Position numbers and translations under genes: made by a program. The notes under the pieces were generated by a model. It made no database searches. It saw nothing but the letters and a program-made list of their open reading frames with translations, and was not told the DNA's origin. A stretch of DNA of 64,000 nucleotides, taken from the NCBI GenBank assembly GCA_965242865.1, contig CBDETK010000013.1, forward strand, positions 3,680,001 through 3,744,000, in the 5' to 3' direction. Origin of the DNA: Candidatus Latescibacterota bacterium. Lineage in GTDB: Bacteria > Latescibacterota > UBA2968 > UBA8231. This document shows, piece by piece, positions 1 through 64,000 of the stretch. Position 1 is the stretch's first letter, and each line of letters opens with the position of its first letter.

Positions 1-1522
1 CGAATTCCTCGGCGGCATAGACGATCTCCGTGCGGCGCTCATCGCCGAAGCGCTCGTCGATCTCATCAATCTCATCCTTGATGATCTGCATCTGCCGCTC
101 CCGGCTGGCGAGGATGTCCCTCTGGTCCTCAATCGTCGTTACCAATTCCTTGTACTCGGCTTCAATTTTGTCGCGCTCCAAGCCTGTCAAACGCTGCAAG
201 GGCATGCTTAGAATGGCTTGAATCTGCCGCTCGCTCAGCTCGAATTGCACGTTAGCCTGCCGATCGACGAGTGATGTGGGGCGGATGCAGGCCAGCCGGT
301 CATGAGCATCTGCCGGGCTCGACGAGCGGCGAATGGTCTCAATCACTAAGTCTATGTGGTCCAAGGCGATGCGCAGGCCCTCAAGGATGTGCGCTCGAGC
401 TTCGGCTTTCTCCAAGTCGAATTTCGCACGACGCACGATCACGTCATGGCGGTGGTCAATATAGTGCTGCAGTAGCTGCTTGAGGTTGAGCATCTCAGGA
501 CGGCCATTGACAATGGCCAACATCATTACCCCGTAGGTAGTCTGCAACATGCTGTGGCTATAGAGTTGGTTGAGCACGACTTCGGCTTGGGCTTCTCTCT
601 TGCATTCAAATACGATGCGCAGCCCCTTGCGGCCCGATTCGTCGCGAATGTTGGCAAGCCCGTCAATGGTCTTGTCGCGCACCAAGTCGGCGATTTTCTC
701 TAATAAGCTGGCCTTGTTTACCAAGAAGGGGATTTCGGTGACAACGATGTTCTCGCGGCCGTTCTTGAGGGTTTCAATATCCGCCCGCGCTCTGATGTAA
801 ATCAGTCCCCTCCCGGTTGCGTAGGCCTGCTGTACCCCGCTCATGCCGTAGATGATTCCGCCGGTGGGAAAGTCTGGAGCCTTGACGTACTCGAGCAACT
901 CGGCAATGGAGATGTCGGGACGATCAATCAGTGCCTTGAGACCGCTGGCGACTTCCCGCAAGTTGTGCGGTGGGACCTTGGTGGCCATGCCGACAGCGAT
1001 GCCCATTGAGCCGTTGCATATCAGGTTGGGGAACCTAGACGGCAAAACCAGCGGCTCTTGCTGAGTCTCGTCGTAGTTGCTGGCGAATTCGACGGTATTC
1101 TTGTCGAGATCCGCTAGAAGCTCCATCGCCGGCCTGCTCAGCCTCGCCTCTGTGTAGCGCATAGCCGCCGGGGGGTAGCCGTCAATTGAACCGAAGTTGC
1201 CTTGGCCTTGGACCAGTGGATAACGAAAGCGAAAGTTCTGCGCCATATGCACCAGCGTCGGATAGACAATGTCTTCGCCGTGCGGGTGGTAATTACCTGA
1301 GGTGTCGCCAGCAATTTTGGCGCACTTGCGGTAGCCGCGATTGGGAAAAAGGCTCAAGTCGTTCATCGCCACCAAGATGCGACGCTGGGACGGCTTGAGA
1401 CCATCGCGGACATCGGGTAGGGCGCGCGACCGTATAAAGCTCATTGAATAGTCGAGGAAAGAGGTTTTGAGCTCCTCCTCAATTTTGACCCGCAGCACCC
1501 GGCTTTCTTGCTGTTCAAGCAT
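1..1522 (-). CDS. gyrA: DNA gyrase subunit A (5' part; runs off window start)
   Basis: Manual translation from ATG at 1522: MLEQQESRV...SRALPDVRDGLKP...YHPHGE...AAMRYTEARL...PDFPTGG...LQRLTGLE...DERRTEI; directly downstream of gyrB. Confidence 0.97.
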   Translation of the reverse strand, partial: MLEQQESRVLRVKIEEELKTSFLDYSMSFIRSRALPDVRDGLKPSQRRILVAMNDLSLFPNRGYRKCAKIAGDTSGNYHPHGEDIVYPTLVHMAQNFRFRYPLVQGQGNFGSIDGYPPAAMRYTEARLSRPAMELLADLDKNTVEFASNYDETQQEPLVLPSRFPNLICNGSMGIAVGMATKVPPHNLREVASGLKALIDRPDISIAELLEYVKAPDFPTGGIIYGMSGVQQAYATGRGLIYIRARADIETLKNGRENIVVTEIPFLVNKASLLEKIADLVRDKTIDGLANIRDESGRKGLRIVFECKREAQAEVVLNQLYSHSMLQTTYGVMMLAIVNGRPEMLNLKQLLQHYIDHRHDVIVRRAKFDLEKAEARAHILEGLRIALDHIDLVIETIRRSSSPADAHDRLACIRPTSLVDRQANVQFELSERQIQAILSMPLQRLTGLERDKIEAEYKELVTTIEDQRDILASRERQMQIIKDEIDEIDERFGDERRTEIVYAAEEF

Positions 1523-1545
1523 TAACTAAATCCTAGCTTTGTAGC

Positions 1546-3830
<2,285 letters not shown>

Positions 3831-3856
<26 letters not shown>

Positions 3857-4919
3857 AACGGGCTGCCTGTCTTGTACTAGGCTCTTGAGGAGTCGTTGCT
3901 ACGACCTGTTCAAACTCACTTACTATGTCCAATAGTTTTCCTATCCGGCCAGAGTCTAACTCTGAAAAAGCATCGTCTAAGAGTAGCACAGGCTGCCGAC
4001 CTGTTTGCTCCTCCATGTAACGAGACTCGGCCAACTTCCACGATATGAGTACCGTTCTTAGCTGGCCCTCGGAGGCGTAAATTTCGGCCTGTTCTCCGTT
4101 CAACGTGAATTTCAAATCATCGCGGTGTGGCCCACAGAGCGTATGACCTATTTGGGTCTCCTGTTCCCCGCGGCGACTGAGTGATTCGCGCAACTCGGCT
4201 CTAAGGGCCTCCAAGTCCTGCTCCTTGGTGCCTTGATAGACGACAGCGGCTTCTTCGCCGCCCAAGGCAAAACGACCGTAATAGCGGAGAAAGGGTGCTC
4301 TCAACTTATTCAGTGCCTCCAAGCGATGAAGTCGGAGTTGAGACCCTAAATCCACCAACTGAGTATTCCATGGTTCCATTACTTGGCTATCGACAAGTCC
4401 TTGCCCCGACTTCTTTGCAGTGCGCAACAAGTAGTTTCTCTGGGCTAACACACGGTAATAGCGCTGCATACACTGCAAGTACGTCGCGCTAGACTGCGAG
4501 ATAAGTATGTCGAGGAGTCGCCGGCGTCGGGCCGGGAAGAGTAGTACCAGCGATACGTCTTCTGGACAGAAGTGAACTGTGCGGAAGGTGCCCAGCAACT
4601 CCGATACTCGAGGCAAGGAATTAGCATCAACAAATGCCTTCTTGCCTTCCTTTTTACTGTAAAAGACGCGTAATTGCTGGTCGTGGCGACCATCAGTACA
4701 CAAGGATCGAATATCAAAGAAATCCTCGCCGTGCGGCACGACGTGCTGATCTTTGGCCCCGCGCACTGACTTACCGATAGATAGGTAGGAAATCGCTTCT
4801 AAGATATTGCTTTTACCGCGGCCGTTTGGGCCAAAAATTAGCACATGATCTGCCGCAAAACTCAAGCGAATCGCGGCAAAATTGCGGAAGGGTCTTAGCG
4901 TTAATTCACGGATCCGCAC
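3831..4919 (-). CDS. recF: DNA replication/repair protein RecF
   Basis: FRNF, GPNGRGKSNILEAI, GPHRDDL, SEGQ, PVLLLDDAFSELD. Confidence 0.97.
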
Positions 4920-4933
4920 TATTCCTGCTTACC

Positions 4934-6097
4934 TCATCCTGTTGGCCGCAAGGGCATTAGCAAGCAGAAGTAGTCCTCACCTTCCTTTTGTTCCACCGGC
5001 CGCAACAGGGCTGCTGTAACGTGGTCATTGAGCTCGAAACAGACCTCCTGCGCGTCCATCCGGCGCAAGATCTCCATCAGAAACTGGGCGTTGTAGCCAA
5101 CCTCTATCTCTTCAGAGGCGTATTGAGCCGGCACAACCTCCCTCGCTTCGCCGCCGATTTCGGGGCTGGCGGCCGAAAGCTCCACTTGGCCACTGTTTAG
5201 CTTAAAACGCACTTGACGAGTATAGGAACTAGAGAGGATGGACACCCGGCGTACGGCCGGCAGAAGATCTTGGCTAGCTATTCTTAGTTCTTTTTGGTTG
5301 TTTTGAGGGATGACTTGAGTATAGTTGACATAAGGCCCCTCAATCAGACGCGATAGCAAATGCGTCTGTCCTATATTAAACAGGATCTGCGCCTCGCCTA
5401 GCGTGACGTTGACGGGCCCTTTATAGTTACCCAGCAATTTGACGATCTGATTCAACGCTTGGGGGGGGACAATAACCTCGGTCTTTTGGTCGCTCTGCAC
5501 CTGATCCTGTAGATCCATGGCTAATCTGTAGCAAGCCAAGCGCGACCCGTCGGTAGCCACCATCTCCATTCCCTGAGCATCAATGCGCCAGAGCACCCCA
5601 TTGAACACTGGGCGCGTATCATCGCCGGAAACGGCAAAGGCTGTCTTATTAATCATGCCTGCTAGGACATTGGTATCGGTTTGGTCATCCCCTATACTCA
5701 GGTTTACGCCGTCAAGTGCTGTCGGCATACTAGGAAACTCTTCGGCCTCTATTCCCGACAGGCTATACGACCCTTCGCTGCTCTCAGCACCCCCGAGCTG
5801 CCCAGAGAGCCTAAGTCGCTCGTCCTGCACCTCAATACTCAGTTCCGACTCGGGCCATTCTCGAGTGATTTCTGCCAGCTTGCGAGCCGAAACGGTCGTC
5901 TTCCCCTCCGCTTCCACCACAGCAGGGACTTGAGTCCGGATGGACAAATCTAAATCCGTCGCAGACAGAGATAACGTTTTTGTATCGGCGTCAAGCAAAA
6001 TATTAGCCAACACCGGTAGGGAGGGCTTTGAAGGCACGGCTTCTAATACAGTATCAATGCCCCGCCATAACTCATTGCGATTTACTCTTAACTTCAT
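4934..6097 (-). CDS. dnaN: DNA polymerase III beta sliding clamp
   Basis: ATDLDL, DDTRPVFNGV, VATDGSRL, SRLIEGPY, C-terminal LLMPLR. Confidence 0.97.
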   Translation of the reverse strand: MKLRVNRNELWRGIDTVLEAVPSKPSLPVLANILLDADTKTLSLSATDLDLSIRTQVPAVVEAEGKTTVSARKLAEITREWPESELSIEVQDERLRLSGQLGGAESSEGSYSLSGIEAEEFPSMPTALDGVNLSIGDDQTDTNVLAGMINKTAFAVSGDDTRPVFNGVLWRIDAQGMEMVATDGSRLACYRLAMDLQDQVQSDQKTEVIVPPQALNQIVKLLGNYKGPVNVTLGEAQILFNIGQTHLLSRLIEGPYVNYTQVIPQNNQKELRIASQDLLPAVRRVSILSSSYTRQVRFKLNSGQVELSAASPEIGGEAREVVPAQYASEEIEVGYNAQFLMEILRRMDAQEVCFELNDHVTAALLRPVEQKEGEDYFCLLMPLRPTG

Positions 6098-6152
6098 ACA
6101 AATCTTCTTTGGATTATCCTTCTGTCTGTGAACACTGTCTAAAGATTAACTC

Positions 6153-6181
6153 AACTTAGCTTTTATATCTACTTATGTCAA
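6153..6181 (-). promoter_or_regulatory. sigma70 promoter for dnaN-recF operon
   Basis: Minus strand TTGACA-N17-TAAGTT ~55 nt upstream of dnaN ATG. Confidence 0.55.
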
Positions 6182-6189
6182 GTTCTATA

Positions 6190-6600
6190 ATATAGTGTCC
6201 CATTTTTTCATAAGAGAACATAAAAGCAGGTGTGTATTAATAAAAATAAAGGTGTGTATAGAAAAAAAAAAAAATACCCACACCATCCTTTCTTATAAAA
6301 TTACACTTCTCTGTGTTCTTTTTTTCTTAATAATTCTAGTTGTACTCGGGATATGTGGATAATCGTCTTACGGATCTATCTCTAAACAACAAAACATATT
6401 GTTAATAATATGTTTATGAGAAAAGAGAATTGATCGAACAGCAAGAAATTATATGTGGATTACTGAGTGGAAAACCCTAATTTTCCACAGATAAAAGTTA
6501 AAAATGACTGTTTTCTTTTGTCACGTAAAGTTATCCACACTGAATCAATACTCAGGCGGGGATAGGTGTGAATAGTTTTCCACTGTCAAATAGGCACTAT
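6190..6600. other. oriC: Replication origin oriC (dnaA-dnaN intergenic): DnaA boxes plus AT-rich DUE
   Basis: Perfect boxes TGTGGATAA 6354-6362 and TTATCCACA 6531-6539; near-perfect TGTGGATTA 6454, TTTTCCACA 6481, TTTTCCACT 6576; very AT-rich 6190-6340; gene-strand switch nearby. Confidence 0.88.
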
Positions 6601-6662
6601 GGTACTAAAAACACAAGACGAAAAGGACCAAGAGGACAGAGGATTAAAGAGGCGGGCTAAGT

Positions 6663-8051
6663 TTAGCGGTTTTGCCGACGAATAGTATTGGACAAATCCT
6701 CAACTAGTTTGGCGAAGACTGGGTCGTTCTTACACTTATTCTCAACAGTGTTTACAGCGTACATGACTGTGGTGTGGTCGCTCCTGCCGAAGTGCTTAGC
6801 GATGGCTTTGAGGCTGAGGCTTCCTCCGATGAGATGCCTGACTAAGAACATGGCAATATGCCTTGCCCTTGCCACGTCTTGCTTTCGTCCTTTTCCGGTG
6901 AGTTGCTCTTGAGTCATATTGAAGTGGTCGGCGACATGCTGCTGGATCTCCTCAATGCTCAATTCCGCTGGGCTAGACCTCAATTTTAGAATATGCTTAG
7001 CCGCCTCGATGCTGCATTCCTTCTTGTAGATTGAGCAGTGGGCGATTAAGCTAATCAACGCCCCCTCGAGTTCGCGGACATTCGATCGGATATGAGTGCC
7101 CAACAGAGCGGCCACCTCATCGGGAAGCCGTATACCACTGCGCTCGGCCTTCTTGTGGAGGATGGCGATCCGGGTCTCGATCTCAGGCGGATCTATTGCG
7201 GTGGCCAGACCCCATATGACGCGGGATTTCAGCCTTTCTTCTAACCCATCAAGATGGCTGGGAGGACTGTCGCAGGTCATGACAATCTGCTTCTCGGACT
7301 GGTGCAAGGTATTAAAAGTGTGAAAGAATTCGTTCTGGGTCTGTTCGCCGCGGAGAAGAAACTGGATGTCATCGAACAGGAGGATGTCCATGTTTCGATA
7401 AAAGTTCTGAAATTCCCTCGTCTTATTGCGGTCTCGGAGCGATTGAATGAAATCGTTCATAAACTTTTCCGAGGGGACATAAATGACCTTTTCGGCGCGG
7501 TTGAGGTCATAGGCGCGATGTCCAATCGCTTGGAGCAGATGAGTTTTACCCAGCCCTGAGCCGCCATAAATCACGAGGGGATTAAATTCCGTGTTACCTG
7601 GGGAATTAGCTACAGCTAATGCCGTTGCATGGGCAAATCGATTGCTATCACCAATGATGAATTCTTCAAAGGTATATTTCTTATTAAGCGGTATTTGAAG
7701 GGGACTGGCTTCTACTGCTTCTTGGCCTCCCTCTGTGGATTCTTTTTTCGGAGCAGAGGGAGGGAGTACTGGATCAAGAACAGGTTGAGGTGCTTGTGCA
7801 ACGGTAAAGGAGATACTTGGAGTTAGTTTCGTCTCTTTCCTTACTACTGATTCGATCATCATCAAGTAGTGCTCCTCTAACCAAGCGGCAGAAAATGCAC
7901 TGGGAACTTGGATGACCAATAAGCCTTCGTCGAATTGGCTCACTGAAGTCTGCTTAAACCAATTATCAAATTTCTGGGGAAGAATTTGACGCTCAATGTT
8001 GAGCAGACACTGGGCCCAGATGTCTTGGGGATCCTGTTTTTCCAACACCAT
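6663..8051 (-). CDS. dnaA: Chromosomal replication initiator DnaA
   Basis: LNKKYTFEEF, GGSGLGKTHLL, DDIQF, EFFHTFN, NVRELEGAL, DHTTV. Confidence 0.98.
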   Translation of the reverse strand: MVLEKQDPQDIWAQCLLNIERQILPQKFDNWFKQTSVSQFDEGLLVIQVPSAFSAAWLEEHYLMMIESVVRKETKLTPSISFTVAQAPQPVLDPVLPPSAPKKESTEGGQEAVEASPLQIPLNKKYTFEEFIIGDSNRFAHATALAVANSPGNTEFNPLVIYGGSGLGKTHLLQAIGHRAYDLNRAEKVIYVPSEKFMNDFIQSLRDRNKTREFQNFYRNMDILLFDDIQFLLRGEQTQNEFFHTFNTLHQSEKQIVMTCDSPPSHLDGLEERLKSRVIWGLATAIDPPEIETRIAILHKKAERSGIRLPDEVAALLGTHIRSNVRELEGALISLIAHCSIYKKECSIEAAKHILKLRSSPAELSIEEIQQHVADHFNMTQEQLTGKGRKQDVARARHIAMFLVRHLIGGSLSLKAIAKHFGRSDHTTVMYAVNTVENKCKNDPVFAKLVEDLSNTIRRQNR

Positions 8052-8088
8052 CTATTGAACGATTTCGCAATTTTTGAGGGGTATTTCT

Positions 8089-8117
8089 AACTTACAAATA
8101 AGGAATATGCTAGTCAA
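8089..8117 (-). promoter_or_regulatory. sigma70 promoter for dnaA
   Basis: Minus strand TTGACT-N17-TAAGTT. Confidence 0.5.
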
Positions 8118-8171
8118 GAGTCTCTCCCGAAGTGCCGCTGAAATTCGTTAGTGCTCAAAGAGTTAAAAGTA

Positions 8172-8200
8172 TTGACACTAATTAGAATAGCCACTAAATT
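8172..8200 (+). promoter_or_regulatory. sigma70 promoter for rpmH operon
   Basis: TTGACA-N17-TAAATT. Confidence 0.55.
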
Positions 8201-8254
8201 GGACTATTTCTGCGTATGCTGTGTATACAACTAACGTGAGGTGAGATTTTTATT

Positions 8255-8389
8255 TTGAAACGCACATTTCAGCCTAGCAATAGGTGCCGCCGCAACAAGC
8301 ATGGCTTTCGCAGGCGCATGAGCACATCCGCCGGTCGCAATATCATCAATCGTCGTCGGAGAAAGGGACGCAAGCAGCTAGCAGTCTAG
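8255..8389 (+). CDS. rpmH: 50S ribosomal protein L34 (not in ORF track)
   Basis: TTG start after GAGGTGA; [44 protein letters not shown]. Confidence 0.96.
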
Positions 8390-8401
8390 TGCTTGTAGCG
8401 T

Positions 8402-8674
8402 TTGATGGATTGGGTTAGAGGCCGCTTCTTTTGGATCCGCTGTGGTCGGGAAGACCGCGGTCAAGTTTTTGTCGTCCGACGCAATTTGGGCAATGCTGTG
8501 AAGCGCAATCGGCTTAAGCGGCACCTGCGTAGTATTTGCCGAAGTCGCCCATACTTTCCTCGTAATCTAGTCGTCTTCTGCCAACCGTCAGCCGTCAAGG
8601 CCCCCTTTACCGACTTGGAAAGGGAACTGGACTTGTTGGTAACAAAAATCCCTATTCTTCTTGTCTCACGATGA
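8402..8674 (+). CDS. rnpA: Ribonuclease P protein component (short, divergent)
   Basis: RNR motif GNAVKRNRLKRHLR; position between rpmH and yidD. Confidence 0.8.
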   Translation: MMDWVRGRFFWIRCGREDRGQVFVVRRNLGNAVKRNRLKRHLRSICRSRPYFPRNLVVFCQPSAVKAPFTDLERELDLLVTKIPILLVSR

Positions 8675-8880
8675 AGCAAATCGCCATTTTCATCGTCCGA
8701 GCCTACCGTCTTATACTGTCTCCATACCTTCCCCCATCCTGTCGCTATCGACCTACTTGTTCCCAGTATGCCGAAGAAGCAATAAACAAGTACGGACCGT
8801 TCAAAGGCGGGATGCTTGCTCTAAAGCGGATTAGTCAATGCCATCCCTGGGGAGGGCATGGATACGATCCTTTGCGCTAG
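8671..8880 (+). CDS. yidD: Membrane protein insertion efficiency factor
   Basis: YR-x2-LSP, CRYRPTCSQYA, CHPWGGHGYDP. Confidence 0.95.
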   Translation: MKQIAIFIVRAYRLILSPYLPPSCRYRPTCSQYAEEAINKYGPFKGGMLALKRISQCHPWGGHGYDPLR

Positions 8881-8925
8881 TAGTACGTTAATAACCAGTT
8901 GTTTATAAAGGGGCAAGTAAAACCT

Positions 8926-10632
8926 ATGGAAGATAAGCGGACCCTGTTGGCCTTTCTCTTTATCGGCTTGATTTTCCTCTTGCTTCCCTATTATAATGAA
9001 TGGCTGGGGCTAAATCCTAAGCCTAAGGCTCCGCCTCAGACACCCGTGAAGCAAAAGCCGGTGCCTGAGCCTGTTGTTGAAGATCTGCCCAAGTCCGAGA
9101 GCATGCGAGACCCCGAGTCTGCTCAACAACTCCATTCGGAAGGGCTAGAACCGGTTAAGTCTCAGGTCATTGAAAGGGTTGAATCGGCCGAAAGTCCATC
9201 CTTTATCCCGGAAGAAATTGTAGTACAAACGCCGCTTCAGAGCTTTGTTCTCTCTACAAAGGGCGGTACTATTATATCATGTAAACTCTTAAAATACAGA
9301 TACGTAGATGGAAGCATTATCGAAATGCTGCCTCCCACTGGCGTCGGCTTGGGAATTCATCTGCAAAGCGCGAACTACAGGGAGGATATATCCTCGGCGG
9401 AGTTTGTTGCTAATCAGTTGAGTTTGCAGGTAGGACTAGGTGAAGAGCACTCCTTAATTATGATAGCCCAACTCGGTGGCGGTAAGAGATTGGAGAAGAT
9501 ATTGACCTTTAATGGTGACCGCTATGGATTCGATCTCCAAGTGCGCCACGAAGGATTTGACGATGATACCGAAGCCATACTCACTTGGGAAAACGGTATA
9601 GCGTTTACTGAGCGGGAGCCGGAAATAGACCTACCTGAAATGCGGGCTTTCGCCTATATAAATGAAGAACGGGTCGAACTCAAGGTAGATGATGGGGAAT
9701 CGGACGAGTTGGAGGACAAAGGACTGCTAAAATGGGCGGGTATTCGCAACAAGTACTTTTTGATTTCCTGCGTCCCGGCTGATAGAGAGCAGCGTTCTCG
9801 CGTCGTCCTACGGGGCAATCACCAAGGGTCGAATTTGCTGCCTGGATATTCTTTTCAGATAGGTCGGCGGCTCGAACGGGAAACTTCTTGGAACAACACT
9901 ATTTATCTGGGCCCACTCAACTACGACGAGCTCATCGGCTATGAGGCCGAACTAGAGCAGGCCATTGATTTCGGATGGCCGATCGTAAGCCAGATAAGCC
10001 GATTTCTACTTATTTTATTTATAGCTACCTACCAATATGTTCCTAACTATGGCTGGATCATCGTCCTTTTCGCTGTTGTTATCAAAATTATCGTCTATCC
10101 GCTTACGCACAAAACGTACGAGTCTGCGGCGAAAATGCAGGAGATTCAGCCGAAAATTGCGGCACTACGCGATAAGTACAAAAACGACAATCAACGCCTA
10201 AGCCGCGAAACAATGAAGCTCTACAAGGAAGAAGGCGTCAATCCTCTTGGGGGGTGTCTGCCTCTCTTGTTGCAGATGCCTATTTTTATTTCGCTCTACA
10301 ATCTTTTTGGCAAAACAATTGAGTTGCGCCAAGCCCCCTTTACTCTTTGGATACAAGATCTATCCCTTCCAGATGAGTTACTAATCGGCGGTTTGGGGCT
10401 TCATGTTTTGCCATTACTAATGGCTGCCTCCATGCTCGTCCAACAGAAGATGACCATGAAGGATCCCAAACAGGCCGTTCTGGTTTACATGATGCCAGTA
10501 CTGATGATCTTTATTTTTTGGAGCATGTCGTCGGGATTAGTGCTATACTGGACTACCTTCAATGTCCTGACCATTGGCCAGCAGCTATTGGTCAATCATT
10601 TTAAGAAAAAAGCCGCTCCTTCCAGCCCTTAA
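8926..10632 (+). CDS. yidC: Membrane protein insertase YidC
   Basis: N-terminal TM, IDFGW, NYGWII, GVNPLGGCLPLLLQMPIF, WIQDLS, SGLVLYW. Confidence 0.96.
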   Translation: MEDKRTLLAFLFIGLIFLLLPYYNEWLGLNPKPKAPPQTPVKQKPVPEPVVEDLPKSESMRDPESAQQLHSEGLEPVKSQVIERVESAESPSFIPEEIVVQTPLQSFVLSTKGGTIISCKLLKYRYVDGSIIEMLPPTGVGLGIHLQSANYREDISSAEFVANQLSLQVGLGEEHSLIMIAQLGGGKRLEKILTFNGDRYGFDLQVRHEGFDDDTEAILTWENGIAFTEREPEIDLPEMRAFAYINEERVELKVDDGESDELEDKGLLKWAGIRNKYFLISCVPADREQRSRVVLRGNHQGSNLLPGYSFQIGRRLERETSWNNTIYLGPLNYDELIGYEAELEQAIDFGWPIVSQISRFLLILFIATYQYVPNYGWIIVLFAVVIKIIVYPLTHKTYESAAKMQEIQPKIAALRDKYKNDNQRLSRETMKLYKEEGVNPLGGCLPLLLQMPIFISLYNLFGKTIELRQAPFTLWIQDLSLPDELLIGGLGLHVLPLLMAASMLVQQKMTMKDPKQAVLVYMMPVLMIFIFWSMSSGLVLYWTTFNVLTIGQQLLVNHFKKKAAPSSP

Positions 10633-10655
10633 AGTTTTAGCCGGATCTCAATTCC

Positions 10656-12017
10656 TTGATACAGCCGGATACTGTTGTTGCTATCTCTACGCCACGAGGG
10701 GAGGGAGGAATCGGGATAGTGCGTTTGAGTGGGCCAGCAGCCTTATCTATTGGCCAGCAGATTTTTCGGTCCCGTTCACCGCTCGGTGAGCGGGTCCGAT
10801 ACGTCGAGTACGGGCGTGTATGGGCTGGTGGTCGAGCAATCGACACCGGCGTCGCTTGGTGCTTTGCTGCTCCTCACTCTTATACTGGTGAAGATACCGT
10901 CGAGATTAGCTGCCACGGCAGCATGGTCGTATTAGAGTCAATCGTCGAGGAAGCACTTCGCTTGGGTGCTGTCGCCGCTGGCCCGGGAGAGTTTACTCGT
11001 CGAGCGTTTCTCAATGGACGGTTGGATTTATTAGAAGCTGAGGCTGTAATTGACCTCATTCAGGCCAGTTCTAAAGCTCATCTCGATAATGCCTATGGCT
11101 TGGCTAGCGGTCGGCTATCCAAGATGGTAAAAGAGCTTAAGAGGCAGTTGGTTAAGATGCTATCACTGCTCGAGATAGGGCTCGATTTTTCCGACGAAGA
11201 CATAGATACTATTGGACACCAAGAAATAGAGGCCGCACTGAGTGAGGTCGTTGAGTCTTCTCGGCGGCTTGCCGAAACATTTGAGGGAACAAGGCGTCGC
11301 CAAGATGGATATTTAGTAGTACTCATCGGGCGTCCCAACGTAGGTAAATCTACATTGCTCAACGTTTTGCTCGGCGAAGATCGGGCAATAGTCACCCCCT
11401 TACCGGGAACGACGCGGGATTTAGTAGAAGGTCGGACTACATGGGCAGGAGAGACGGTCCGGCTAGTCGATACGGCTGGGATTAGGCAAAGCTATAACCC
11501 GATCGAGAAGGAGGGGATTGAACGGGCGTCGCAAGCGGCGAGGGAAGCTGATGTGGTTTTAGCGGTATTCGACAGCTCAACCGAGTGGTGTGAGGACGAT
11601 ATAGCCGTGTTGGACCTACTCCCGCCCGATAAGAAGTCGATAGCTGTCCTCAACAAGATTGATTTGACAGGTGCTATTGCTCGATCTAAGATCGGAGCAC
11701 GGACTTCGGTATCCGTTGAAATATCAGCACTTAGGGAGTTCGGTATTGAAAAATTAAAGAAGGAAGCGATGGCCCAACTGCCCCATAGGGCGGAAATAGA
11801 TGGAATCGGGATTACCCGTCAACGACACCAAGACTGCTTTTTACGGGTAGCTAAATCCGGTGCTGTCGCAGAAGATTTGCTGAGATCAAACCAGCTAGCT
11901 GAGTGCATTATAGCTGAACTTCAAGACGCCTTGAATGCTCTAGGTGAGATGCTGGGAGAGACAGTAGAGGAGGAAGTGCTTGATTCTATCTTCTCCCAAT
12001 TTTGCATCGGCAAGTAA
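10656..12017 (+). CDS. mnmE: tRNA modification GTPase MnmE
   Basis: DTVVAISTPRGEGGIG, GRPNVGKS, GTTRD, DTAG, NKID, C-terminal FCIGK. Confidence 0.97.
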   Translation: MIQPDTVVAISTPRGEGGIGIVRLSGPAALSIGQQIFRSRSPLGERVRYVEYGRVWAGGRAIDTGVAWCFAAPHSYTGEDTVEISCHGSMVVLESIVEEALRLGAVAAGPGEFTRRAFLNGRLDLLEAEAVIDLIQASSKAHLDNAYGLASGRLSKMVKELKRQLVKMLSLLEIGLDFSDEDIDTIGHQEIEAALSEVVESSRRLAETFEGTRRRQDGYLVVLIGRPNVGKSTLLNVLLGEDRAIVTPLPGTTRDLVEGRTTWAGETVRLVDTAGIRQSYNPIEKEGIERASQAAREADVVLAVFDSSTEWCEDDIAVLDLLPPDKKSIAVLNKIDLTGAIARSKIGARTSVSVEISALREFGIEKLKKEAMAQLPHRAEIDGIGITRQRHQDCFLRVAKSGAVAEDLLRSNQLAECIIAELQDALNALGEMLGETVEEEVLDSIFSQFCIGK

Positions 12018-12033
12018 TGTTCCACGTGGAACA
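12018..12033. promoter_or_regulatory. parS: parS centromere site 1
   Basis: Perfect palindrome TGTTCCACGTGGAACA. Confidence 0.93.
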
Positions 12034-12067
12034 CTTGAGATTCTTGAAGCATTGATAAGATGTTCAA

Positions 12068-12083
12068 TGTTCCACGTGGAACA
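12068..12083. promoter_or_regulatory. parS: parS centromere site 2
   Basis: Perfect palindrome TGTTCCACGTGGAACA, 50 bp from site 1. Confidence 0.93.
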
Positions 12084-12098
12084 TGTAAATTTAATATG

Positions 12099-13077
12099 AC
12101 GTGAGTTCGGGTTAACCGGCCTCTGCTTGGCTGGGCCCGTTGGTTTTTAAGGTAGGTTTTTTGGGTTGGTGGGCATAGGCAATTAATCCGCTGATGAGAT
12201 GGACCATAAAATTGATTGGGCTTCGATGTCTGGTATGCTCAATCTGGGCGATATTGTTGAGTTGGTTGATGATGGTTTCGATGAGGGTTCGTTTATGTAG
12301 CAGGCGTTGGTCTGCGCGGGACAGGGGGTGCTTTTTCATGTTGGATCGGGGCTTGGTACTCAAGCGGAGGGCGCTCTGTGCGTTCAGTTGGTGGCCTAGC
12401 GTGCTGGAAATATACCCTCGGTCGGCGACCAACGTGCCAAACAGGTCGCGCACCAAGCCGACCACGGGTCGGCGATCATCGACGTTGCCGGGGGTCAGCC
12501 CCCAGTTGAGCACTTGGCCTTGATCATTACAGACCAGATGGAGCTTGAAGCCGAAAAACCACCCGGTCGAGCGTTTGCCCCATTGGGCAAGGCCGGCAAA
12601 CAGACGGTGCTGGTGCTGGCGCGCTGCCGCATAGACCTCCAACGGCGTGGAGTCGATAAACGAAATCCCCGTGCAGGAGCCTTGGCATGGACGCAGATAG
12701 ACGCCTAACGGAATAAGAGCCGAAGGCATTAACTCGACAAAACGCCCATAGCGGACTAACCCCGGAAACGCCCCGCGTAGAGGCCGACAGACCTGCTGCT
12801 GGTAGAACGCCTTGAACGTGCGATACTGAGACGGGTGAAACCAAATCAACAAGGTCATGATCTCGCTCAAACAAAGGGAACCCGCCCGCCGACGCTGACG
12901 CCGCCCCGCCGTGAACTGGGCGCGTAGCCACGAAGGCTCAAAACCTGGGCAAAAATCATCGACAGGGCAAAACAGTTCAACTCAATTCATCGGGAGGGCT
13001 CCCGGATGGCTAAGGGGTATAGGGCTATACCTAAGTTTAGCCAAAAAGGAGACCCTCACCTTAACCCGAACTCACGT
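12099..13077 (-). mobile_element. IS982-family insertion sequence (979 bp)
   Basis: 17-bp terminal IRs ACGTGAGTTCGGGTTAA (12099-12115) and TTAACCCGAACTCACGT (13061-13077); 7-bp TSD TAATATG (12092-12098, 13078-13084); IS982 transposase inside. Confidence 0.92.
12112..12990 (-). pseudogene. IS982 transposase with nonsense codon at position 3
   Basis: ATG AAT TGA GTT GAA CTG TTT TGC..: MN*VELFCPVDDFC...LSEIMT...IDSTPL...GWFFGFKLHL...ADRGY...IET; frame otherwise open. Confidence 0.8.
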
Positions 13078-13081
13078 TAAT

Positions 13082-13687
13082 ATGGTAATTCAACTGCCAC
13101 CTGAAATTCGTGAGGACCTTGAGCGGTTAAAGGACGAAAGGGTTCTATCTTGTTCTTTTGATGATGTCTGGCCTAAGCTAGAAATATATCTATATCTCTT
13201 GAGTCGGTGGTCGAGAAAATTCAACCTAATTTCTCGACGGGAGTTGTCCGTAGTAGCAACCAAGCATCTGAGACAGGCGTTGATTATGGCTCCAGTGATA
13301 TCAAGCATCCCTCGTCGGTTGATTATGGATATGGGATCAGGAGCTGGATTTCCGGCTATTCCATTGAAGATCGTTATTCCAGACTCATACTTTGTTTTCG
13401 TTGAAGTCAGGAGGAAGCGGGCGCACTTTCTCAAGGAGGTTGTACGAACTGTGGGACTTGATAGCATAGAGGTTGTAAACGACCGGATAGAGAATTTGAG
13501 GCCCATGGGAGCGGATTTAGTCACTGCGAGAGCGGTGGCTTCTCCAGAGAAGCTGCTTGAGTTGGTACAAAGACATTTGTCTCCTCATGGTTGGATTCTT
13601 TCAACGCTTGGAGAAGATGCTGTCCATTCAGGGTTGTTGGCGTGGAGGATAGATCGGGTGGGAAGTAGCTTGGGGCTATTCCACTAG
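13082..13687 (+). CDS. rsmG: 16S rRNA m7G527 methyltransferase RsmG (GidB)
   Basis: W-x3-FNLIS, DMGSGAGFPAIPL, KRAHFL, VTARAV; the track's longer start lies inside the IS. Confidence 0.92.
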   Translation: MVIQLPPEIREDLERLKDERVLSCSFDDVWPKLEIYLYLLSRWSRKFNLISRRELSVVATKHLRQALIMAPVISSIPRRLIMDMGSGAGFPAIPLKIVIPDSYFVFVEVRRKRAHFLKEVVRTVGLDSIEVVNDRIENLRPMGADLVTARAVASPEKLLELVQRHLSPHGWILSTLGEDAVHSGLLAWRIDRVGSSLGLFH

Positions 13688-13763
13688 TTGATAGCACCGA
13701 TAGCCTAGCAGGACCTTGCTAATTCCAAATAATCGGGGATTCCGAGTGTAGTTTTACCCAGAC

Positions 13764-13935
13764 TTATCCACACTCAAGATTAAAAGAACAGCGAGATTTA
13801 GGCCCTTTGGGATACTTTATATGTCTAATTTTATCCAATAGATAGGCTATGATTTAGTGAGGTTATTGAGTAGAGTCGATAAGATATAATGTGGAAAACT
13901 TGCCCAAGAAAGTGGAAAACTCTATGGAAAATCCT
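13764..13935. promoter_or_regulatory. Second DnaA-box cluster
   Basis: TTATCCACA 13764-13772; TTATCCAAT 13831; TGTGGAAAA 13890; AGTGGAAAA 13911; TATGGAAAA 13923; AT-rich intergenic region. Confidence 0.65.
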
Positions 13936-14025
13936 TTGGAAGAAAAGGAAAAAACAAGTATATTTTTAATGATGCCCGATGGCGCGGTCTTCAATGCAAT
14001 GGCCTCTCAATACCTATAAAACAGG

Positions 14026-14649
14026 TTGTTTTTGCTAGATAAATATCTAAAAAAGTGGTGTTTGAGCGTCCTTAGACCGTTGGCGCATTTGTTTATTCGC
14101 TTGGGCTTCAGGCCCGATTGGCTAACTCTGATGGGATTAGTTATGAACGTAGGGGCAACTGCGGCTTTTGCTAAGGGTTACTTACAATGGGGGGCTCTCA
14201 TTATGATGGTTGCGGGTCTCTGCGACATCTTGGATGGACAAGTTGCAAGAGAAGGCCATAAGGAGACCAAGTTCGGAGCCTTATTGGATTCGACTACAGA
14301 CCGCTACTCTGAGATATTTATTTATTTTGGAATCGGTGCGTATTTGATCGGCCGCGACGAGTGGATTTCTTCGGGGATCCTCTTTTTTGCAATTACTGGT
14401 TCGCTGATGGTTAGTTATGTAAGGGCTCGTGCAGAGGGGCTGGGCGAGGACTGTAAGGTGGGCTTCATGCAGCGTCCTGAACGTCTAATCGCCTTGGCCT
14501 TAGGGAGCTTGGTGGGCCATCAGGGCTTGGTTTTTGTGCTGGTTTTACTGGCCGTTACGACCAACTATACGGTTGTTGAGCGCCTCGCTCACATTCGCAA
14601 CAGGTTGAAATCCGGTCCCAACTCACCCGCCTCAGTCCAGCAGTCCTGA
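14026..14649 (+). CDS. CDP-alcohol phosphatidyltransferase (PgsA/PIP synthase-like)
   Basis: DILDGQVAR...FGALLDSTTDR signature; VSYVRARAE, RPER. Confidence 0.9.
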   Translation: MFLLDKYLKKWCLSVLRPLAHLFIRLGFRPDWLTLMGLVMNVGATAAFAKGYLQWGALIMMVAGLCDILDGQVAREGHKETKFGALLDSTTDRYSEIFIYFGIGAYLIGRDEWISSGILFFAITGSLMVSYVRARAEGLGEDCKVGFMQRPERLIALALGSLVGHQGLVFVLVLLAVTTNYTVVERLAHIRNRLKSGPNSPASVQQS

Positions 14650-14688
14650 CAAGGGCTAATCGGGCTTTCTTGCGCTTCTCCTGCCATC

Positions 14689-15378
14689 GTGTCCCGGGGT
14701 CATTTCATCGTTTTTGAAGGAGTTGATGGCAGTGGAACTACAACCCAATCCCATATACTGGCGTCGTACTTAAGAGAAGCGAATTTTCCGGTTGTACTTA
14801 CCAGAGAACCAGGAGGGACGCCGATTGGAGAGCGGGTCCGCCGGCTTGTTCTCGACCCAATCGACCCAAAACAGGAGGCTATCTCCCCTCTGGCGGAGCT
14901 TTTCCTCTATGGAGCTGATCGGGCACAGCACGTAAAAGAGGTGATCCAACCGGCACTAGAGAAGGGAAAGGTAGTTATTTGTGATCGCTACATCGCATCA
15001 TCGTTAGCGTACCAAGGTTATGGACGCCGCTTAAATCTAAAAATGGTTGAGCAAGTCAATAATCTGGCAATAGGGAAATGCTTGCCGGAATCGACAGTAT
15101 ATTTGGACATACCCGTAGAAGTGGCTTGGGCACGAATAAGTCGCCAGTGGAATTTATTCTGCCAAGGGGATTCACTCTCTCCTCGCGCCGAGGATCGCTT
15201 GGAGGAAGTTGGTGGAGAGAAACTGCAAAGAAAAGTCGCCCAGGGCTACAAAAAGATCGCCGAGAGAGACGAGAGTGCCTTAGTTATTGACGCACGGCTC
15301 GGAATAGATCAACTGGCCGCAGAGATTCGGAACGCGCTACGCGAGCGGTCGCCTTGGTTTCCAGAGGAGAAAAAGTAA
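14689..15378 (+). CDS. tmk: Thymidylate kinase
   Basis: FIVFEGVDGSG, TREPGGT, DRAQH, CDRY, SSLAYQG. Confidence 0.95.
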   Translation: MSRGHFIVFEGVDGSGTTTQSHILASYLREANFPVVLTREPGGTPIGERVRRLVLDPIDPKQEAISPLAELFLYGADRAQHVKEVIQPALEKGKVVICDRYIASSLAYQGYGRRLNLKMVEQVNNLAIGKCLPESTVYLDIPVEVAWARISRQWNLFCQGDSLSPRAEDRLEEVGGEKLQRKVAQGYKKIAERDESALVIDARLGIDQLAAEIRNALRERSPWFPEEKK

Positions 15379-15380
15379 TC

Positions 15381-17231
15381 ATGCGACACATCCTAGTGGG
15401 CTTGATTTTTTTAGTTGTAAGTGGAGGCGTAATCCGCGCCGCGACTACGGAAGATCCGTATGCTGAGGTAAATGCCAGTTGGGAGCGTTTTGGGGCCGTG
15501 TATTCGCGCATTCTGGAAAACTATTACGCCCATCTGGACCAAGAGGAAGTGATGAGCGCAGCCATCAAGGGCATGCTCGGCCAGCTTGATACATATAGCG
15601 AGTTCTACGACGAGGAAGGTTTGCGCCAGTTGCGCCAAGACACGACCGGCAAGTTCGCGGGATTGGGGATTACGGTTGCAATAAAAGATCGTTTTCCCGT
15701 TGTAATTGCCCCTATCGAGGATACTCCCGCCTTTCGGGCGGGGCTGAGACCGGGCGACTTGATCGTCGCTGTTGAGGGCAAAAGTACCTTGGATATGCAG
15801 CTTGAGTCGGTCGTCAATGCGCTGCGCGGGGACCCTGGAACAAAGGTTGCAATCTCGGTCGCCACTCACTTGGGGGCACCGCCGCGCGAAGTTGAAATTC
15901 AAAGGGAAGTTATCAGGATCAAGAGCGTTGTGCTGGTAGAGGAGCTCAAAGGCAAAATCGGTTATGTAAGTATGCGTCGAACTCGTTTTTCCGAGCATAC
16001 CTCCAGTGAAGTAGAAGAGGCGGTAAAAAGCCTCCCACGGGTTGAAGGGCTAATTCTAGATCTGCGAGGAAACCCAGGGGGCTTGTTTAGTCAAGCTACC
16101 CAAGTTGCGGATTTGTTTTTGCCTCAAGGGGTGCCGATCGTTTCGATTAAGGAACGCGAAGGGGGGAGAGAAGAAGTCAAGTATTCCCGCCGTCAGTCTA
16201 TTGCACGAGACATACCTTTGGTAGTTCTGATTGACGAGGGCAGTGCCAGCGCGTCCGAAATCGTTGCTGGAGCTATCCAAGACAATGATCGAGGAGTGAT
16301 TGTCGGAGCGGCATCCTTTGGCAAAGGTTCGGTGCAGACCATATTCGACCTACGCGAGGAGGCGTCTAGTGCTTTGAAGCTGACGACGGCACTCTACTAC
16401 GCGCCAAGCGGGCGTAGTATCCACCGCGAACAGGATATAGCTAGGCCTGTGCATCGAGTTCTGTTCGGCGATAGGGAACTGCCGCATCAGTTAGTGATGG
16501 ACCTTATTTTGCGGTCAGATAATAGGATTAAGGCCCTTTCTGCACTCCAATCTCATTTTGATATGAATTCTGAGTCCGCAGAGAGCATTCTCTTGCTCCG
16601 TTTGGGCGATTTAGTGGGTCGATTCAAGATGGGGGAGGCCGGGTTGTTGGATAGTATTTCAAACCGAACTTATTATACTCAGCGAGGTCGCAAGGTCTTC
16701 GGCGGCGGCGGTATTAAGCCCGATATTAGTGTTGAGCAAGAACCATTCCCTCCCTACATACAAAAGTTAGAGCGTCGCCGGCTCTTCTTTGACTTTGTCA
16801 TAGATTATGTATCAACCGACTCGTCTTGGGCACAGGAACACCCAAGCTTGACCGTCAGCGATGAGATGCTTAAGGGTTTCATAGAGTTCGTCCGCACTAA
16901 AGACAGAAGTCTGGATCAAGGCCAAGAAGGGTTGAGCCAAATAGAAGAACTCGAGGACTTGGCCGAGGAAATGGATTGGGGTGAGGCTGCACAGGAGTTA
17001 GTCCATCAGCTAAGGGCAGCGGTGGAGCAGGAGTGGGAGCGGCGGTATAGCAGCAAGTTAGAACCTTACATAAAGAATGCTCTACGTCGAGAGCTAGTTT
17101 TGCGTTTCAGAGGAAGAAAGGCCCAACTTCTTGAAGAATTGCAGGAGGATATACAGCTAGCGAAGGCGATAGAAGTGCTGGGAGACCAAGACCAATATTT
17201 GGGGGTATTGGCCGCAGAAAAAGCGAAGTGA
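15381..17231 (+). CDS. Carboxy-terminal processing protease (S41 family)
   Basis: Signal peptide, PDZ GLGI, DLRGNPGG, SASASEIVAGAIQD, FGKGSVQ, GGGIKPD. Confidence 0.93.
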   Translation: MRHILVGLIFLVVSGGVIRAATTEDPYAEVNASWERFGAVYSRILENYYAHLDQEEVMSAAIKGMLGQLDTYSEFYDEEGLRQLRQDTTGKFAGLGITVAIKDRFPVVIAPIEDTPAFRAGLRPGDLIVAVEGKSTLDMQLESVVNALRGDPGTKVAISVATHLGAPPREVEIQREVIRIKSVVLVEELKGKIGYVSMRRTRFSEHTSSEVEEAVKSLPRVEGLILDLRGNPGGLFSQATQVADLFLPQGVPIVSIKEREGGREEVKYSRRQSIARDIPLVVLIDEGSASASEIVAGAIQDNDRGVIVGAASFGKGSVQTIFDLREEASSALKLTTALYYAPSGRSIHREQDIARPVHRVLFGDRELPHQLVMDLILRSDNRIKALSALQSHFDMNSESAESILLLRLGDLVGRFKMGEAGLLDSISNRTYYTQRGRKVFGGGGIKPDISVEQEPFPPYIQKLERRRLFFDFVIDYVSTDSSWAQEHPSLTVSDEMLKGFIEFVRTKDRSLDQGQEGLSQIEELEDLAEEMDWGEAAQELVHQLRAAVEQEWERRYSSKLEPYIKNALRRELVLRFRGRKAQLLEELQEDIQLAKAIEVLGDQDQYLGVLAAEKAK

Positions 17232-17292
17232 ACGGCGGGCGGTAAGCGGGGCTTTGTAATCGTCTGTACTCTGTATCATTTTATGACTACTA

Positions 17293-18178
17293 ACCAATGG
17301 TGCTAGTGTTTTATAATCCGAACTCGGCGATAGACAACGGGACGAATCCGTTTTCATCGGGTTGGAATCCATGCCACTGCACCAGCCGGTTGAAGGCGGC
17401 CATGGCAAAGCTCAGATGGGCGGTACAATACGCCCAAGCCCGATGGGTCTGCTGCTTAAAGCGGCGATTCGGGTGAGCATGGAAAAGACCGTCTCAATGA
17501 GCATCCGCTCGTTCCACGTGTTCCGAGGACAGACTTTCAGATTGGCCGGATCGCCGGCTTGGGCATGACAAGCCTGGGTCGCTGAGCAGGATCATCTTCT
17601 GTTGGAAGCGTCGGATCATGGGATGAAAGACCGAATCGTGGACTTATGCCGTATTCCAATCCCAATCAACGATCCGCCCCCACTGATTGACGATAACGCA
17701 GAGCTTACCGCCGACGATCCAGCGGTGATCGGAGAGCCCTTTCTTCCCGATGGAGTGCCGCGCACGGCCTTGACGCACCGGATGGATCAACTCGATGCCA
17801 TAGCGGTCGACCACCCCCAACGTCGTCGGCTCCGCTCGGAAGCGGTCGGTCCAATCGTCATGGGTGGCGAAGAGGCGGAACAAGCGGGGGCGCGACGGCA
17901 GGCGCGGGAACCAAGCCTGCCAGTCCCGCACCCGCCAGTGGTAAAACGCCCGTTTACCCCCGCCTTTGAGCGCATACAACATCCCTAAGGTGACCACCTC
18001 ACTGGGGTATAGGGACGCTTGCGGGTGTTTGGGCACGTCAAGCATCTGATTGTCAATGCGGTAGAACAGGGCTATTATAAACTCGGCCGTGGTCATCAGG
18101 ACGCTCCGTGGCTGAAAGGGTGGATACTCTCAGCGTAGGAACTACCATGACCACGGTCAATATACTAGCACCATTGGT
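17293..18178 (-). mobile_element. Decayed IS982-like element (~886 bp)
   Basis: IRs ACCAATGGTGCTAGT (17293-17307) and ACTAGCACCATTGGT (18164-18178); flanking repeat TACTA (17288-17292, 18179-18183). Confidence 0.8.
17311..18096 (-). pseudogene. Transposase pseudogene (internal stop plus frameshifts)
   Basis: MTTAEFIIALFYRID...SEVVT...WIVGGKL...WNTA* then VHDSVF..., frameshifted ERMLIETVFSML and AFNRLVQWHG...AEFGL*. Confidence 0.78.
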
Positions 18179-18201
18179 TACTAAGCGTGAGGGGGAGGAT
18201 C

Positions 18202-19725
18202 GTGCAAACAGAGATTTTTATCAACCAAGGCATTCACGAATCCCGTATTGCCATCTTAGAGGAGGGGCGTCTAGCCGAAGTATGGGTCGAAAGGCCCGAA
18301 AACGAGCGGACAGTGGGGGACATATACAAAGGGGTTGTAACGGCCGTTTTACCTGGCCTACAGGCTGCATTTGTCGAGATAGGCCACGACCGCGCCGCGT
18401 TTCTCCAAGTGCGCGATATGGTGGAGGCTGATAGAGGAGATACCGAGGGGGCGCGTAACGGACACCGCTCTCGCCAGCGCGGTTATCCTTGTATTCAAAA
18501 CCTAATCAAGAAGGGCGAAGAGGTATTGGTGCAAATCACCAAAGAGCCCATAGGCACTAAAGGTGCCCGAGTGACAACTCAGTTATCGCTTCCGGGTCGT
18601 TTTATGGTGCTGGTTCCGGGAGGTAGTTGGGTTGGTGTATCGCGCAAGCTCACTAGTCGGAACGAACGCAAAAGACTGAGAGATCAGGTATTCAAGATCA
18701 AACCCGATGGCTACTCAGTAATCGTGCGGACCGAAGGACAAAACCAGAGTGAGCGCGAGTTCAAACGCGATATGAAGCAGCTAGTGAAAAACCACGAGCG
18801 TCTGATCAAGACCAGCAGAAAGGTTGGAGCACCTGCCTTAGTGTACAAGGAAATGGGCATGACCTCCAGCGTAATACGCGACCTATTCACCGACAATGTG
18901 GAACGGCTAGTCGTCGATAGCAAAGAGCTATACAAGGAGATAACGGCTTATTTGCGACAAGTTTCACCTGAATTGCGTCAAAGGGTTGAGCTTTACCGAG
19001 ACCGTCGGCCCATTTTCGATAAATTCAATATTGAGGAAGATATTGAGAAGGCGACTAACCGCACGGTGTGGTTGCGGCGAGGCGGAGCCTTGGTCATTGA
19101 CTACGCCGAGGCGGGGACCTTTATCGACGTGAACTCAGCCCGTTATCTCGGCTCGGACAATCAGGAGGAAAACAATCTTCATACTAACCTAAAGGCCGCT
19201 CGTGAGATTGCCCGCCAGCTCAAGCTCCGCGACATTGGTGGAATCATCGTCATCGACTTTATCGATATGAATGAGGAGCACAACCGTAAAAAGGTCGTTG
19301 ACTGCTTGGTCAAGGAGTTCAAAAGGGATCGGGCGAAGGTCTCTATCAGCCCGAACATCAGCGAGTTTGGCTTGGTTGAAATGACCCGTCAGCGCGTCCG
19401 TCCAAATCTTTTGCACACTCACAGTGAACCTTGTCCCATTTGCAGCGGCACGGGCCGGATTATGGGGCCAGACACGACCTTGACTTGGATTGAACGCTGG
19501 CTTCAGCGTTCGTATGCTGCCACCCGCGAAAGACGCTATGTGTTAAAGGTCCACCCCGATGTGGCCACCTATATGCTAGAAAACCGCGAGGAACGGCTCA
19601 AGTCGTTGCGTAAGGCGACCAAAGCTCGCCTCCAAATTGAGACGGATTCCGCTTTGGGGCCTCAAGACTATCTTTTCTTTTCAACCAAACGCAACCTAGA
19701 CGTGACGGCCGAGTTTCGGGTTTGA
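18202..19725 (+). CDS. rng: Ribonuclease E/G family
   Basis: GDIYKG, QAAFVEIG, KEPIGTKGAR, DVNS, DIGGIIVIDFIDM, EMTRQR, CPICSG; GTG after GGAGG RBS. Confidence 0.95.
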   Translation: MQTEIFINQGIHESRIAILEEGRLAEVWVERPENERTVGDIYKGVVTAVLPGLQAAFVEIGHDRAAFLQVRDMVEADRGDTEGARNGHRSRQRGYPCIQNLIKKGEEVLVQITKEPIGTKGARVTTQLSLPGRFMVLVPGGSWVGVSRKLTSRNERKRLRDQVFKIKPDGYSVIVRTEGQNQSEREFKRDMKQLVKNHERLIKTSRKVGAPALVYKEMGMTSSVIRDLFTDNVERLVVDSKELYKEITAYLRQVSPELRQRVELYRDRRPIFDKFNIEEDIEKATNRTVWLRRGGALVIDYAEAGTFIDVNSARYLGSDNQEENNLHTNLKAAREIARQLKLRDIGGIIVIDFIDMNEEHNRKKVVDCLVKEFKRDRAKVSISPNISEFGLVEMTRQRVRPNLLHTHSEPCPICSGTGRIMGPDTTLTWIERWLQRSYAATRERRYVLKVHPDVATYMLENREERLKSLRKATKARLQIETDSALGPQDYLFFSTKRNLDVTAEFRV

Positions 19726-19806
19726 CAGAAAAATTCCGGCCTATATCTTTAGAAGTTTCTTGGTTGATGTTGATTGCGGAGCAATCTTAGCTTAGGAGCG
19801 CAATTC

Positions 19807-20124
19807 ATGTATGCAGTTGTCAATATCGCCGGCCATCAGATCAAAGTCGACAAAGGTCAGTGTCTGCGCGTACCTCGGCTTCAGGCCGAAGAGGGCAGCA
19901 CTCAGGAATTTACCGACGTATTGCTAATTTCCGGCGATGACGAGACTAGGGTTGGCAGCCCCACGGTTGAGGGGGCCAGTGTTTCGGCGACGGTCGTCGG
20001 CCATGGCCGCGCCGACAAGATAGTCGTTTTTAAGAAGAAGCGGCGCAAGAAATACCGGCGGCGCAATGGTCATCGCCAAGATTACACTGAGATTCGGGTC
20101 GAGGACATCGTTCTTCCGAACTGA
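19807..20124 (+). CDS. rplU: 50S ribosomal protein L21
   Basis: MYAVVNIAGHQIKV...FKKKRRKKYRRRNGHRQDYT. Confidence 0.97.
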   Translation: MYAVVNIAGHQIKVDKGQCLRVPRLQAEEGSTQEFTDVLLISGDDETRVGSPTVEGASVSATVVGHGRADKIVVFKKKRRKKYRRRNGHRQDYTEIRVEDIVLPN

Positions 20125-20147
20125 ACCGTGTGCGAAAGGACTAGGTA

Positions 20148-20402
20148 ATGGCTCATAAAAAGGGCGTCGGCAGTTCTAAAAACGGGCGCGATAGCAATGC
20201 CCAGCGTCTAGGCGTTAAGTGCTTTGGGGGACAGAGGGTCAGTGCAGGCACGATTATCGTGCGGCAACGCGGTACGCGCATTCATCCGGGCGTCAATGTC
20301 AAGAAGGGCGGGGACGATACGCTCTTCGCCACAATTGACGGGCAGGTGAAATTTGAGGCTTTTGGCAAGAAAGGCAAGCGGGTGAGTGTTTACGCTGTCT
20401 AA
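20148..20402 (+). CDS. rpmA: 50S ribosomal protein L27
   Basis: [16 protein letters not shown]...IIVRQRGT. Confidence 0.98.
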
Positions 20403-20447
20403 GAAGATGGTCAATAAATCATAACGCGAATAATCCATAGCATTGAG

Positions 20448-20482
20448 ACAGGCTCCGTCAGAATGATTGGGCCTGTTTTTTT
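20448..20482 (+). terminator. Intrinsic terminator after rpmA
   Basis: ACAGGCTC...GGGCCTGT stem followed by T-run. Confidence 0.6.
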
Positions 20483-20597
20483 AACTCTGTGTCTAGGTGG
20501 TTAGGGAATCCATGGCCTTGTGCATGCGTAGCCTAGAGCAGATAGATGGGCTTTAGCCGTCACGCTAGGCGGCTCCTGAATGGAGTAGATAATTCTC

Positions 20598-21755
20598 ATG
20601 AAAATTCACGAATATCAAGCCAAAAAAATTCTGCGCCAGTACCAAGTCGCCGTACCTAGTGGCTCCGTGGCCACGACAGCCGACCAAGCCGAACGCATGG
20701 CCGCCGAATTGGGTGGAAAGGTCGTAATTAAGGCCCAGATTCACGCTGGAGGCCGAGGCAAGGGCGGAGGGGTTAAATTAGCGACTAATCCCGAAGAAGT
20801 GCGCCAAGCGGCCAGCGAGATTCTCGGCATGCAGCTCGTTACTCACCAGACTGGTCCAGAAGGCCAAAAGGTCAAGCAAGTCCTAGTGGAGAAGGCCTCG
20901 AATATAGAACGCGAGTTTTACTTGGGCATCACCCTCGACCGGGCACAGAGTAAGCTGGTGGTTATGGCCAGCCAAGAGGGCGGAGTTGAGATTGAGGAGG
21001 TCGCCGCTGCGACCCCAGAAAAAATTCTCAAGGAAACGGTCGATCCTAGAGTGGGGCTACAGGCATTCCAAGCAACACGCCTAGCATTTGGGCTTGGCTT
21101 TGAAGGCAAGCAGGTTCGCCAAGCAACCCGTTTTATCCTTAGCCTCTACAGGGCCTATGTCGATGCCGACTGCTCGCTGGTCGAGATCAATCCCTTGGTG
21201 GTGACCGCCGACGGGCAGCTCTTGGCACTGGATGCCAAAATAGACATAGACGACAACGCGCTCTTCCGCCACCCCGACTTAGCGAAAATGCACGATGTGG
21301 ATGAAGAGGAGGAGTTGGAGGTCGAAGCAGCCAAATACGGTCTGAACTACATCAAGCTCGACGGCAATATCGGTTGTATGGTCAACGGTGCCGGATTAGC
21401 GATGGCCACTATGGACATCATCAAGCTCTCTGGTGCTGAGCCAGCCAATTTTCTGGATGTAGGCGGAGGGGCCAGTGCTGAGACCGTGGAAAATGGCTTC
21501 CGCATTTTGCTTTCCGACCCGAATGTAAAGGCCATACTCATCAATATCTTCGGAGGCATTGTGCGCTGTGACCGCGTGGCCGCAGGCGTGATTGAGGCGC
21601 GCAAAAATATTGAAGTCAATGTGCCTATCGTCGTGCGACTGGCCGGGACCAACGCGGATGTGGCTGCCGAGATGCTGGAAAACTCCGACATGGACTTTGC
21701 CGTTGGGCACGGGCTAAAAGACGCGGCGGCGATGGTTAAGGCGACTATTCCATAA
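20598..21755 (+). CDS. sucC: Succinyl-CoA synthetase beta subunit
   Basis: [45 protein letters not shown]. Confidence 0.98.
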
Positions 21756-21774
21756 GAGTAAGAGGAGTACAAGG

Positions 21775-22644
21775 ATGAGTGTTTTAATTGACGAAAACAC
21801 CAAGGTTTTTGTACAGGCAATTACTGGGTCGGAGGGATCTTTTCACACTCGGCAAATGCTGGAGTACGGCACAAAGGTGGTAGGAGGAGCGACACCTGGC
21901 AAAGGCGGCCAAGAATTTGAAGGCATTCCGGTGTTTAATACGGTCGCCGAAGGCGTTGATGCCTCTGGTGCCAATGCTTCAATCATCTTTGTGCCAGCTC
22001 CCTTTGCCGCCGATGCCATCATGGAAGCGGCCGATGCCGGTCTAGAGTTGATCATCTGTATCAGCGAAAATATTCCCGTGAGCGACATGGTTAAAGCCTA
22101 CCATTATGTACAGGCGCACTCTACCCGGCTGATCGGGCCTAATTGCCCTGGCGTCATCTCGCCGGGGAAGTGTAAAGTCGGCATTATGCCCGCCTTTATT
22201 CACCAGCTAGGTCGCGTGGGTATTATCTCGCGCAGTGGAACGCTGACCTATGAAGCCGTGGGGCAACTTACTGAGCGGGGCTTAGGCCAGTCCACTGCTA
22301 TCGGCATTGGCGGCGACCCAATTATCGGGACGCGCTTTGTAGATGCGCTGGCACTTTTTAAGGACGACCCTGAAACCGATGCGGTCGTGATGATCGGCGA
22401 GATCGGCGGCACCGCTGAAGAAGAGGCGGCCGCCTACATCAAAGAGTGCTACGACAAGCCTGTTATTGGCTTTATCGCGGGGCGCACGGCACCTCCGGGA
22501 CGGCGGATGGGACATGCAGGAGCCATTATTTCAGGGGGTAAGGGAACAGCCGAGGACAAGATGGCGGCGATGCGGGAAGCGGGAATTCACATCTGTGAGA
22601 GTCCTGCGGAAATTGGGGAAACGGTAGAGAAGGTGCTGAGTTGA
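21775..22644 (+). CDS. sucD: Succinyl-CoA synthetase alpha subunit
   Basis: [28 protein letters not shown]. Confidence 0.98.
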
Positions 22645-22693
22645 GTGGGAATGTTTTTCTGCCACCGGAATTGTCAGCAACAGGTGGGCCAAA

Positions 22694-23644
22694 CTACACA
22701 TCAAGCTGTCTTTGAATGGGCATCGCCTGTAGATAACCCCGAGTGCGGCTGGACCAGAACAGATAACTAAAGACCAAATCCGGGACGTAGGTTTTCATCA
22801 GCCAGCGGGTCAACCAGCGGATTGGGTAGTGAATCGGCGGCGACAGGGCTAGCTGAAGTGCGATCCGCCGAGGAGAAAATCCAGAGGCCCTGATGAAGTC
22901 CAGCCAGAGTACGGCGTCAAGTTCAGGGTGCTTGCGTAAAAGGACGGGGATTGACTTGCTGCCGTAAGTTTGCATTAAGCGGCAGAGTGGCTCCAATGAA
23001 CGCAAGTGATAGTGGTAGGACAGGGCTTCAGGAGCATAGTAAAGCGGAATACCCGCTAAATGGAGGCGATACCCCAATTCTAGATCTTCGCCGCCATAAG
23101 CAGTGAGATCCTCGTCAAAAAAACCCACGCGGAGCAGGGATGACCGGCGAACCGAGGAGTTGCCGGTGACGAAGCACTTGAAAGGTATGGGCTTTTCCGC
23201 GTCAATTCTGTGAACCCCCCTCCTTTCGAGATAGCGGGTTAGGGATGTAGGGGGAATTTCAGGGGCAAAGCGGATGTTGCCGATAAAAACGGCTTCCGCG
23301 TGGGTTTGATGCCGTTGGGCATGGGCACGGAGGAAATTTATGCCGACGGTCATATCGCTGTCGAGAAAGATGACCAGATCACCGCTGGCGACTTGAAGTG
23401 CTGCGTTGCGTGCCCGAGCTCGTCCCTGATTCTGTTTGTTGCGAATCAACCGCAACCGTAAAGGCGCGACTGCCGCATATAAGCGCTCGGCGTCCAAGTG
23501 AGGAGAGGCGTCGTCCACCACGATGACTTGAATCGCCTCATGGGGATAATTTTGCTGCGACAGGCTTTTAAGTGCTGCTTCGAGGCACTTAGGTTCGCCA
23601 TAGGTAGGCATTACGATACTGAGCGTCAGCGGGGGGGCACTCAT
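22694..23644 (-). CDS. Glycosyltransferase family 2
   Basis: SIVMPTY, VVDDAS, ARN, FLDSD, GGEDLELGYRL. Confidence 0.9.
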   Translation of the reverse strand: MSAPPLTLSIVMPTYGEPKCLEAALKSLSQQNYPHEAIQVIVVDDASPHLDAERLYAAVAPLRLRLIRNKQNQGRARARNAALQVASGDLVIFLDSDMTVGINFLRAHAQRHQTHAEAVFIGNIRFAPEIPPTSLTRYLERRGVHRIDAEKPIPFKCFVTGNSSVRRSSLLRVGFFDEDLTAYGGEDLELGYRLHLAGIPLYYAPEALSYHYHLRSLEPLCRLMQTYGSKSIPVLLRKHPELDAVLWLDFIRASGFSPRRIALQLALSPPIHYPIRWLTRWLMKTYVPDLVFSYLFWSSRTRGYLQAMPIQRQLDV

Positions 23645-24756
23645 GCTAGGGTTGCATAAAGCTGAGTGAGTTGAGCAGTTTCTCGTTCCCAGTTATAGTG
23701 CTGTGCCGCCTGCAAACTCGCCTTAGCACACGCCTCCCGCTGCTCTGCATTGTCCAAAAAAGTGGCGATTTGCTCCCGGATGGCAACGATATCGGTTGGG
23801 TCGACTGTAGATCCGGTATGCGTTTCGCAGACGATACGCTGCATTTCGGGAAAATTGCTAGCTAGGACCGGTAGCCCGGCCATCATATATTCAAAGAGCT
23901 TGTTGGGCAGAGAGTAGTAAAAGCTCTTGCCCGTGCCTTTGATAAGACACAGGCCCAAGTCGGCCGAGCAAGTATAGTTGTGAAGTTGGTGAAAGGGCAC
24001 CCGGGGAATAAAATAGACTTGGTCGTCTAGTCTCCCAGCGCGGACTTGGTTTCGCAGGGCCTGTTCGCTAGGTCCATCCCCAATTAAAACTAGGGCCGCG
24101 GCAAGCCCAGCGGCGGCCTTGATTTGCTCACGTAAGCCATTTTCGGTGAGGAATCCTCCTTGGTAGAGAACAATAGGGCGATCATCGGGCAGGTCCAGCG
24201 TTTCGCGTATCAGGTTGCTTTGGACCTTATGGCGGAATAGCGGCAAATTATGCAGCACAACGACCTCGTCAAGGCCGTAACGGTCCTTGAGTGATTGGGC
24301 GATAGACCCGCTGACGGTTATGACTCGATCTACCCGTCTTATCAGCCGCTGCTCCAGCAAACGCCAGCAGGACCGCATCAGCGGCCGGCTGACCAGTGAG
24401 GATTGTTCGGTCCAAAATTCGTGTGAGTCATAAACGATGGGCCGATCTAGTCGCCGTGCAGCCCGTACTGCTGGCCAAAGCGAGTCTAGGTCGTGGGCGT
24501 GGTAGGCATCCGGCTGGATCTCAACCAGTAGTGAATAAGCTCGTTGCCAAAACAAAGGATAGAGACGGCGCAATGAGAGGCTGCGGTCTAGCGGAATCGG
24601 ATAGACTTCAAAATCGTCCCATCCCTTGAGGGGAGCTGAGTTGAACGAGGAGGCGACAATGACGACTTGGTACCCAGCATGGCGTAGCGAAGTGGCCTCT
24701 CGGTAGATGCGGTAGTCGAAATTCAGGTCGGTAAAGGCGACCATACAGATACGCAT
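23641..24756 (-). CDS. Glycosyltransferase family 4
   Basis: D-x-RI-x-REA, YHAHD, YDSHE, SLPNKLFEYMMAGLPV; likely start MRICMV at 24756. Confidence 0.88.
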   Translation of the reverse strand: MRICMVAFTDLNFDYRIYREATSLRHAGYQVVIVASSFNSAPLKGWDDFEVYPIPLDRSLSLRRLYPLFWQRAYSLLVEIQPDAYHAHDLDSLWPAVRAARRLDRPIVYDSHEFWTEQSSLVSRPLMRSCWRLLEQRLIRRVDRVITVSGSIAQSLKDRYGLDEVVVLHNLPLFRHKVQSNLIRETLDLPDDRPIVLYQGGFLTENGLREQIKAAAGLAAALVLIGDGPSEQALRNQVRAGRLDDQVYFIPRVPFHQLHNYTCSADLGLCLIKGTGKSFYYSLPNKLFEYMMAGLPVLASNFPEMQRIVCETHTGSTVDPTDIVAIREQIATFLDNAEQREACAKASLQAAQHYNWERETAQLTQLYATLA

Positions 24757-24822
24757 GATGTACAAAGGATTAGGCATAAAGGCCAAAAATAAAAGCAGCC
24801 CTTCTAAAGTGGGCTGCTTCTT

Positions 24823-24991
24823 AAAAAAAGAGTGTGGCGGCCAGATGGTGTGATCTTGAAACGCAAGTGAGATCCTCAAACGAGGCGGTGTGGGGAGGTA
24901 GTTTTGAAGATCTCAATGACCCGAAAAGGGAAATCCGAGCTTCGCGGATCAGGATTTTGGCCACGCTATGCGGACCGCCACACTCTATGTT
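24823..24991 (-). ncRNA. Candidate structured ncRNA (~165 nt; 6S-like rod or novel family)
   Basis: 12-bp perfect terminal IR (24829-24840 / 24975-24986), 13-bp internal hairpin (24868-24880 / 24903-24915), minus-strand promoter immediately upstream and U-tract immediately downstream. Confidence 0.6.
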
Positions 24992-24998
24992 GGAAATA

Positions 24999-25027
24999 AA
25001 AATACACACGCTAGATTGTGTTGTCAA
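24999..25027 (-). promoter_or_regulatory. sigma70 promoter of ncRNA candidate with operator in spacer
   Basis: Minus strand TTGACA-N17-TATTTT; spacer carries ACAC-N8-GTGT (25006-25021). Confidence 0.6.
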
Positions 25028-25064
25028 GTGGAAAAACGGATGCTAAGAAAATGATAATGGAGTC

Positions 25065-25093
25065 TTGCACACTTACAAGTGTGTGCATATCTT
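25065..25093 (+). promoter_or_regulatory. sigma70 promoter of XRE gene with palindromic operator
   Basis: TTGCAC-N17-TATCTT overlapped by TGCACAC-N8-GTGTGCA (25066-25087). Confidence 0.6.
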
Positions 25094-25133
25094 AGTAGAG
25101 GAAATGGTTGAAAATAGTTCAGAAGGATCGCAA

Positions 25134-25667
25134 ATGCAGTTTGCTGAAATGATCAAGGAGGCTCGGCTACAAGCCCACCTAAGCCAGCAGAAATTGGCCG
25201 AACAACTCGTGACGGCGCGAAGGCCCAAGGGCGTATGGGCAACCTATATAGGACAAATTGAGAAGGGGGAGAAGGTTCCTTCCGACGAAATATGTATCAA
25301 GTTGGCCGAGGTATTGGGACTCGACTCCGACAAAGTATTGATTGCGGCTTATGAGGCCAAGGCGAGCTCGGAGGAAGGGCGTGCGATCTATGGTAAGATG
25401 ATGCGCTTGCTGTCGGACCCAGTAGTCAACAAGCTCTTGTCTAACAAAGAGCCTTTGGACCCAGCTCTCTTGAAATTGCTCTCTAATCCAGAAATCGTGG
25501 CACTGCTTGGGGATCAACCGTGGATAGAGGCAGTTGCCCGAGTACATGCGAACCAGAAGGAACGCGATGTATTGTCCCTGCTCGCTTTAGCAGAGGCGAT
25601 GGACGATAAACAGTGGAATATGATAATGGGCCTTATAGAGACTTGGGGCTTAGGGCTACCTAGTTGA
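25134..25667 (+). CDS. XRE-family HTH transcriptional regulator
   Basis: IKEAR-x4-LSQQKLA...YIGQIEKGEKVPS...KLAEVLG; helical C-terminal domain of unknown function. Confidence 0.85.
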   Translation: MQFAEMIKEARLQAHLSQQKLAEQLVTARRPKGVWATYIGQIEKGEKVPSDEICIKLAEVLGLDSDKVLIAAYEAKASSEEGRAIYGKMMRLLSDPVVNKLLSNKEPLDPALLKLLSNPEIVALLGDQPWIEAVARVHANQKERDVLSLLALAEAMDDKQWNMIMGLIETWGLGLPS

Positions 25668-25716
25668 GGAGGCCGATTCGCTTAGCGGGGGGAATCACAG
25701 CAAAAGTGGGAGGGAG

Positions 25717-26205
25717 TTAGAAGTCGGGTAGTTGGTACTCGCCGCGCTCAATGGCTTGCTCTAACTCTTGGTGGAAGGTGCTGTCTAAGTGGGAAGTAAT
25801 TTTCCAACCACTAGAATCGCGAAGAAAATAAAAGAATGGAGACGTGCGCTCATCGCCTATCGTCGAGGAATCGAAGAGTAAGTAACCGATGCGCTCGTTG
25901 ATGATGCGCTCTTCGGCGATTTCTCGACGCAGGTGAGTTTTTATCTCGGCTGGCGTCTTTTGCTGCCATAGCTTTACAAAGCTCTGACGATCTTCTCCCT
26001 CCATTTGCGAAGAATTGAAACATTCCCAAAGCAAGTCAAAGTCGCGGTTTTCTAGCGCGTATTTGTAGGTCTGGAAGGTCTGGGCCGGGTGAGAGAAGCG
26101 TTGGTCTATGTCTTCGCTATTGCAGCCGTGAAGGAGGGCGAGGTAAAGAAATAGTTGTAAGGCCATAGTGTGCAGCGCACGGGTCAGTATCTTGAGCAAC
26201 GTCAA
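25717..26205 (-). CDS. Hypothetical lipoprotein (NTF2-like/DUF4878-like fold possible)
   Basis: Hydrophobic N-terminus with LHGC lipobox; PAQTF..Y..AL...D and GWKI patterns. Confidence 0.6.
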   Translation of the reverse strand: MTLLKILTRALHTMALQLFLYLALLHGCNSEDIDQRFSHPAQTFQTYKYALENRDFDLLWECFNSSQMEGEDRQSFVKLWQQKTPAEIKTHLRREIAEERIINERIGYLLFDSSTIGDERTSPFFYFLRDSSGWKITSHLDSTFHQELEQAIERGEYQLPDF

Positions 26206-26225
26206 CTACTTGGCAGGAGTTAAGC

Positions 26226-26921
26226 CTACGGCCCCTCAGATTGGGCTTCAGCACTTGCTTTATTAACGAGCAATTCGATTGCGTCCCGTAGCCGAGCGGC
26301 CTCTTCGTATTCTTCGCAGATAATGGCCTGTTGTAGCTGGTGCTGAAGCAGACTGAGTTCGTCCTTCTCTTCTTTGAGGGGCTGTTGAGTTTCGGCTTCT
26401 TCAGCGTTCCGCTTCAAGGGGCGGATATTGAGCGATTTGGAAATCTGCGCTTCAAAATCATAGAAACGGTTCAGGGTGTGTTCAACGTCCAAGTCGGTCT
26501 CCAAAGGCTCCAAGCCCAGCTCGTCCAGCAACCTATGAGAAACGTAGATAGGCGCGTCAGTACGCAAGGCCAAAGCAATCGCGTCGCTGGGACGTGCGTC
26601 GAGGTCTTTTATTGTGTGATCCTTCTCAATGACGACCCTCGCGTAGTAAATTGAGTGGCGCACGTTGTGAATGACAACTTGGCGGACACTCACCGCAAGG
26701 TAGTCGACCATAGAAGAGAGCAAGTCGTAAGAAATCGGACGTATGGGCCCATCGTCTTCTAGCCGCATCCGAATGGCCGCGGCCTCAAACTCGCCAATGG
26801 GAATGGGCAAGAGCCGCGGCAGTTGACCTTCCTTCTCGCTCAACCAGACCAAGGGCTTGTCATCTCGCAAGTAGGGACTAACCTTGACCACGGTCATCTC
26901 GACTAAAGAGGTATTACTCAT
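26226..26921 (-). CDS. Bifunctional nuclease (DUF151) with C-terminal UVR domain, copy 1
   Basis: LPIPIGEFEAAAI, RPISYDL, DARPSDAIALALR, AIICEEYEEAARLRD. Confidence 0.9.
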   Translation of the reverse strand: MSNTSLVEMTVVKVSPYLRDDKPLVWLSEKEGQLPRLLPIPIGEFEAAAIRMRLEDDGPIRPISYDLLSSMVDYLAVSVRQVVIHNVRHSIYYARVVIEKDHTIKDLDARPSDAIALALRTDAPIYVSHRLLDELGLEPLETDLDVEHTLNRFYDFEAQISKSLNIRPLKRNAEEAETQQPLKEEKDELSLLQHQLQQAIICEEYEEAARLRDAIELLVNKASAEAQSEGP

Positions 26922-27526
26922 TAATCATCCCTGTCGAGGCGGCTGATCTCGTCGCGCAGCCGCGCCGCCTCCTCGTAGATCTCTTCGGCAACAGCTTGGT
27001 CCATGCGTCTTTTGAGTCGTTCTAATTGGCTGATGGCTGGGGGGGCGATGACGGGCGGTGCGGCCACGGGTCTGGCGAGGGCTTCAACTTTAGTTGGAAC
27101 CCATTGGTCATCGTCGGAGCGGACGCAGCCCACCTCTTTGAGGATTTCGACCGCGGCGTAGATCGGTGCGCGAAAGCGCAAGGCCAAGGCAATTGCATCG
27201 CTGGGACGTGCGTCGATCGTGTGAGTCTTGCCCTCGTCGTCGACGAGGTGAACCTCAGCGTAGTACGTTCCCTCATGTGAGTTAAAGTAAGTGATTTCGA
27301 CCCGGGCTACCCGAGCATGGACATTGGCGAGAATCTGATGGGCTAGGTCGTAGCTGATGGGGCGCACTGATTGCCGCTTGCTGTGGGCTATAGAAATGGC
27401 GGCCGCCTCAAAGCGGCCAATGACAATGTGCAGATAATAATTGCCCTCAACTTCTTTGAGTACTACTTCAGGGTATAAAGACTGAGATTTGCTGCTTAAA
27501 ACCTCCTTGACTTCCATCAGAACCAT
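26921..27526 (-). CDS. Bifunctional nuclease (DUF151) with C-terminal UVR domain, copy 2
   Basis: IGRFEAAAI, RPISYDL, DARPSDAIALALR, AVAEEIYEEAARLRDEI. Confidence 0.9.
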   Translation of the reverse strand: MVLMEVKEVLSSKSQSLYPEVVLKEVEGNYYLHIVIGRFEAAAISIAHSKRQSVRPISYDLAHQILANVHARVARVEITYFNSHEGTYYAEVHLVDDEGKTHTIDARPSDAIALALRFRAPIYAAVEILKEVGCVRSDDDQWVPTKVEALARPVAAPPVIAPPAISQLERLKRRMDQAVAEEIYEEAARLRDEISRLDRDD

Positions 27527-27597
27527 AGCGGTGCATCGCGGTTTAGTGGGCTGCTGTCGTTTAACGTGTGAAATATAATACGGCCTCAAAGTAAGTG

Positions 27598-27777
27598 TCA
27601 ACCGACGGGTGCTTCTTGGCCATCCGGCAAATCGTCCTCTTTGTTATTCAGCTTCAACTCAAGTTCTGCGAGTTGGCGGCCTAGTTCCCCGGTGCGCCGG
27701 TTTAGGCGCATCAGATAGGCAAAAAGCACGGCCCACACGGCCGCGAAGGCGGCAAACAAGTAGTGGAGATTGTCCAT
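27598..27777 (-). CDS. ccmD: Heme exporter protein CcmD (not in ORF track)
   Basis: MDNLHYLFAAFAAVWAVLFAYLMRLNRRTGELGRQLAELE...APVG*, 59 aa, single TM plus charged tail, directly after ccmC. Confidence 0.8.
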   Translation of the reverse strand: MDNLHYLFAAFAAVWAVLFAYLMRLNRRTGELGRQLAELELKLNNKEDDLPDGQEAPVG

Positions 27778-27783
27778 AGTCTC

Positions 27784-28452
27784 TTACGTTTCGTCTGTTA
27801 GTTTTTGCCGCATAGATGCAACGGCCTCTTCAATGCGGGCTAGTTCCATGCGTTGCGCTAGGAGGCGAAAGAGCAGCAGGAAGAAGGCCGCGTAGCAGAT
27901 CCACTTGGTGTATTGCATCCTCGGCTCGAGTTCCACGTTGCGCGGCGGGTGTAGCTGTTGGTCGGCGGCCCACAGATCGACGGCGTAGTACACTAAAGGA
28001 ACGTTGGCGAAGGCGAGAATGCCCAGTACAGCACTAGTGCGCTGTACCGAAGTAGAGTAACCATATCCTCGCACCATCAGGTAAGCGACGTAGATGGTGA
28101 AGGTGATTAGCATTGAGGTTAAGCGCGGCTCCCATCGCCAGTACACCCCCCAGATGGGTTTGGCCCACAAGGGCCCAGTGATCAGCACGATCAACGCAAA
28201 GACTACGCCCAATTCGGCGGAGCATCGCGCTAGGCGATCCCACCTGTCCTCCCGAGTACGCAGATACTGCACACTGCCAACAAATACCAAAAAAAAAGCT
28301 AAAAACGAAGAAATCGCCGCCGGTACGTGAAAGTAGAAGATTCGTTGGACGATTCCCATTTCTTTTTCTGTGGGGACCCAGAGAAAAATCGCCGCTAAGG
28401 CGACGAGCATGACCACAAAAACCAAACAGGAGAATGGGACCGAACGCATCAT
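27784..28452 (-). CDS. ccmC: Heme exporter protein CcmC
   Basis: RIFYFHVP, TGPLWAKPIWGVYWRWEPRLT (WWD-type), LHP. Confidence 0.92.
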   Translation of the reverse strand: MMRSVPFSCLVFVVMLVALAAIFLWVPTEKEMGIVQRIFYFHVPAAISSFLAFFLVFVGSVQYLRTREDRWDRLARCSAELGVVFALIVLITGPLWAKPIWGVYWRWEPRLTSMLITFTIYVAYLMVRGYGYSTSVQRTSAVLGILAFANVPLVYYAVDLWAADQQLHPPRNVELEPRMQYTKWICYAAFFLLLFRLLAQRMELARIEEAVASMRQKLTDET

Positions 28453-29126
28453 TCCTCGATTGTGTATTCAAAGAGCATTAGGGAGAGCACCGTGAAAACC
28501 ACCGCGTACACTCCCAACATTTGCAGGTGCGGGAAGAGCTTTTCGCAACAGTCATTGACCAGCACTAGCCCTGTCGCCTCCACGCTGGAAATCAACGCCG
28601 GCAAGATCATGGGAAAGAGCAGGAGAGGCAGCAGCAACTCGCGCAAACGCATGTTGTTCGACAGGGCCGCAAAGAGTGTGCCCACCGATGCGATACAAGC
28701 CGATCCTAAGACGAAGACCGCTAGTAGGGGGAGTAAAAAGAAGCCTAGAGACAGATTAAAGAAGAGGGCGAAAAAGGGCAAACTCAGAATTTCAACCGCT
28801 AAAAGAAAAACAAAATTACCCAGCATTTTACCTAGATAGATGGAACCGCGGTCCCCCGGCGCCAACAGCAGGGCGTCGAGCGCGTCGTTTTCGCGTTCAT
28901 CGGCAAAAGAGCGGCCTAGACTCAGCAGGCTGGCGAAGACATAGGATGACCAGAGTGTACCAGGTCCAATCTCGCGTAGAGCGGTCTTGCCTAAATCAAA
29001 GGAGAAGTTGAACACCAGCAATATTAATAGTATAAAGAAGATCATCGGGCTGAGGCGTACCTTAGTGCGCCACTCGGCCTTAAGATCCTTCCGCAGTATC
29101 GCCAGTGTGCGCCTTAAAAAGCTCAT
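28449..29126 (-). CDS. ccmB: Heme exporter protein CcmB
   Basis: KDLKAEWR, RSFADE, IYLGK, LLPLLLFPMILP. Confidence 0.92.
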   Translation of the reverse strand: MSFLRRTLAILRKDLKAEWRTKVRLSPMIFFILLILLVFNFSFDLGKTALREIGPGTLWSSYVFASLLSLGRSFADERENDALDALLLAPGDRGSIYLGKMLGNFVFLLAVEILSLPFFALFFNLSLGFFLLPLLAVFVLGSACIASVGTLFAALSNNMRLRELLLPLLLFPMILPALISSVEATGLVLVNDCCEKLFPHLQMLGVYAVVFTVLSLMLFEYTIEE

Positions 29127-29836
29127 AGGTCAGCGTCGAGATAGGGCGCACAGAGCCTGCACAGTTGGTTCGGGTCATCCGTCAGGGTTTGGTCCAAGCA
29201 CCATTGCCCGCGCCTGATCACCAACAGGCGATCCACTAGGCCATCGGCTTCGTCGAGGCGATGGGTCACCAAGATGTAAGTCCGCCCCTCTTGCCGAAAG
29301 CGGCGCACGAGGCGGTGCAATGCCGCACTAGCCCCAGTGTCGAGGCCGGTAAACGGCTCGTCAAACAAGAGAATAGAGGGACCATGCAGGGTGGCCCGGA
29401 CAATAGCCAGACGTTGCTTCATTCCGCGAGAGAACGAACTCACGCGCTGGTCGAGCCGCTCGTTCAGACCAATAGCTGCTAGGGCCGCAGCGATCCGGTC
29501 GTCGGGGTTTTCCAATCCATAGAGCTGGGCGAAGAAGCGCAGGTTCTCTCTCGCCGTCAGTTCGTCGTAGAGCAAGGTTTGATGCGAGAGCAGGCCGATC
29601 TCCGCTCGAGCCTCGGGAATGCACCGGGGATCGCGACCATTGATCCGTACGCTCCCCGCCGAAGGTTGGCAGAGGCCGGCCACCAGCCGCAGCAGGGTAC
29701 TCTTGCCCGCGCCATTAGCACCAACGAGCAGCACCGCTTGGCCACGTGGGATGACCAGATTGGTGGGATGCAGAGCTGGGTGGGGACCGAAGTGCTTGGC
29801 AGCACCCTCTAGGACGATTGCGTCGTCTCCACCCAT
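29123..29836 (-). CDS. ccmA: Heme ABC exporter ATPase CcmA
   Basis: GANGAGKST, LTARENL, FSRGMKQR, DEPFTGLD; adjacent to ccmB. Confidence 0.9.
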   Translation of the reverse strand: MGGDDAIVLEGAAKHFGPHPALHPTNLVIPRGQAVLLVGANGAGKSTLLRLVAGLCQPSAGSVRINGRDPRCIPEARAEIGLLSHQTLLYDELTARENLRFFAQLYGLENPDDRIAAALAAIGLNERLDQRVSSFSRGMKQRLAIVRATLHGPSILLFDEPFTGLDTGASAALHRLVRRFRQEGRTYILVTHRLDEADGLVDRLLVIRRGQWCLDQTLTDDPNQLCRLCAPYLDADL

Positions 29837-30909
29837 CACGCTTCAAGCGCTTGCGTCAGAGCAACAGCCTCGCGCATCAGATGCTTTCGCCGGTCAATGT
29901 ACTGCGGATCGTCGGCTCGACCGACAAAAGAATCGTCGAGCCGAGCGAGTTCCTCAATGAGCTGTTGCCGCTTTTTTGATGCGCGGGCGCGATCGGTGTT
30001 TGGGGGTTGGCGGCTCAACGTCAACGCGACCCCACCGGCGACGAATGCGCCCGCGAGGGCGACCCATTTGAGCGACCAACGCAGCGAGGGGGCGAGGGGT
30101 AGAGGTAAGGGGATCGCTACTTGCTGGCTGGGCTGTAGGTTTTCTAGGACAATTTTTTGGTACTGGCGTCCGTGCTGTTCGACAATGCCTAGGTCAATAA
30201 ACGGTGGTTTGGGTTCCATGGAAGGGGGATCGAGAAAAACCTCCAAGCGGTCGGTCGGGTAAATCGCCTGATGCACATAAGGACTGTTGCGGATGTCGAG
30301 GTTAAAGGAAAAACTCCGCTGCGAGCGGCCTGGAGGCAGAGGCTGGTTGTCAAAGAAACGGCCTTCTCCGGCTTGGTGGAGGAGCCCCGAATGGCTTTGG
30401 GGGTTGAAGATGCCCGTTGGCAAGGCGAGTTCGATCACGCGACGCTCCTGCCCGTCGCCGCTGCCTGAGTAAGTCCGCTCTAGGGCGTTGTGAATTTGCA
30501 GGAGCTGGACACACTCAATCGCATTTTCGCGTAAAGAAAAAAAGAGATGGTGAGTACCGACTCGGATTCCAGAGGGGTCATTGGTTTTTTCGTAAACCTC
30601 GAGGATGACCTGTTGCTGGGCGCCGGCCTCAAGGGTTGAGGAGAAGTAAGGGATGCCGTCGTAGAAGGCAGCTAGCCCGAAGCGGAGGCCGCCCTGTAGG
30701 AAGGGGCCGGAAAAAGAGAAGTGCCCCTCGGCGTCAGTCTCCTTGCGCAGCATCTCGAGAATTTGGCCGTCTTGGCGGACGTAAAAAGCCACGGGAACGC
30801 CTGGGATTCGCGCTTGGGTGAAGGGATTGAGCACGTAACCGTTGATCGCCTCGCCCCGCAGGTCGGAAGCGCAAAGGACCATTGCCGCGCAAATCAAGCG
30901 CAGGACCAT
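29836..30909 (-). CDS. Ccm-associated exported protein with C-terminal TM and coiled coil
   Basis: Signal peptide, TDAEGHFSF beta-sandwich motif, TM, LIEELARLD...Y..RR tail. Confidence 0.6.
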   Translation of the reverse strand: MVLRLICAAMVLCASDLRGEAINGYVLNPFTQARIPGVPVAFYVRQDGQILEMLRKETDAEGHFSFSGPFLQGGLRFGLAAFYDGIPYFSSTLEAGAQQQVILEVYEKTNDPSGIRVGTHHLFFSLRENAIECVQLLQIHNALERTYSGSGDGQERRVIELALPTGIFNPQSHSGLLHQAGEGRFFDNQPLPPGRSQRSFSFNLDIRNSPYVHQAIYPTDRLEVFLDPPSMEPKPPFIDLGIVEQHGRQYQKIVLENLQPSQQVAIPLPLPLAPSLRWSLKWVALAGAFVAGGVALTLSRQPPNTDRARASKKRQQLIEELARLDDSFVGRADDPQYIDRRKHLMREAVALTQALEA

Positions 30910-30912
30910 GGT

Positions 30913-31356
30913 TCAGCTAGATTCCGCTAGAGAGGCCCCGCACTGCGGACAGAACCGATCGCCTTCGCGTCGCAAAGCCCCACAACTGCGGCAACGAGGA
31001 GTGGGGGTCTGTTGGCTTTGGCGCAGAGCCGCGACTTCTTCCTCTATGCGTCGTTCGAGTTGGTGGCTGCTCGCGCCGTTGAGCCGGTCCAACTCGCCTA
31101 TAACCGCTAGCGTCTCGGCCTCCAATTCGGCGAAGAGACGCTGAAAGTCCTCTGCGGACACTTTACCGAGCTCGCGGTCGAGTTCCAGCTCGACGATTTC
31201 GCCCAAAAGCTGCTCCTTGCGCTCAAAAAGCTGTCGCGTCGGCCTACTCGCCGCGCTTGCCCGCCCACTCGTTAGGAGGGGCCGTCCTAGATAGAGCAAC
31301 AGCCCCAATAGCAGAGCGACCGAACACAGTGTGGGTAAGAGTCCTAGCATATTCAT
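30913..31356 (-). CDS. CcmI-like membrane protein with double zinc ribbon
   Basis: N-terminal TM, ELELDRELGKVSAEDF, CRSCG...FCPQCG. Confidence 0.7.
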   Translation of the reverse strand: MNMLGLLPTLCSVALLLGLLLYLGRPLLTSGRASAASRPTRQLFERKEQLLGEIVELELDRELGKVSAEDFQRLFAELEAETLAVIGELDRLNGASSHQLERRIEEEVAALRQSQQTPTPRCRSCGALRREGDRFCPQCGASLAESS

Positions 31357-31369
31357 TATATGTACGCTC

Positions 31370-33853
31370 TCACGGCCCGCGTCGGTTCGGCCGAACGGGT
31401 CTGTCGTCGTAGTGATCCAATTCGCGTCTCAGGCGATCGGGGTCTTGACCGGGGTCGGCTGGAGGGGCCTTGGATTGCAGAGGGGCTCGGCCTTGGTCCT
31501 TCCAGCGAACCAGCAGCGTACGGACTAAGGCGACGCCAAACAAAAGAGCCAAAAAGGGCGCGACCCAAGCGAGCAAGTTAAAACCCTCGTGCGGCGGGAC
31601 CGCTAAGGCCATCGGGCCAAAACGCGCTACATAGCCATCGATGATCTGTTGCCGAGTCTGGTCTTGATCTAGTGCCAAGCCAATCGCCTCGCGTTCGGGG
31701 ACCGCGAAGTCGGTGCAAAGACAGGTGGCTAGAGATTCCCGGTTGCAATTGCCGCAGAGACAGACCAAATCCTCAGCCACCGCCTTGATTTCCGCCGTGG
31801 TTGCCGCTCCTACCGGCGAGAAGCTCAGGGCCAACGCAGCGAGTACGGACACGTAAGTACGAGCCCTTTGCGCGATGATCGAGCCCATTGCGCCCTCGCG
31901 GTCGAGCTGAGCTAGCCGTCGATCGCGCGGCGTGGGCCACATCGCCCACAGCGCACCAAGCACTAGGACGACAGCACCGAGCCACACGAAGTTGATTAGC
32001 GGGTTGATATAGACTTGGAACTTGGTGCTGCGGTCTTCAGCAGAGCCCACCAGAATTACATAGAAGTCCTCGCGCCATGTCGAGTAAACGGAGACTTCAG
32101 TGGTCCCTTGGTCAAAAGCCGGGTAATAGCGTCGCTCCGGCAGCAGCGTACCGAGGAATTGATCGCCGCGATGCAGGGCCAAAGCCGCGGTGGTCGTGCT
32201 GTAATTAGCGTTTTCAGCGGAGGCCAGCGACGCGAAGGTAAGCCGGTATTCGCCGACTTGCCGCGAAGCCCTTTGGTCCAAGACGACTTCGGCCTCTTCG
32301 GTAAAAGCTTTGCCCGTGAAGCCAGCAAAGAGCAATACTAGCCCAAGGTGGGTCAAATACCCGCCGTACCGCCTCCGGTTCTTGGCGCAGAGGCGATACA
32401 ACGCCATCGGATAAGGCTCGCCTGTACTGTGCATCCGCGCCCGTGCTCCGGCGTGAAACTCGGAGGTGAGCGCGACGAGAACGAATACGCACAGCCCGAA
32501 TGAAAGCACGACATAAGGATCGCGGACGCCGAGCGCAAAAAAGACTCCGCAAGAAAGTGCGCCCGCGGCCACCGGGCGGGTGAAGTTTTTGTGCAGACTC
32601 TCGCGGGAAGTGCGACGCCAGGCAAAGAGCGGACCAGCCCCCGTCAACATCAGGAGCACTAGCCCGATGGGAATTGTGACTTGGTTGAAAAAGGGGGGGC
32701 CGACCGTGATTTGCTCGTCGGTCAGGGCTTCCGAGACCAGTGGAAAGACCGTGCCCCAGAACACGGCGAAGAGCATCCCCAAGAGAATCCAGTTATTGAG
32801 CAAGAAAGCTGTCTCGCGGGAGGCAAAAGATTCCAAACGGTTTTCGGCCTTGAGCAAGGGGAGCCGCAGCCACAAAAGCCCAAAAGAAAAAATCAGCGTC
32901 AGGACTAGAAACGTGCCAAAAAAAGGGCCGATATTGGATTGGGCAAAGGCGTGAACCGAGGAGATGATGCCACTGCGCGTCATAAAGGTGCCGAAGAGGC
33001 ACAGCGCATAAGTGAGGATCGCTAGTGCTGCGTTCCATACTTTGAGCATGCCCTTGCGCTCTTGAATCATAATGGAGTGCAGAAAAGCGGTGGCGGTCAG
33101 CCAAGGCATCAGCGAAGAGTTCTCCACCGGGTCCCACCCCCAATATCCACCCCACCCCAGTTCGACATAGGCCCATTTGCCGCCGAGCAACAGACCGAAG
33201 CCGAGAAAGGTCCAAGGGATGAGCATCCAGCGGCGTGAAGCGCGGAGCCAAGTAGCGTCCAACTTGCCGGTTGAGAGCGCGGCAATGGCAAATGCAAAGG
33301 GTACGACCATGCCCACCATTCCCAAGTAGAGCATCGGTGGGTGAATGGCCATGACGGGGTGTTGTAAGATCGGGTTGAGGCCGCGTCCGTCCTCTGGCGT
33401 GAAGGGCAGGCGATGGAACGGGTCGGCGGCAAAGAGATGCACAATGCAAAAGAAGAAGCTGGTAAGGGATAGGGTCGCCAGCGCGTAGGGCATCAGCTCG
33501 CGATAGCGCTGGCGGTAGAGTGTCGCCAATCCCGCCGAGTAGATGGATAGGATCCAGCCCCAAAACAACAGCGACCCGTTCTGACCGCCCCACAGCGCCG
33601 TTATCAAGTAAAATAAAGGCATGGCGCGGTTGCTGTTTTCGGCCACGTACTCTACTTGGAAGTCGTGGGAGACGAGGGCGTGCCAGAGCGCGAGCACCGC
33701 CAGCGTCAGCAGGGCACAGGTTGCCAAGACCCCGTTTTCGCCCGAGCGCACCAAACCCAAGTGGCCCCGCCTCGCTCCGAGAGCCGACGCTAGAACCCCA
33801 TAGCCGGACGATAGGAGGGCTAGGCACAGGGCAAAATAGCCAATATCAACCAT
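31370..33853 (-). CDS. ccmF: Cytochrome c heme lyase CcmF fused to CcmH-like domain
   Basis: WGGQNGSLL, LNPILQ, HPP, WAYVELGWGGYWGWDPVEN, SVHAF, NPLINFVW; C-terminal LVCLCGNC...YVARFG...PP..GFN.LAW. Confidence 0.92.
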   Translation of the reverse strand: MVDIGYFALCLALLSSGYGVLASALGARRGHLGLVRSGENGVLATCALLTLAVLALWHALVSHDFQVEYVAENSNRAMPLFYLITALWGGQNGSLLFWGWILSIYSAGLATLYRQRYRELMPYALATLSLTSFFFCIVHLFAADPFHRLPFTPEDGRGLNPILQHPVMAIHPPMLYLGMVGMVVPFAFAIAALSTGKLDATWLRASRRWMLIPWTFLGFGLLLGGKWAYVELGWGGYWGWDPVENSSLMPWLTATAFLHSIMIQERKGMLKVWNAALAILTYALCLFGTFMTRSGIISSVHAFAQSNIGPFFGTFLVLTLIFSFGLLWLRLPLLKAENRLESFASRETAFLLNNWILLGMLFAVFWGTVFPLVSEALTDEQITVGPPFFNQVTIPIGLVLLMLTGAGPLFAWRRTSRESLHKNFTRPVAAGALSCGVFFALGVRDPYVVLSFGLCVFVLVALTSEFHAGARARMHSTGEPYPMALYRLCAKNRRRYGGYLTHLGLVLLFAGFTGKAFTEEAEVVLDQRASRQVGEYRLTFASLASAENANYSTTTAALALHRGDQFLGTLLPERRYYPAFDQGTTEVSVYSTWREDFYVILVGSAEDRSTKFQVYINPLINFVWLGAVVLVLGALWAMWPTPRDRRLAQLDREGAMGSIIAQRARTYVSVLAALALSFSPVGAATTAEIKAVAEDLVCLCGNCNRESLATCLCTDFAVPEREAIGLALDQDQTRQQIIDGYVARFGPMALAVPPHEGFNLLAWVAPFLALLFGVALVRTLLVRWKDQGRAPLQSKAPPADPGQDPDRLRRELDHYDDRPVRPNRRGP

Positions 33854-33885
33854 AGAATGTCGGGAAAAGCCAACGGTCCGGCGGG

Positions 33886-34320
33886 CTAGCCGTTCGGGCT
33901 GTTTATCGCCTGCACGTGGCCTTCATAGCTTTGTCCCTCGTATTTGGAAGGGCATTTGGCAAAGACGAGATCGGCGGCAAAGATCCGGTCGGCTAGATGG
34001 TATTCGCCTTCGAGGACTACCAGGGCCTCGTCTTTGAAGGTATCGGGTAGCACGGCGCGTCCGACATAGCGCACCCGCACCGTGTGTTGCCCGTCGGTAA
34101 TCACAAATTCGGGACGCGAGCGATACCGATCCCACTCAATCGAACCGGGCACCACGGTGCCGCCGCCTAGTTGGATGCGCTGGCCTTGATCGGTAGCTCC
34201 GTCCATCAGGGTTTGCAGCGTCATGTGGGTCGCTGTTGACTGTTGGACGCCGGCTGCAAAGAGGTAAATCAGGCCCGCGGCAATGACTAGGGAGCCGAGG
34301 GTAAATTTGTGTCGTCTCAT
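33886..34320 (-). CDS. ccmE: Heme chaperone CcmE, CxxxY variant
   Basis: N-terminal TM, GGTVVPGSI, PDTF, VVLEG, AKCPSKY. Confidence 0.9.
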   Translation of the reverse strand: MRRHKFTLGSLVIAAGLIYLFAAGVQQSTATHMTLQTLMDGATDQGQRIQLGGGTVVPGSIEWDRYRSRPEFVITDGQHTVRVRYVGRAVLPDTFKDEALVVLEGEYHLADRIFAADLVFAKCPSKYEGQSYEGHVQAINSPNG

Positions 34321-34373
34321 AAAATAAATCTGCTCAATTTCCCTTGCTTGTGCAACGAGCGAAAGGGTCGCGT

Positions 34374-35513
34374 TCACACTGCAAGCACCTTGGGCAGGCT
34401 GGATAGGTTCTCGTAGCCGCCTTCGCTAACGACCACCGTATCTTCGATCCGCACTCCCCCTAAGCCTCGGTAGTAGAGTCCCGGTTCCACCGTCACGACG
34501 TGGCCCGCCTTGAGCACATCGCCGTGCGGGCCGATCCTTGGTGCCTCGTGAATTTCCAGACCTAGCCCATGCCCCGTGCCGTGGATGTAGCCCTGCCCGT
34601 AGCCCTCTTTCTCGCCCGTCTCGTAGCCGGCGTCGCCGAAGAACCGTTTGATTGATTTGTGAATAAGGGGTCCCTCGGCACCTGGACGAATGTGATCTAA
34701 GCCGAGTTGTTGAGCCTTCAGCACGGTTTCGTACAGGTGCTGTATCGGCTCGGAGGCCGGTCCCTTACAGAAGGTCCGCGTCAGGTCTCCATAGTAGCCG
34801 CTCGCCTCGTCGCGCGGAAAAATGTCGATGATGATAGGCTCACTGGCGCGCAAAGGCCCAAAGCCCACTTGGTGTGGGTCGCAGCCTTGGTCGCCGCCGG
34901 CGATGATGGTATGTTCGCCAATACTGTCGCAGTCCATTAGCGTCTGATGCACCATGCGCCGCAGTCGCTCTGAAGTGAGTACGGCACCGTTGAGAAAGAG
35001 CACGCCGTCGCGCACATCGGCTGTACGCAGCCCCTCAATTGCCGTTTCCATGCCCGCTTCAGCGGCTCTCATTGCCCGGCGTGTGCCTTCAATTTCTCGG
35101 GCGTCCTTGATCTGGCGCTGGGGAAAGAGCGGCTCGGACGCAACGACCAGTTCGATGCCCTCCCCCCGCAGAAAGTCGGCCACACCAAGGGGAAAATCCG
35201 CGGGCACTTGCAGCTTCTCCAAGCCGAGGCCGCGCAAAAGCTCCAGCAAGACGGCGTTGCTGTTGGGCCGCTCTTGGCCTCTTTTCTTGGCCCGCTTCTC
35301 GTACCGGGCATAAGGTAACACCCGGTTGACGCAGGCTTGGTCCCGCGCCCGGTCGATCTCGAGATTGCGGACGAGCATGATTTTTTCGCTGGAAGTCCAC
35401 AAAAAGACGAAGGGGTCGGGAGCGCGAAAGCGGGTGGCGTAGAACAGGTTGGCGCAGCGTTCGCTGCTGCCGATCATCAGCAGGGCATCGGTGCCCTTTA
35501 GGTCGTGCGTCAT
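34374..35513 (-). CDS. Xaa-Pro aminopeptidase (M24)
   Basis: IIIDIFP, GDLTRT, HGTGHGLGLEIHE, TVEPGLY, GVRIED. Confidence 0.93.
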   Translation of the reverse strand: MTHDLKGTDALLMIGSSERCANLFYATRFRAPDPFVFLWTSSEKIMLVRNLEIDRARDQACVNRVLPYARYEKRAKKRGQERPNSNAVLLELLRGLGLEKLQVPADFPLGVADFLRGEGIELVVASEPLFPQRQIKDAREIEGTRRAMRAAEAGMETAIEGLRTADVRDGVLFLNGAVLTSERLRRMVHQTLMDCDSIGEHTIIAGGDQGCDPHQVGFGPLRASEPIIIDIFPRDEASGYYGDLTRTFCKGPASEPIQHLYETVLKAQQLGLDHIRPGAEGPLIHKSIKRFFGDAGYETGEKEGYGQGYIHGTGHGLGLEIHEAPRIGPHGDVLKAGHVVTVEPGLYYRGLGGVRIEDTVVVSEGGYENLSSLPKVLAV

Positions 35514-35519
35514 GGTTTT

Positions 35520-36947
35520 TTACTCGGGAATCTCCAGGGCCCGGACCTCGATTCCAGCCGCGGGCCGCCAAAACCAGAAAAACGCATACTGTCCCTCTTC
35601 CAGCCCAGAAACAAAGCGCACAAACTGCTTCAACGAGGTAACGCGCTCTTGATCCACTTCGGTAATCACATCGCGCACTTGGATGCCTTTGTCCGCTGCC
35701 AGCCCCTGCGGATTTACTTCAACTACCACCACCGGCTTCTCGCCTTGTTCAAAACCCAGCTCGGCCGCCAACTCGCCGACAAAGCCCAGTTCGGCCGCCA
35801 ATTCGGCGGACAAGGGTTCAACCAAAAACCCTAGCTGTTCTATTCGCTGGTGGCCCTCGGAGAGAAGCTGGTCGGCTTCGCGCTCGCCGAGCACCACGGC
35901 GACTTGGTGAAGCTGGCTCTGGCGCATGATTTGCAGGTTGATCGTCTCGCCCGGATCGCGGCTGTAGATCAGCGTCTGCAGGTGGTTGAAGTGGTTCACT
36001 TCGATACCATCGAGCGACAGGATGACGTCCCCGCCGAGCAGGCCCCCGCGCTCGGCCGGGCTGTTGGGCTGCACTTGCCTGAGATAAACGCCCCGGGGCC
36101 GTTCCATGTTGAGGTCGTGCTTGCGGACAAGCGCTGGGGTCATCTCAGATTCCATGGTCACGCCCAGATGGCCGCGGACGATCCGTCCGTGGATCAGCAG
36201 ATCATCTACCACTTCGTGTGCTAGGTTGATCGGCACGGCTAGCCCGTAGCCGATGTAGTAACCAGTGCGCGTTGAAATCGCCGTGTTGATGCCAACGACT
36301 CTGCCCTGTAGGTCGAGCAGAGGGCCGCCGGAGTTGCCGGGGTTGATCACGGCATTGGTCTGGATGAAGCTCTCGATGGCATAGCGATTTTCTTCGCTGT
36401 GGTTGAAAATACCTGCTTGCCGCCCCAGCGCGCTGACGATACCGTGCGTTAGCGTTGACCCCATGCCCAAGGGATGGCCAATGGCTAGCACCCAGTCGCC
36501 GATTTGCAAACGGTCTGAGTCGGCCAACTGCACAGTCGGCAGCCCCGGGGCGTCAACCTTGAGCAGGGCGATGTCAATCAGCGAATCAAAGCCGATGACC
36601 TCAGCCTGATAGGTGCGGCGGTCAGACAGGGTGACTTGGATGGAGTCGGCGCCGGCGACGACGTGGTAATTGCTCAGAATGTAGCCGTCGTCGCTGATGA
36701 TAGTTCCCGAGCCCATGCCGCGAAAATCTTCGGGGATTTCTGGGTGAGAGGGGGGCAATGCCCTCTTCCGCCATGTTCGGGTCGTCGCCGTGATTAAAAC
36801 CACCGCCGGACGTACCTGTTCATAGACTTGGCGGAAAGCCCTGCTGAGATCCGCTAGCGGTTGGGCACTCTCCACCGGCATTTGCGCCCCGGCCGGGTGC
36901 CCGCCCGCAAGCAACGCGGCAATAAAGGCGATGCCCACGAGCTTCAT
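35520..36947 (-). CDS. DegP/HtrA serine protease, two PDZ domains
   Basis: GSG, NYHVV, DIALLK, INPGNSGGPL. Confidence 0.93.
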   Translation of the reverse strand: MKLVGIAFIAALLAGGHPAGAQMPVESAQPLADLSRAFRQVYEQVRPAVVLITATTRTWRKRALPPSHPEIPEDFRGMGSGTIISDDGYILSNYHVVAGADSIQVTLSDRRTYQAEVIGFDSLIDIALLKVDAPGLPTVQLADSDRLQIGDWVLAIGHPLGMGSTLTHGIVSALGRQAGIFNHSEENRYAIESFIQTNAVINPGNSGGPLLDLQGRVVGINTAISTRTGYYIGYGLAVPINLAHEVVDDLLIHGRIVRGHLGVTMESEMTPALVRKHDLNMERPRGVYLRQVQPNSPAERGGLLGGDVILSLDGIEVNHFNHLQTLIYSRDPGETINLQIMRQSQLHQVAVVLGEREADQLLSEGHQRIEQLGFLVEPLSAELAAELGFVGELAAELGFEQGEKPVVVVEVNPQGLAADKGIQVRDVITEVDQERVTSLKQFVRFVSGLEEGQYAFFWFWRPAAGIEVRALEIPE

Positions 36948-38500
36948 CCGAGGTCGTATTCCTTCAACTTCCGGTAGAGGGTACGAGTGCTGATGTCGAG
37001 AATTGCCGCGGCCTTCCGGCGGTTGCCGCCGACGCGGTCGAGTGCCTGTTCAATGGCTTCCCGCTCCAAGTCTTTGAGTGTGGGCAAAGGCTCAATAGCG
37101 GCGTTTTCGGGGATGCGTATTGCGGCAGGTGCTTTGGGGTCTGTGGGCCTGTATGGGGCGTCCTCGACCGGGTAAATGGGCTGGCTTGATTCCTCTGGCG
37201 CGACTGGCTGAATGGCCGCTGGTGCTACGGGAGGGGGGGCATTGCGCTCGACCGTCGCTCTTAGCTCGGCAACCTCGCGCTTGAGATCCAAGAGCGCAAA
37301 ATAGATCAACTCGCGCTCGGACTGGTCTGGCGTCTTGTTGGTCGGCACTGGCAGGTGGCGCGTGGGTTGGCCCGCGAGCTGGGGCAATAGGTCTTCGGGT
37401 TCAACGAGGGCCCGCGGAGCGAGAAAGACCAAGTGCTCAACTAGGTTGCGCAACTCGCGCACATTGCCGGGCCAAGCATAGCCTTGCAAAAGGTCCATCG
37501 CCGCGGCCGAGAACCCTTCTAGGCGGCTCTTGTTGTCTTGGGTCAGTGCGCTGATGAAGTGCTCGATTAAGAGGGGAATGTCCTCGGCCCGGCGGCGCAG
37601 CGAGGGGATGTCGAGCTCGACGACCTTGAGCCGATGGTAGAGGTCGAGGCGGAACTCGCGCTGTTCAACCGCCTTTTGTAAGTCGCGATTGGTCGCGGCG
37701 ATGACGCGAATATCCACTGAGATGGGTGCGCTGCCGCCGATGCGGACCACCTCGCGCTGTTCGAGTACCCGCAAGAGGCGCACTTGCGCCGCCAGCGACA
37801 TCTCGCCGATTTCGTCTAGAAAGACTGTTCCGTTGTTGGCTTGTTCAAAGATCCCCCGGTACTGGGCGCGGGCGTCAGTGAAAGCCCCCTTCTCGTGTCC
37901 AAAGAGTTCGTTCTCCAGCAGATTCTCGGGAATGGCCCCGCAGTTGAGCGGGCGGAAAGGGTGATCGCTCCGGGTGCTGTAGCGATGCAGAGCTTCGGCG
38001 ACTAGGTCCTTGCCCGCGCCGCTTTCGCCTGTCAGGAGGATAGAGGAAACCGGCGTCGGTGCCACGATTAAGATGCGTTCGCGCAGTTGGCGCATTAAGG
38101 ACGACTGCCCCACCAGCTCGGCCCCTCGCAAAAAGTCCCCTCGCTCTAGTAGTTGGTCTAGTGCTGGGCGCAGGACCCCGGCCTTAAAGGGCACGGCGAT
38201 TTGGTCTTTGAGCGGCGCCCCCCACAAGAGTCGGTCCCAATTCTCATCGGCATTGCCCAAGCCTAGGATGGGTACATCGCGGTGTTGATCGAGGGCCGCG
38301 ACCCCCGCTGCGAGGACGTCGGGCGGAAGTTCCAAGTCAAAGGCGACGAGGTCCAGCCCGCGCCGCAGCAGCGGCCCAAGCGCGTCGCCGTTAGCCGCGT
38401 TGAGTACGCGCAACCGCACATCGTGGACCGCGGACTTGAACTCCGCTGCCAGTTCGGACCGCTGGGTCAAGAGCAGAATGTGACGTTGAGTCGGGGCCAT
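36944..38500 (-). CDS. Sigma54-dependent transcriptional regulator (Fis HTH)
   Basis: GESGAGK, ELFGHEKGAFTDA, FLDEIGE, WPGNVREL, TLYRKLK. Confidence 0.93.
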   Translation of the reverse strand: MAPTQRHILLLTQRSELAAEFKSAVHDVRLRVLNAANGDALGPLLRRGLDLVAFDLELPPDVLAAGVAALDQHRDVPILGLGNADENWDRLLWGAPLKDQIAVPFKAGVLRPALDQLLERGDFLRGAELVGQSSLMRQLRERILIVAPTPVSSILLTGESGAGKDLVAEALHRYSTRSDHPFRPLNCGAIPENLLENELFGHEKGAFTDARAQYRGIFEQANNGTVFLDEIGEMSLAAQVRLLRVLEQREVVRIGGSAPISVDIRVIAATNRDLQKAVEQREFRLDLYHRLKVVELDIPSLRRRAEDIPLLIEHFISALTQDNKSRLEGFSAAAMDLLQGYAWPGNVRELRNLVEHLVFLAPRALVEPEDLLPQLAGQPTRHLPVPTNKTPDQSERELIYFALLDLKREVAELRATVERNAPPPVAPAAIQPVAPEESSQPIYPVEDAPYRPTDPKAPAAIRIPENAAIEPLPTLKDLEREAIEQALDRVGGNRRKAAAILDISTRTLYRKLKEYDLG

Positions 38501-38531
38501 GGTATCCCTGCTGTCGTCGCCTTTCGTCGCC

Positions 38532-41500
38532 TTAGTTGAGGTTGTCTAGCTTGTGGCGCAGGGTCTCGATTCGCTCGCGGGCTAGCTGCCCCTGTGGACT
38601 CTGGCCCCCTTCGCGCCGTGCGATGCGCTCGTAGATGGTCACGGCTGTGGTATGTTCCCCCAGCGATTCGTGGCAGCGGGCGCGCTGGAAATCGGCCGAG
38701 GTGATCCACATGCTGAGCCCTTCGTCGCCGTGGTAACTGACTTTGTAGTAGGCTTCGATCGCCTTGCGGTACTCGCCCATGTTCTGATAGGACTCGCCGA
38801 TGTAAAACCGGGCTTCGGAGGCGTTGTTGCCATTGAGTAGCTGTTGGGAAAGCAGATCGTCTAGCTGTTCAATGGCTTGGGCGTATTGACCCTTATTCTT
38901 GAGGATGATACCCAATTCGAGCTGGACCTCGATGGCTTTAGGATTTTCGGGGTACTGGCCCAGTAGCTGATTGGCTACTTGGTGGGCGGCCTCGTACTCA
39001 TGGGCGCTTTGGTAGCTCTTGAGGAGTTTCCACAGCGCATCTTGGGCCTGTTCGCGGCTGACTTCTGGCGCGTCCAAGGCGTGTTTGTACGCCCCTGCCG
39101 CTTGCAGGAAGTTGTGCAGCGAAAAGTGGTAGTCGCCTAGGCGCAGGTAGGCTTCGTCCACGTGGGGGCTGGTCGGATATTCCCGCACAAAGCGCGATAT
39201 GGCCTCCAATGAGTAAGCCGCCCATTCCTCGCTCGGCTCTACCTTGTTTCGCTTCCACAGCGTCACGGCCATCCAATAGGCCCCGTCGTCCGCCCACGTG
39301 CCTCCTTGCTTTTCCACCGTTTGAAAAAGCTCGTAAGCCTTCTTGTAGTTACCTGCCTGTAAGTAGTATTTCCCCTCTTCAACCCGGAAGTGTTGACGCC
39401 ACTCCGTCTCCGCCTCGAACCGCTTGGCAAACCGCTTGGCTGCCTTGCGTCCTTCCTCTACGCGCTTGAGCCGGAACAGGGCGAGGATGGCTTGCCCGTG
39501 GATCAGGGCATCCTCGCTCTGCTCCAGCAAGGGCTGATAGAGTTGGTAGGATTGTTTGTATTGCTGGCGGGCAAAGGCGATGTGGCCGGACCGCGCCGAG
39601 GCTTCGGCCGCCAGTCCGCTGGATGCAAACTCTCGGCTGACCTTGCGGAAGAGCCGGAGGGCCTCGTCTTCTCGACCCAACCTCAGTTGCAGTACCGCTT
39701 GGGAGAAGTAAATGCTGTCTAGTCCAGCCGGGTTCGGTTCTTCGGCGAGTATGTGCCGATAGGTCTCCATGGCCTCACCATAGAGGTTGAGGTGATGGTA
39801 CGAGCGACCGAGCCGTCGGAGGATCGGCCCTCGGTCGCCGGTGCCCGTCGGGTTGGAGACCAGCGGTTGGTACAGCTCGATGGCCGCGGCGTATTGACCG
39901 CGCTGAAAATAGGTGTCGCCCAATAGTTTCTGTGCGGCACGGCGCTGGGGAAAGGCCGGATAACCCCAGCGCAATTCTTGCAGTCGGGCGATGGCTTCTT
40001 GGGGCCGTTCCTGCGCTAGACGGATATGGCCTAGCTCAAAGAGCACGGGTGCGGTCAGCGGACTGTCGGGATAGTCGCGCAGAACGCGCTCGAGCAAGTC
40101 GGCCGCTGCTTGGTGTTGGCCTTTTTGCACTAGGCAAAGACTCTTGCCGTATAGAGCGTGCGGTACGAGTGGATTATTAGAAAAGAGTTGCTGGTCGTAG
40201 GCCGCAATGGCCCCGTCGATCCACGTGCTATCGGTCGTCCCGAGTTGGCGGCGGGCATCGCCTAGTTGCAAAAGAGCTTGGTCTAGATGGGCACCTCGGC
40301 TGCCGGAAAACTCGGCGACGAAAGCAGCAATCCCCGCTTCGAGCGTTGATAACCGCAGCGAATCGGGGCGATCCTCCGCTTCAATTTTAATAAGGCGCAG
40401 TCGTGCGCCTTGGACCCAAGTGCTGCTGTCGGTAGGGGATTGCTCGGCGAGAAAGCGGTATTCCCGTAGGGCGAGTGCCCGTAGCGAGTCCGCGCTGGTA
40501 GGCTCCGCTTCTAGCTGGCGTTGGCGGGAGAGCTTGAGCAGGCTTTCGGCCAAAAAGTACTGTGCCTCGTTGCTATTGTGCTCCTCGGGATAGGTCGTGG
40601 CGTAGTGTTTGAAACATTGGGCGGCCGTTGCAAAATCGTGGTGCGAGAAAAGCAGCCGAGCTACATCTAGCAGTACTAGTTGGCGCGCCTTGCCGCTCAA
40701 CTCGTCGATCCAAGCGTTTTGTAAGGCCCGGTTGAGGCCGGCCGGGTCCAAGACGGTAAACTCGCGCAGATATTCGATTCGCTGGCGCACCGCCTCGCTT
40801 AGGTGATTGGCGGGAAAGAGTTCGAGGAAGGCCACGTATTCGCGCAGGGCCGTCTGCGGCTGCCTACTTTGCTCAAAGGTTTGGGCGAGGGCAAATTGCG
40901 CATTGGCTGCCACCTCGTCCTGCCCCGAAGCTAGCTGGCGATAGAGAGAGATGGCTTCTTCGTAGTAGCCGGTTGAGGCATAGAGCTCGGCGAGCTCGAA
41001 GCGCACGGCGTCGGCGTCGGAAGCCCCAGCGGTTTCCTGAAGGTAGCGGCGATACCAAGTTATCGAGTGCTGGCGATAATTGGTTGCCGCCTCGTCCTGC
41101 CCCGAAGCTAGGCTGTGATCCCCGCGCCGCTTGTAGAGGCCGCCCAGCTCCCTTAGAGCACTGATGGCTTCGGGGCTGTCGCCGGTCTGGATCAATCCTT
41201 GAAACAGACCGACCGCGAGGGCAAATTGTCCGGCTTGGCCTAGGGCGATGGCTCGGCCTAGCTGCGCCCTGAGATAGTCGGGGTGGTCGGGTTGGAGCAG
41301 GGTGCTTAGCTCGTCGTAGTGGGCAATGGCTTTGCGCGTCTGATGACTCTGACGGCGAGCATCGGCTAGCCCTAGGAGCGCACGTTCTTTGAGGGAGCGG
41401 TCGTCAATTTTGTCAAAGGCCCGCTGATAGGCGTCCCCGGCTTGGCTAAATAGGCGCGATCGATAGAGATGGTTTGCGCGACCTAGATAGGCACTGTCAG

Positions 41501-42245
41501 CCTGCGCCGCCTTTGGAAAACGCCGCTCCAGCGATTTGAACTGCTTCTCAGCGGTTTCCCTGTCGCCCATAAAGAGAGCGATGCGTCCTCCGAAGAGCAG
41601 GGCACTAGGGGCTTCGGGCGGCGGCGGGGTAGTGGCGGCGATTTGCCCGAGTAGCTGTTGGGCTTCTTCGGCCCGACCAGCGGCAAAGCGCAACTGGGCT
41701 AGCCGATAGCGCGCCAGATGCACTCGGTCAGCAGTCGCGTAGTCGGTCAGCAGTCGTCCATAAACGGCTTCGGCTTGCCGCAAATTTTCGGCGCGGGTAT
41801 AATTAGCCGCCGCTTCAATCAGGGCACTGGCGGCGAATTTGCTGGCGCTGAAACGCCGCTGAACCTCTTCGTATGACCGGGCAGCCAACAGGTATTGACC
41901 TTGCTCGGCCAAACAAGCCGCTCGCTCGCGCCGTGCGTCGGCGGTATTCAAGTGATCGGGATGTTCGAGATAAAAGGTCTCGTAGGCCGGCACCGCTAGG
42001 TCGCAACGGTCGCTCTGGCGGTACGCACGCGCCAGCATCAGCCGAGCCTCGGCTAGCTGCGGATTATCGGGATAATTGCGAATAAACTCGGCGAACAGCC
42101 CGGCGGCCGTAGCATAGTCGCCGGCATCCCGAAAGAGATTGCGAGCTAGTTTGAAGTCGTCCTCTGCGTTCGTTTGCGCCCAACTCTGGGTGCTTAAGCA
42201 AAGGAAAAGCACTACTATCAATGTTGCGAACATATCAATCCTCAA
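38532..42245 (-). CDS. Large exported tetratricopeptide-repeat protein
   Basis: Signal peptide; repeated A-x3-Y-x2-L-x3-YP TPR units over 1237 aa. Confidence 0.88.
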   Translation of the reverse strand: MRIDMFATLIVVLFLCLSTQSWAQTNAEDDFKLARNLFRDAGDYATAAGLFAEFIRNYPDNPQLAEARLMLARAYRQSDRCDLAVPAYETFYLEHPDHLNTADARRERAACLAEQGQYLLAARSYEEVQRRFSASKFAASALIEAAANYTRAENLRQAEAVYGRLLTDYATADRVHLARYRLAQLRFAAGRAEEAQQLLGQIAATTPPPPEAPSALLFGGRIALFMGDRETAEKQFKSLERRFPKAAQADSAYLGRANHLYRSRLFSQAGDAYQRAFDKIDDRSLKERALLGLADARRQSHQTRKAIAHYDELSTLLQPDHPDYLRAQLGRAIALGQAGQFALAVGLFQGLIQTGDSPEAISALRELGGLYKRRGDHSLASGQDEAATNYRQHSITWYRRYLQETAGASDADAVRFELAELYASTGYYEEAISLYRQLASGQDEVAANAQFALAQTFEQSRQPQTALREYVAFLELFPANHLSEAVRQRIEYLREFTVLDPAGLNRALQNAWIDELSGKARQLVLLDVARLLFSHHDFATAAQCFKHYATTYPEEHNSNEAQYFLAESLLKLSRQRQLEAEPTSADSLRALALREYRFLAEQSPTDSSTWVQGARLRLIKIEAEDRPDSLRLSTLEAGIAAFVAEFSGSRGAHLDQALLQLGDARRQLGTTDSTWIDGAIAAYDQQLFSNNPLVPHALYGKSLCLVQKGQHQAAADLLERVLRDYPDSPLTAPVLFELGHIRLAQERPQEAIARLQELRWGYPAFPQRRAAQKLLGDTYFQRGQYAAAIELYQPLVSNPTGTGDRGPILRRLGRSYHHLNLYGEAMETYRHILAEEPNPAGLDSIYFSQAVLQLRLGREDEALRLFRKVSREFASSGLAAEASARSGHIAFARQQYKQSYQLYQPLLEQSEDALIHGQAILALFRLKRVEEGRKAAKRFAKRFEAETEWRQHFRVEEGKYYLQAGNYKKAYELFQTVEKQGGTWADDGAYWMAVTLWKRNKVEPSEEWAAYSLEAISRFVREYPTSPHVDEAYLRLGDYHFSLHNFLQAAGAYKHALDAPEVSREQAQDALWKLLKSYQSAHEYEAAHQVANQLLGQYPENPKAIEVQLELGIILKNKGQYAQAIEQLDDLLSQQLLNGNNASEARFYIGESYQNMGEYRKAIEAYYKVSYHGDEGLSMWITSADFQRARCHESLGEHTTAVTIYERIARREGGQSPQGQLARERIETLRHKLDNLN

Positions 42246-42309
42246 GCGTATGCCAATCTGACATTATTATAGAATAGAATATAGTAAAATGCGGTCGAGG
42301 TGTGCAGCG

Positions 42310-43167
42310 ATGGAGCGTCTGCTGGTCGAAAAAGCATACGCAAAAATAAACTTAGGGCTTAAGGTTCTCGGCCGCCGCCCCGATGGCTACCACGAGACCC
42401 TCAGCGTGGCTCAATGCGTGGACTTAGCGGATGTCTTGTATTTTGAACCCGCGGCCGCCGATCAGTTGACCTGTAGCCTCGCTGGCCTATCAACGGGGCC
42501 GGACAATTTGGTGCGCCGCGCAGTTAATGCCTTTCGCGCTCGGCTCAACCGCCCCCCCCAGTCGTTTCGCATCCACCTAGAAAAGAATATCCCCATAGGG
42601 GCAGGCTTGGGCGGAGGCAGTGCCGATGCAGCGGCGGCTCTGCGGACACTCAATCGCTTCTATGACCAGCCATTCTCAAACGCAGGCCTCCGCCAAATCG
42701 CCGCGACTCTTGGCTCGGACATCCCCTTTCTAGTGGAAGGCGGCACCGCTCTAATGAGAGGCCGGGGCGAAATTCTCGAAAAGCTGCGCTGGGAGGGCGC
42801 AGTCTTTTACGTGCTGGCGTATCCCGGGATCGAGCTCAGCACGGCGTGGGCATATAACCAACTCGGCTCCATCTTGACAGAAAATTCTCCCTATTTTAAA
42901 TTTATTTCTTCCCTGAGCGACGGGTGCGTTGGCCCCGACAGGCTATTTGAAGTGCTGGAGAACGACTTCACGCCTGCGGCAGATCGCGCCTATCCCATCG
43001 TCGCAGAGCTTCGTTCTCAACTGGACCGAGTTGGTGCTCGAGCCTCGTCAATGTCGGGCAGCGGCTCCACTGTTTACGGTATCTTCGACGACCGGAAGAC
43101 CGCCTCTCAGGCGCAGATCGCACTGCAAAGGCAAGGTTGCCGGTCTTTTTTATGTCAGCCAGTCTAG
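42310..43167 (+). CDS. ispE: 4-diphosphocytidyl-2-C-methyl-D-erythritol kinase
   Basis: AKINLGL, RPDGYH, KNIPIGAGLGGGSADAA, LGSDIPF, MSGSGS. Confidence 0.96.
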   Translation: MERLLVEKAYAKINLGLKVLGRRPDGYHETLSVAQCVDLADVLYFEPAAADQLTCSLAGLSTGPDNLVRRAVNAFRARLNRPPQSFRIHLEKNIPIGAGLGGGSADAAAALRTLNRFYDQPFSNAGLRQIAATLGSDIPFLVEGGTALMRGRGEILEKLRWEGAVFYVLAYPGIELSTAWAYNQLGSILTENSPYFKFISSLSDGCVGPDRLFEVLENDFTPAADRAYPIVAELRSQLDRVGARASSMSGSGSTVYGIFDDRKTASQAQIALQRQGCRSFLCQPV

Positions 43168-43197
43168 CTCGGGAAAGTGCGAGGCATAGAAATAGGT

Positions 43198-43272
43198 AGC
43201 CCGGTCGTTCAATTGGTAGGACAACGGATTTTGGTTCCGTTTATCGAGGTTCGAGTCCTCGCCGGGCTGCCA
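43198..43272 (+). tRNA. tRNA-Gln (TTG)
   Basis: AGCCCGG/CCGGGCT acceptor, ACGGA-TTTTGGT-TCCGT anticodon arm, GTTCGAGTC T-loop, encoded CCA. Confidence 0.95.
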
Positions 43273-43315
43273 TTATGCCATTGGTATTGATTGAGTCTTT
43301 TGAGGAGATGTTCCA

Positions 43316-43996
43316 ATGCCGCAAGTTCCACTACAAATCCAAGTGCGCGAGCAGGTCGCGCTCAAAGTCCAGTCTCGCCGCGAGCAGGGCAAGGGCCCGG
43401 TGGGGCAGTTGCGTCGCTTGCAGGGCCAGTTGCCCGGGGTGATCTACGGCCACAATCAGCCTTCTGAGTCCTTCAAGACGGATGCCCATGGTTTGGAGCG
43501 CATCCTGAGTAAGGGGGGGCAAAACGCGATCATCTTGGTTGAGCACGAAGAGTCCGATAAAAGCCCTGAGCAGGCCCTGATTCGCGACATCCAATACCAC
43601 AAGGTCCGCGGTCATGTACTGCACTTAGACCTCTTGCGCATCGATCCGCAAGAGACGTTGCGCGCCAATGTACCGCTGCTGACGGAGGGAGTGCCCGAAG
43701 GCGTCCGCAACGAGGGCGGGGCCTTGCAGCAGACGCTGACCTCAATCGAAATGGAATGCGTCGTCTCAGAAATGCCCGCCGCAATGGTAATCGACATTTC
43801 TTTGCTGGTCATCGGCGACAGCCTTCACGTGAGTGATCTCCTCGAACAGGAGCCGCGCATTACGACCGACCCGTCCCGCACGATTGTCAATATCTTGGCG
43901 CCGCGCTTGGTCGCTGCCGAGGAAGAAGCCGAGGAGCCTGGAGTTCCCGAAGGCGAAGGCGAACCGGGCGAAGGCGACGAGGGTGGCGAAGAGTAG
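43316..43996 (+). CDS. rplY: 50S ribosomal protein L25 (CTC form)
   Basis: PGVIYG, IQYH, HLDL, GGAL, IGDSLHVSDL, acidic tail. Confidence 0.93.
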   Translation: MPQVPLQIQVREQVALKVQSRREQGKGPVGQLRRLQGQLPGVIYGHNQPSESFKTDAHGLERILSKGGQNAIILVEHEESDKSPEQALIRDIQYHKVRGHVLHLDLLRIDPQETLRANVPLLTEGVPEGVRNEGGALQQTLTSIEMECVVSEMPAAMVIDISLLVIGDSLHVSDLLEQEPRITTDPSRTIVNILAPRLVAAEEEAEEPGVPEGEGEPGEGDEGGEE

Positions 43997-43998
43997 GT

Positions 43999-44595
43999 TT
44001 GCAAGTAGCCTTGGGTTTGGGTAATCCCGGTGTGCGCTACGCCTCAACGCGGCACAACATAGGATTTATGGTGGTAGATCATCTAGCGGCTCGCTGTGGT
44101 GTTGACTGGCAGCAGCAAGCGAACGTCCAGGGCCAAGTTGTCCGAGTAGGGCTGGGCGGTCGGGAAGTGCTGTTGGTCAAGCCCCAGAGCTATATGAACC
44201 ACAGCGGCCGAACCGCCGCGGCTCTTTGCTCCCAATGGGAGGTGCTCCCCGAAGACGTACTGGTCATCTTCGACGACTTCCTCCTCGACTTTGGGTGCCT
44301 GCGCTTTCGCCGTGGAGGGAGTGATGGCGGACACAACGGTTTGGCTTCGGTTCTCGAAGCACTCAATACAAAGGCTGTTCCGCGTCTGCGTCTAGGCATC
44401 GGCATCCCACCCGCCGGCGCAGACATCACTGACTATGTACTGAGTCTGTTTTCTCCAGAAGACGAGGTAGAGAGCTTGGTTGAGCACGGAAATGCGGCAC
44501 TTGAAGTGTACTATGCCGAAGGCATTGAGGCAGCCATGAACAGGTTCAACGGTCAAAAAGTAAAGCAGTCGAGGGAAGGTAATAAATGGACATAG
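43999..44595 (+). CDS. pth: Peptidyl-tRNA hydrolase
   Basis: GLGNPG, TRHNIGF, KPQSYMN, GGHNGL, RLRLGIG. Confidence 0.96.
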
Positions 44596-46631
44596 AAATC
44601 TGGACAAGCGCGGCGCCATTCATGGGTTTGGGCGGTTTGCTTTGCTCGCTCCTGCTGTACTCTTACATCAAAAGGTCTCCGGCTGGCACTCCAGAGATGG
44701 TGGAAATATCAGAGGCTATCCACGAGGGAGCGATGGCCTTTCTCAAACGCGAGTACACCATCCTCGCCGGGTTTATCGTCATCGTCTTTGCCCTCCTTTT
44801 TGCCTTTGTCGGTGCCCACACCGCGTACGCTTTTGTGTCCGGGGCCGTTTGCTCCATTTTGGCCGGTTATACCGGCATGAAAGCGGCCTGTCACGCCAAT
44901 GTTCGCACCGCCCAAGCGGCCAACCAGCACGGCCAAGGGCCGGCCCTGAATATCGCTTTTTCAGGGGGCGCAGTGATGGGCCTTGCAGTGGCTGGCTTGG
45001 GGCTTTTCGGCGTTGGGGCACTCGCCAGTGCCCTTGGTGTCTGGGACGATATAAGCCAAGCATCCACGATCAGTGGCTTTGCTATGGGGGCCTCTTCGAT
45101 TGCCCTTTTCGCGCGCGTTGGCGGCGGCATCTTCACCAAGACCGCCGATGTGGGGGCTGACTTGGTGGGCAAAGTGGAAGCGGGGATTCCCGAGGACGAT
45201 CCCCGCAATCCGGCCGTTATCGCCGACAGCGTCGGCGACAACGTCGGGGATGTCGCCGGCATGGGTGCCGACATCTTTGAGTCCTATGTCGGATCGGTCA
45301 TCGCCACCATTGCCATCGCCGCCACCGCGTCCACGGCCCTGCTAACCACGCTTGCCCCCGACATCTCGGATCCAACCGAGGCGAAACTGGCGGCGATGAG
45401 CTTCCCGCTGATCGTCATTATGATCGGCATAGCCGCGTCGCTTCTCGGCGTGTTGATGGTGCGGATACTGCAGAATTTTGACCCCAGCGCTGCGTTGCGC
45501 TACTCGACTTGGGTTGCCGCCGCCCTAATGATTTTGGGTGCTTGGTGGGTCGCCGGGACAATCGGCCTATCCGATCAGCCGGTGTGGGCTTTGTGCGCGG
45601 GCTGTCTGGCCGGGGTCGCGATTGGCCTTTTTACCGAGTACTACACCGGCGGCAAACCCATCCGCACCATCGCTGAAACCTCCAAGACCGGCGTGGCGAC
45701 CAATATTATTTCCGGCTTGGCCATAGGCATGGAGAGCGTCGTCCTGCCGACCTTGGGAATCGTCGTCGCCATTGGCTTGGCCTTCCACTTTGCCGGGCTG
45801 TTTGGGATTGGCATCGCCGCGGTCGGTATGCTGGCCACAGTGGGTATTACCATGTCGGTCGACGCCTACGGTCCCATAGCCGACAACGCCGGCGGCATTA
45901 CCGAAATGGCGGGCTTGGGCGAAGATACGCGCAAGATCACCGATGGCCTTGATTCACTCGGCAACACGACCGCGGCCATGGGCAAGGGGTTTGCTATTGG
46001 TTCGGCCGCGTTGACGGCATTGGCGCTTTTTTCCGCCTATTCCTCCGCGATTGAGACCGCGACCGGAACGCCGATCGTCATTGACGTGACTACGCCGGTG
46101 GTCGTCGGTGGGCTTTTTATCGGGGCTATGATTCCTTACCTAGCGGCCTCCATTACCATGACCTCGGTCGGCAAGGCCGCCTTCAAGATGATCGAGGAGG
46201 TCCGGCGTCAGTTCCGCGAGATCGAGGGCCTGATGGAGGGCAAGGCCAAGCCCGATACCCGACGCTGCGTGGAGATCAGCACGACCGCGGCACTGCGCGA
46301 GATGATTTTGCCGGGCCTGTTGGCGGTGTTGGCGCCGGTTGCGGTCGGTTTTGGTCTTGGCCCTGTCGCCTTGGGCGGAATGCTCGCCGGGGCCACGGTC
46401 AGCGGCGTATTGCTGGCGCTGATGATGGCCAATAGTGGCGGGGCTTGGGACAACGCCAAAAAGTGGATCGAAGAGGGCCACTTGGGGGGCAAGGGCTCTG
46501 ACCCCCACAAAGCCGCTGTCGTCGGCGATACGGTCGGCGACCCATTCAAGGACACTTCGGGGCCGTCTCTAAACATCCTCATCAAGCTGATGTCGGTGAT
46601 ATCTCTCGTCCTGGCACCGCTTTTCGTCTGA
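44586..46631 (+). CDS. hppA: Membrane-bound ion-translocating pyrophosphatase, K+-dependent type (probably Na+)
   Basis: [22 protein letters not shown] (Ala variant), [19 protein letters not shown]. Confidence 0.95.
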
Positions 46632-46670
46632 GGAGTGTGCCCCAGACCAGAACCAAGAAAGCGCAATGCA

Positions 46671-47216
46671 ATGAGAAACTACGAACTCGTATGTATCTTG
46701 GACCCCCAATTCGGCGAGGGCCAATATGAGCAAATCGTCGAAAAATACGAGGCCCTCCTCGAGGAAAACGGCGGGGAAGTCGTCCGGGTCGACAACTGGG
46801 GTCTGCGGCGTCTGGCCTATACCTCGGCTAGCCTGAAGAACCGGCTCCAAGGCTACTACGTGCTCTACCAGTTTTTGGCCGCGCCGACGGCGATTGAAGG
46901 GCTAGAGCAGACGCTCAAGCTCGACGAAGCGGTGCTGCGCTACCTCATCACCGCTGTCGAAGGCGATTTTATCCACGTGCCCGAACTAGCTGCCGACAAT
47001 TTTCTCGAAGAAGCCTTTGCCCGATCGGCCCGCGGTCCAAGGTCCCGAGGTGGCCCGCACCGCGACTCCCGCGGTCCGCGGTCCCGCGACGAGGCCCGAG
47101 GTGCTGCCCCTGAACGCGAGGCACCTGGTGTAAAAGAGGCAAAAAAGGCAGAGGAGGCAGAGGAGGCAGGGGATTCACCAGCAGAGGCCGTAGTCCAAGA
47201 GTCCGACGACTCTTAG
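46671..47216 (+). CDS. rpsF: 30S ribosomal protein S6 with long charged tail
   Basis: [21 protein letters not shown]. Confidence 0.93.
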
Positions 47217-47231
47217 AATCGGCCTGCGCCG

Positions 47232-48038
47232 ATGCTGATTCTGTTGGGCATAATGCTGGCGGTCGCTTCGCTTTTGGCTAGTTTGCGCTACGGCTCGCGT
47301 GGCGCCCTGCCTTTGATCGGTCTGCTTTGCTTGGGCTCCGCCGTGCTGCTAGGGGCTACGTTGGGGCTAGTGCCCATTATGGGGTTGCTCGCCGTTTTGC
47401 AAATAGAGCGTCAGCAGACTTACGGTCGCGTCTTGGCCATGGCCTGTGCGCCGGCGGCGGGCTTGTGCCTCTGGCAGCTAATTCAGGTGCGCGACCACCG
47501 CCAAGAGCAAGCCGCTGCTGTCTTGGAGCAATTCCAAGCCTTGGGGATGGCCGTTGAGGAAGGCGGCCAGACGCTAAGCGCGATCATTGACGCGGTCCTG
47601 CGGGTGCAGCCGGCCATTGAGATGGCGACCCTGCTTTTGACCTTTGTCGTAGCGTATCGGGTGAGTCAGGGCTTGGCCTTGCGGCTGGGGCTGTTGCTGC
47701 CTGCTCCCCTGCCGCTGGCCTTGTGGCGACCTTGGGAAGAGCTGATTTGGGTCTTGATCGCGGCCTTAGGACTAAGTCTTTTGGGCGACGGGTTGTTGGC
47801 CGATTTGGGCCTCAACCTGATCGTGCTGATGGGAATTATCTACGGGGTTCAAGGGTTGGCGGTGCTGCGCTTTTTCGCCCAACGCCAAAGGGTGCCGCTT
47901 TTGGTCGAGTTGTTGTTTTACATCGGGCTTTTTTTTGTCGCCGGGTTGGCGTTTCTGCTCTTAGCCGGATTAGGGCTTTTGGACACTTGGTTTGATTGGC
48001 GTCGGCTGCGTCCAACGCCCGCAGAGGAAGAAGCGTAA
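47232..48038 (+). CDS. DUF2232 (YybS-like) membrane protein
   Basis: Multi-TM; QGLAV and GLLDTWFDWRR; position before rplI. Confidence 0.8.
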   Translation: MLILLGIMLAVASLLASLRYGSRGALPLIGLLCLGSAVLLGATLGLVPIMGLLAVLQIERQQTYGRVLAMACAPAAGLCLWQLIQVRDHRQEQAAAVLEQFQALGMAVEEGGQTLSAIIDAVLRVQPAIEMATLLLTFVVAYRVSQGLALRLGLLLPAPLPLALWRPWEELIWVLIAALGLSLLGDGLLADLGLNLIVLMGIIYGVQGLAVLRFFAQRQRVPLLVELLFYIGLFFVAGLAFLLLAGLGLLDTWFDWRRLRPTPAEEEA

Positions 48039-48082
48039 GGCCCAAACAACATCGCCGTTTTCTATGAAGTGGAGGACAAGTC

Positions 48083-48526
48083 GTGAAAGTAATTCTGTTA
48101 AAGGACATTGAAGCCTTGGGTTCGGCCGGCGAGGTCGTGGAGGTAAAGAACGGGTATGGTCGCAACTTCCTGATTCCGCGCAACGAGGCACTGGTCGCCA
48201 CCGCCGCCAACATGGCTCAGTTCGAGTTTAGGCGCAAACAGCAAGAGACCTTATCTGAGCGCGACCGCCGTGCCGCCGAGGCCCTCGCCAAGAAGCTACA
48301 AGCGGAGTCCATTACCGCGCAGGTCAAGGTCGGCGAGGAGGATCGCCTTTTTGGTTCGGTCACCGCCCAGAACATCGCCGAGTTGCTCGACGAAAAGGGC
48401 TACGAGATCGATCGGCGCGCCATTCACCTTGAAGACCCCATTCGCGAACTGGGTGTTTACAACATCGAAGTACGCCTCCACCCAGAGGTAACAACCACGG
48501 TCAAGCTCTGGGTCGTCAAGGAATAG
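48083..48526 (+). CDS. rplI: 50S ribosomal protein L9
   Basis: KVILLKD, VKNGYGRNFLIP, LFGSVT, LHPEV. Confidence 0.97.
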   Translation: MKVILLKDIEALGSAGEVVEVKNGYGRNFLIPRNEALVATAANMAQFEFRRKQQETLSERDRRAAEALAKKLQAESITAQVKVGEEDRLFGSVTAQNIAELLDEKGYEIDRRAIHLEDPIRELGVYNIEVRLHPEVTTTVKLWVVKE

Positions 48527-48566
48527 CGCGACGCTGGGTGTTCTCCCTCCTCAACGGAGGTCATTC

Positions 48567-49496
48567 ATGCCAAGCAGGGTCTTGCTCCTTTGCTGGATGT
48601 GTGCGGCGGCCACCGGCTGCGCCCCGGAACATTCGGAAGGTCCCTTTGAGCGCGTCGGGCAGGAAGTATGGCGCACCGTAAACAGAAGCCACCGAGGGGC
48701 CGATGGCGTCTTGGTGCAGGCGACCTTGCACACCTTCGCCTATGAGATCGCCCGCGCCTATGCCCGTGCCGAGCGCGAGGACTTAGGGCAGGAGCAGCTC
48801 GAATTCCGCATCAAGCAGTTACTCTACTCTTATGTCGATGGCACTTACCCGGCTGAAGACGGCACGGACATCAACAGCCTCTATTTTCAGTATCTGATTT
48901 ACGTAAATCCCTCCTTCGACGTACATAACCCCCTACAAAAACGCGCCTTCAACATCTGGCGGGCCGAATACATACGCCGGGTCGTCGATACCATCTACGA
49001 TCCCAAGTTTCCCATCCTGCGAGACCGGTACGACGACCGTTGGGGCTTGACGCTCTACAGTCGTCTGGTCTTTACCGTTTATCTGTCGAGCGGAGAGTCC
49101 CAACTCAAGCCGCATATTGCCGATATTGGTGCGCGCACCTTCTTGGTCAATCAGCGAGGTGCGCGCTTTCAGCCGAGTGGGACGTTTGATTACTACCCCT
49201 ACCAGAGCGACCGCCCCGAAGGCGAGGTGCTCAACGGCAAGACCTACTACCGAGTCTTCTTCCCCAATCGCAAAAGAGACGACAAGACGCCGATTATCCG
49301 GCGCGACGACGACTATCTCGAGCTGCAAATCGAAAATTTAGGTGATGTCCCGTTGCGAACCCTGCGCTGGGAGCGGTCTCTCGCGTATCCAGAAATGCCT
49401 TCGCGGCGCTTGCCGACGGAGGCCGAGGTAGCCGAGCGCAAGGCAGCAGCACGGGCCGAGCGCGCGGCGCGGGCCGAAGCAGCGCGGGCCAAGTAG
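48567..49496 (+). CDS. Hypothetical lipoprotein
   Basis: GGAGG RBS, lipobox-like ATGC, 309-aa open frame; no family recognised. Confidence 0.65.
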   Translation: MPSRVLLLCWMCAAATGCAPEHSEGPFERVGQEVWRTVNRSHRGADGVLVQATLHTFAYEIARAYARAEREDLGQEQLEFRIKQLLYSYVDGTYPAEDGTDINSLYFQYLIYVNPSFDVHNPLQKRAFNIWRAEYIRRVVDTIYDPKFPILRDRYDDRWGLTLYSRLVFTVYLSSGESQLKPHIADIGARTFLVNQRGARFQPSGTFDYYPYQSDRPEGEVLNGKTYYRVFFPNRKRDDKTPIIRRDDDYLELQIENLGDVPLRTLRWERSLAYPEMPSRRLPTEAEVAERKAAARAERAARAEAARAK

Positions 49497-49553
49497 CCCC
49501 TGCGGTCTCGTTGGTGCTCTTGGGAGGTCATTCTATATTTCTGCGTACTCAGC

Positions 49554-49652
49554 GGGAGCGGATGCGTGCCTGGTGGCTGTCGCGGACTTCAAATCCGTTG
49601 CGGCGTAGCGAGAGTTGCGCTGGGTGGGTTCGATTCCCACACGTTCCCGCCA
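49554..49652 (+). tRNA. selC: tRNA-Sec (TCA)
   Basis: GCGGA-CTTCAAA-TCCGT anticodon arm, D-loop TGGT, long variable arm with GAGA loop, GTGGG-TTCGATT-CCCAC, GCCA end. Confidence 0.93.
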
Positions 49653-49684
49653 GATTTTAAGTAGCTGTAAAGATTGCGGCCCAC

Positions 49685-51667
49685 TCAGATCTGGGTCAGG
49701 AAGCTGCCGGTGTGGCCGGTGGCGTAGTCGATGAGCACGAACACCCCAGCGGCGACGATTTCGCCCAAGATCAGGCCCAGAAAGAAGGGCCGCAGGTTGC
49801 GGTAGAGGCGCACTCCACCGTAGCGCAGGATCACCATCTTCAGGAACCAAGCCAACAAGGCACTGCAGAAGATGTGCCCCGTCTTCCAGTTGGCGGCGAT
49901 CGCGAACCCGACCGGGTTGAAGGGCCACCACAGGAAGTGGTGACGCGCCCACATGAGTGCCGCCATCACGCCCGCCCCGATGCCCATGAACTGGTAGGCG
50001 TCCCAGCGCGGCCCTTCGGGCTCGGCGGCGATGCGCGGGGCCATGTCCATGGGGCCGAAGTGGGTGGACTGCCAAGAGAAGAACAGGGGATTGAGGTTGA
50101 TGCCGCCGTGCTCATACGCCATGACCAAGGTGACGTAGGAGGATCCCGCTAGGCTAACTAGGATGGCCAAGACAATGGCCCAGAACAGCCGGCGCTTCTG
50201 GCCGCGGATCATTTCACTCATCTTCAGCCCGTTGGCGACCGAGGCCATCACAAAGGAGCGGACCTCAGCGTGCCAGCCGTAGGAAAAGCCGAGGGCCACC
50301 AGACCTTGGGTGCCGATGGCGGAGGTGCCGACCGCGGAGATCACGAAGGTCGAGGTCATCAGGGGCGGACGCATGGCTGGAATGCCGCCCTCGGCGACGA
50401 CCCGCGTCAGTGCCATGAACAGGATCATGGCGCCGAAGACGAATAGCAGCGCGACCGGGAAGGGTAGGCCGATCGTCCACAGCCAGACGGCGACAGCGAG
50501 CAGGCCGGCGAGCAGCCCGAAAAACGCCTGCCGGTAGGAGAGGATCTCGCCGCTGTCATCGATCGTCCGCAGCCCGACGACGGCCTTCGCCGCCACATCG
50601 CGCAGGTGCCGGCGCGCCACCCACAGCCCGACGACCACGAAGGCGATCATCGCCCCGAGCCCTTGGTGGGCTAGGAAGGGATCTTCTGAGTAGAAGTCGA
50701 TTCGCTGGGTGCTCTGTACGCCGAGCGTGTTGAAGAGGCCCCGCTGTAGCCTGACGAGGACGTAGAACACCCAGATCGAGGCCGAGATGTCGAGGTTGAC
50801 GAAATAAAAGAACCCGATCCAAGGCGGGCTGAACCAGAAGCTGAGCCAGGTGTTGCCGAACAAGGGCACGCCCGCGGTGCGCTCGAAGCGGGGAAATTCT
50901 GGATAGTAGGAATGTATGCCGTTGATGCTCAACAGCAGGAAGGAGATGGCGAAGCCCAGCCACATGGTCTTGTTGGCGAAGAACGAGCGGCCCACGGCCC
51001 GGCCTTCTTCCTGCCGGATCATCTCCAGCGGCACCTGCACCAGCGCGTAGCTGAGTTTTTCGTTGTCAACCCACTGCTTGCGGAGAATGACCATCGCGCA
51101 GATCATCGCGAAGGCAAGGGCGAGGAAGAAGCCGAACCACAGGCTCAGCGGCACGACCCAAGCGCCCCATGGGATCGAGCTGCCCTCGGGCAGCCCCTCA
51201 AAAAAGTAGCGAGCCACGTTCTCGCCGCGCGGGATCATCCACTGGGGGATGTATTGATTGTAGAGGGAATCCCAGTTGTTCTCAGGGGTGGCGTAGTAGG
51301 TCGACCCGAGGAGGCAGGGGATCATGAACTGGGTGAAGCCCATGCCGGGGATGCAGCAGGCCACTACCAGCATGATGTAAATGGTGATCAGTTCCGCCCG
51401 GGTCAGCACCAGCCAGCGGTGGAGGAGGCCGACCGCGGCACTGGCTAGGACGAGGAAGAAAAACAAGAAGAGGGCGGCCGGGGTGCTGAAGTTGAGGGTC
51501 AGGTAGGAACCTTGAATCGCATTGGTCGCGTAAGTATCGCAGATGTTGAGTGCCAGAGCCAGCACCGCCCCGATGAGGATGCCCCGCAGAGGAATCCCCT
51601 GTAGATCCCGCCCGTGCTGTCGGTCCTCCTGTGGGGCGTCCATTCTACCCTCCATCCGTTTATACAA
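49685..51667 (-). CDS. Multi-TM membrane protein (DUF6785/DUF6784, OPT-like putative transporter)
   Basis: ELITIY, FFEG...IPWGAW, RKQWVDNEKLSY, RVVAEGG, WWPFNPVG, RYGG...RPFFLGLILGE. Confidence 0.7.
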   Translation of the reverse strand: MYKRMEGRMDAPQEDRQHGRDLQGIPLRGILIGAVLALALNICDTYATNAIQGSYLTLNFSTPAALFLFFFLVLASAAVGLLHRWLVLTRAELITIYIMLVVACCIPGMGFTQFMIPCLLGSTYYATPENNWDSLYNQYIPQWMIPRGENVARYFFEGLPEGSSIPWGAWVVPLSLWFGFFLALAFAMICAMVILRKQWVDNEKLSYALVQVPLEMIRQEEGRAVGRSFFANKTMWLGFAISFLLLSINGIHSYYPEFPRFERTAGVPLFGNTWLSFWFSPPWIGFFYFVNLDISASIWVFYVLVRLQRGLFNTLGVQSTQRIDFYSEDPFLAHQGLGAMIAFVVVGLWVARRHLRDVAAKAVVGLRTIDDSGEILSYRQAFFGLLAGLLAVAVWLWTIGLPFPVALLFVFGAMILFMALTRVVAEGGIPAMRPPLMTSTFVISAVGTSAIGTQGLVALGFSYGWHAEVRSFVMASVANGLKMSEMIRGQKRRLFWAIVLAILVSLAGSSYVTLVMAYEHGGINLNPLFFSWQSTHFGPMDMAPRIAAEPEGPRWDAYQFMGIGAGVMAALMWARHHFLWWPFNPVGFAIAANWKTGHIFCSALLAWFLKMVILRYGGVRLYRNLRPFFLGLILGEIVAAGVFVLIDYATGHTGSFLTQI

Positions 51668-51679
51668 ATAGGCTAAACC

Positions 51680-52738
51680 TCACTGCAACCAAGTCTGAGG
51701 GGCCAGCCCGAGCCCCCGTGCGGCTTCGGCGATGTGGCTCCAAGTCGTGTCGTCAATGGGAATCCCCTCTTCTTGGCGCTGGCGTCCCGTGCGGTATTCG
51801 GGGTCGCCGGGCAGCAGTATCTCGCCGATGCGCGGGTCGACGCGACTGGTGGATACATGGCGGATTAGGCTTTCAAGTTCGTCGAAGTAGGAGGACATTT
51901 CTACGAAGTGCCCGATGTTGTACACCGTAAGGTGCAGCCCGTTGCTCTGCATGACGGTCTCGCCGTTGGCACAGCCTTGGCCGCTGAGGGCCCCTCCTAG
52001 GATCTCTACTATCATACTCAAGCAGTACCCTTTATAGGCCACCGGGCCGCCGAAAGGCAAAATCGCGCCGGGTGGGTCGCCGACAAATGCTTGGGGATCA
52101 GTGGAGGGGTTGCCATCGTGGTCGATGATCCGGCCCTCGGGTAGCTGTTCGCCGCGGTTATAGGCGACGCGGACCTTGCCTTCGGCACAAACCGAGGTCG
52201 TCATGTCGATCAAGAGAGGGTCGGCGTCGCGTCGAGGTGCGGCGCAGGATATAGGGTTGGTGCTGAGCTTGCCGTCAATCCCACCGTAGGGAGCGATCTG
52301 GCGCCCGAGGTGCCCGGCGTTGCAAAAGGCCAAGCCGATCATGCCTTGGCGGGCGACCTGTAGCGTATAGGCGCCCACCCGGCCAACGTGCCCACAATTG
52401 CGCAAGGTGGCGGTAGCGACCCCGTACTGGGCGGCCTTGTCAATGGCTAGCTGGGTGGCAAAAGTCCCGCCGATTTGGCCCATGGTTCCGCCTCCATCGA
52501 CGACCACAGTACAGGGCCTTTCGCTGACAATAGAAGGCTGGCCTTTGGGATCAAAGATGCCGTCTTGGATCTGTTGGACGTACTCGTAGAGACGCAGGCT
52601 GCCGTGCGAGTCGTGCCCGTAGAGCGAGGACTCGACTAAGTGGTCGGTCACGGCGCGGGCGCTTGCGGGAGGGCAGCCAGCCGTCTCGAAAAGCTGGTAG
52701 CCGATCTGGCGCAGGCGGTCGGGTTTGATATGGGGCAT
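51680..52738 (-). CDS. Ldh_2 (malate/L-lactate dehydrogenase) family oxidoreductase
   Basis: GHDSHG, HVGRVG, STNPI, DMTTS, GKV, YKGY, LLPG. Confidence 0.88.
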   Translation of the reverse strand: MPHIKPDRLRQIGYQLFETAGCPPASARAVTDHLVESSLYGHDSHGSLRLYEYVQQIQDGIFDPKGQPSIVSERPCTVVVDGGGTMGQIGGTFATQLAIDKAAQYGVATATLRNCGHVGRVGAYTLQVARQGMIGLAFCNAGHLGRQIAPYGGIDGKLSTNPISCAAPRRDADPLLIDMTTSVCAEGKVRVAYNRGEQLPEGRIIDHDGNPSTDPQAFVGDPPGAILPFGGPVAYKGYCLSMIVEILGGALSGQGCANGETVMQSNGLHLTVYNIGHFVEMSSYFDELESLIRHVSTSRVDPRIGEILLPGDPEYRTGRQRQEEGIPIDDTTWSHIAEAARGLGLAPQTWLQ

Positions 52739-53553
52739 TAGTTGGTTGCTTCCTCGAGGACGCGCTCGACTTCTCGTTCCCAAGTCCCGGCGACTCGCAC
52801 GCCGTATTCGGCGGTGCCACCGGTGGCTTCCGGCCCCACCAAAATGGGCTGGCCGCGTCTTGCGCCGATGAGATTGGCGCGCTTGACGCAGGCGGTGTGC
52901 AGAAAGTGGAAGGCAAGTCCGGCGCGCTCGCGATCGGTGGTATTCGCCTTGGTCGCGTGGGCCGTGCCGTAGCAGAAGAAGGCGACGCCCCCGGCCTTTA
53001 GTTCAATGGGCACGGCGCGCTCTTCGGGCACTTGGCAGTGGATGTGGTGGTCGGAGTAGGGATCGCGGTCGTGCGGGTACTCCTCCTTAAAGGAGTCATG
53101 CACGACGTGGATGGTGCCATTTTCAATGGTTGCGTCGTGAACGGCAACCCACATGGCCGTGCCTTTTAGGGGATCGTCTATTTTGAAATACGCGTTGTCT
53201 TGGTGCCAGTCCGTGCCAATGCCGTGGCTGGCTGGCTTGAGAAACATCTGATCTAGGTGCAAGATGAAAGGGGTGCCGATGAGCTGTGAAACGGCAACGG
53301 TGATTTTCTCTTCAAAGGGCAGAGCGCGGATGAGATCGCTTTTGTCGTACAGGGGAATGAGTTGCAGGTTGACCTTGGTGGTGGAAGGGGTCTTGCTGTC
53401 GCCCTCGGTGGCGACGTTGCGGACTAGGCCCTCGCGTTTGAACCGCTCGACTTCGGCCTGCATGGCTCGCACTTCGCGGGGAGCAAAAAAGTCGGGAACC
53501 GCAGTGTAGCCGTGGTTTTTGAAGTGGGTTATTTGGGCGTGCGAGAGAGACAC
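52738..53553 (-). CDS. Phytanoyl-CoA dioxygenase (PhyH) family protein
   Basis: FKNHGY, WHQD, ENG, H-x4-N-x4-R. Confidence 0.88.
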   Translation of the reverse strand: MSLSHAQITHFKNHGYTAVPDFFAPREVRAMQAEVERFKREGLVRNVATEGDSKTPSTTKVNLQLIPLYDKSDLIRALPFEEKITVAVSQLIGTPFILHLDQMFLKPASHGIGTDWHQDNAYFKIDDPLKGTAMWVAVHDATIENGTIHVVHDSFKEEYPHDRDPYSDHHIHCQVPEERAVPIELKAGGVAFFCYGTAHATKANTTDRERAGLAFHFLHTACVKRANLIGARRGQPILVGPEATGGTAEYGVRVAGTWEREVERVLEEATN

Positions 53554-53585
53554 GGGTGGCTCCTTATCTCGTACAGGGTGGCGGG

Positions 53586-54998
53586 CTAGATCGTGCCCTG
53601 AGATGCGCACGCCAGCTCGCACAAGAGCGCGGCCGAAGTGCGAATGCCGCAGTGAAAGTTGTGCATGGAAAAGCACTCGTTGGGGCCGTGCCAGTTGTCG
53701 GTGATTTGCCCTAGCCCGATGAGTAGGATCGGCGCTTCAGTTGCGGCGGCAATATCGACGACGATGGGGATGGAGCCGCCTTCGCGGGTAAACACCGGCT
53801 CGACCCCGAACCCCTTGCGCATAGCCTCGAGCGATGGCTCGACTAGCGGGTGGTCTAGGTCGAGGTAGTAAGCCGGTGAGCAATGCTGGTTTTTGAATTC
53901 GACGCGGGTGCCTGCGGGTAGCTGGGCGCGGATGTGCCCTTCGAGAGCCGCTTGGATGTGCTCGGGGTTTTGGTCGGGCACTAAGCGGCAAGACACGGCA
54001 GCGCGGGCTGCGGCCGGAATGACGGTGCGCGGGCTGCCGCCGCTGAGGAGGTTGATGTCGAGCGTGGGACGAGTCCAACGCCTTTCGAGGATGGAGTACT
54101 CTTGCTCTCCCACCAGCGCGGGGACCCCTAAGGTGCGGCAATAGTCATCTTCGTCGACCGCGAGGCTGGCGTAGAGGCTCTTTTCGCGGGCCGAGAGGGG
54201 CTGCACCCCCTCGTAGAAACCGGGCACAGCAATGCGCCCTTCGGCGTCAATGAGGCCGGCCAAAGCATTGACGAGCAGTTGGTTTGGGTTGTGAACAATG
54301 CCGCCGAAAAGGCCGGAATGCACGTCCTGCGCCGGCCCAAAAACCTCGACCTCGGTATAGGCAATGCCGCGCAACCCCAAAGTCAAGGAGGGCTGATTCG
54401 GCCCGTACATGCTGGTATCGGAAATCACCGTACAGAGCACCGGGGCAAACTCATTGAGCCCGCCCTCGGCCACAAACTGGCTCAATGCAGTGCTGCCGCA
54501 TTCCTCCTCCCCTTCGAGCAGGAAGACCAAGTCGAACGGAAGTTGGTTTCCATTGGCGAGGACGACTTCGGCCGCCTTCAGGTGTGCAAAGCTGGGCCCC
54601 TTATTGTCGCTGGCGCCCCGGGCGATGAGGAAGCCGTCGCGCTCCTCAGCGGCAAAAGGATCCACCGCCCAAGCCGAGCGCGGATTATCCACCCCCTGCA
54701 CATCGTAATGGCCATAGATCAAGACCGTGGGTCGGTCCGACGAGAACGCGGGGCTGCGGGCGAGGACTAGGGGATTGGTAGCGGCCCTCACTTGGCACTT
54801 CTCGACCTCAAACCCCATTTGGTCGAATTGGCCGACGAGGAAATCGGCCGCTTCGGCGAGGCCGTCGCCTGTGGTCGCATCAGCACCCGCACTGACGCTG
54901 GGGATGCGGATAAAGGACTTGAGTTGTTCGATATAGGACCGCTGCTGCTCGTCGATAATCAGCAGTGCTTTTTCCAAGGTTGTGCCTTCCTCTCGCAT
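53586..54998 (-). CDS. M20 family dipeptidase
   Basis: YGHYDVQ, RGASDNKG, EGEEECGS, DVHSG, GGSIP, HGPNE. Confidence 0.92.
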   Translation of the reverse strand: MREEGTTLEKALLIIDEQQRSYIEQLKSFIRIPSVSAGADATTGDGLAEAADFLVGQFDQMGFEVEKCQVRAATNPLVLARSPAFSSDRPTVLIYGHYDVQGVDNPRSAWAVDPFAAEERDGFLIARGASDNKGPSFAHLKAAEVVLANGNQLPFDLVFLLEGEEECGSTALSQFVAEGGLNEFAPVLCTVISDTSMYGPNQPSLTLGLRGIAYTEVEVFGPAQDVHSGLFGGIVHNPNQLLVNALAGLIDAEGRIAVPGFYEGVQPLSAREKSLYASLAVDEDDYCRTLGVPALVGEQEYSILERRWTRPTLDINLLSGGSPRTVIPAAARAAVSCRLVPDQNPEHIQAALEGHIRAQLPAGTRVEFKNQHCSPAYYLDLDHPLVEPSLEAMRKGFGVEPVFTREGGSIPIVVDIAAATEAPILLIGLGQITDNWHGPNECFSMHNFHCGIRTSAALLCELACASQGTI

Positions 54999-55307
54999 CG
55001 CTCCTCTGTTCTTTGCTCGCTCTCCCCGCCCTTCAGCCTAGCCCGCTAGCCGCGCATCGAGGCTAGCGGTGGTGCTCTTGCTGAGGTTGGGTTTATTCAT
55101 TATGCTTGTTGCAACGCAAAAGTTGAGAATCAAGTCCAATTTGCCCGCCTTGCACACTTCCCGCAACTGTGCAATATAAGTTTTTGCATCGGGCTGTAAA
55201 GTTCCGTTCATCCCTTTGGACAGCCTTACAAATAGCTCGCAGGATGCGCGGTTGACTTTTCTCAGACCCCTATACCTACCGCCGTTTACAGGAAGGAATA
55301 CACTTAG

Positions 55308-56318
<1,011 letters not shown>

Positions 56319-56372
56319 TCCTTGACTTTAGGCGCGATGTGAATCATAGGCGGAGACAGAAAGGCGAAAGGC

Positions 56373-56858
56373 ATGTTTGAAGAAGTCTGGCGAGCGTACG
56401 AAGAAAACGAGTTAAGCCACAGTGCGGCGCACCACCTGATGGCGATCCACGAGTTGCGCCAGGCCCACGGCTACGCCCGCGTCTCGGATGTCGCCAAGCA
56501 CCTGAGCATCACCAAAGGCAGCGTCTCAACGGCCATGAAGCACCTCAAGGAACGCAGCTACGTACAAGAGGACCTCAATCGCTTCCTCGAACTTACCGAC
56601 CAGGGCCTGAAGGTGGTGCAGGAGGTTGAGCAAACGCGCTTAGTGGTGCAGCGGTTCCTCCGAGACGGCCTTGGCATGGATGAGGACGACGCGATGGTTG
56701 ACGCTTGCAAGGTTGAACACCTAATCAGCACGGAGACGAGGAAGCGGCTGGTCCGTTTTTTGCACGTATTGTTTTCGGAAGAACCGGCCGCGAACAAGTT
56801 TCTCCAGATGTTCCGCGAAGGGGCCCTAGAGTCCCCCAACGGCGAAGTGGAAGCGTGA
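56373..56858 (+). CDS. DtxR/MntR-family metal-dependent regulator
   Basis: YARVSDVAKHL, GSVS, LTDQG, ACKVEH. Confidence 0.85.
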   Translation: MFEEVWRAYEENELSHSAAHHLMAIHELRQAHGYARVSDVAKHLSITKGSVSTAMKHLKERSYVQEDLNRFLELTDQGLKVVQEVEQTRLVVQRFLRDGLGMDEDDAMVDACKVEHLISTETRKRLVRFLHVLFSEEPAANKFLQMFREGALESPNGEVEA

Positions 56859-56932
56859 ACCCGCTGCGGTAGATCGGTTGCGAGCGAGTAAGGGCTAATT
56901 GAATCGGGTCGGACGCTGTCCGGCCCTTTTTT

Positions 56933-57901
56933 ATGACGAAAACTATGCTGGGCTTCCTACAGCGACAGTTCCTTCCCATTGGCTTGTTGGCCGTGGCCGC
57001 GGTCGGCTTTTTCTTCCCTCGTCCGGGCCTTTACATGGCCGAACTACCCACTCAGTACGTCGCGGTCAGTATCATCTTTCTTCTTTCGGGGCTGATGCTG
57101 AAGACCGACGAAGCCCACGCCGCCCTCGTCGCGTGGAAGGCGATGTCTTGGGGCTGCGTTTCGATCCTCTTCGCCACGCCCTTTCTAGGAGCCGCGATCG
57201 CCTTCCAGCTCCCAATGGAGCCCGCCTTCCAATTTGGTCTGGCCCTGTTCTGCTGCATGCCGACGACCCTGACTTCGGGTGTGGCACTGACGGCGCAGGC
57301 CCGAGGCAATGTAGCCCTAGCCCTGCTTTTGACGGTGCTGACCAATACCGCCGGCATCTTCACGGTCCCCTTCGTGTTGGCGCATCTGCTGAGTTCCCTC
57401 GGCCAAGTCGAGCTTTCGGCCGGCGACCTGTTCGCCAAACTTTGTCTTTCGATTTTGCTGCCCTTGGGCATTGGCAAGTACTTGCGGCGCTTCGCCGTTG
57501 ATTGGCTCGACGCCCAGCGTGCGCGGTTGAGTTTGGCCAGCAATGCGGCGCTGATCTCGATTCCGTGGATGAAATTCAGCGAGTCATCGGGCCAGCTAGC
57601 CGAGGTAGAGCCGGTGAGCTTGTTGATTTTGGTGGGGTCTGGCTTGGCAATCCACGCGCTCTATCTGCTGCTCAACGGCGGCGTTTGCGTCCTTTTACAA
57701 CTCGAAGCGGCGGCGCGCCGGGCCGTTGTACTAATGACGAGCCAGAAGACCCTGCCGGTGGCGATGACGGTGCTGGCATTTTTGCCCGATTCAGCGGTGT
57801 CGCCCGAACTGAAAGGGTTAATAGCAATCCCTTGTATTGTGTTTCACTTGGGGCAGATTTTCACCGACGCAGTTATCGCGACGCGGTGGGGGAATCGCTA
57901 A
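56933..57901 (+). CDS. Bile acid:sodium symporter family protein
   Basis: IFLLSGL, PTTLTSGV, GN, SQKTLPVA, FHLGQ. Confidence 0.88.
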   Translation: MTKTMLGFLQRQFLPIGLLAVAAVGFFFPRPGLYMAELPTQYVAVSIIFLLSGLMLKTDEAHAALVAWKAMSWGCVSILFATPFLGAAIAFQLPMEPAFQFGLALFCCMPTTLTSGVALTAQARGNVALALLLTVLTNTAGIFTVPFVLAHLLSSLGQVELSAGDLFAKLCLSILLPLGIGKYLRRFAVDWLDAQRARLSLASNAALISIPWMKFSESSGQLAEVEPVSLLILVGSGLAIHALYLLLNGGVCVLLQLEAAARRAVVLMTSQKTLPVAMTVLAFLPDSAVSPELKGLIAIPCIVFHLGQIFTDAVIATRWGNR

Positions 57902-58985
57902 AGTGCCCAACCCGACGCAAGGCCCCAACGCCGGATTCGGCGAGCGAGATGGGAAAGTGAATCGGGCGATTGCCCTCTAATTGCGACTGATAGATGGCCA
58001 TGACCATTTCCAACGAGCGGCGGCCCACGGCCCCGTCGCTGCGCAAAGTCCCGCGGCCTTCGAGGGCGTTGATCAGCTCGGACAGGGCTGCGACGTACGT
58101 GGAGACCGGGGCTGGCCGTTCGATTTCGATTTCTTCGAGGCTACTCCACTCAAAGCCGCTGTCCGGCTCGGAAAGCACGACCTCAGACTGAAAGAGGCGG
58201 ACCTGCTCAGGGTCCATGCGAATTAGGCCGGTCGTGCCGCGCAACTCAAAGGCATGGTCGCTGTACTGAGTCAACTCGGTGCCGCAGATCAGCCCAGTGG
58301 CCCCTCCTTTGAACTTGAGCATAGCGGCCGAAAAATCCTCGACCGCCCAAGGGCGCATGCGCTGCTCAGCCATGCCGCACAGCCACTCCACGTCACCGGC
58401 GTACAGCTCCATCAGGTCAAAATAGTGGGTGAAGTCGTGTAGTAAGGGGCCTTCGTTCTCGCTGCGCCACCAAGGTGCTGGCTTGCCCCCGTCCATGTAG
58501 CAGTAGATGTGATTGAGCGGGCCGATCTCTCCCGCGTCGAGGAGCGTCTTGGCGAGCACCCACTCGGGGTGCCAGCGGCGATTGTGGTTGACCTGCAAGA
58601 GGACGTCCTCTGCTTGGCAAGCCGCGATCATCCGGTCGCATCCCTCCAGCGAGAGGGCCATCGGCTTTTCGCAGATAATCGCTTGAGTCGCGGAGGCTTG
58701 GGCACAGTCGGTGACCATTTCGGCGTGGAGTTCGGGGTGGGTGGCGACGATGCAGATGTCGGGCTGGACCTCGGCGAGCATTTGTCGATAGTCGTGGTAG
58801 AGGGCCGCGACGCCAAAGCGCTCGCCGAAGGCGTCGAGTTTTTCGCGCCCCCGGTTGACGCCGGCGACCAACTCGCAGGAACGGTGCTGGGCGACGGCCG
58901 CGGCGTGGTTGTCGGGCAGGTCGGAGAAACTGAACTGATAGCCGACGCGCCCCGTGCCTATGATAGCAATGCGATACGTCTTCAT
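57873..58985 (-). CDS. Gfo/Idh/MocA oxidoreductase
   Basis: AIIGTG, CEKPMA, NHNRRW, HYFDL. Confidence 0.9.
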   Translation of the reverse strand: MKTYRIAIIGTGRVGYQFSFSDLPDNHAAAVAQHRSCELVAGVNRGREKLDAFGERFGVAALYHDYRQMLAEVQPDICIVATHPELHAEMVTDCAQASATQAIICEKPMALSLEGCDRMIAACQAEDVLLQVNHNRRWHPEWVLAKTLLDAGEIGPLNHIYCYMDGGKPAPWWRSENEGPLLHDFTHYFDLMELYAGDVEWLCGMAEQRMRPWAVEDFSAAMLKFKGGATGLICGTELTQYSDHAFELRGTTGLIRMDPEQVRLFQSEVVLSEPDSGFEWSSLEEIEIERPAPVSTYVAALSELINALEGRGTLRSDGAVGRRSLEMVMAIYQSQLEGNRPIHFPISLAESGVGALRRVGHFSDSPTASR

Positions 58986-58995
58986 GGGACCTCCC

Positions 58996-59496
58996 TTAAA
59001 AGAGATCGAGTTGCGGAGCAAGCGCGCCTTCGAGGGCGAGCAACGCCCTTTTGATCGGCAGCCCTCCGGCGTAGCCGACCAGTGCGCCGTTGCTGCCAAT
59101 CACGCGGTGACAAGGCACGACAATCGGCAGCGGGTTCCTGCCATTGGCTAGGCCAACGGCGCGGACCAAGTTTGGGTCGCCCATGCGGTGCGCTAGCTCC
59201 AAGTAAGAAATCGTCTCGCCGTAGGGAATTTTTGCGAGAGCAGCCCAGACTTTGCGCTGAAACGCCGTTCCTTGGGGCTGGAGCGGCAGGTCAAAGTCGC
59301 GCAGGTGCCCGGCGAAATAGGAATCGAGCTGTTCGGCGACCGGATAGGGCAAAGCCGCCACGGCCTGCCAATCCGGCGGCGGGGTAAAGTCGCGCCCATT
59401 GAACTGGATGTGCCGCAAGCCCGTACGGTCGCCCGCGAGGAGCAGCTCGCCGACGGAGCTGGGCACGGTGGTGTAGAGCAAGGGTTCAGTAGGCAT
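58996..59496 (-). CDS. ogt: Methylated-DNA-protein-cysteine methyltransferase
   Basis: GTAFQRKVW, IPYGET, NPLPIVVPCHRVIG. Confidence 0.94.
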   Translation of the reverse strand: MPTEPLLYTTVPSSVGELLLAGDRTGLRHIQFNGRDFTPPPDWQAVAALPYPVAEQLDSYFAGHLRDFDLPLQPQGTAFQRKVWAALAKIPYGETISYLELAHRMGDPNLVRAVGLANGRNPLPIVVPCHRVIGSNGALVGYAGGLPIKRALLALEGALAPQLDLF

Positions 59497-59502
59497 AGAG
59501 AT

Positions 59503-60762
59503 CTAATGGGACGCACCCGGCTCTCCCAGTGTGCGAAAGTCCGTCCCGGTCGGCTCCTGAAAAACCCGCAGATCAAAGGCGGGCACAATGGCGAAGATGT
59601 GGTCGAAAATGTCGGCTTGAATCGCCTCGTAGTTGGCCCAGATCTTATCCTTGCAGAAGACATAGATCTCAATGGGTAGCCCCTTGGCGGTCGGCGCTAG
59701 CTGACGCACCAGAAAAGTCATGTCCGAGTTGATCTGCGGATGGTTTTGCAGATAGGCCCGCACGTAAGCGCGGAAGGTGCCGATGTTGGTCATGCGCCGG
59801 CCATTTACCAGATGTGACAAATCCACTTGGTTGAGCTCGTTGTATTCGGCCAGCTCTTTTTTCTTGCGCTCAATGTGGGCGGTGATGTACTGGATTTTGG
59901 CGAAGCGTCCGAGCATTTCCTCGTCGCAAAACTCGATGGTGCTGACATCGAGGTAAATCGCTCGCTTGATCCGCCGCCCGCCCGAGTCCTGCATCCCGCG
60001 CCAGTTTTTGAACGACTCGCTGATCAGCGCGTAGGTGGGGATGGTCGTGATGGTTTTATCCCAGTTTTGCACCTTGACCGTCGTCAGCGTGATGTCGAGC
60101 ACATCACCATCGGCCCCGTACTGGGGCATTTCAATCCAATCGCCGCAGGCGACCATGCGATTTACCGAGATCTGGATGCCAGCAATTAACCCGAGAATCG
60201 AGTCGCGGAAGACCAAGAGCAGGACTGCGGTCATCGCCGTCAGGCCGCTGAGCAAGTAGAGCGGCGAGTAACCAAAGAGGATCGAGACGACGAGGACGCC
60301 GCCGAGCAAGTAGAGGATGATTTTGAGGAACTGCACCAGCCCCTTGATGGAGACTTCGTGCGAGGCCCTCGTGCTGTGGTAGATGCGGGCCCCCGCGCTT
60401 ATTGACGCGCTGACGACGAGGATGCCGCTGAGCACCAGATAAATATGCGCCGCGGTCTGGACGATTTTGACGGAAATGGGGTGGCCTTCTAAGGCCAGCG
60501 GCCCCAAGTGGTAGAAGATGAAGCCGGGCACCAGATGGGCCAGCCGGTGCAAGACCCGACATTTGATTAGGACGTCGTCGTGGGGAATATCAGTCCGGTG
60601 AATGATGGCGGCGAGGCCGCGGAGTAAGGGGCCTCTGGCCAAACGGTGGGCGAGCAGGGCGACGAAGGCCACTAAAGCCAAGGCGACCAGTGCGGCGAGA
60701 TCTTCGCCGAGGTCCTGGCCGAGACCCCATTCGAGAAATTGGCGGCGCAATACGTTGAGCAT
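59503..60762 (-). CDS. Mechanosensitive channel, MscS/YbdG family
   Basis: GDWIEMP, TTVKVQNWDKT, NWRGM..SGGRRIKR, TNIGTFR, LRVFQ. Confidence 0.92.
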   Translation of the reverse strand: MLNVLRRQFLEWGLGQDLGEDLAALVALALVAFVALLAHRLARGPLLRGLAAIIHRTDIPHDDVLIKCRVLHRLAHLVPGFIFYHLGPLALEGHPISVKIVQTAAHIYLVLSGILVVSASISAGARIYHSTRASHEVSIKGLVQFLKIILYLLGGVLVVSILFGYSPLYLLSGLTAMTAVLLLVFRDSILGLIAGIQISVNRMVACGDWIEMPQYGADGDVLDITLTTVKVQNWDKTITTIPTYALISESFKNWRGMQDSGGRRIKRAIYLDVSTIEFCDEEMLGRFAKIQYITAHIERKKKELAEYNELNQVDLSHLVNGRRMTNIGTFRAYVRAYLQNHPQINSDMTFLVRQLAPTAKGLPIEIYVFCKDKIWANYEAIQADIFDHIFAIVPAFDLRVFQEPTGTDFRTLGEPGASH

Positions 60763-60771
60763 TGGTTGTTA

Positions 60772-60790
60772 ACGTGAGTTCGGGTTAAGG
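60772..60790. mobile_element. Orphan terminal inverted repeat of the IS982 at 12099-13077
   Basis: ACGTGAGTTCGGGTTAAGG is the exact reverse complement of 13059-13077; no transposase or partner IR seen nearby. Confidence 0.8.
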
Positions 60791-60816
60791 GATACGAGAA
60801 GGTACTACGGCTAGCC

Positions 60817-60958
60817 TTACCAGAGCGTGTACCCGCCATCGGCGACCAAGTCATGACCGGTCGCGTAAACCGAGGCGTCCGACGCGAGGAAAACGACGGC
60901 CTCCTGATAGTCGGCAGGGGTGCCTAGATGGCCCATCGGGGTGTTAGCGAGCTGTCGG
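60817..60958 (-). pseudogene. C-terminal remnant of an SDR oxidoreductase
   Basis: RQLANTPMGHLGTPADYQEAVVFLASDASVYATGHDLVADGGYTLW*; N-terminal part absent. Confidence 0.8.
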
Positions 60959-61378
60959 TCAAGGTCGCTGGACGAGTTCGATGAGGAGCCCGTCGGGGTC
61001 TAGGGTGCAGACGACGCCCGGAGTGTCTGGGGCAGCCATCGGCTCAGACAGGAATTCCACGCCTTTTGCTTGTAGCGCGGCGCACTCCGCTTTCACGTCG
61101 GGGACGAAGAAGGTGAGCCAGCGTACCCCAGCGGCAAATTGGGAGGTTCGCTTGGGCGGCGGCGAGGCGATCTCCATCAGCTTGATCAGGGTCTCTCCCG
61201 CCTGCAGGCGCACCTGCCTAAAACCTTGCGGTGCCAGCCCAATCCCCGTCGCTAGGTCTTCGGGGATGTCGATGTCGAGTGCCACCTCGAATCCGAGTTT
61301 GTCGCGGTAGAACGTCAACGATTCCTCAAAGTTGCTGCACACGATGCACAGATCGACGACCGGGTGTGAGAGTTTCAT
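60959..61378 (-). CDS. VOC/glyoxalase family protein
   Basis: SLTFYRDKLG, DPDGLLIEL; GGAGG RBS. Confidence 0.88.
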   Translation of the reverse strand: MKLSHPVVDLCIVCSNFEESLTFYRDKLGFEVALDIDIPEDLATGIGLAPQGFRQVRLQAGETLIKLMEIASPPPKRTSQFAAGVRWLTFFVPDVKAECAALQAKGVEFLSEPMAAPDTPGVVCTLDPDGLLIELVQRP

Positions 61379-61469
61379 TTACCACCTCCTGAGTGGGGTT
61401 AAGTGAACGCAGAGTCGAGATAGGTGTGAACGCCGCGATAGCCGTTGGTGGAGCTGCGCCAACGGTCAA

Positions 61470-62234
61470 CTAAGCCACATCCACATCGAGGATATAACGC
61501 GCGGCCGGCGAGATGCGCTTCCAAGTCTCGTAGCGCAGGTACTCGCGCTGGTTGAGTTGCTGGCCATGCTCGCGGGCGGTGAAGTAGCAGTGCATGGCGC
61601 GGCGCGGCCGGTCCTTGCTCTGGTTGCGGGTGCCGCCGTGCCACGTGTGGCTATTGAAGATGGCGACCGTGCCGGCCGGGGCGACGAGCCACTCTTCGTC
61701 GGGGTGGGGTGCCTGCGCGTCTTCCAAGGCATTGCGCGGATGCAGTCCCTTGTGAGAGCCGGGCACTAGCCGAGTGCAGCCGTTTTCTTCGCTAAAGTCG
61801 TCCAACAGCCAGATCGAGTTGCAGACGTGAAACTGGCCGTCGTAGTCTGCTCCCCAGTCGGCGTGTAGCCCCTGTAACCCCTCGCCGGGCAGAGCGTCGC
61901 GGGCGTTGAGCGAGGATAGCTTAAAGGGGCGACCGATGACGTGGTAGATGGCGGCCAGTACCTTGGGATGGGTATAGACGCGGTCAAAGACCGATCCTTT
62001 GTTGCAGAGGTCGGAGAGGCGGCGAGTGCCCTGTTCCTGATGGACTTCAATACCGGCGTGGACCCCTTCTTTTTCGCACAGTTCCTCAAAGCGGTCGCGC
62101 AGGGCTGCGAGCCACTCGTCGTCGATGATACCCGGGAGTACGGTATAGCCCTTCTCGTCGAGGTCGTTTCTGTTCTGCGCGGTCAGCAGGTCTGCGCGAA
62201 CGCCCAAGGCATCTAATGCGCGTGCAATATCCAT
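61470..62234 (-). CDS. PhyH family dioxygenase
   Basis: KGY, LHAD, ENGCTRLVPGSH, WHGG-x2-N. Confidence 0.9.
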   Translation of the reverse strand: MDIARALDALGVRADLLTAQNRNDLDEKGYTVLPGIIDDEWLAALRDRFEELCEKEGVHAGIEVHQEQGTRRLSDLCNKGSVFDRVYTHPKVLAAIYHVIGRPFKLSSLNARDALPGEGLQGLHADWGADYDGQFHVCNSIWLLDDFSEENGCTRLVPGSHKGLHPRNALEDAQAPHPDEEWLVAPAGTVAIFNSHTWHGGTRNQSKDRPRRAMHCYFTAREHGQQLNQREYLRYETWKRISPAARYILDVDVA

Positions 62235-63049
62235 TATTGGTTCGCTTCTGTTGCGACGAGTGCCTTGAGCGGTACGTCCTCGTCTTGGGGCAAGTAGTAG
62301 CTCAACGGATCGCCGACGACGCCAATGAGCTGCTTTTGGATTGGATTGCAGCGGGCGACCAGTTCGTCGGGCATGGCGATATAGTCCATGGGTTTGACCC
62401 AGCGATAACCATAGCCAAAGAACACTGTTTTGCGCGGGAACCCTGCCCAGTTGTGCCCAATTGAGTGATAGGTGCGCTGCTCAAATAGGAAGGCCGATCC
62501 CGCGCGGATATTCATCGCCTGTGCGCCATAAGGCAGGCCAGTCGCGGGGTCCGTGGCCGGTCGCCCGAGCAGGCGATTAGAGCCGGGCACGATCCAAGTG
62601 GCCCCCGAGCCTAGGGCGGTTTGGTCGCTGAGGGCATAGGCGATTTTTAGCAGAATCCGCGGGTGCGGCTCGCTCATCTCACGGGGCGAGGTTCCGCCAT
62701 CGCGGTGCCAGCCGAGCTTGTTTTTTTGGTCTTCAGCCGGCTCGTCGCCCGAAGGCAAGACGATCAGGTGCGAGGTCAGCATCTGGATGTTCCAGCCGAG
62801 AAGCTGCCACGCCAGCGGGACGGTGGTGGGCCAGTCGAGGAGCTGGAGGAAGGCGGGGTGCTCGACAAGGCAGTTGCGCATGTTGAGCTTGCCGGCGTCA
62901 GCGTCGCGTGCGTAGAGCGCGTCGGTGGCCGCGTTGAGCTCGGCGAGCGCGTCGGGAGACAGGGCGTCTTCGACGAGGAGATAGCCCTGCTGTTCAAAGA
63001 AGGCTTGGTCGTCGGGGGTGAGGACAGCTTGGGCGAAGGGCTGGATCAT
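62234..63049 (-). CDS. PhyH family dioxygenase
   Basis: FEQQGY, WHRD, VPGSN, YH...N...R, YGYRW. Confidence 0.88.
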   Translation of the reverse strand: MIQPFAQAVLTPDDQAFFEQQGYLLVEDALSPDALAELNAATDALYARDADAGKLNMRNCLVEHPAFLQLLDWPTTVPLAWQLLGWNIQMLTSHLIVLPSGDEPAEDQKNKLGWHRDGGTSPREMSEPHPRILLKIAYALSDQTALGSGATWIVPGSNRLLGRPATDPATGLPYGAQAMNIRAGSAFLFEQRTYHSIGHNWAGFPRKTVFFGYGYRWVKPMDYIAMPDELVARCNPIQKQLIGVVGDPLSYYLPQDEDVPLKALVATEANQ

Positions 63050-63543
63050 GGTTTCCAATCTTCTCCAACAACCTGTTTGAGCACGGTTCGGACGAAATGG
63101 TCGTCGAAATATAGACCTGATTGCCGCAGGTCTCGGATAACTTTTCCGGCAGACGCTACGAGTCCTTGTCGCTTCGCACGTAGCACAATCCCCAATGTCC
63201 CGATGACAGGTACGCCTACGGACCGGGCACAGGCCCGAGCGGCAGCGTCATCTATGATAGCTATCCAGTTGGACTTTTCCAAAGCGACAGAAAGCACTTC
63301 GGTCTCTCCAGCACCCAAGCTCCAGCTCAAGACTTCGGGCCGGAGACTAGACTCAGGCAACCGTTGGCCCCATCCGCTTTCCAAGGCACGACGCCCAGGA
63401 TCATCCTCTGGTCCCGCCGTGATTTCTTTAACAACTGCCGGTGGAATACATGTCTCGGCATCCAGCCCTTCAAGCAGGTCCAGATGATCAACTTTGGCCA
63501 AGACGATGATCGGGGAGGCATTGAGCACCCAACCGTCACTCAC
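63046..63543 (-). CDS. DUF3368 PIN-like toxin
   Basis: NASPII, LGAGE, DD-x2-AR, GTLG, AKRQG. Confidence 0.88.
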   Translation of the reverse strand: MSDGWVLNASPIIVLAKVDHLDLLEGLDAETCIPPAVVKEITAGPEDDPGRRALESGWGQRLPESSLRPEVLSWSLGAGETEVLSVALEKSNWIAIIDDAAARACARSVGVPVIGTLGIVLRAKRQGLVASAGKVIRDLRQSGLYFDDHFVRTVLKQVVGEDWKP

Positions 63544-63787
63544 GGTTTACTTCCTCTATTATCGCGGCAACGTCATACTGAAATACGGAGACCTCGAACC
63601 GGCCCAGTGCCGAGATGAATTGGCTGCGAGATAGCCCGGAAATCTCGGCCGCCCGACTTTGGGAAACCAGCCCCATCTCGTACCATTTGACAGCGGCAGC
63701 CAAACGCAGCTCTTCGGCGAAACCGTCGGGGTCTTTTCGCACCGACGAGAACACGTCTTCCGACAGTTCAAAGGCAACCGTTACCAT
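63536..63787 (-). CDS. UPF0175 family antitoxin
   Basis: LRLAAAVKWYE, VSQSRAAEISGLSR..F; overlaps the DUF3368 gene. Confidence 0.85.
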   Translation of the reverse strand: MVTVAFELSEDVFSSVRKDPDGFAEELRLAAAVKWYEMGLVSQSRAAEISGLSRSQFISALGRFEVSVFQYDVAAIIEEVNRE

Positions 63788-64000
63788 GGGATTTTCTCCT
63801 GATTGATCAATCCTCAGCAGAGGCGGTCGTGCGGCGGACAAGCTCGAATAAAAAATGGGCTAGCCGCGTTCTCGCGTCGGGCAGACTTGAGATTGTCTGC
63901 TTGGGCGGATATAATATCCAAGGTACAAAGATGAAGATAAAAGAGAAACTCCTCGTCAAACTGCCTAGCAAAGCCCAAGAAGCACAGGAGACTTCACCGC

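Follow-up and report, generated by a model that had tools for sequence, protein, structure and literature searches.

A new family of abundant structured RNA upstream of glycosyltransferase genes in uncultured bacteria, with a candidate base-pairing partner at the zwf–glk genes

The 64,000-nucleotide (nt) stretch of Candidatus Latescibacterota DNA analyzed here (GCA_965242865.1, CBDETK010000013.1:3680001-3744000; hereafter the window) encodes on its minus strand a compact RNA, termed RNA-A, which is almost certainly a genuine, structured and highly expressed noncoding RNA (ncRNA) of a new family. As judged from genome searches, it is specific to one family of uncultured bacteria. A preliminary description of the window had proposed a stable, independently transcribed structured ncRNA at this location, and the proposal is borne out by a fold that is conserved and covaries, by single-copy occurrence, and by discrete RNA contigs of high depth. 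Functionally, RNA-A may be a trans-acting base-pairing or sponge RNA that works through an invariant C-rich loop, with a second small RNA (RNA-B) and the zwf–glk leader as its leading partner; the probability assigned to this reading is about 0.45. RNA regulators are almost wholly undescribed in this lineage, which is uncultured and largely associated with sponges and marine settings, and full-text literature searches for small RNAs or 6S RNA in these groups turned up no paper on the subject. The principal elements of the locus are as follows.

24826 to 24987, minus strand: RNA-A, abundant species of ~162 nts, from RNA contigs of runs X15, X17 and X20.
24999 to 25027, minus strand: sigma-70-type promoter TTGACA-N17-TATTTT, scoring 10/12 in a promoter scan; −35 box TTGACA at 25027-25022, −10 box TATTTT at 25004-24999, spacer of 17 nts.
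24973 to 24986, minus strand: 5′ strand of the closing helix P1, AGAGUGUGGCGGUC, from fold and covariation.
24829 to 24842, minus strand: 3′ strand of P1, GGCCGCCACACUCU, from fold and covariation.
24919 to 24940, minus strand: hairpin P5 with a C-rich loop and conserved CCC-UUU, from covariation.
24868 to 24915, minus strand: hairpin P6 with a 13-bp stem, UGAGAUCUUCAAA/UUUGAGGAUCUCA (24915-24903 / 24880-24868), from covariation.
24881 to 24902, minus strand: apical loop of P6, 22 nts, C-rich, AACUACCUCCCCACACCGCCUCG(-like), the proposed base-pairing (seed) site.
24784 to 24819, minus strand: second, canonical intrinsic terminator, AAGCAGCCC ... GGGCUGCUU plus U-run; hairpin 24819-24793, U-run to ~24784.
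23641 to 24756, minus strand: GT4 glycosyltransferase gene, ATG at 24756, product starting MRICMVAFTDL (Pfam Glyco_transf_4 / Glycos_transf_1).
22694 to 23644, minus strand: GT2 gene, after GT4 (Pfam Glycos_transf_2).
25134 to 25667, plus strand: divergent XRE-type helix-turn-helix (HTH) gene, ATG at 25134 (Pfam HTH_3, E = 4e-11).

RNA-A is made from its own sigma-70-type promoter. Three promoter-like sites occur in 24500-25400 against 0.7 expected, and the RNA-A promoter is identical among the closer relatives in genus g1. Other genera carry the same type of promoter ~70 nts farther upstream; outside the main genus the best promoter lies 67-80 nts 5′ of the RNA-A core, which makes 5′ processing likely there. 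At the 3′ end, a run of seven uridines (24829-24823, minus strand) continues from the 3′ strand of P1, and most relatives have a U-rich tract after P1. Behind it, the second terminator insulates the GT4–GT2 genes. It is kept in nearly all relatives' loci and comprises 10 pairs, several of which change on both sides in a MAFFT/RNAalifold alignment. Promoter scan, U-run, terminator and RNA contigs together describe a discrete transcript with its own promoter and terminator. The promoter, the paired ends, the U-run, and the 13-bp stem with its 22-nt C-rich loop had all been recognized in the preliminary description and are confirmed in the sequence. Three of its details needed amending: the −10 box ends 12 nts before the helix, not 7; the separate terminator hairpin at 24819-24793 had been missed; and the XRE gene, taken to be downstream, is on the plus strand and divergent. 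Within the promoter spacer lies a palindrome, ACACA-N8-TGTGT (25021-25004, minus strand), and ACAC...GTGT palindromes also recur 5′ of RNA-A in other genera. The spacer palindrome is a candidate operator, possibly one bound by the divergent XRE protein.

The fold is supported both thermodynamically and by comparison among relatives. As a single sequence, RNA-A folds with a minimum free energy of −60.3 kcal/mol (z = −4.86), a stability reached by none of 200 shuffles. The plus strand of the region also folds (z = −4.26) and is nearly as stable, so the single-sequence fold cannot decide the strand. Across 45 distinct RNA-A sequences aligned to a covariance model, a fitting that itself favors the structure, 94.8% of cells are in standard pairs versus 39.7-47.7% when the 3′ partners are slid by one to three columns, and 27 of the 43 pairs change on both sides; none of 500 shuffles reaches any of these measures. 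The same helices emerged independently from a MAFFT/RNAalifold analysis, in which compensation was seen for 17 of 49 pairs. The alignment contains 301 G-U cells versus 27 A-C cells, and RNA-A is therefore read from the minus strand. Together with the orientation of the promoter and terminators, this count settles the strand at the level of sequence, and the plus-strand possibility raised earlier can be dropped.

In the consensus, the closing helix P1 and small inner helices lead to a three-way junction that carries P5 and P6. P1 (13-14 bp) contributes 13 pairs to the alignment, with 97.9% of cells paired and three pairs changed on both sides. P5 (helix 4; 95.7% of cells paired) shows G-U to A-U and G-C changes and pairs CUCGG with UCGGG across relatives; the two small hairpins drawn earlier are better represented as this one hairpin (24940-24919). 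In P6 (helix 5), 10 of the 12 pairs have changed on both sides, with 96.1% of cells paired. At its apical loop, the run UACCUCC to UUUGA is identical in 31 of 31 BLAST-derived RNA-A sequences and varies only in the most divergent genera; the RNA-A core contains 24 contiguous invariant bases. Two loci (L031:1551-1717 and L032:1552-1718, in genomes G023 and G001 of the genus) have a 10-nt tandem duplication of the P1 3′ strand, a second GGCCGCCACA-like copy that gives two alternative closing strands.

RNA-A is unclassified in Rfam. A search of the window at gathering scores returned no match at RNA-A, and at E up to 10 over 24700-25150 only noise of 13.9-18.1 bits appeared, within RNA-A and at or next to the terminator. 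The genome of the window has one full copy, its remaining BLAST matches being 15-22 nts long. With BLAST, RNA-A turned up essentially once each in 28 of 30 genus genomes and in 30 of 36 family genomes. A covariance model built from 29 sequences (R1) matched 47 of the 151 phylum genomes, each a single time. Every match falls within one family, in which RNA-A is present in 46 of 63 genomes and 16 genera; none of 87 genomes from 13 other families matched, at filters whose greater strictness may lose weak matches. The single full copy and the one R1 match per genome in 47 genomes rule out a miniature inverted-repeat transposable element (MITE) or other dispersed repeat, a check that the preliminary description had named. 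A small protein was likewise considered and rejected: the longest open reading frames (ORFs) over the core range from 0 to 108 amino acids in 45 loci, four of which have none, and the 68-residue ORF in the window, which would begin at the TTG of the −35 box, was rejected as coding. In a collection of species-representative genomes, 36 places match a 24-nt segment of the loop exactly; all lie in metagenome-assembled genomes (MAGs), under the labels Latescibacterota, Latescibacteria, Gemmatimonadetes/-ota/-aceae and uncultured bacterium, with one Gemmatimonas phototrophica. The family's MAGs are publicly labeled Latescibacterota or Gemmatimonadota, and several sequencing runs with the RNA-A stretch are listed as sponge, coral or marine metagenomes. 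RNA-A supplies a ready covariance model for the annotation of such MAGs.

Expression is seen in public metatranscriptomes. Six RNA runs contain 9-13% of the sampled words of 24300-25300, and four of the runs (X15, X17, X19 and X20), from four studies, were compared with the RNA-A region. In X15, X17 and X20 (three studies), contigs cover just 24826/24828 to 24968/24987. The summed word depth over RNA-A reaches 177,926 in X15, 6,308 in X20 and 755 in X17, whereas the GT4 flank has a depth of 0 in all three and the XRE flank 35 in X15 and 0 in X17 and X20. RNA-A thus stands far above its own flanking genes in the three metatranscriptomes where it is seen at high depth. These depths derive from assembled contigs rather than reads and sum over related strains, such that strand and exact ends are not displayed, and uncovered flanks do not prove that GT4 is silent. 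Apparent Illumina adapter letters follow 24987 in X20, and in X17 they appear after 13 more bases past 24968, which places the 5′ end of RNA-A at or just inside the start of P1. Toward the 3′ side, the depth is 0 in the bin 24776-24809 in X15, X17 and X20; the second terminator is hence outside the abundant species, which ends after P1 and a few uridines, before that hairpin. X19 has an even depth of ~20 over the whole stretch at 88-95% likeness, and represents a relative, possibly as DNA carry-over. A circular or permuted RNA-A was considered for a joint in X15 that goes back from 24966 to 24839 with five extra letters, and was rejected: the joint resembles the mis-laid 5′ region of an L032-type relative.

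A search of the genome of the window for the complement of the apical loop led to RNA-B: the best site, C13:4348097-4348139 (minus strand), lies inside this predicted small RNA and is the best non-self site bar one in coding sequence.

Contig C13 of genome G000, 4348083-4348141 (L137:1544-1602), minus strand, outside the window: RNA-B, predicted, ~59-60 nts.

RNA-B is preceded by a promoter, TTGATT-N17-TATATT. The predicted ~59-nt RNA opens with a 7-bp hairpin (stem CUCACAC/GUGUGGG, loop GAGGCG), followed by a terminator hairpin and U-run; the RNA-A loop is complementary to both GAGGCG and the G-run next to it. In Rfam, the best match of RNA-B, ar35, reaches 18 bits where the cut-off is 45. 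With its promoter and covarying terminator, RNA-B is kept in 24 of 24 g1 genomes. A covariance model from 17 sequences (R2) finds it in g1 (26/26), g20 (7/8), g24 (5/5), g18 (2/3), g17, g7 and g4, and more weakly in g3 (2/2) and g5. No convincing RNA-B was found in g21 and g22, where the RNA-A loop is near-canonical, or in g19, g6, g16, g25 and g2, where it is divergent; RNA-B therefore cannot alone explain the invariance of the loop. In the 17-sequence alignment, the terminator stem covaries between genera and the block CGAGGCGGUGU is invariant, its complement being the invariant core of the RNA-A loop; the homologues of g3, g17 and g18 are each one base off this block. In 39 genomes RNA-B lies 40 nts to ~2.8 kb upstream of glk (glucokinase), on the same strand. 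The gene between them is zwf (glucose-6-phosphate dehydrogenase), and a sugar epimerase gene is divergent.

The complementarity itself comprises 15 contiguous bases of RNA-B (ACGAGGCGGUGUGGG) facing CCCACACCGCCUCGU of RNA-A, and extends to ~24 nts with one bulge and one mismatch. In G000 alone, an exact complement of at least 15 nts is reached by 26 of 300 composition-matched loop shuffles, which is not significant by itself, and the loop complement has a BLAST E value of 0.2 in its own genome. As the single-genome match is weak, the case for an RNA-A/RNA-B pair rests on conservation and context. The exact 14-mer CGAGGCGGTGTGGG is present in 51 of 71 genomes of the family, usually at least twice, as the RNA-A antisense and in RNA-B, compared with two matches in 71 genomes for the reversed 14-mer. 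Many extra copies fall in coding sequence that encodes EAVW (mostly so among the 12 loci inspected) and were set aside; they indicate that chance matches are commoner than the reversed control suggests. At least nine genera have the conserved loop matched by the invariant RNA-B 5′ block, with one compensated and one uncompensated change. Both g3 genomes have ...CCGUCUCG in the RNA-A loop and CGAGACGG... in RNA-B, a C to U facing a G to A that converts a G-C pair to A-U and represents one evolutionary event. In g18, a U to A in RNA-B stands opposite an unchanged loop A, and this uncompensated mismatch counts against pairing. A C to U in g17 RNA-B and an A to G in the G118 loop both yield G-U wobbles, a weak test, as most transitions in a C/A-rich loop do likewise.

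Duplexes of −34 to −46 kcal/mol were predicted for 12 of 12 cognate pairs computed. A duplex-energy search for targets was uninformative, returning −28 to −44 kcal/mol in every GC-rich glk upstream region (g19, g6, g16, g7 and g2). Cofolding of full RNA-A and RNA-B nets only −1.8 kcal/mol after both refold, with a program that cannot model a loop–loop kiss. Sterically, a 20-bp helix is out of reach for a 22-nt loop in a closed hairpin unless the P6 stem opens, which also counts against pairing.

Taken together, the loop match to RNA-B suggests an RNA-to-RNA control circuit. RNA-A would pair in trans with G-rich RNAs through its invariant, single-stranded, C-rich 22-nt loop, its best-supported partner being RNA-B at the head of the zwf–glk genes. 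It could either titrate RNA-B as a sponge or alter the termination or stability of the zwf–glk leader; by either route, glucose catabolism would be coupled to the glycosyltransferase locus adjoining RNA-A. RNA-A is a strong candidate for a regulator peculiar to its family and linked to the partitioning of sugar between glycosyltransferases and zwf–glk, and the predicted RNA-A/RNA-B pair is a hypothesis testable in vitro without culturing the organism. Small RNAs with C-rich loops that have a G-rich partner or sponge are reportedly exemplified by RsaE/RoxS with RsaI in Firmicutes, and GcvB–SroC is said to be a comparable sponge pair. RNA-A resembles these in its exposed C-rich loops, its predicted pairing with a G-rich second small RNA, and its links to sugar and central-carbon genes. 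Unlike them, it is larger and far more structured, belongs to a different phylum, shares no sequence or Rfam relation, and has a much longer complementarity (15-24 nts), here predicted from sequence.

Several further units recall RNA-B or the RNA-A loop complement. A second noncoding locus of ~90 nts in g20 (L254:197-286, genome G141) contains GGCGGUGUGGGGAGGU, whose 16 nts complement the RNA-A loop perfectly; similar matches occur at G102:C128:3382-3469 and G143:C50:9078-9165, with only the G141 copy read. In genome G130 (genus g26), L156 and L196 are two RNA-B-like units with the same promoter type and seed and a different, longer 3′ structure. A conserved motif, TTGCTCGG-NN-CCG, lies 3′ of the RNA-B terminator (L239-L244, L152, L156, L192) in g3, g4, g5, g18, g24 and g26; for g17 the stretch read takes in no more than its first letters, and g1 is without it. 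A conserved, terminator-ended short unit at G000 C13:3325118-3325178 (minus strand), with counterparts in other g1 genomes (L246-L251), has only the terminator stem in common with RNA-B and is without the seed. Second-tier R2 matches in g1 (~24-27 bits) were rejected as RNA-B on the same grounds, the terminator being all that is shared and the seed absent.

The genomic setting raises a cis-acting alternative, in which RNA-A is the leader of the GT4–GT2 operon and governs transcriptional read-through past the terminator(s) into the glycosyltransferase genes. Its domain would then work as a sensor in the manner of a riboswitch, as a protein-dependent attenuator, or through processive antitermination like an EAR/put element, and the abundant 160-nt RNA would be a terminated or trimmed by-product. 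The idea, already voiced in the preliminary description, stays in play as a rival through its linkage. As is characteristic of a riboswitch or attenuating leader, RNA-A lies directly 5′ of its presumptive target on the same strand: a GT4 orthologue (49-100% identity) follows at ~60-290 nts in 46 of the 47 genomes with RNA-A, a linkage that fits a cis role equally well, while the upstream neighbor switches between an XRE gene (the window, L059, L037, L120 and L136) and a HEAT-repeat gene (L106, L113 and L066). Pfam confirmed GT4 in nine of nine loci tested, the most divergent ones included; NCBIfam returned generic or below-cut-off matches alone for GT4 and GT2. Counted to the first in-frame start, or to an M-[HR]-I-C-M start where this conserved form is seen, the interval behind the end of the RNA-A core is mostly ~65-155 nts and includes the terminator hairpin. 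In the window, the second terminator ends ~30 nts before the GT4 start, and the ~25-100 nts between terminator and start codon leave scant space for a separate promoter. Moreover, RNA-A and GT4 are both missing from all three g23 genomes searched (92-96% complete).

The architecture, however, speaks against such a leader. Inspection of alignments and downstream folds, which was non-exhaustive, revealed no alternative pairing of the invariant core with the terminator, and thus none of the mutually exclusive sensor–terminator pairing of a riboswitch or attenuator. From genus to genus the terminator stem varies freely and the RNA-A core does not, P1 is long (13-14 bp) and separate from the terminator, and the abundant species stops short of the terminator hairpin. 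The linkage is also breakable from both sides. Four g19 genomes keep GT4 with no RNA-A within ~800 nts upstream, and 10 regions upstream of GT4 homologues in other families (33-42% identity) are also without it; run without filters on both sets, the covariance model gave nothing above 11 bits. Conversely, G098 retains RNA-A and its terminator beside a gene of 567 amino acids with no Pfam family, in place of the GT4 orthologue, followed by a more distant GT4-like gene. On this balance, a cis-acting leader is rather unlikely. Terminated leaders that double as trans-acting RNAs reportedly exist, as in Listeria SreA, and EAR is an antitermination RNA of polysaccharide operons. In common with these, RNA-A is structured, lies directly 5′ of glycosyltransferase genes, is followed by an intrinsic terminator and accumulates as a short species; it departs from them in having no identifiable expression-platform switch and no Rfam riboswitch or EAR match, and in that RNA-A and GT4 can each occur without the other.

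The abundance of RNA-A points in another direction, toward a protein-binding, housekeeping-type RNA: it might sequester RNA polymerase as a functional 6S analogue, or else serve as decoy for some other abundant protein, with the invariant loop as the protein contact. Like 6S (~160-190 nts), RNA-A is of a size with other stable, abundant RNAs of ~150-200 nts (~162 nts; contig depth 177,926 versus 0-35 in the flanks), has both ends locked in a long closing helix, possesses its own promoter, and precedes a same-strand gene. Its 24 contiguous invariant bases exceed the typical need of a small RNA seed. Nor did a 6S gene turn up in the lineage: the 6S model RF00013 has no match in the window at the gathering score or in 24700-25150 at E up to 10, none in the genome of the window at E up to 10 (control genomes match), and none in 61 genomes of the class. 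This gap is nevertheless class-wide and includes families without RNA-A, so RNA-A, confined to one family, does not specifically fill it. Where 6S is a rod opened in its middle by a large internal bubble between two long helices, RNA-A has a three-way junction, and its largest unpaired element is the 22-nt hairpin loop. RNA-A also lacks any Rfam match even at E up to 10, and its downstream gene is GT4 rather than the cyclo-ligase gene that often follows 6S. The earlier doubt over a 6S assignment was well placed, and a protein-binding role in general is unlikely.

A bacterial Y RNA bound by Ro is a reading that the available tools refute as far as they allow, and its likelihood is negligible. 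What favors it is mere resemblance, namely GGUCCG in a closing helix formed from both ends and pyrimidine-rich loops, as in Y RNA and YrlA. The genome of the window (93.6% complete), however, has no match to PF05731 (TROVE/Ro), the control search finding Ro in Deinococcus and Bacteroides, and this justifies the reservation first expressed about a Y RNA. No Rfam Y RNA model matches at E up to 10, and the C after GGUC is not kept as a bulge, relatives reading GAUCUG or GGUCUG.

A bolder synthesis would combine sequestration with the proposed pairing. RNA-A would be the lineage's global protein-sequestering regulator standing in for 6S, and RNA-B its genome-encoded release RNA; in a milder form, two terminator-ended leaders, one before the glycosyltransferase genes and one before zwf–glk, would cross-regulate by a loop–loop kiss. 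The attraction is that the predicted 5′ end of RNA-B almost exactly matches the product RNA that would be templated on the RNA-A loop. If true, switching on glucose catabolism would bring RNA-B transcription from the zwf–glk promoter region, and this would release RNA-A from its protein. This synthesis is considered highly improbable.

Elsewhere in the window, the sole Rfam matches are a selenocysteine tRNA at 49554-49648 (plus strand, 70 bits) and an ordinary tRNA at 43198-43269 (plus strand, 59.8 bits). Two adjacent minus-strand genes, 26226-26921 and 26921-27601, each encode a bifunctional-nuclease (BFN) domain, the second also a UVR motif. On the far side of the glycosyltransferase operon, the sucC–sucD (succinyl-CoA ligase) genes (20598-22644, plus strand) converge on the GT2 gene.

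Follow-up and report, generated by a model that had tools for sequence, protein, structure and literature searches.

In the genome of a Latescibacterota bacterium, a gene for an XRE-family regulator lies back to back with a gene for a structured RNA, and a short inverted repeat of ACAC and GTGT occurs in the promoter of each. Does the regulator act through these repeats, and what would it then control? We addressed this in a stretch of 64,000 nucleotides (the window, from whose first letter all positions are counted) and by comparison with related genomes. The source organisms are uncultured, sponge-associated Latescibacterota, a group in which gene regulation is almost uncharted.

We consider it fairly probable that the locus is a transcription-control module in which XRE, acting on ACAC-N6-GTGT, would repress both its own gene and the RNA unit and would govern a small envelope and division regulon, with the RNA acting in trans. 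Circuits in which an XRE repressor controls its own gene next to that of a small RNA are familiar, so the value lies in new members and direct testability and not in a new principle: an operator sequence open to testing, a candidate regulator whose predicted dimerisation domain is new, and a first outline of a putative regulon made up of the XRE gene, the abundant RNA together with glycosyltransferases, mraZ, and the region of the origin. In sponge metatranscriptomes the previously undescribed RNA reaches contig depths far above those of its neighbours.

Divergent promoters near the origin

The locus lies ~19 kb from dnaA/dnaN amid housekeeping genes, its neighbours being sucD, glycosyltransferases, ccm genes and dnaA/dnaN; this agrees with the origin-proximal core setting without prophage genes that an earlier note, made from the letters of this DNA, had described. 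The two back-to-back promoters claimed there can both be read from the sequence. On the minus strand, the RNA promoter (24999–25027) consists of TTGACA (25027–25022), a 17-nt spacer and TATTTT (25004–24999); a promoter scan of 24500–26000, which found four promoter-like sites against 1.6 ± 1.2 in shuffled sequence, gave it 10 of 12 consensus matches. The whole 29-bp element, spacer included, is identical across the aligned genomes of the genus, and the promoter is kept in all RNA-bearing lineages, with 8 to some 115 nt separating it from the RNA core.

The putative XRE promoter on the plus strand (25065–25093; TTGCAC at 25065–25070, N17, TATCTT at 25088–25093) has 7 of 12 consensus matches by our own count and is absent from the list returned by the promoter scan. 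Its hexamers are conserved in the genus alignment, and distant XRE orthologues carry TTGACA-N17-TAGACT or TAGGCT at the equivalent position; the plus-strand promoter is present but weak. The 35 bp separating the two −35 boxes are variable among 20 aligned loci of the same genus.

Palindromes in both promoters

Each promoter contains the ACAC/GTGT repeat that the earlier note had reported, and in both places the repeat is conserved in the genus. The putative operator O-R (25006–25021; ACAC-GCTAGATT-GTGT) fills the spacer of the RNA promoter, and the putative operator O-X (ACAC-TTACAA-GTGT at 25069–25082, with an N8 reading that extends to 25084) overlaps the −35 box and spacer of the XRE promoter. 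The inverted repeat is thus real at both sites, but the core proposed for it, CACAC-N8-GTGT, needs revision: the motif reads as a 14-bp palindrome, ACAC-N6-GTGT, of which the N8 form is a variant, found here at the RNA promoter. Likewise, of the claim that the two copies sit 63 bp apart on one face of the DNA, the distance holds at this locus, where the centres are 62–63 bp apart; across genera the spacing ranges from 62 to 68 bp, so that placement on the same face is not conserved, and other genera have up to three sites, 64–68 bp apart.

A genome-wide scan for the motif, suggested in the earlier note, counted 27 copies of ACAC-N8-GTGT in 6.0 Mb, about 23 being expected from tetramer frequencies, so that the motif is not rare by itself; ACAC-N6-GTGT recurs at mraZ and between dnaA and dnaN. 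What goes beyond chance is the arrangement, with two copies 63 bp apart and each in a promoter spacer, together with its conservation: of 20 aligned same-genus loci, 19 can be aligned through both promoters, and in all 19 the arms of the two sites agree letter for letter. This supports reading both sites as real, conserved cis-elements, positioned so that a protein bound there would stand in the way of RNA polymerase.

An abundant structured RNA

The minus-strand RNA (24828–24988) was delimited by fold, covariation and metatranscriptome contigs, with a covariance-model match at 24824–24988 and an expressed core from ~24982 to 24828. It folds with a minimum free energy of −78.4 kcal/mol (z −7.7) into a 13-bp stem that closes its ends, a second stem within it and two hairpins whose loops are rich in C. 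The fold is supported by covariation: 94.8% of alignment cells are paired, 20 of 36 pairs have changed on both sides, and none of 500 shuffles scored as high. The 22-nt terminal loop (24881–24902) of hairpin P4 (24869–24914) is the most conserved part of the RNA and is invariant in most genera; it is C-rich and contains ACCUCC, like the 3′ end of 16S rRNA, which in this genome is GGAUCACCUCCUUUCU. Hairpin P3 (24919–24939, minus strand) also has a C-rich loop (UUUCCCUUUU), and its stem covaries (CUCGG/UCGGG, CCCGG/CCGGG, UCCGG/CCGGA).

Single-copy in each genome, the RNA occurs, this genome apart, in 46 of 63 genomes from its own Latescibacterota family and in 0 of 87 from 13 other families. 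A search of the whole window at Rfam gathering scores returned only tRNA-Gln and tRNA-Sec, and an E-value search of 24700–25150 with all 4227 families gave six matches, at E of at least 1.1 and far below gathering scores; the models of sRNAs with C-rich loops (cuckoo/ar14, 6C, RsaE) had no match in that interval. The RNA is a new structured family without an Rfam match. A protein-coding reading was rejected on account of 1-nt frame-breaking indels between close relatives. Literature searches, whose coverage ended short of subscription journals and supplements, found no description of the RNA or of the regulator.

In four runs from four metatranscriptome studies, contigs cover about 24828–24968 at a depth of 490–170,000, summed over strains, against 3–4 for XRE and 72 for the glycosyltransferase gene downstream, so that the RNA stands 100 to over 1000 times above its neighbours. 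In two of the studies a contig reaches the position matching 24982 and then runs into Illumina adapter, which places a molecule end there, at the predicted mature 5′ end and just inside a transcription start expected near 24992, although contig ends may reflect strain variation, especially at the 3′ end. We do not read the lack of contig cover over the promoter region, most of XRE (three of four runs) and the terminator as absence of transcription. The RNA is likely an abundant non-ribosomal transcript of these sponge symbionts, and, given its extreme abundance in situ, repression there, if any, would be weak or relieved.

The organism uses Shine–Dalgarno sites, and we infer that the RNA most likely acts in trans, either through its C-rich loops on G-rich ribosome-binding sites or by binding protein. 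The genome gave no target with complementarity above chance: about 9 non-self 12-mers match the P4 loop against about 12 expected, i.e. chance level, and across 3,789 crude translation start regions the mean duplex energy was −11.3 against a background of −12.2. In rank fractions, where low values mean strong pairing, the starts of XRE, the glycosyltransferase gene and mraZ came at 0.96, 0.95 and 0.37. A second match to the P4 loop elsewhere in the genome (G000 C13, near 4348113–4348135; 21 of 23 letters) lies inside an intergenic terminator-like hairpin and was judged to be chance.

Linkage to glycosyltransferase genes

Directly after the RNA, on the same strand, comes a GT4-family glycosyltransferase gene (23641–24756, minus; Pfam Glyco_transf_4 and Glycos_transf_1), and behind it, by position, a GT2 gene (22694–23644). 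Between RNA and GT4 lies an intrinsic terminator hairpin with a U-run (24785–24822, minus), some 30 nt short of the start codon of GT4; hairpin and U-run are also present in relatives and fall outside the abundant species in the contigs. At 46 of 47 RNA loci a GT4 gene in the same orientation comes next, after a gap of 53–270 nt, whereas XRE adjoins the RNA in 34 of the 47: the RNA is linked more tightly to GT4 than to XRE, and the module is therefore not self-contained. The compact two-gene module proposed in the earlier note gives way on this count, as well as because the RNA occurs without XRE in seven genera and the palindrome also lies at mraZ and dnaA-dnaN.

This tighter linkage is what would be seen if the RNA served chiefly as a leader that acts in cis on the GT4-GT2 operon, either like a riboswitch or as an attenuator, with the operon under the XRE-controlled promoter and the abundant species a terminated or processed leader. 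The layout is aptamer-like, with its closing stem, multi-helix junction and invariant loop letters; the terminator begins 7–12 nt past the closing stem and ends about 30 nt before GT4 in the RNA's own genus; and one contig, of depth 72, runs from GT4 up into the U-run of a relative's terminator. We nevertheless hold such a leader to be unlikely, if still a serious candidate. An excess of 100- to over 1000-fold of the RNA core over GT4 is unusual for a leader fragment, Rfam gave no riboswitch match, and no alternative anti-terminator pairing was seen by eye; in one genus (g10), about 100 nt with conserved TTTGACC words separate the terminator from GT4 and may hold a GT4 promoter of its own. A stable, abundant RNA may also precede a protein gene without regulating it, as E. 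coli 6S RNA (ssrS) precedes ygfA. In the transcription-control module that we prefer, the strong promoter would drive a structured RNA of about 155–165 nt that is stable and very abundant, and read-through of the terminator would probably express the GT4-GT2 glycosyltransferase genes.

A 434/P22-type regulator with a distinct C-terminal domain

The XRE gene (25134–25667, plus) encodes 177 aa with an N-terminal HTH_3 domain and a C-terminal helical domain, as assigned with Pfam and AlphaFold. We take ATG 25134 as the start and reject the ATG further upstream at 25104, which falls out of frame in three relatives (L002, L003 and L012). The HTH_3 match (PF01381) scores 42.9 bits, above the curated cut-off of 23 (E 5.1e-11), and an NCBIfam search of XRE returned only weak, sub-threshold HTH matches. 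In the AlphaFold model (pLDDT 87), the N-terminal domain has a five-helix, lambda-repressor-like DNA-binding fold that aligns with P22 c2 (Z 11.3, rmsd 2.0, 65 residues) and the 434 repressor (Z 10.0, rmsd 2.1, 63 residues); further fold matches of XRE were ImmR (Z 10.9) and DdrO (Z 10.5).

The C-terminal domain had been called an unrecognised helical domain, and so it appeared in our searches: it matches no Pfam family, and, searched by itself because the HTH domain filled the whole-protein fold lists, it found no match in the PDB (best Z 4.1 at rmsd 10.8), although the monomer model searched may be meaningless if the fold exists solely in the dimer. A symmetric homodimer was predicted with a score of 0.55, against 0.00 for the best control; 20 of 30 solved homo-pairs attain this mark, as does 1 of 23 single chains. 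At least 91% of contacts agreed between runs, with a pLDDT of at least 81. We refer to the C-terminal domain as a predicted dimerisation domain.

Further sites and the sign of regulation

Two palindromes (each with at most one mismatch) lie 21–22 bp apart upstream of mraZ in all 24 genomes of the genus, with 23 different spacers between them. Across the family the pair is present at 11 of 38 mraZ loci, all in XRE-bearing genera, and at none of 15 from genera without XRE; five XRE-bearing genera (g7, g9, g18, g21 and g22) lack it. Another ACAC-N6-GTGT (6303–6316) lies in the AT-rich, oriC-like dnaA-dnaN spacer among DnaA-box-like TTATCCACA words and is a strict match in 22 of 25 genomes of the genus; the dnaA-dnaN neighbourhood is itself conserved, so the site there is weaker evidence. 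With palindromes also at these places, the XRE regulon is probably wider than two genes.

From fold and operator layout we infer that XRE, combining a 434/P22-type HTH with a new helical dimerisation domain, most likely binds the 14-bp ACAC-N6-GTGT as a dimer. Binding to O-X at its own weak promoter would bring about autorepression, and binding to O-R in the spacer of the strong divergent promoter would repress the RNA unit. The sites at mraZ, in the dcw cell-division cluster, and at dnaA-dnaN would probably make this a small envelope and division regulon and not a closed two-gene switch. Quite improbably, XRE could go as far as a master regulator of growth or the cell cycle that, by way of one 14-bp palindrome, couples envelope glycosyltransferases, mraZ/dcw and the origin with an RNA that mimics the anti-Shine–Dalgarno sequence and damps translation globally, the RNA being its output arm.

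The sign could also be the opposite, XRE activating or fine-tuning the RNA promoter and mraZ, or repressing only itself. In situ, high expression of the RNA goes together with the presence of XRE mRNA; the sites at mraZ are some 50–90 bp upstream of the mraZ −35 box, a typical activator position; and known regulators that lie divergently from an sRNA are frequently its activators or needed for it. Stable expression of Mcr11, for instance, requires the product of the divergent abmR (PMC7064933). At the RNA promoter itself, however, the site fills the 17 nt between two hexamers close to consensus (10 of 12). Such a promoter has no need of an activator, and a dimer bound there would collide with polymerase; in XRE-less genera, the RNA has a promoter of equal quality that lacks the site. 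These alternatives are distinctly unlikely. Repression of both divergent units by XRE remains our preferred account.

Co-occurrence of motif and regulator

If XRE is the protein that binds the palindromes, the two should go together. Within 330 nt upstream of the RNA, all 34 loci with an adjacent XRE have at least one site, against 2 of 13 loci without, and by genus the motif is present in 9 of 9 XRE-adjacent and 0 of 7 XRE-less genera (genus g11 is mixed); these counts are phylogenetically non-independent, and the XRE-bearing genera may form one clade. The motif also lies at most 150 nt upstream of the XRE start codon at 36 of 40 XRE loci. The back-to-back arrangement with a common control region is conserved across species, the RNA being divergent upstream of XRE at 35 of the 40. 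Synteny of motif, regulator and RNA, which the earlier note had named as a check, is thus found across genera.

The exceptions bear on whether another factor binds the palindromes, or whether these act through DNA structure, with XRE a mere neighbour. Alternating purine–pyrimidine runs of ACAC/GTGT could respond to supercoiling. The RNA loci L101 and L104, which have no XRE beside them, retain palindromes in genomes that hold only an HTH-similar paralogue elsewhere, itself with no strict site upstream; the paralogues share an invariant GVWxTYxGQxEKG helix with XRE, and the relocated XRE-like copies in G114, G126, G121 and G083 have no strict site within 220 nt upstream. Of the four XRE loci without the motif (L054–L056 and L060), the first three encode orthologues with a different palindrome. 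Against this, the motif tracks XRE whether or not the RNA is there, as at L058, where the XRE gene has the motif and the RNA is missing; it is absent from the RNA and mraZ promoters of all XRE-less genera, in which the RNA-promoter spacer is variable; and the palindromic 4+6+4 layout fits a dimeric HTH of the 434 type. An unrelated binder or a purely structural role is decidedly improbable on these grounds, and we retain XRE as the likely binding protein.

Relation to known systems

The locus had been described as phage-switch-like, which holds for the geometry of its divergent promoters but not for a second repressor protein or a prophage context. A CI/Cro-type bistable switch was rejected, since the divergent partner has no conserved reading frame and folds as an RNA; nor are there three adjacent operators as in CI/Cro, the two sites here being 62–63 bp apart. 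The operators of phage 434 have a 4+6+4 layout, ACAATNNNNATTGT (PMC1636474), and the palindromes here resemble them in their 14 bp, with four conserved outer bases on each side and six variable, A/T-rich inner bases. Shared with 434 and P22 are also the HTH fold, the divergent promoters with operators inside and, at mraZ, tandem sites 21–22 bp apart. Unlike in those phages, the partner is an RNA, the local operators are 62–68 bp apart and not adjacent, the C-terminal domain of XRE is unrelated to that of CI, and the arm is ACAC and not ACAA. SinR, DdrO and ImmR likewise join an N-terminal HTH_3 to a helical C-terminal dimer part, as predicted for XRE, and give partial fold matches; they differ in that the C-terminal domain of XRE has no fold match and that no protease or antagonist partner gene lies beside XRE.

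Regulators divergent from an sRNA are known in OxyR-OxyS, GcvA-GcvB and SgrR-SgrS. As in AbmR-Mcr11, the genes for transcription factor and RNA here stand back to back around a common control region; the factors of the AbmR-Mcr11 and OxyR-OxyS type belong to other families, however, and are mostly activators, whereas the XRE site lies in the promoter spacer, and the RNA here also occurs without the factor in seven genera.

Among RNAs, NfeR1 is described as pairing CCUCCUCCC of each hairpin with ribosome-binding sites and as affecting cell-cycle mRNAs (10.1101/2025.11.14.688489), and the actinobacterial 6C RNA as abundant, stable and linked to cell division (PMC5014011). The RNA here has hairpin loops with C-runs or CCUCC in common with NfeR1, the other 'cuckoo' RNAs and 6C RNA. 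It differs from NfeR1 and 6C in being longer, in its 13-bp end-closing stem, and in having no Rfam match and no target found above chance.

That the RNA is instead the family's divergent, RNA-polymerase-binding 6S RNA is very improbable. Its size is similar, it is single-copy with paired 5′ and 3′ ends, very high abundance and probable end processing, a protein gene follows it as ygfA follows ssrS in E. coli, and tmRNA, RNase P RNA and SRP RNA were located elsewhere in the genome while 6S (RF00013) was not; RF00013 exceeds its cut-off in 0 of 151 genomes of the phylum (two weak sub-threshold matches fall in other families), an absence that is uninformative given that the model detects 6S in only 4–5 of 14 control genomes. 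The RNA here, however, folds into a junction that bears two hairpins, with no more than about 1 nt on the 3′ side, where 6S RNA would form a rod whose central bubble is two-sided, and its conservation is greatest in a 22-nt terminal loop.

The control region and its two promoters

A 140-bp control region with a promoter on each strand separates the XRE-family gene (plus strand) from a strongly folding non-coding stretch, the RNA, which sequence and fold place at about 24824-24988 on the minus strand; on that strand there follow an intrinsic terminator (24785-24822, from sequence) and the glycosyltransferase gene GT4 (23641-24756, from sequence and Pfam). The genome comprises 6.0 Mb in 13 contigs at 60.6% G+C. 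We took ATG 25134, preceded by GAAGGA at 25122-27, as the XRE start; ATG 25104, upstream and in frame here, was rejected, being out of frame in three close relatives.

Both of the back-to-back sigma70 promoters proposed in the earlier note are present, at unequal strength of match: the RNA promoter (TTGACA, 25027-22; N17; TATTTT, 25004-24999; minus) scored 10 of 12 consensus positions in a promoter scan, but the XRE promoter (TTGCAC, 25065-70; N17; TATCTT, 25088-93; plus) reached only 7 of 12 when counted by hand and was absent from the scan's output. The sequence also confirmed the inverted repeat, ACAC...GTGT, that the note had placed in each promoter, at 25006-25021 and 25069-25084, with centres 62-63 bp apart.

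In the genome-wide scan that the note had proposed, ACAC-N8-GTGT occurs 27 times against about 23 expected and ACAC-N6-GTGT 15 times, mostly within long open frames, meaning that the word itself is at chance frequency; three intergenic matches led to the mraZ and dnaA-dnaN sites described below. What exceeds chance is the presence of two copies 63 bp apart, each inside a promoter, together with their conservation. Of the 24 other genomes of the genus, 22 yielded the RNA-XRE region at 84-92% identity, and in the 19 of 20 aligned loci that span both promoters, the 29-bp RNA promoter, spacer included, and the XRE-promoter palindrome are invariant, while the DNA between the two -35 boxes varies freely. 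A sigma-70 spacer has no intrinsic reason to be invariant. We are close to certain that both palindromes function as cis-elements.

ACAC-TTACAA-GTGT (25069-82) is one possible reading of the site in the XRE promoter, and nearly all distant orthologues have six bases between the arms, indicating a 14-bp working operator; in this genus the RNA promoter has its perfect arms N8 apart, and reading it as N6 costs one mismatch (GCGT). Judged from sequence, the operator would consist of four fixed outer bases per side around an A/T-rich variable centre, a layout shared with the phage 434 operators (ACAATNNNNATTGT; PMC1636474).

The palindrome accompanies the regulator

Searching from XRE yielded 40 loci, and a site lies within 150 nt of the start codon in 36. 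Related loci are recorded as Candidatus Latescibacterota MAGs, with a few labelled Gemmatimonadota, and several isolate names look sponge-derived. The four lacking it are a Ruminococcus match through the HTH only (L060) and a distant subgroup (L054-56; 34-38% identity, a 27-residue insertion in the C-terminal domain) with no RNA alongside, in which a different conserved upstream palindrome, around ACGAATCGT, replaces ACAC-N6-GTGT. One further locus, L058, has two sites and no RNA.

The converse search, with a covariance model of the RNA, gave 47 loci, and bore out the synteny of XRE, RNA and motif on which the note had wanted a check: in all 34 loci with an adjoining XRE, the 330 nt upstream of the RNA contain between one and three sites, whereas only 2 of the 13 other loci have any. 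The 11 site-less loci have an equivalent promoter (TTGACT/A, N17-18, TACATT) with a variable spacer. The two exceptions, L101 and L104 of genus g11, keep their sites in genomes whose only relative of XRE is an HTH-similar paralogue elsewhere, upstream of which we found no strict site. By genus the site occurs in 9 of 9 XRE-adjacent and 0 of 7 XRE-less genera, g11 being mixed, although these counts overstate independence because the genera are related to one another.

L043, L044, L076-L078 and other genera have a third palindrome (O3), 22-55 nt ahead of the RNA core; its segment is deleted in the window's own subclade. Its overlap in g9 with a TATAAT box that ends 7 nt short of the core hints at an additional, proximal promoter for the RNA there.

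A candidate binder with an unrecognised C-terminal domain

Pfam finds no domain in XRE beyond HTH_3, and the 117 related clusters among 5.8 billion proteins belong to HTH families only, with generic names at most. In the predicted structure (pLDDT 87) the N-terminal domain resembles P22 c2, ImmR, DdrO and the 434 repressor (Z 10-11.3); nothing comparable to the C-terminal 100 residues, when these are modelled by themselves (pLDDT 83), turned up in the PDB, where the top match has Z 4.1 at rmsd 10.8, so the domain is as unrecognised as the note had held. Its term "phage-switch-like" suits the DNA-binding fold and the operator layout, and nothing beyond these two.

A symmetric pairing of two copies is predicted, largely via residues 78-175, with a score of 0.55 against 0.00 for the best control; at least 91% of contacts recur between runs, and pLDDT is at least 81. 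Of 30 solved homo-pairs 20 attain that score, as does 1 of 23 single chains, a calibration that is only approximate because our run used a self-made alignment. The model supports a putative XRE dimer on the palindrome. We consider it likely that XRE binds the palindromes and, with somewhat less confidence, favour its being a repressor of both local promoters: one site overlaps the -35 box and spacer of the XRE promoter, and the other takes up the 17-nt spacer of the RNA promoter. The very high RNA level in situ, however, counts against strong repression. Autoregulated XRE repressors are a known kind.

An abundant structured RNA

The RNA stretch folds at -78.4 kcal/mol, compared with -48.4 ± 3.9 for shuffles (z -7.7), and matches no Rfam family. 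The covariance model scores 84-196 bits on the minus strand and 20-36 bits on the plus strand, at one copy per genome. Run under stricter filters, which may lose weak matches, it finds the RNA in 46 of the 63 further genomes of this GTDB family, across 16 genera, and in none of 87 genomes from 13 other families. Four helices make up the structure: a 13-bp closing stem joining the ends, an inner stem P2, and hairpins P3, with the loop UUCCC(C)UUU, and P4, whose 22-nt loop contains ACCUCCCCACACCGCCUCG and is invariant over many genera. Across 33 sequences, in an alignment that is model-fitted and leans towards the model, pairing holds in 94.8% of cells, and changes on both sides are seen in 20 of 36 pairs; none of 500 shuffles reached these values, and slid controls paired in at most 50% of cells. 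P2, outside the 36-pair count, covaries plainly (CCGCAAA/UUUGCGG, CCGUAAA/UUUACGG, GGUAGUC/GACUACC). In two species (L018, L019; also L040, L041) an 11-nt tandem duplication of the closing stem's 3' strand, GGCCGCCACAT then GGCCGCCACAC, gives the 5' strand two alternative partners.

Between 7 and 14% of the words sampled from a 1-kb query occur in many RNA-library runs. We gauged expression from contigs rather than reads in four metatranscriptome runs from four studies, with depths summed over strains. Contigs cover about 24828-24968 at depths of roughly 25,000-170,000 (X2), 1,400-2,300 (X3), 340-880 (X4) and 490-870 (X12), compared with 3-4 for XRE (X12 only) and 72 for GT4 (X2 only); DNA carry-over may contribute, but this contrast with the flanks argues against it. 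In X3 and X4 a contig follows a relative's sequence up to the position matching 24982 and then enters Illumina adapter, marking a molecule end that lies 17 nt downstream of the -10 box and about 10 nt downstream of where transcription would be expected to start. Together with the promoter distance in most other genera, some 100 nt from the conserved core, this suggests that the 5' end is processed. Strain differences set in at 24828, precisely where the 3' end falls, and that end may be an assembly break. One high-depth X2 contig joins 24966 back to 24839 with five extra letters between; either the assembler was misled by the inverted repeat of the closing stem, or the molecule is permuted or concatenated.

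As to function, the reading we rate highest, itself tentative, is a trans-acting RNA whose C-rich loops pair with G-rich ribosome-binding sites. The 16S tail is canonical and Shine-Dalgarno sites stand at 36% over a 10% background (crude start calls); a complementarity search of the genome and its start regions gave no specific target above chance. One translation start region outside the window (same contig, about 4039230-4039262), GGCGGGTGTGGGGGAG just before ATG, is nearly complementary to the P4 loop (-28.3 kcal/mol, fourth best of 3,789).

GT4 follows on the same strand, 53-270 nt after the RNA, in 46 of 47 RNA loci; in this genus only about 30 nt separate terminator and GT4 start, and one contig (depth 72) extends out of GT4 as far as the terminator U-run of a relative, so that the RNA promoter probably also transcribes GT4 and the GT2 gene behind it, by read-through of the terminator. 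On the upstream side the neighbour is not constant and may be XRE, a HEAT-repeat-like gene, or a gene homologous to a 162-aa lipoprotein-like ORF (25717-26205). In one genome (G122) this last gene directly precedes the RNA with no XRE between, implying that XRE was inserted or lost exactly at this junction. As further readings of the RNA's role, a cis-acting leader of GT4 is rather doubtful, a protein sponge a little less probable still, and a divergent 6S RNA very improbable.

Regulators divergent from a small RNA (PMC7064933) and RNAs with C-rich loops (10.1101/2025.11.14.688489, PMC5014011) are known kinds. New are the RNA family, the XRE C-terminal domain and the operator sequence, as is one palindrome linking an abundant RNA and glycosyltransferases, mraZ and the origin region in an uncultured phylum.

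Further sites at mraZ and dnaA-dnaN

Outside the window, two tandem ACAC-N6-GTGT sites (same contig, about 1239419-1239453; L108 1519-1558) lie some 50-90 bp upstream of the promoter of mraZ, in the dcw division cluster. All 24 aligned genus genomes have both, with at most one mismatch and 21-22 bp apart, and show 23 different spacers between them; both sites are perfect in 18. Fixed arms around a free centre are the signature of a protein site. Three GTGG-type repeats after the mraZ promoter resemble MraZ boxes.

Across the family we examined 38 mraZ upstream regions (40 were fetched, of which contig ends cut two down to 2-3 bases; the set omits three g10 genomes, and two genomes had no mraZ match). 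The pair occurs at -177 to -223 in 11, all from the XRE-bearing genera g8, g11, g15 and g20, and in none of 15 regions from genera without detected XRE (g6, g10, g12, g13, g14, g16, g17, g19); it is also absent in XRE-bearing g7, g9, g18, g21 and g22.

A single ACAC-N6-GTGT at 6303-6316, in the AT-rich dnaA-dnaN spacer among DnaA-box-like words, matches strictly in 22 of 25 genus genomes, weaker evidence since the surrounding DNA is conserved too. This spacer (6098-6662), probably oriC, contains a number of words resembling TTATCCACA, and AGGTGTGTAT is repeated in it, once near 6229 and once near 6251.

Elsewhere in the window, 26226-26921 and 26921-27601 are adjacent paralogous bifunctional-nuclease-domain genes with a C-terminal UVR motif, the first assigned by Pfam and the second by likeness of its translation. 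A tRNA-Sec gene at 49554-49648 (70 bits against a gathering score of 47) indicates that the organism probably uses selenocysteine.
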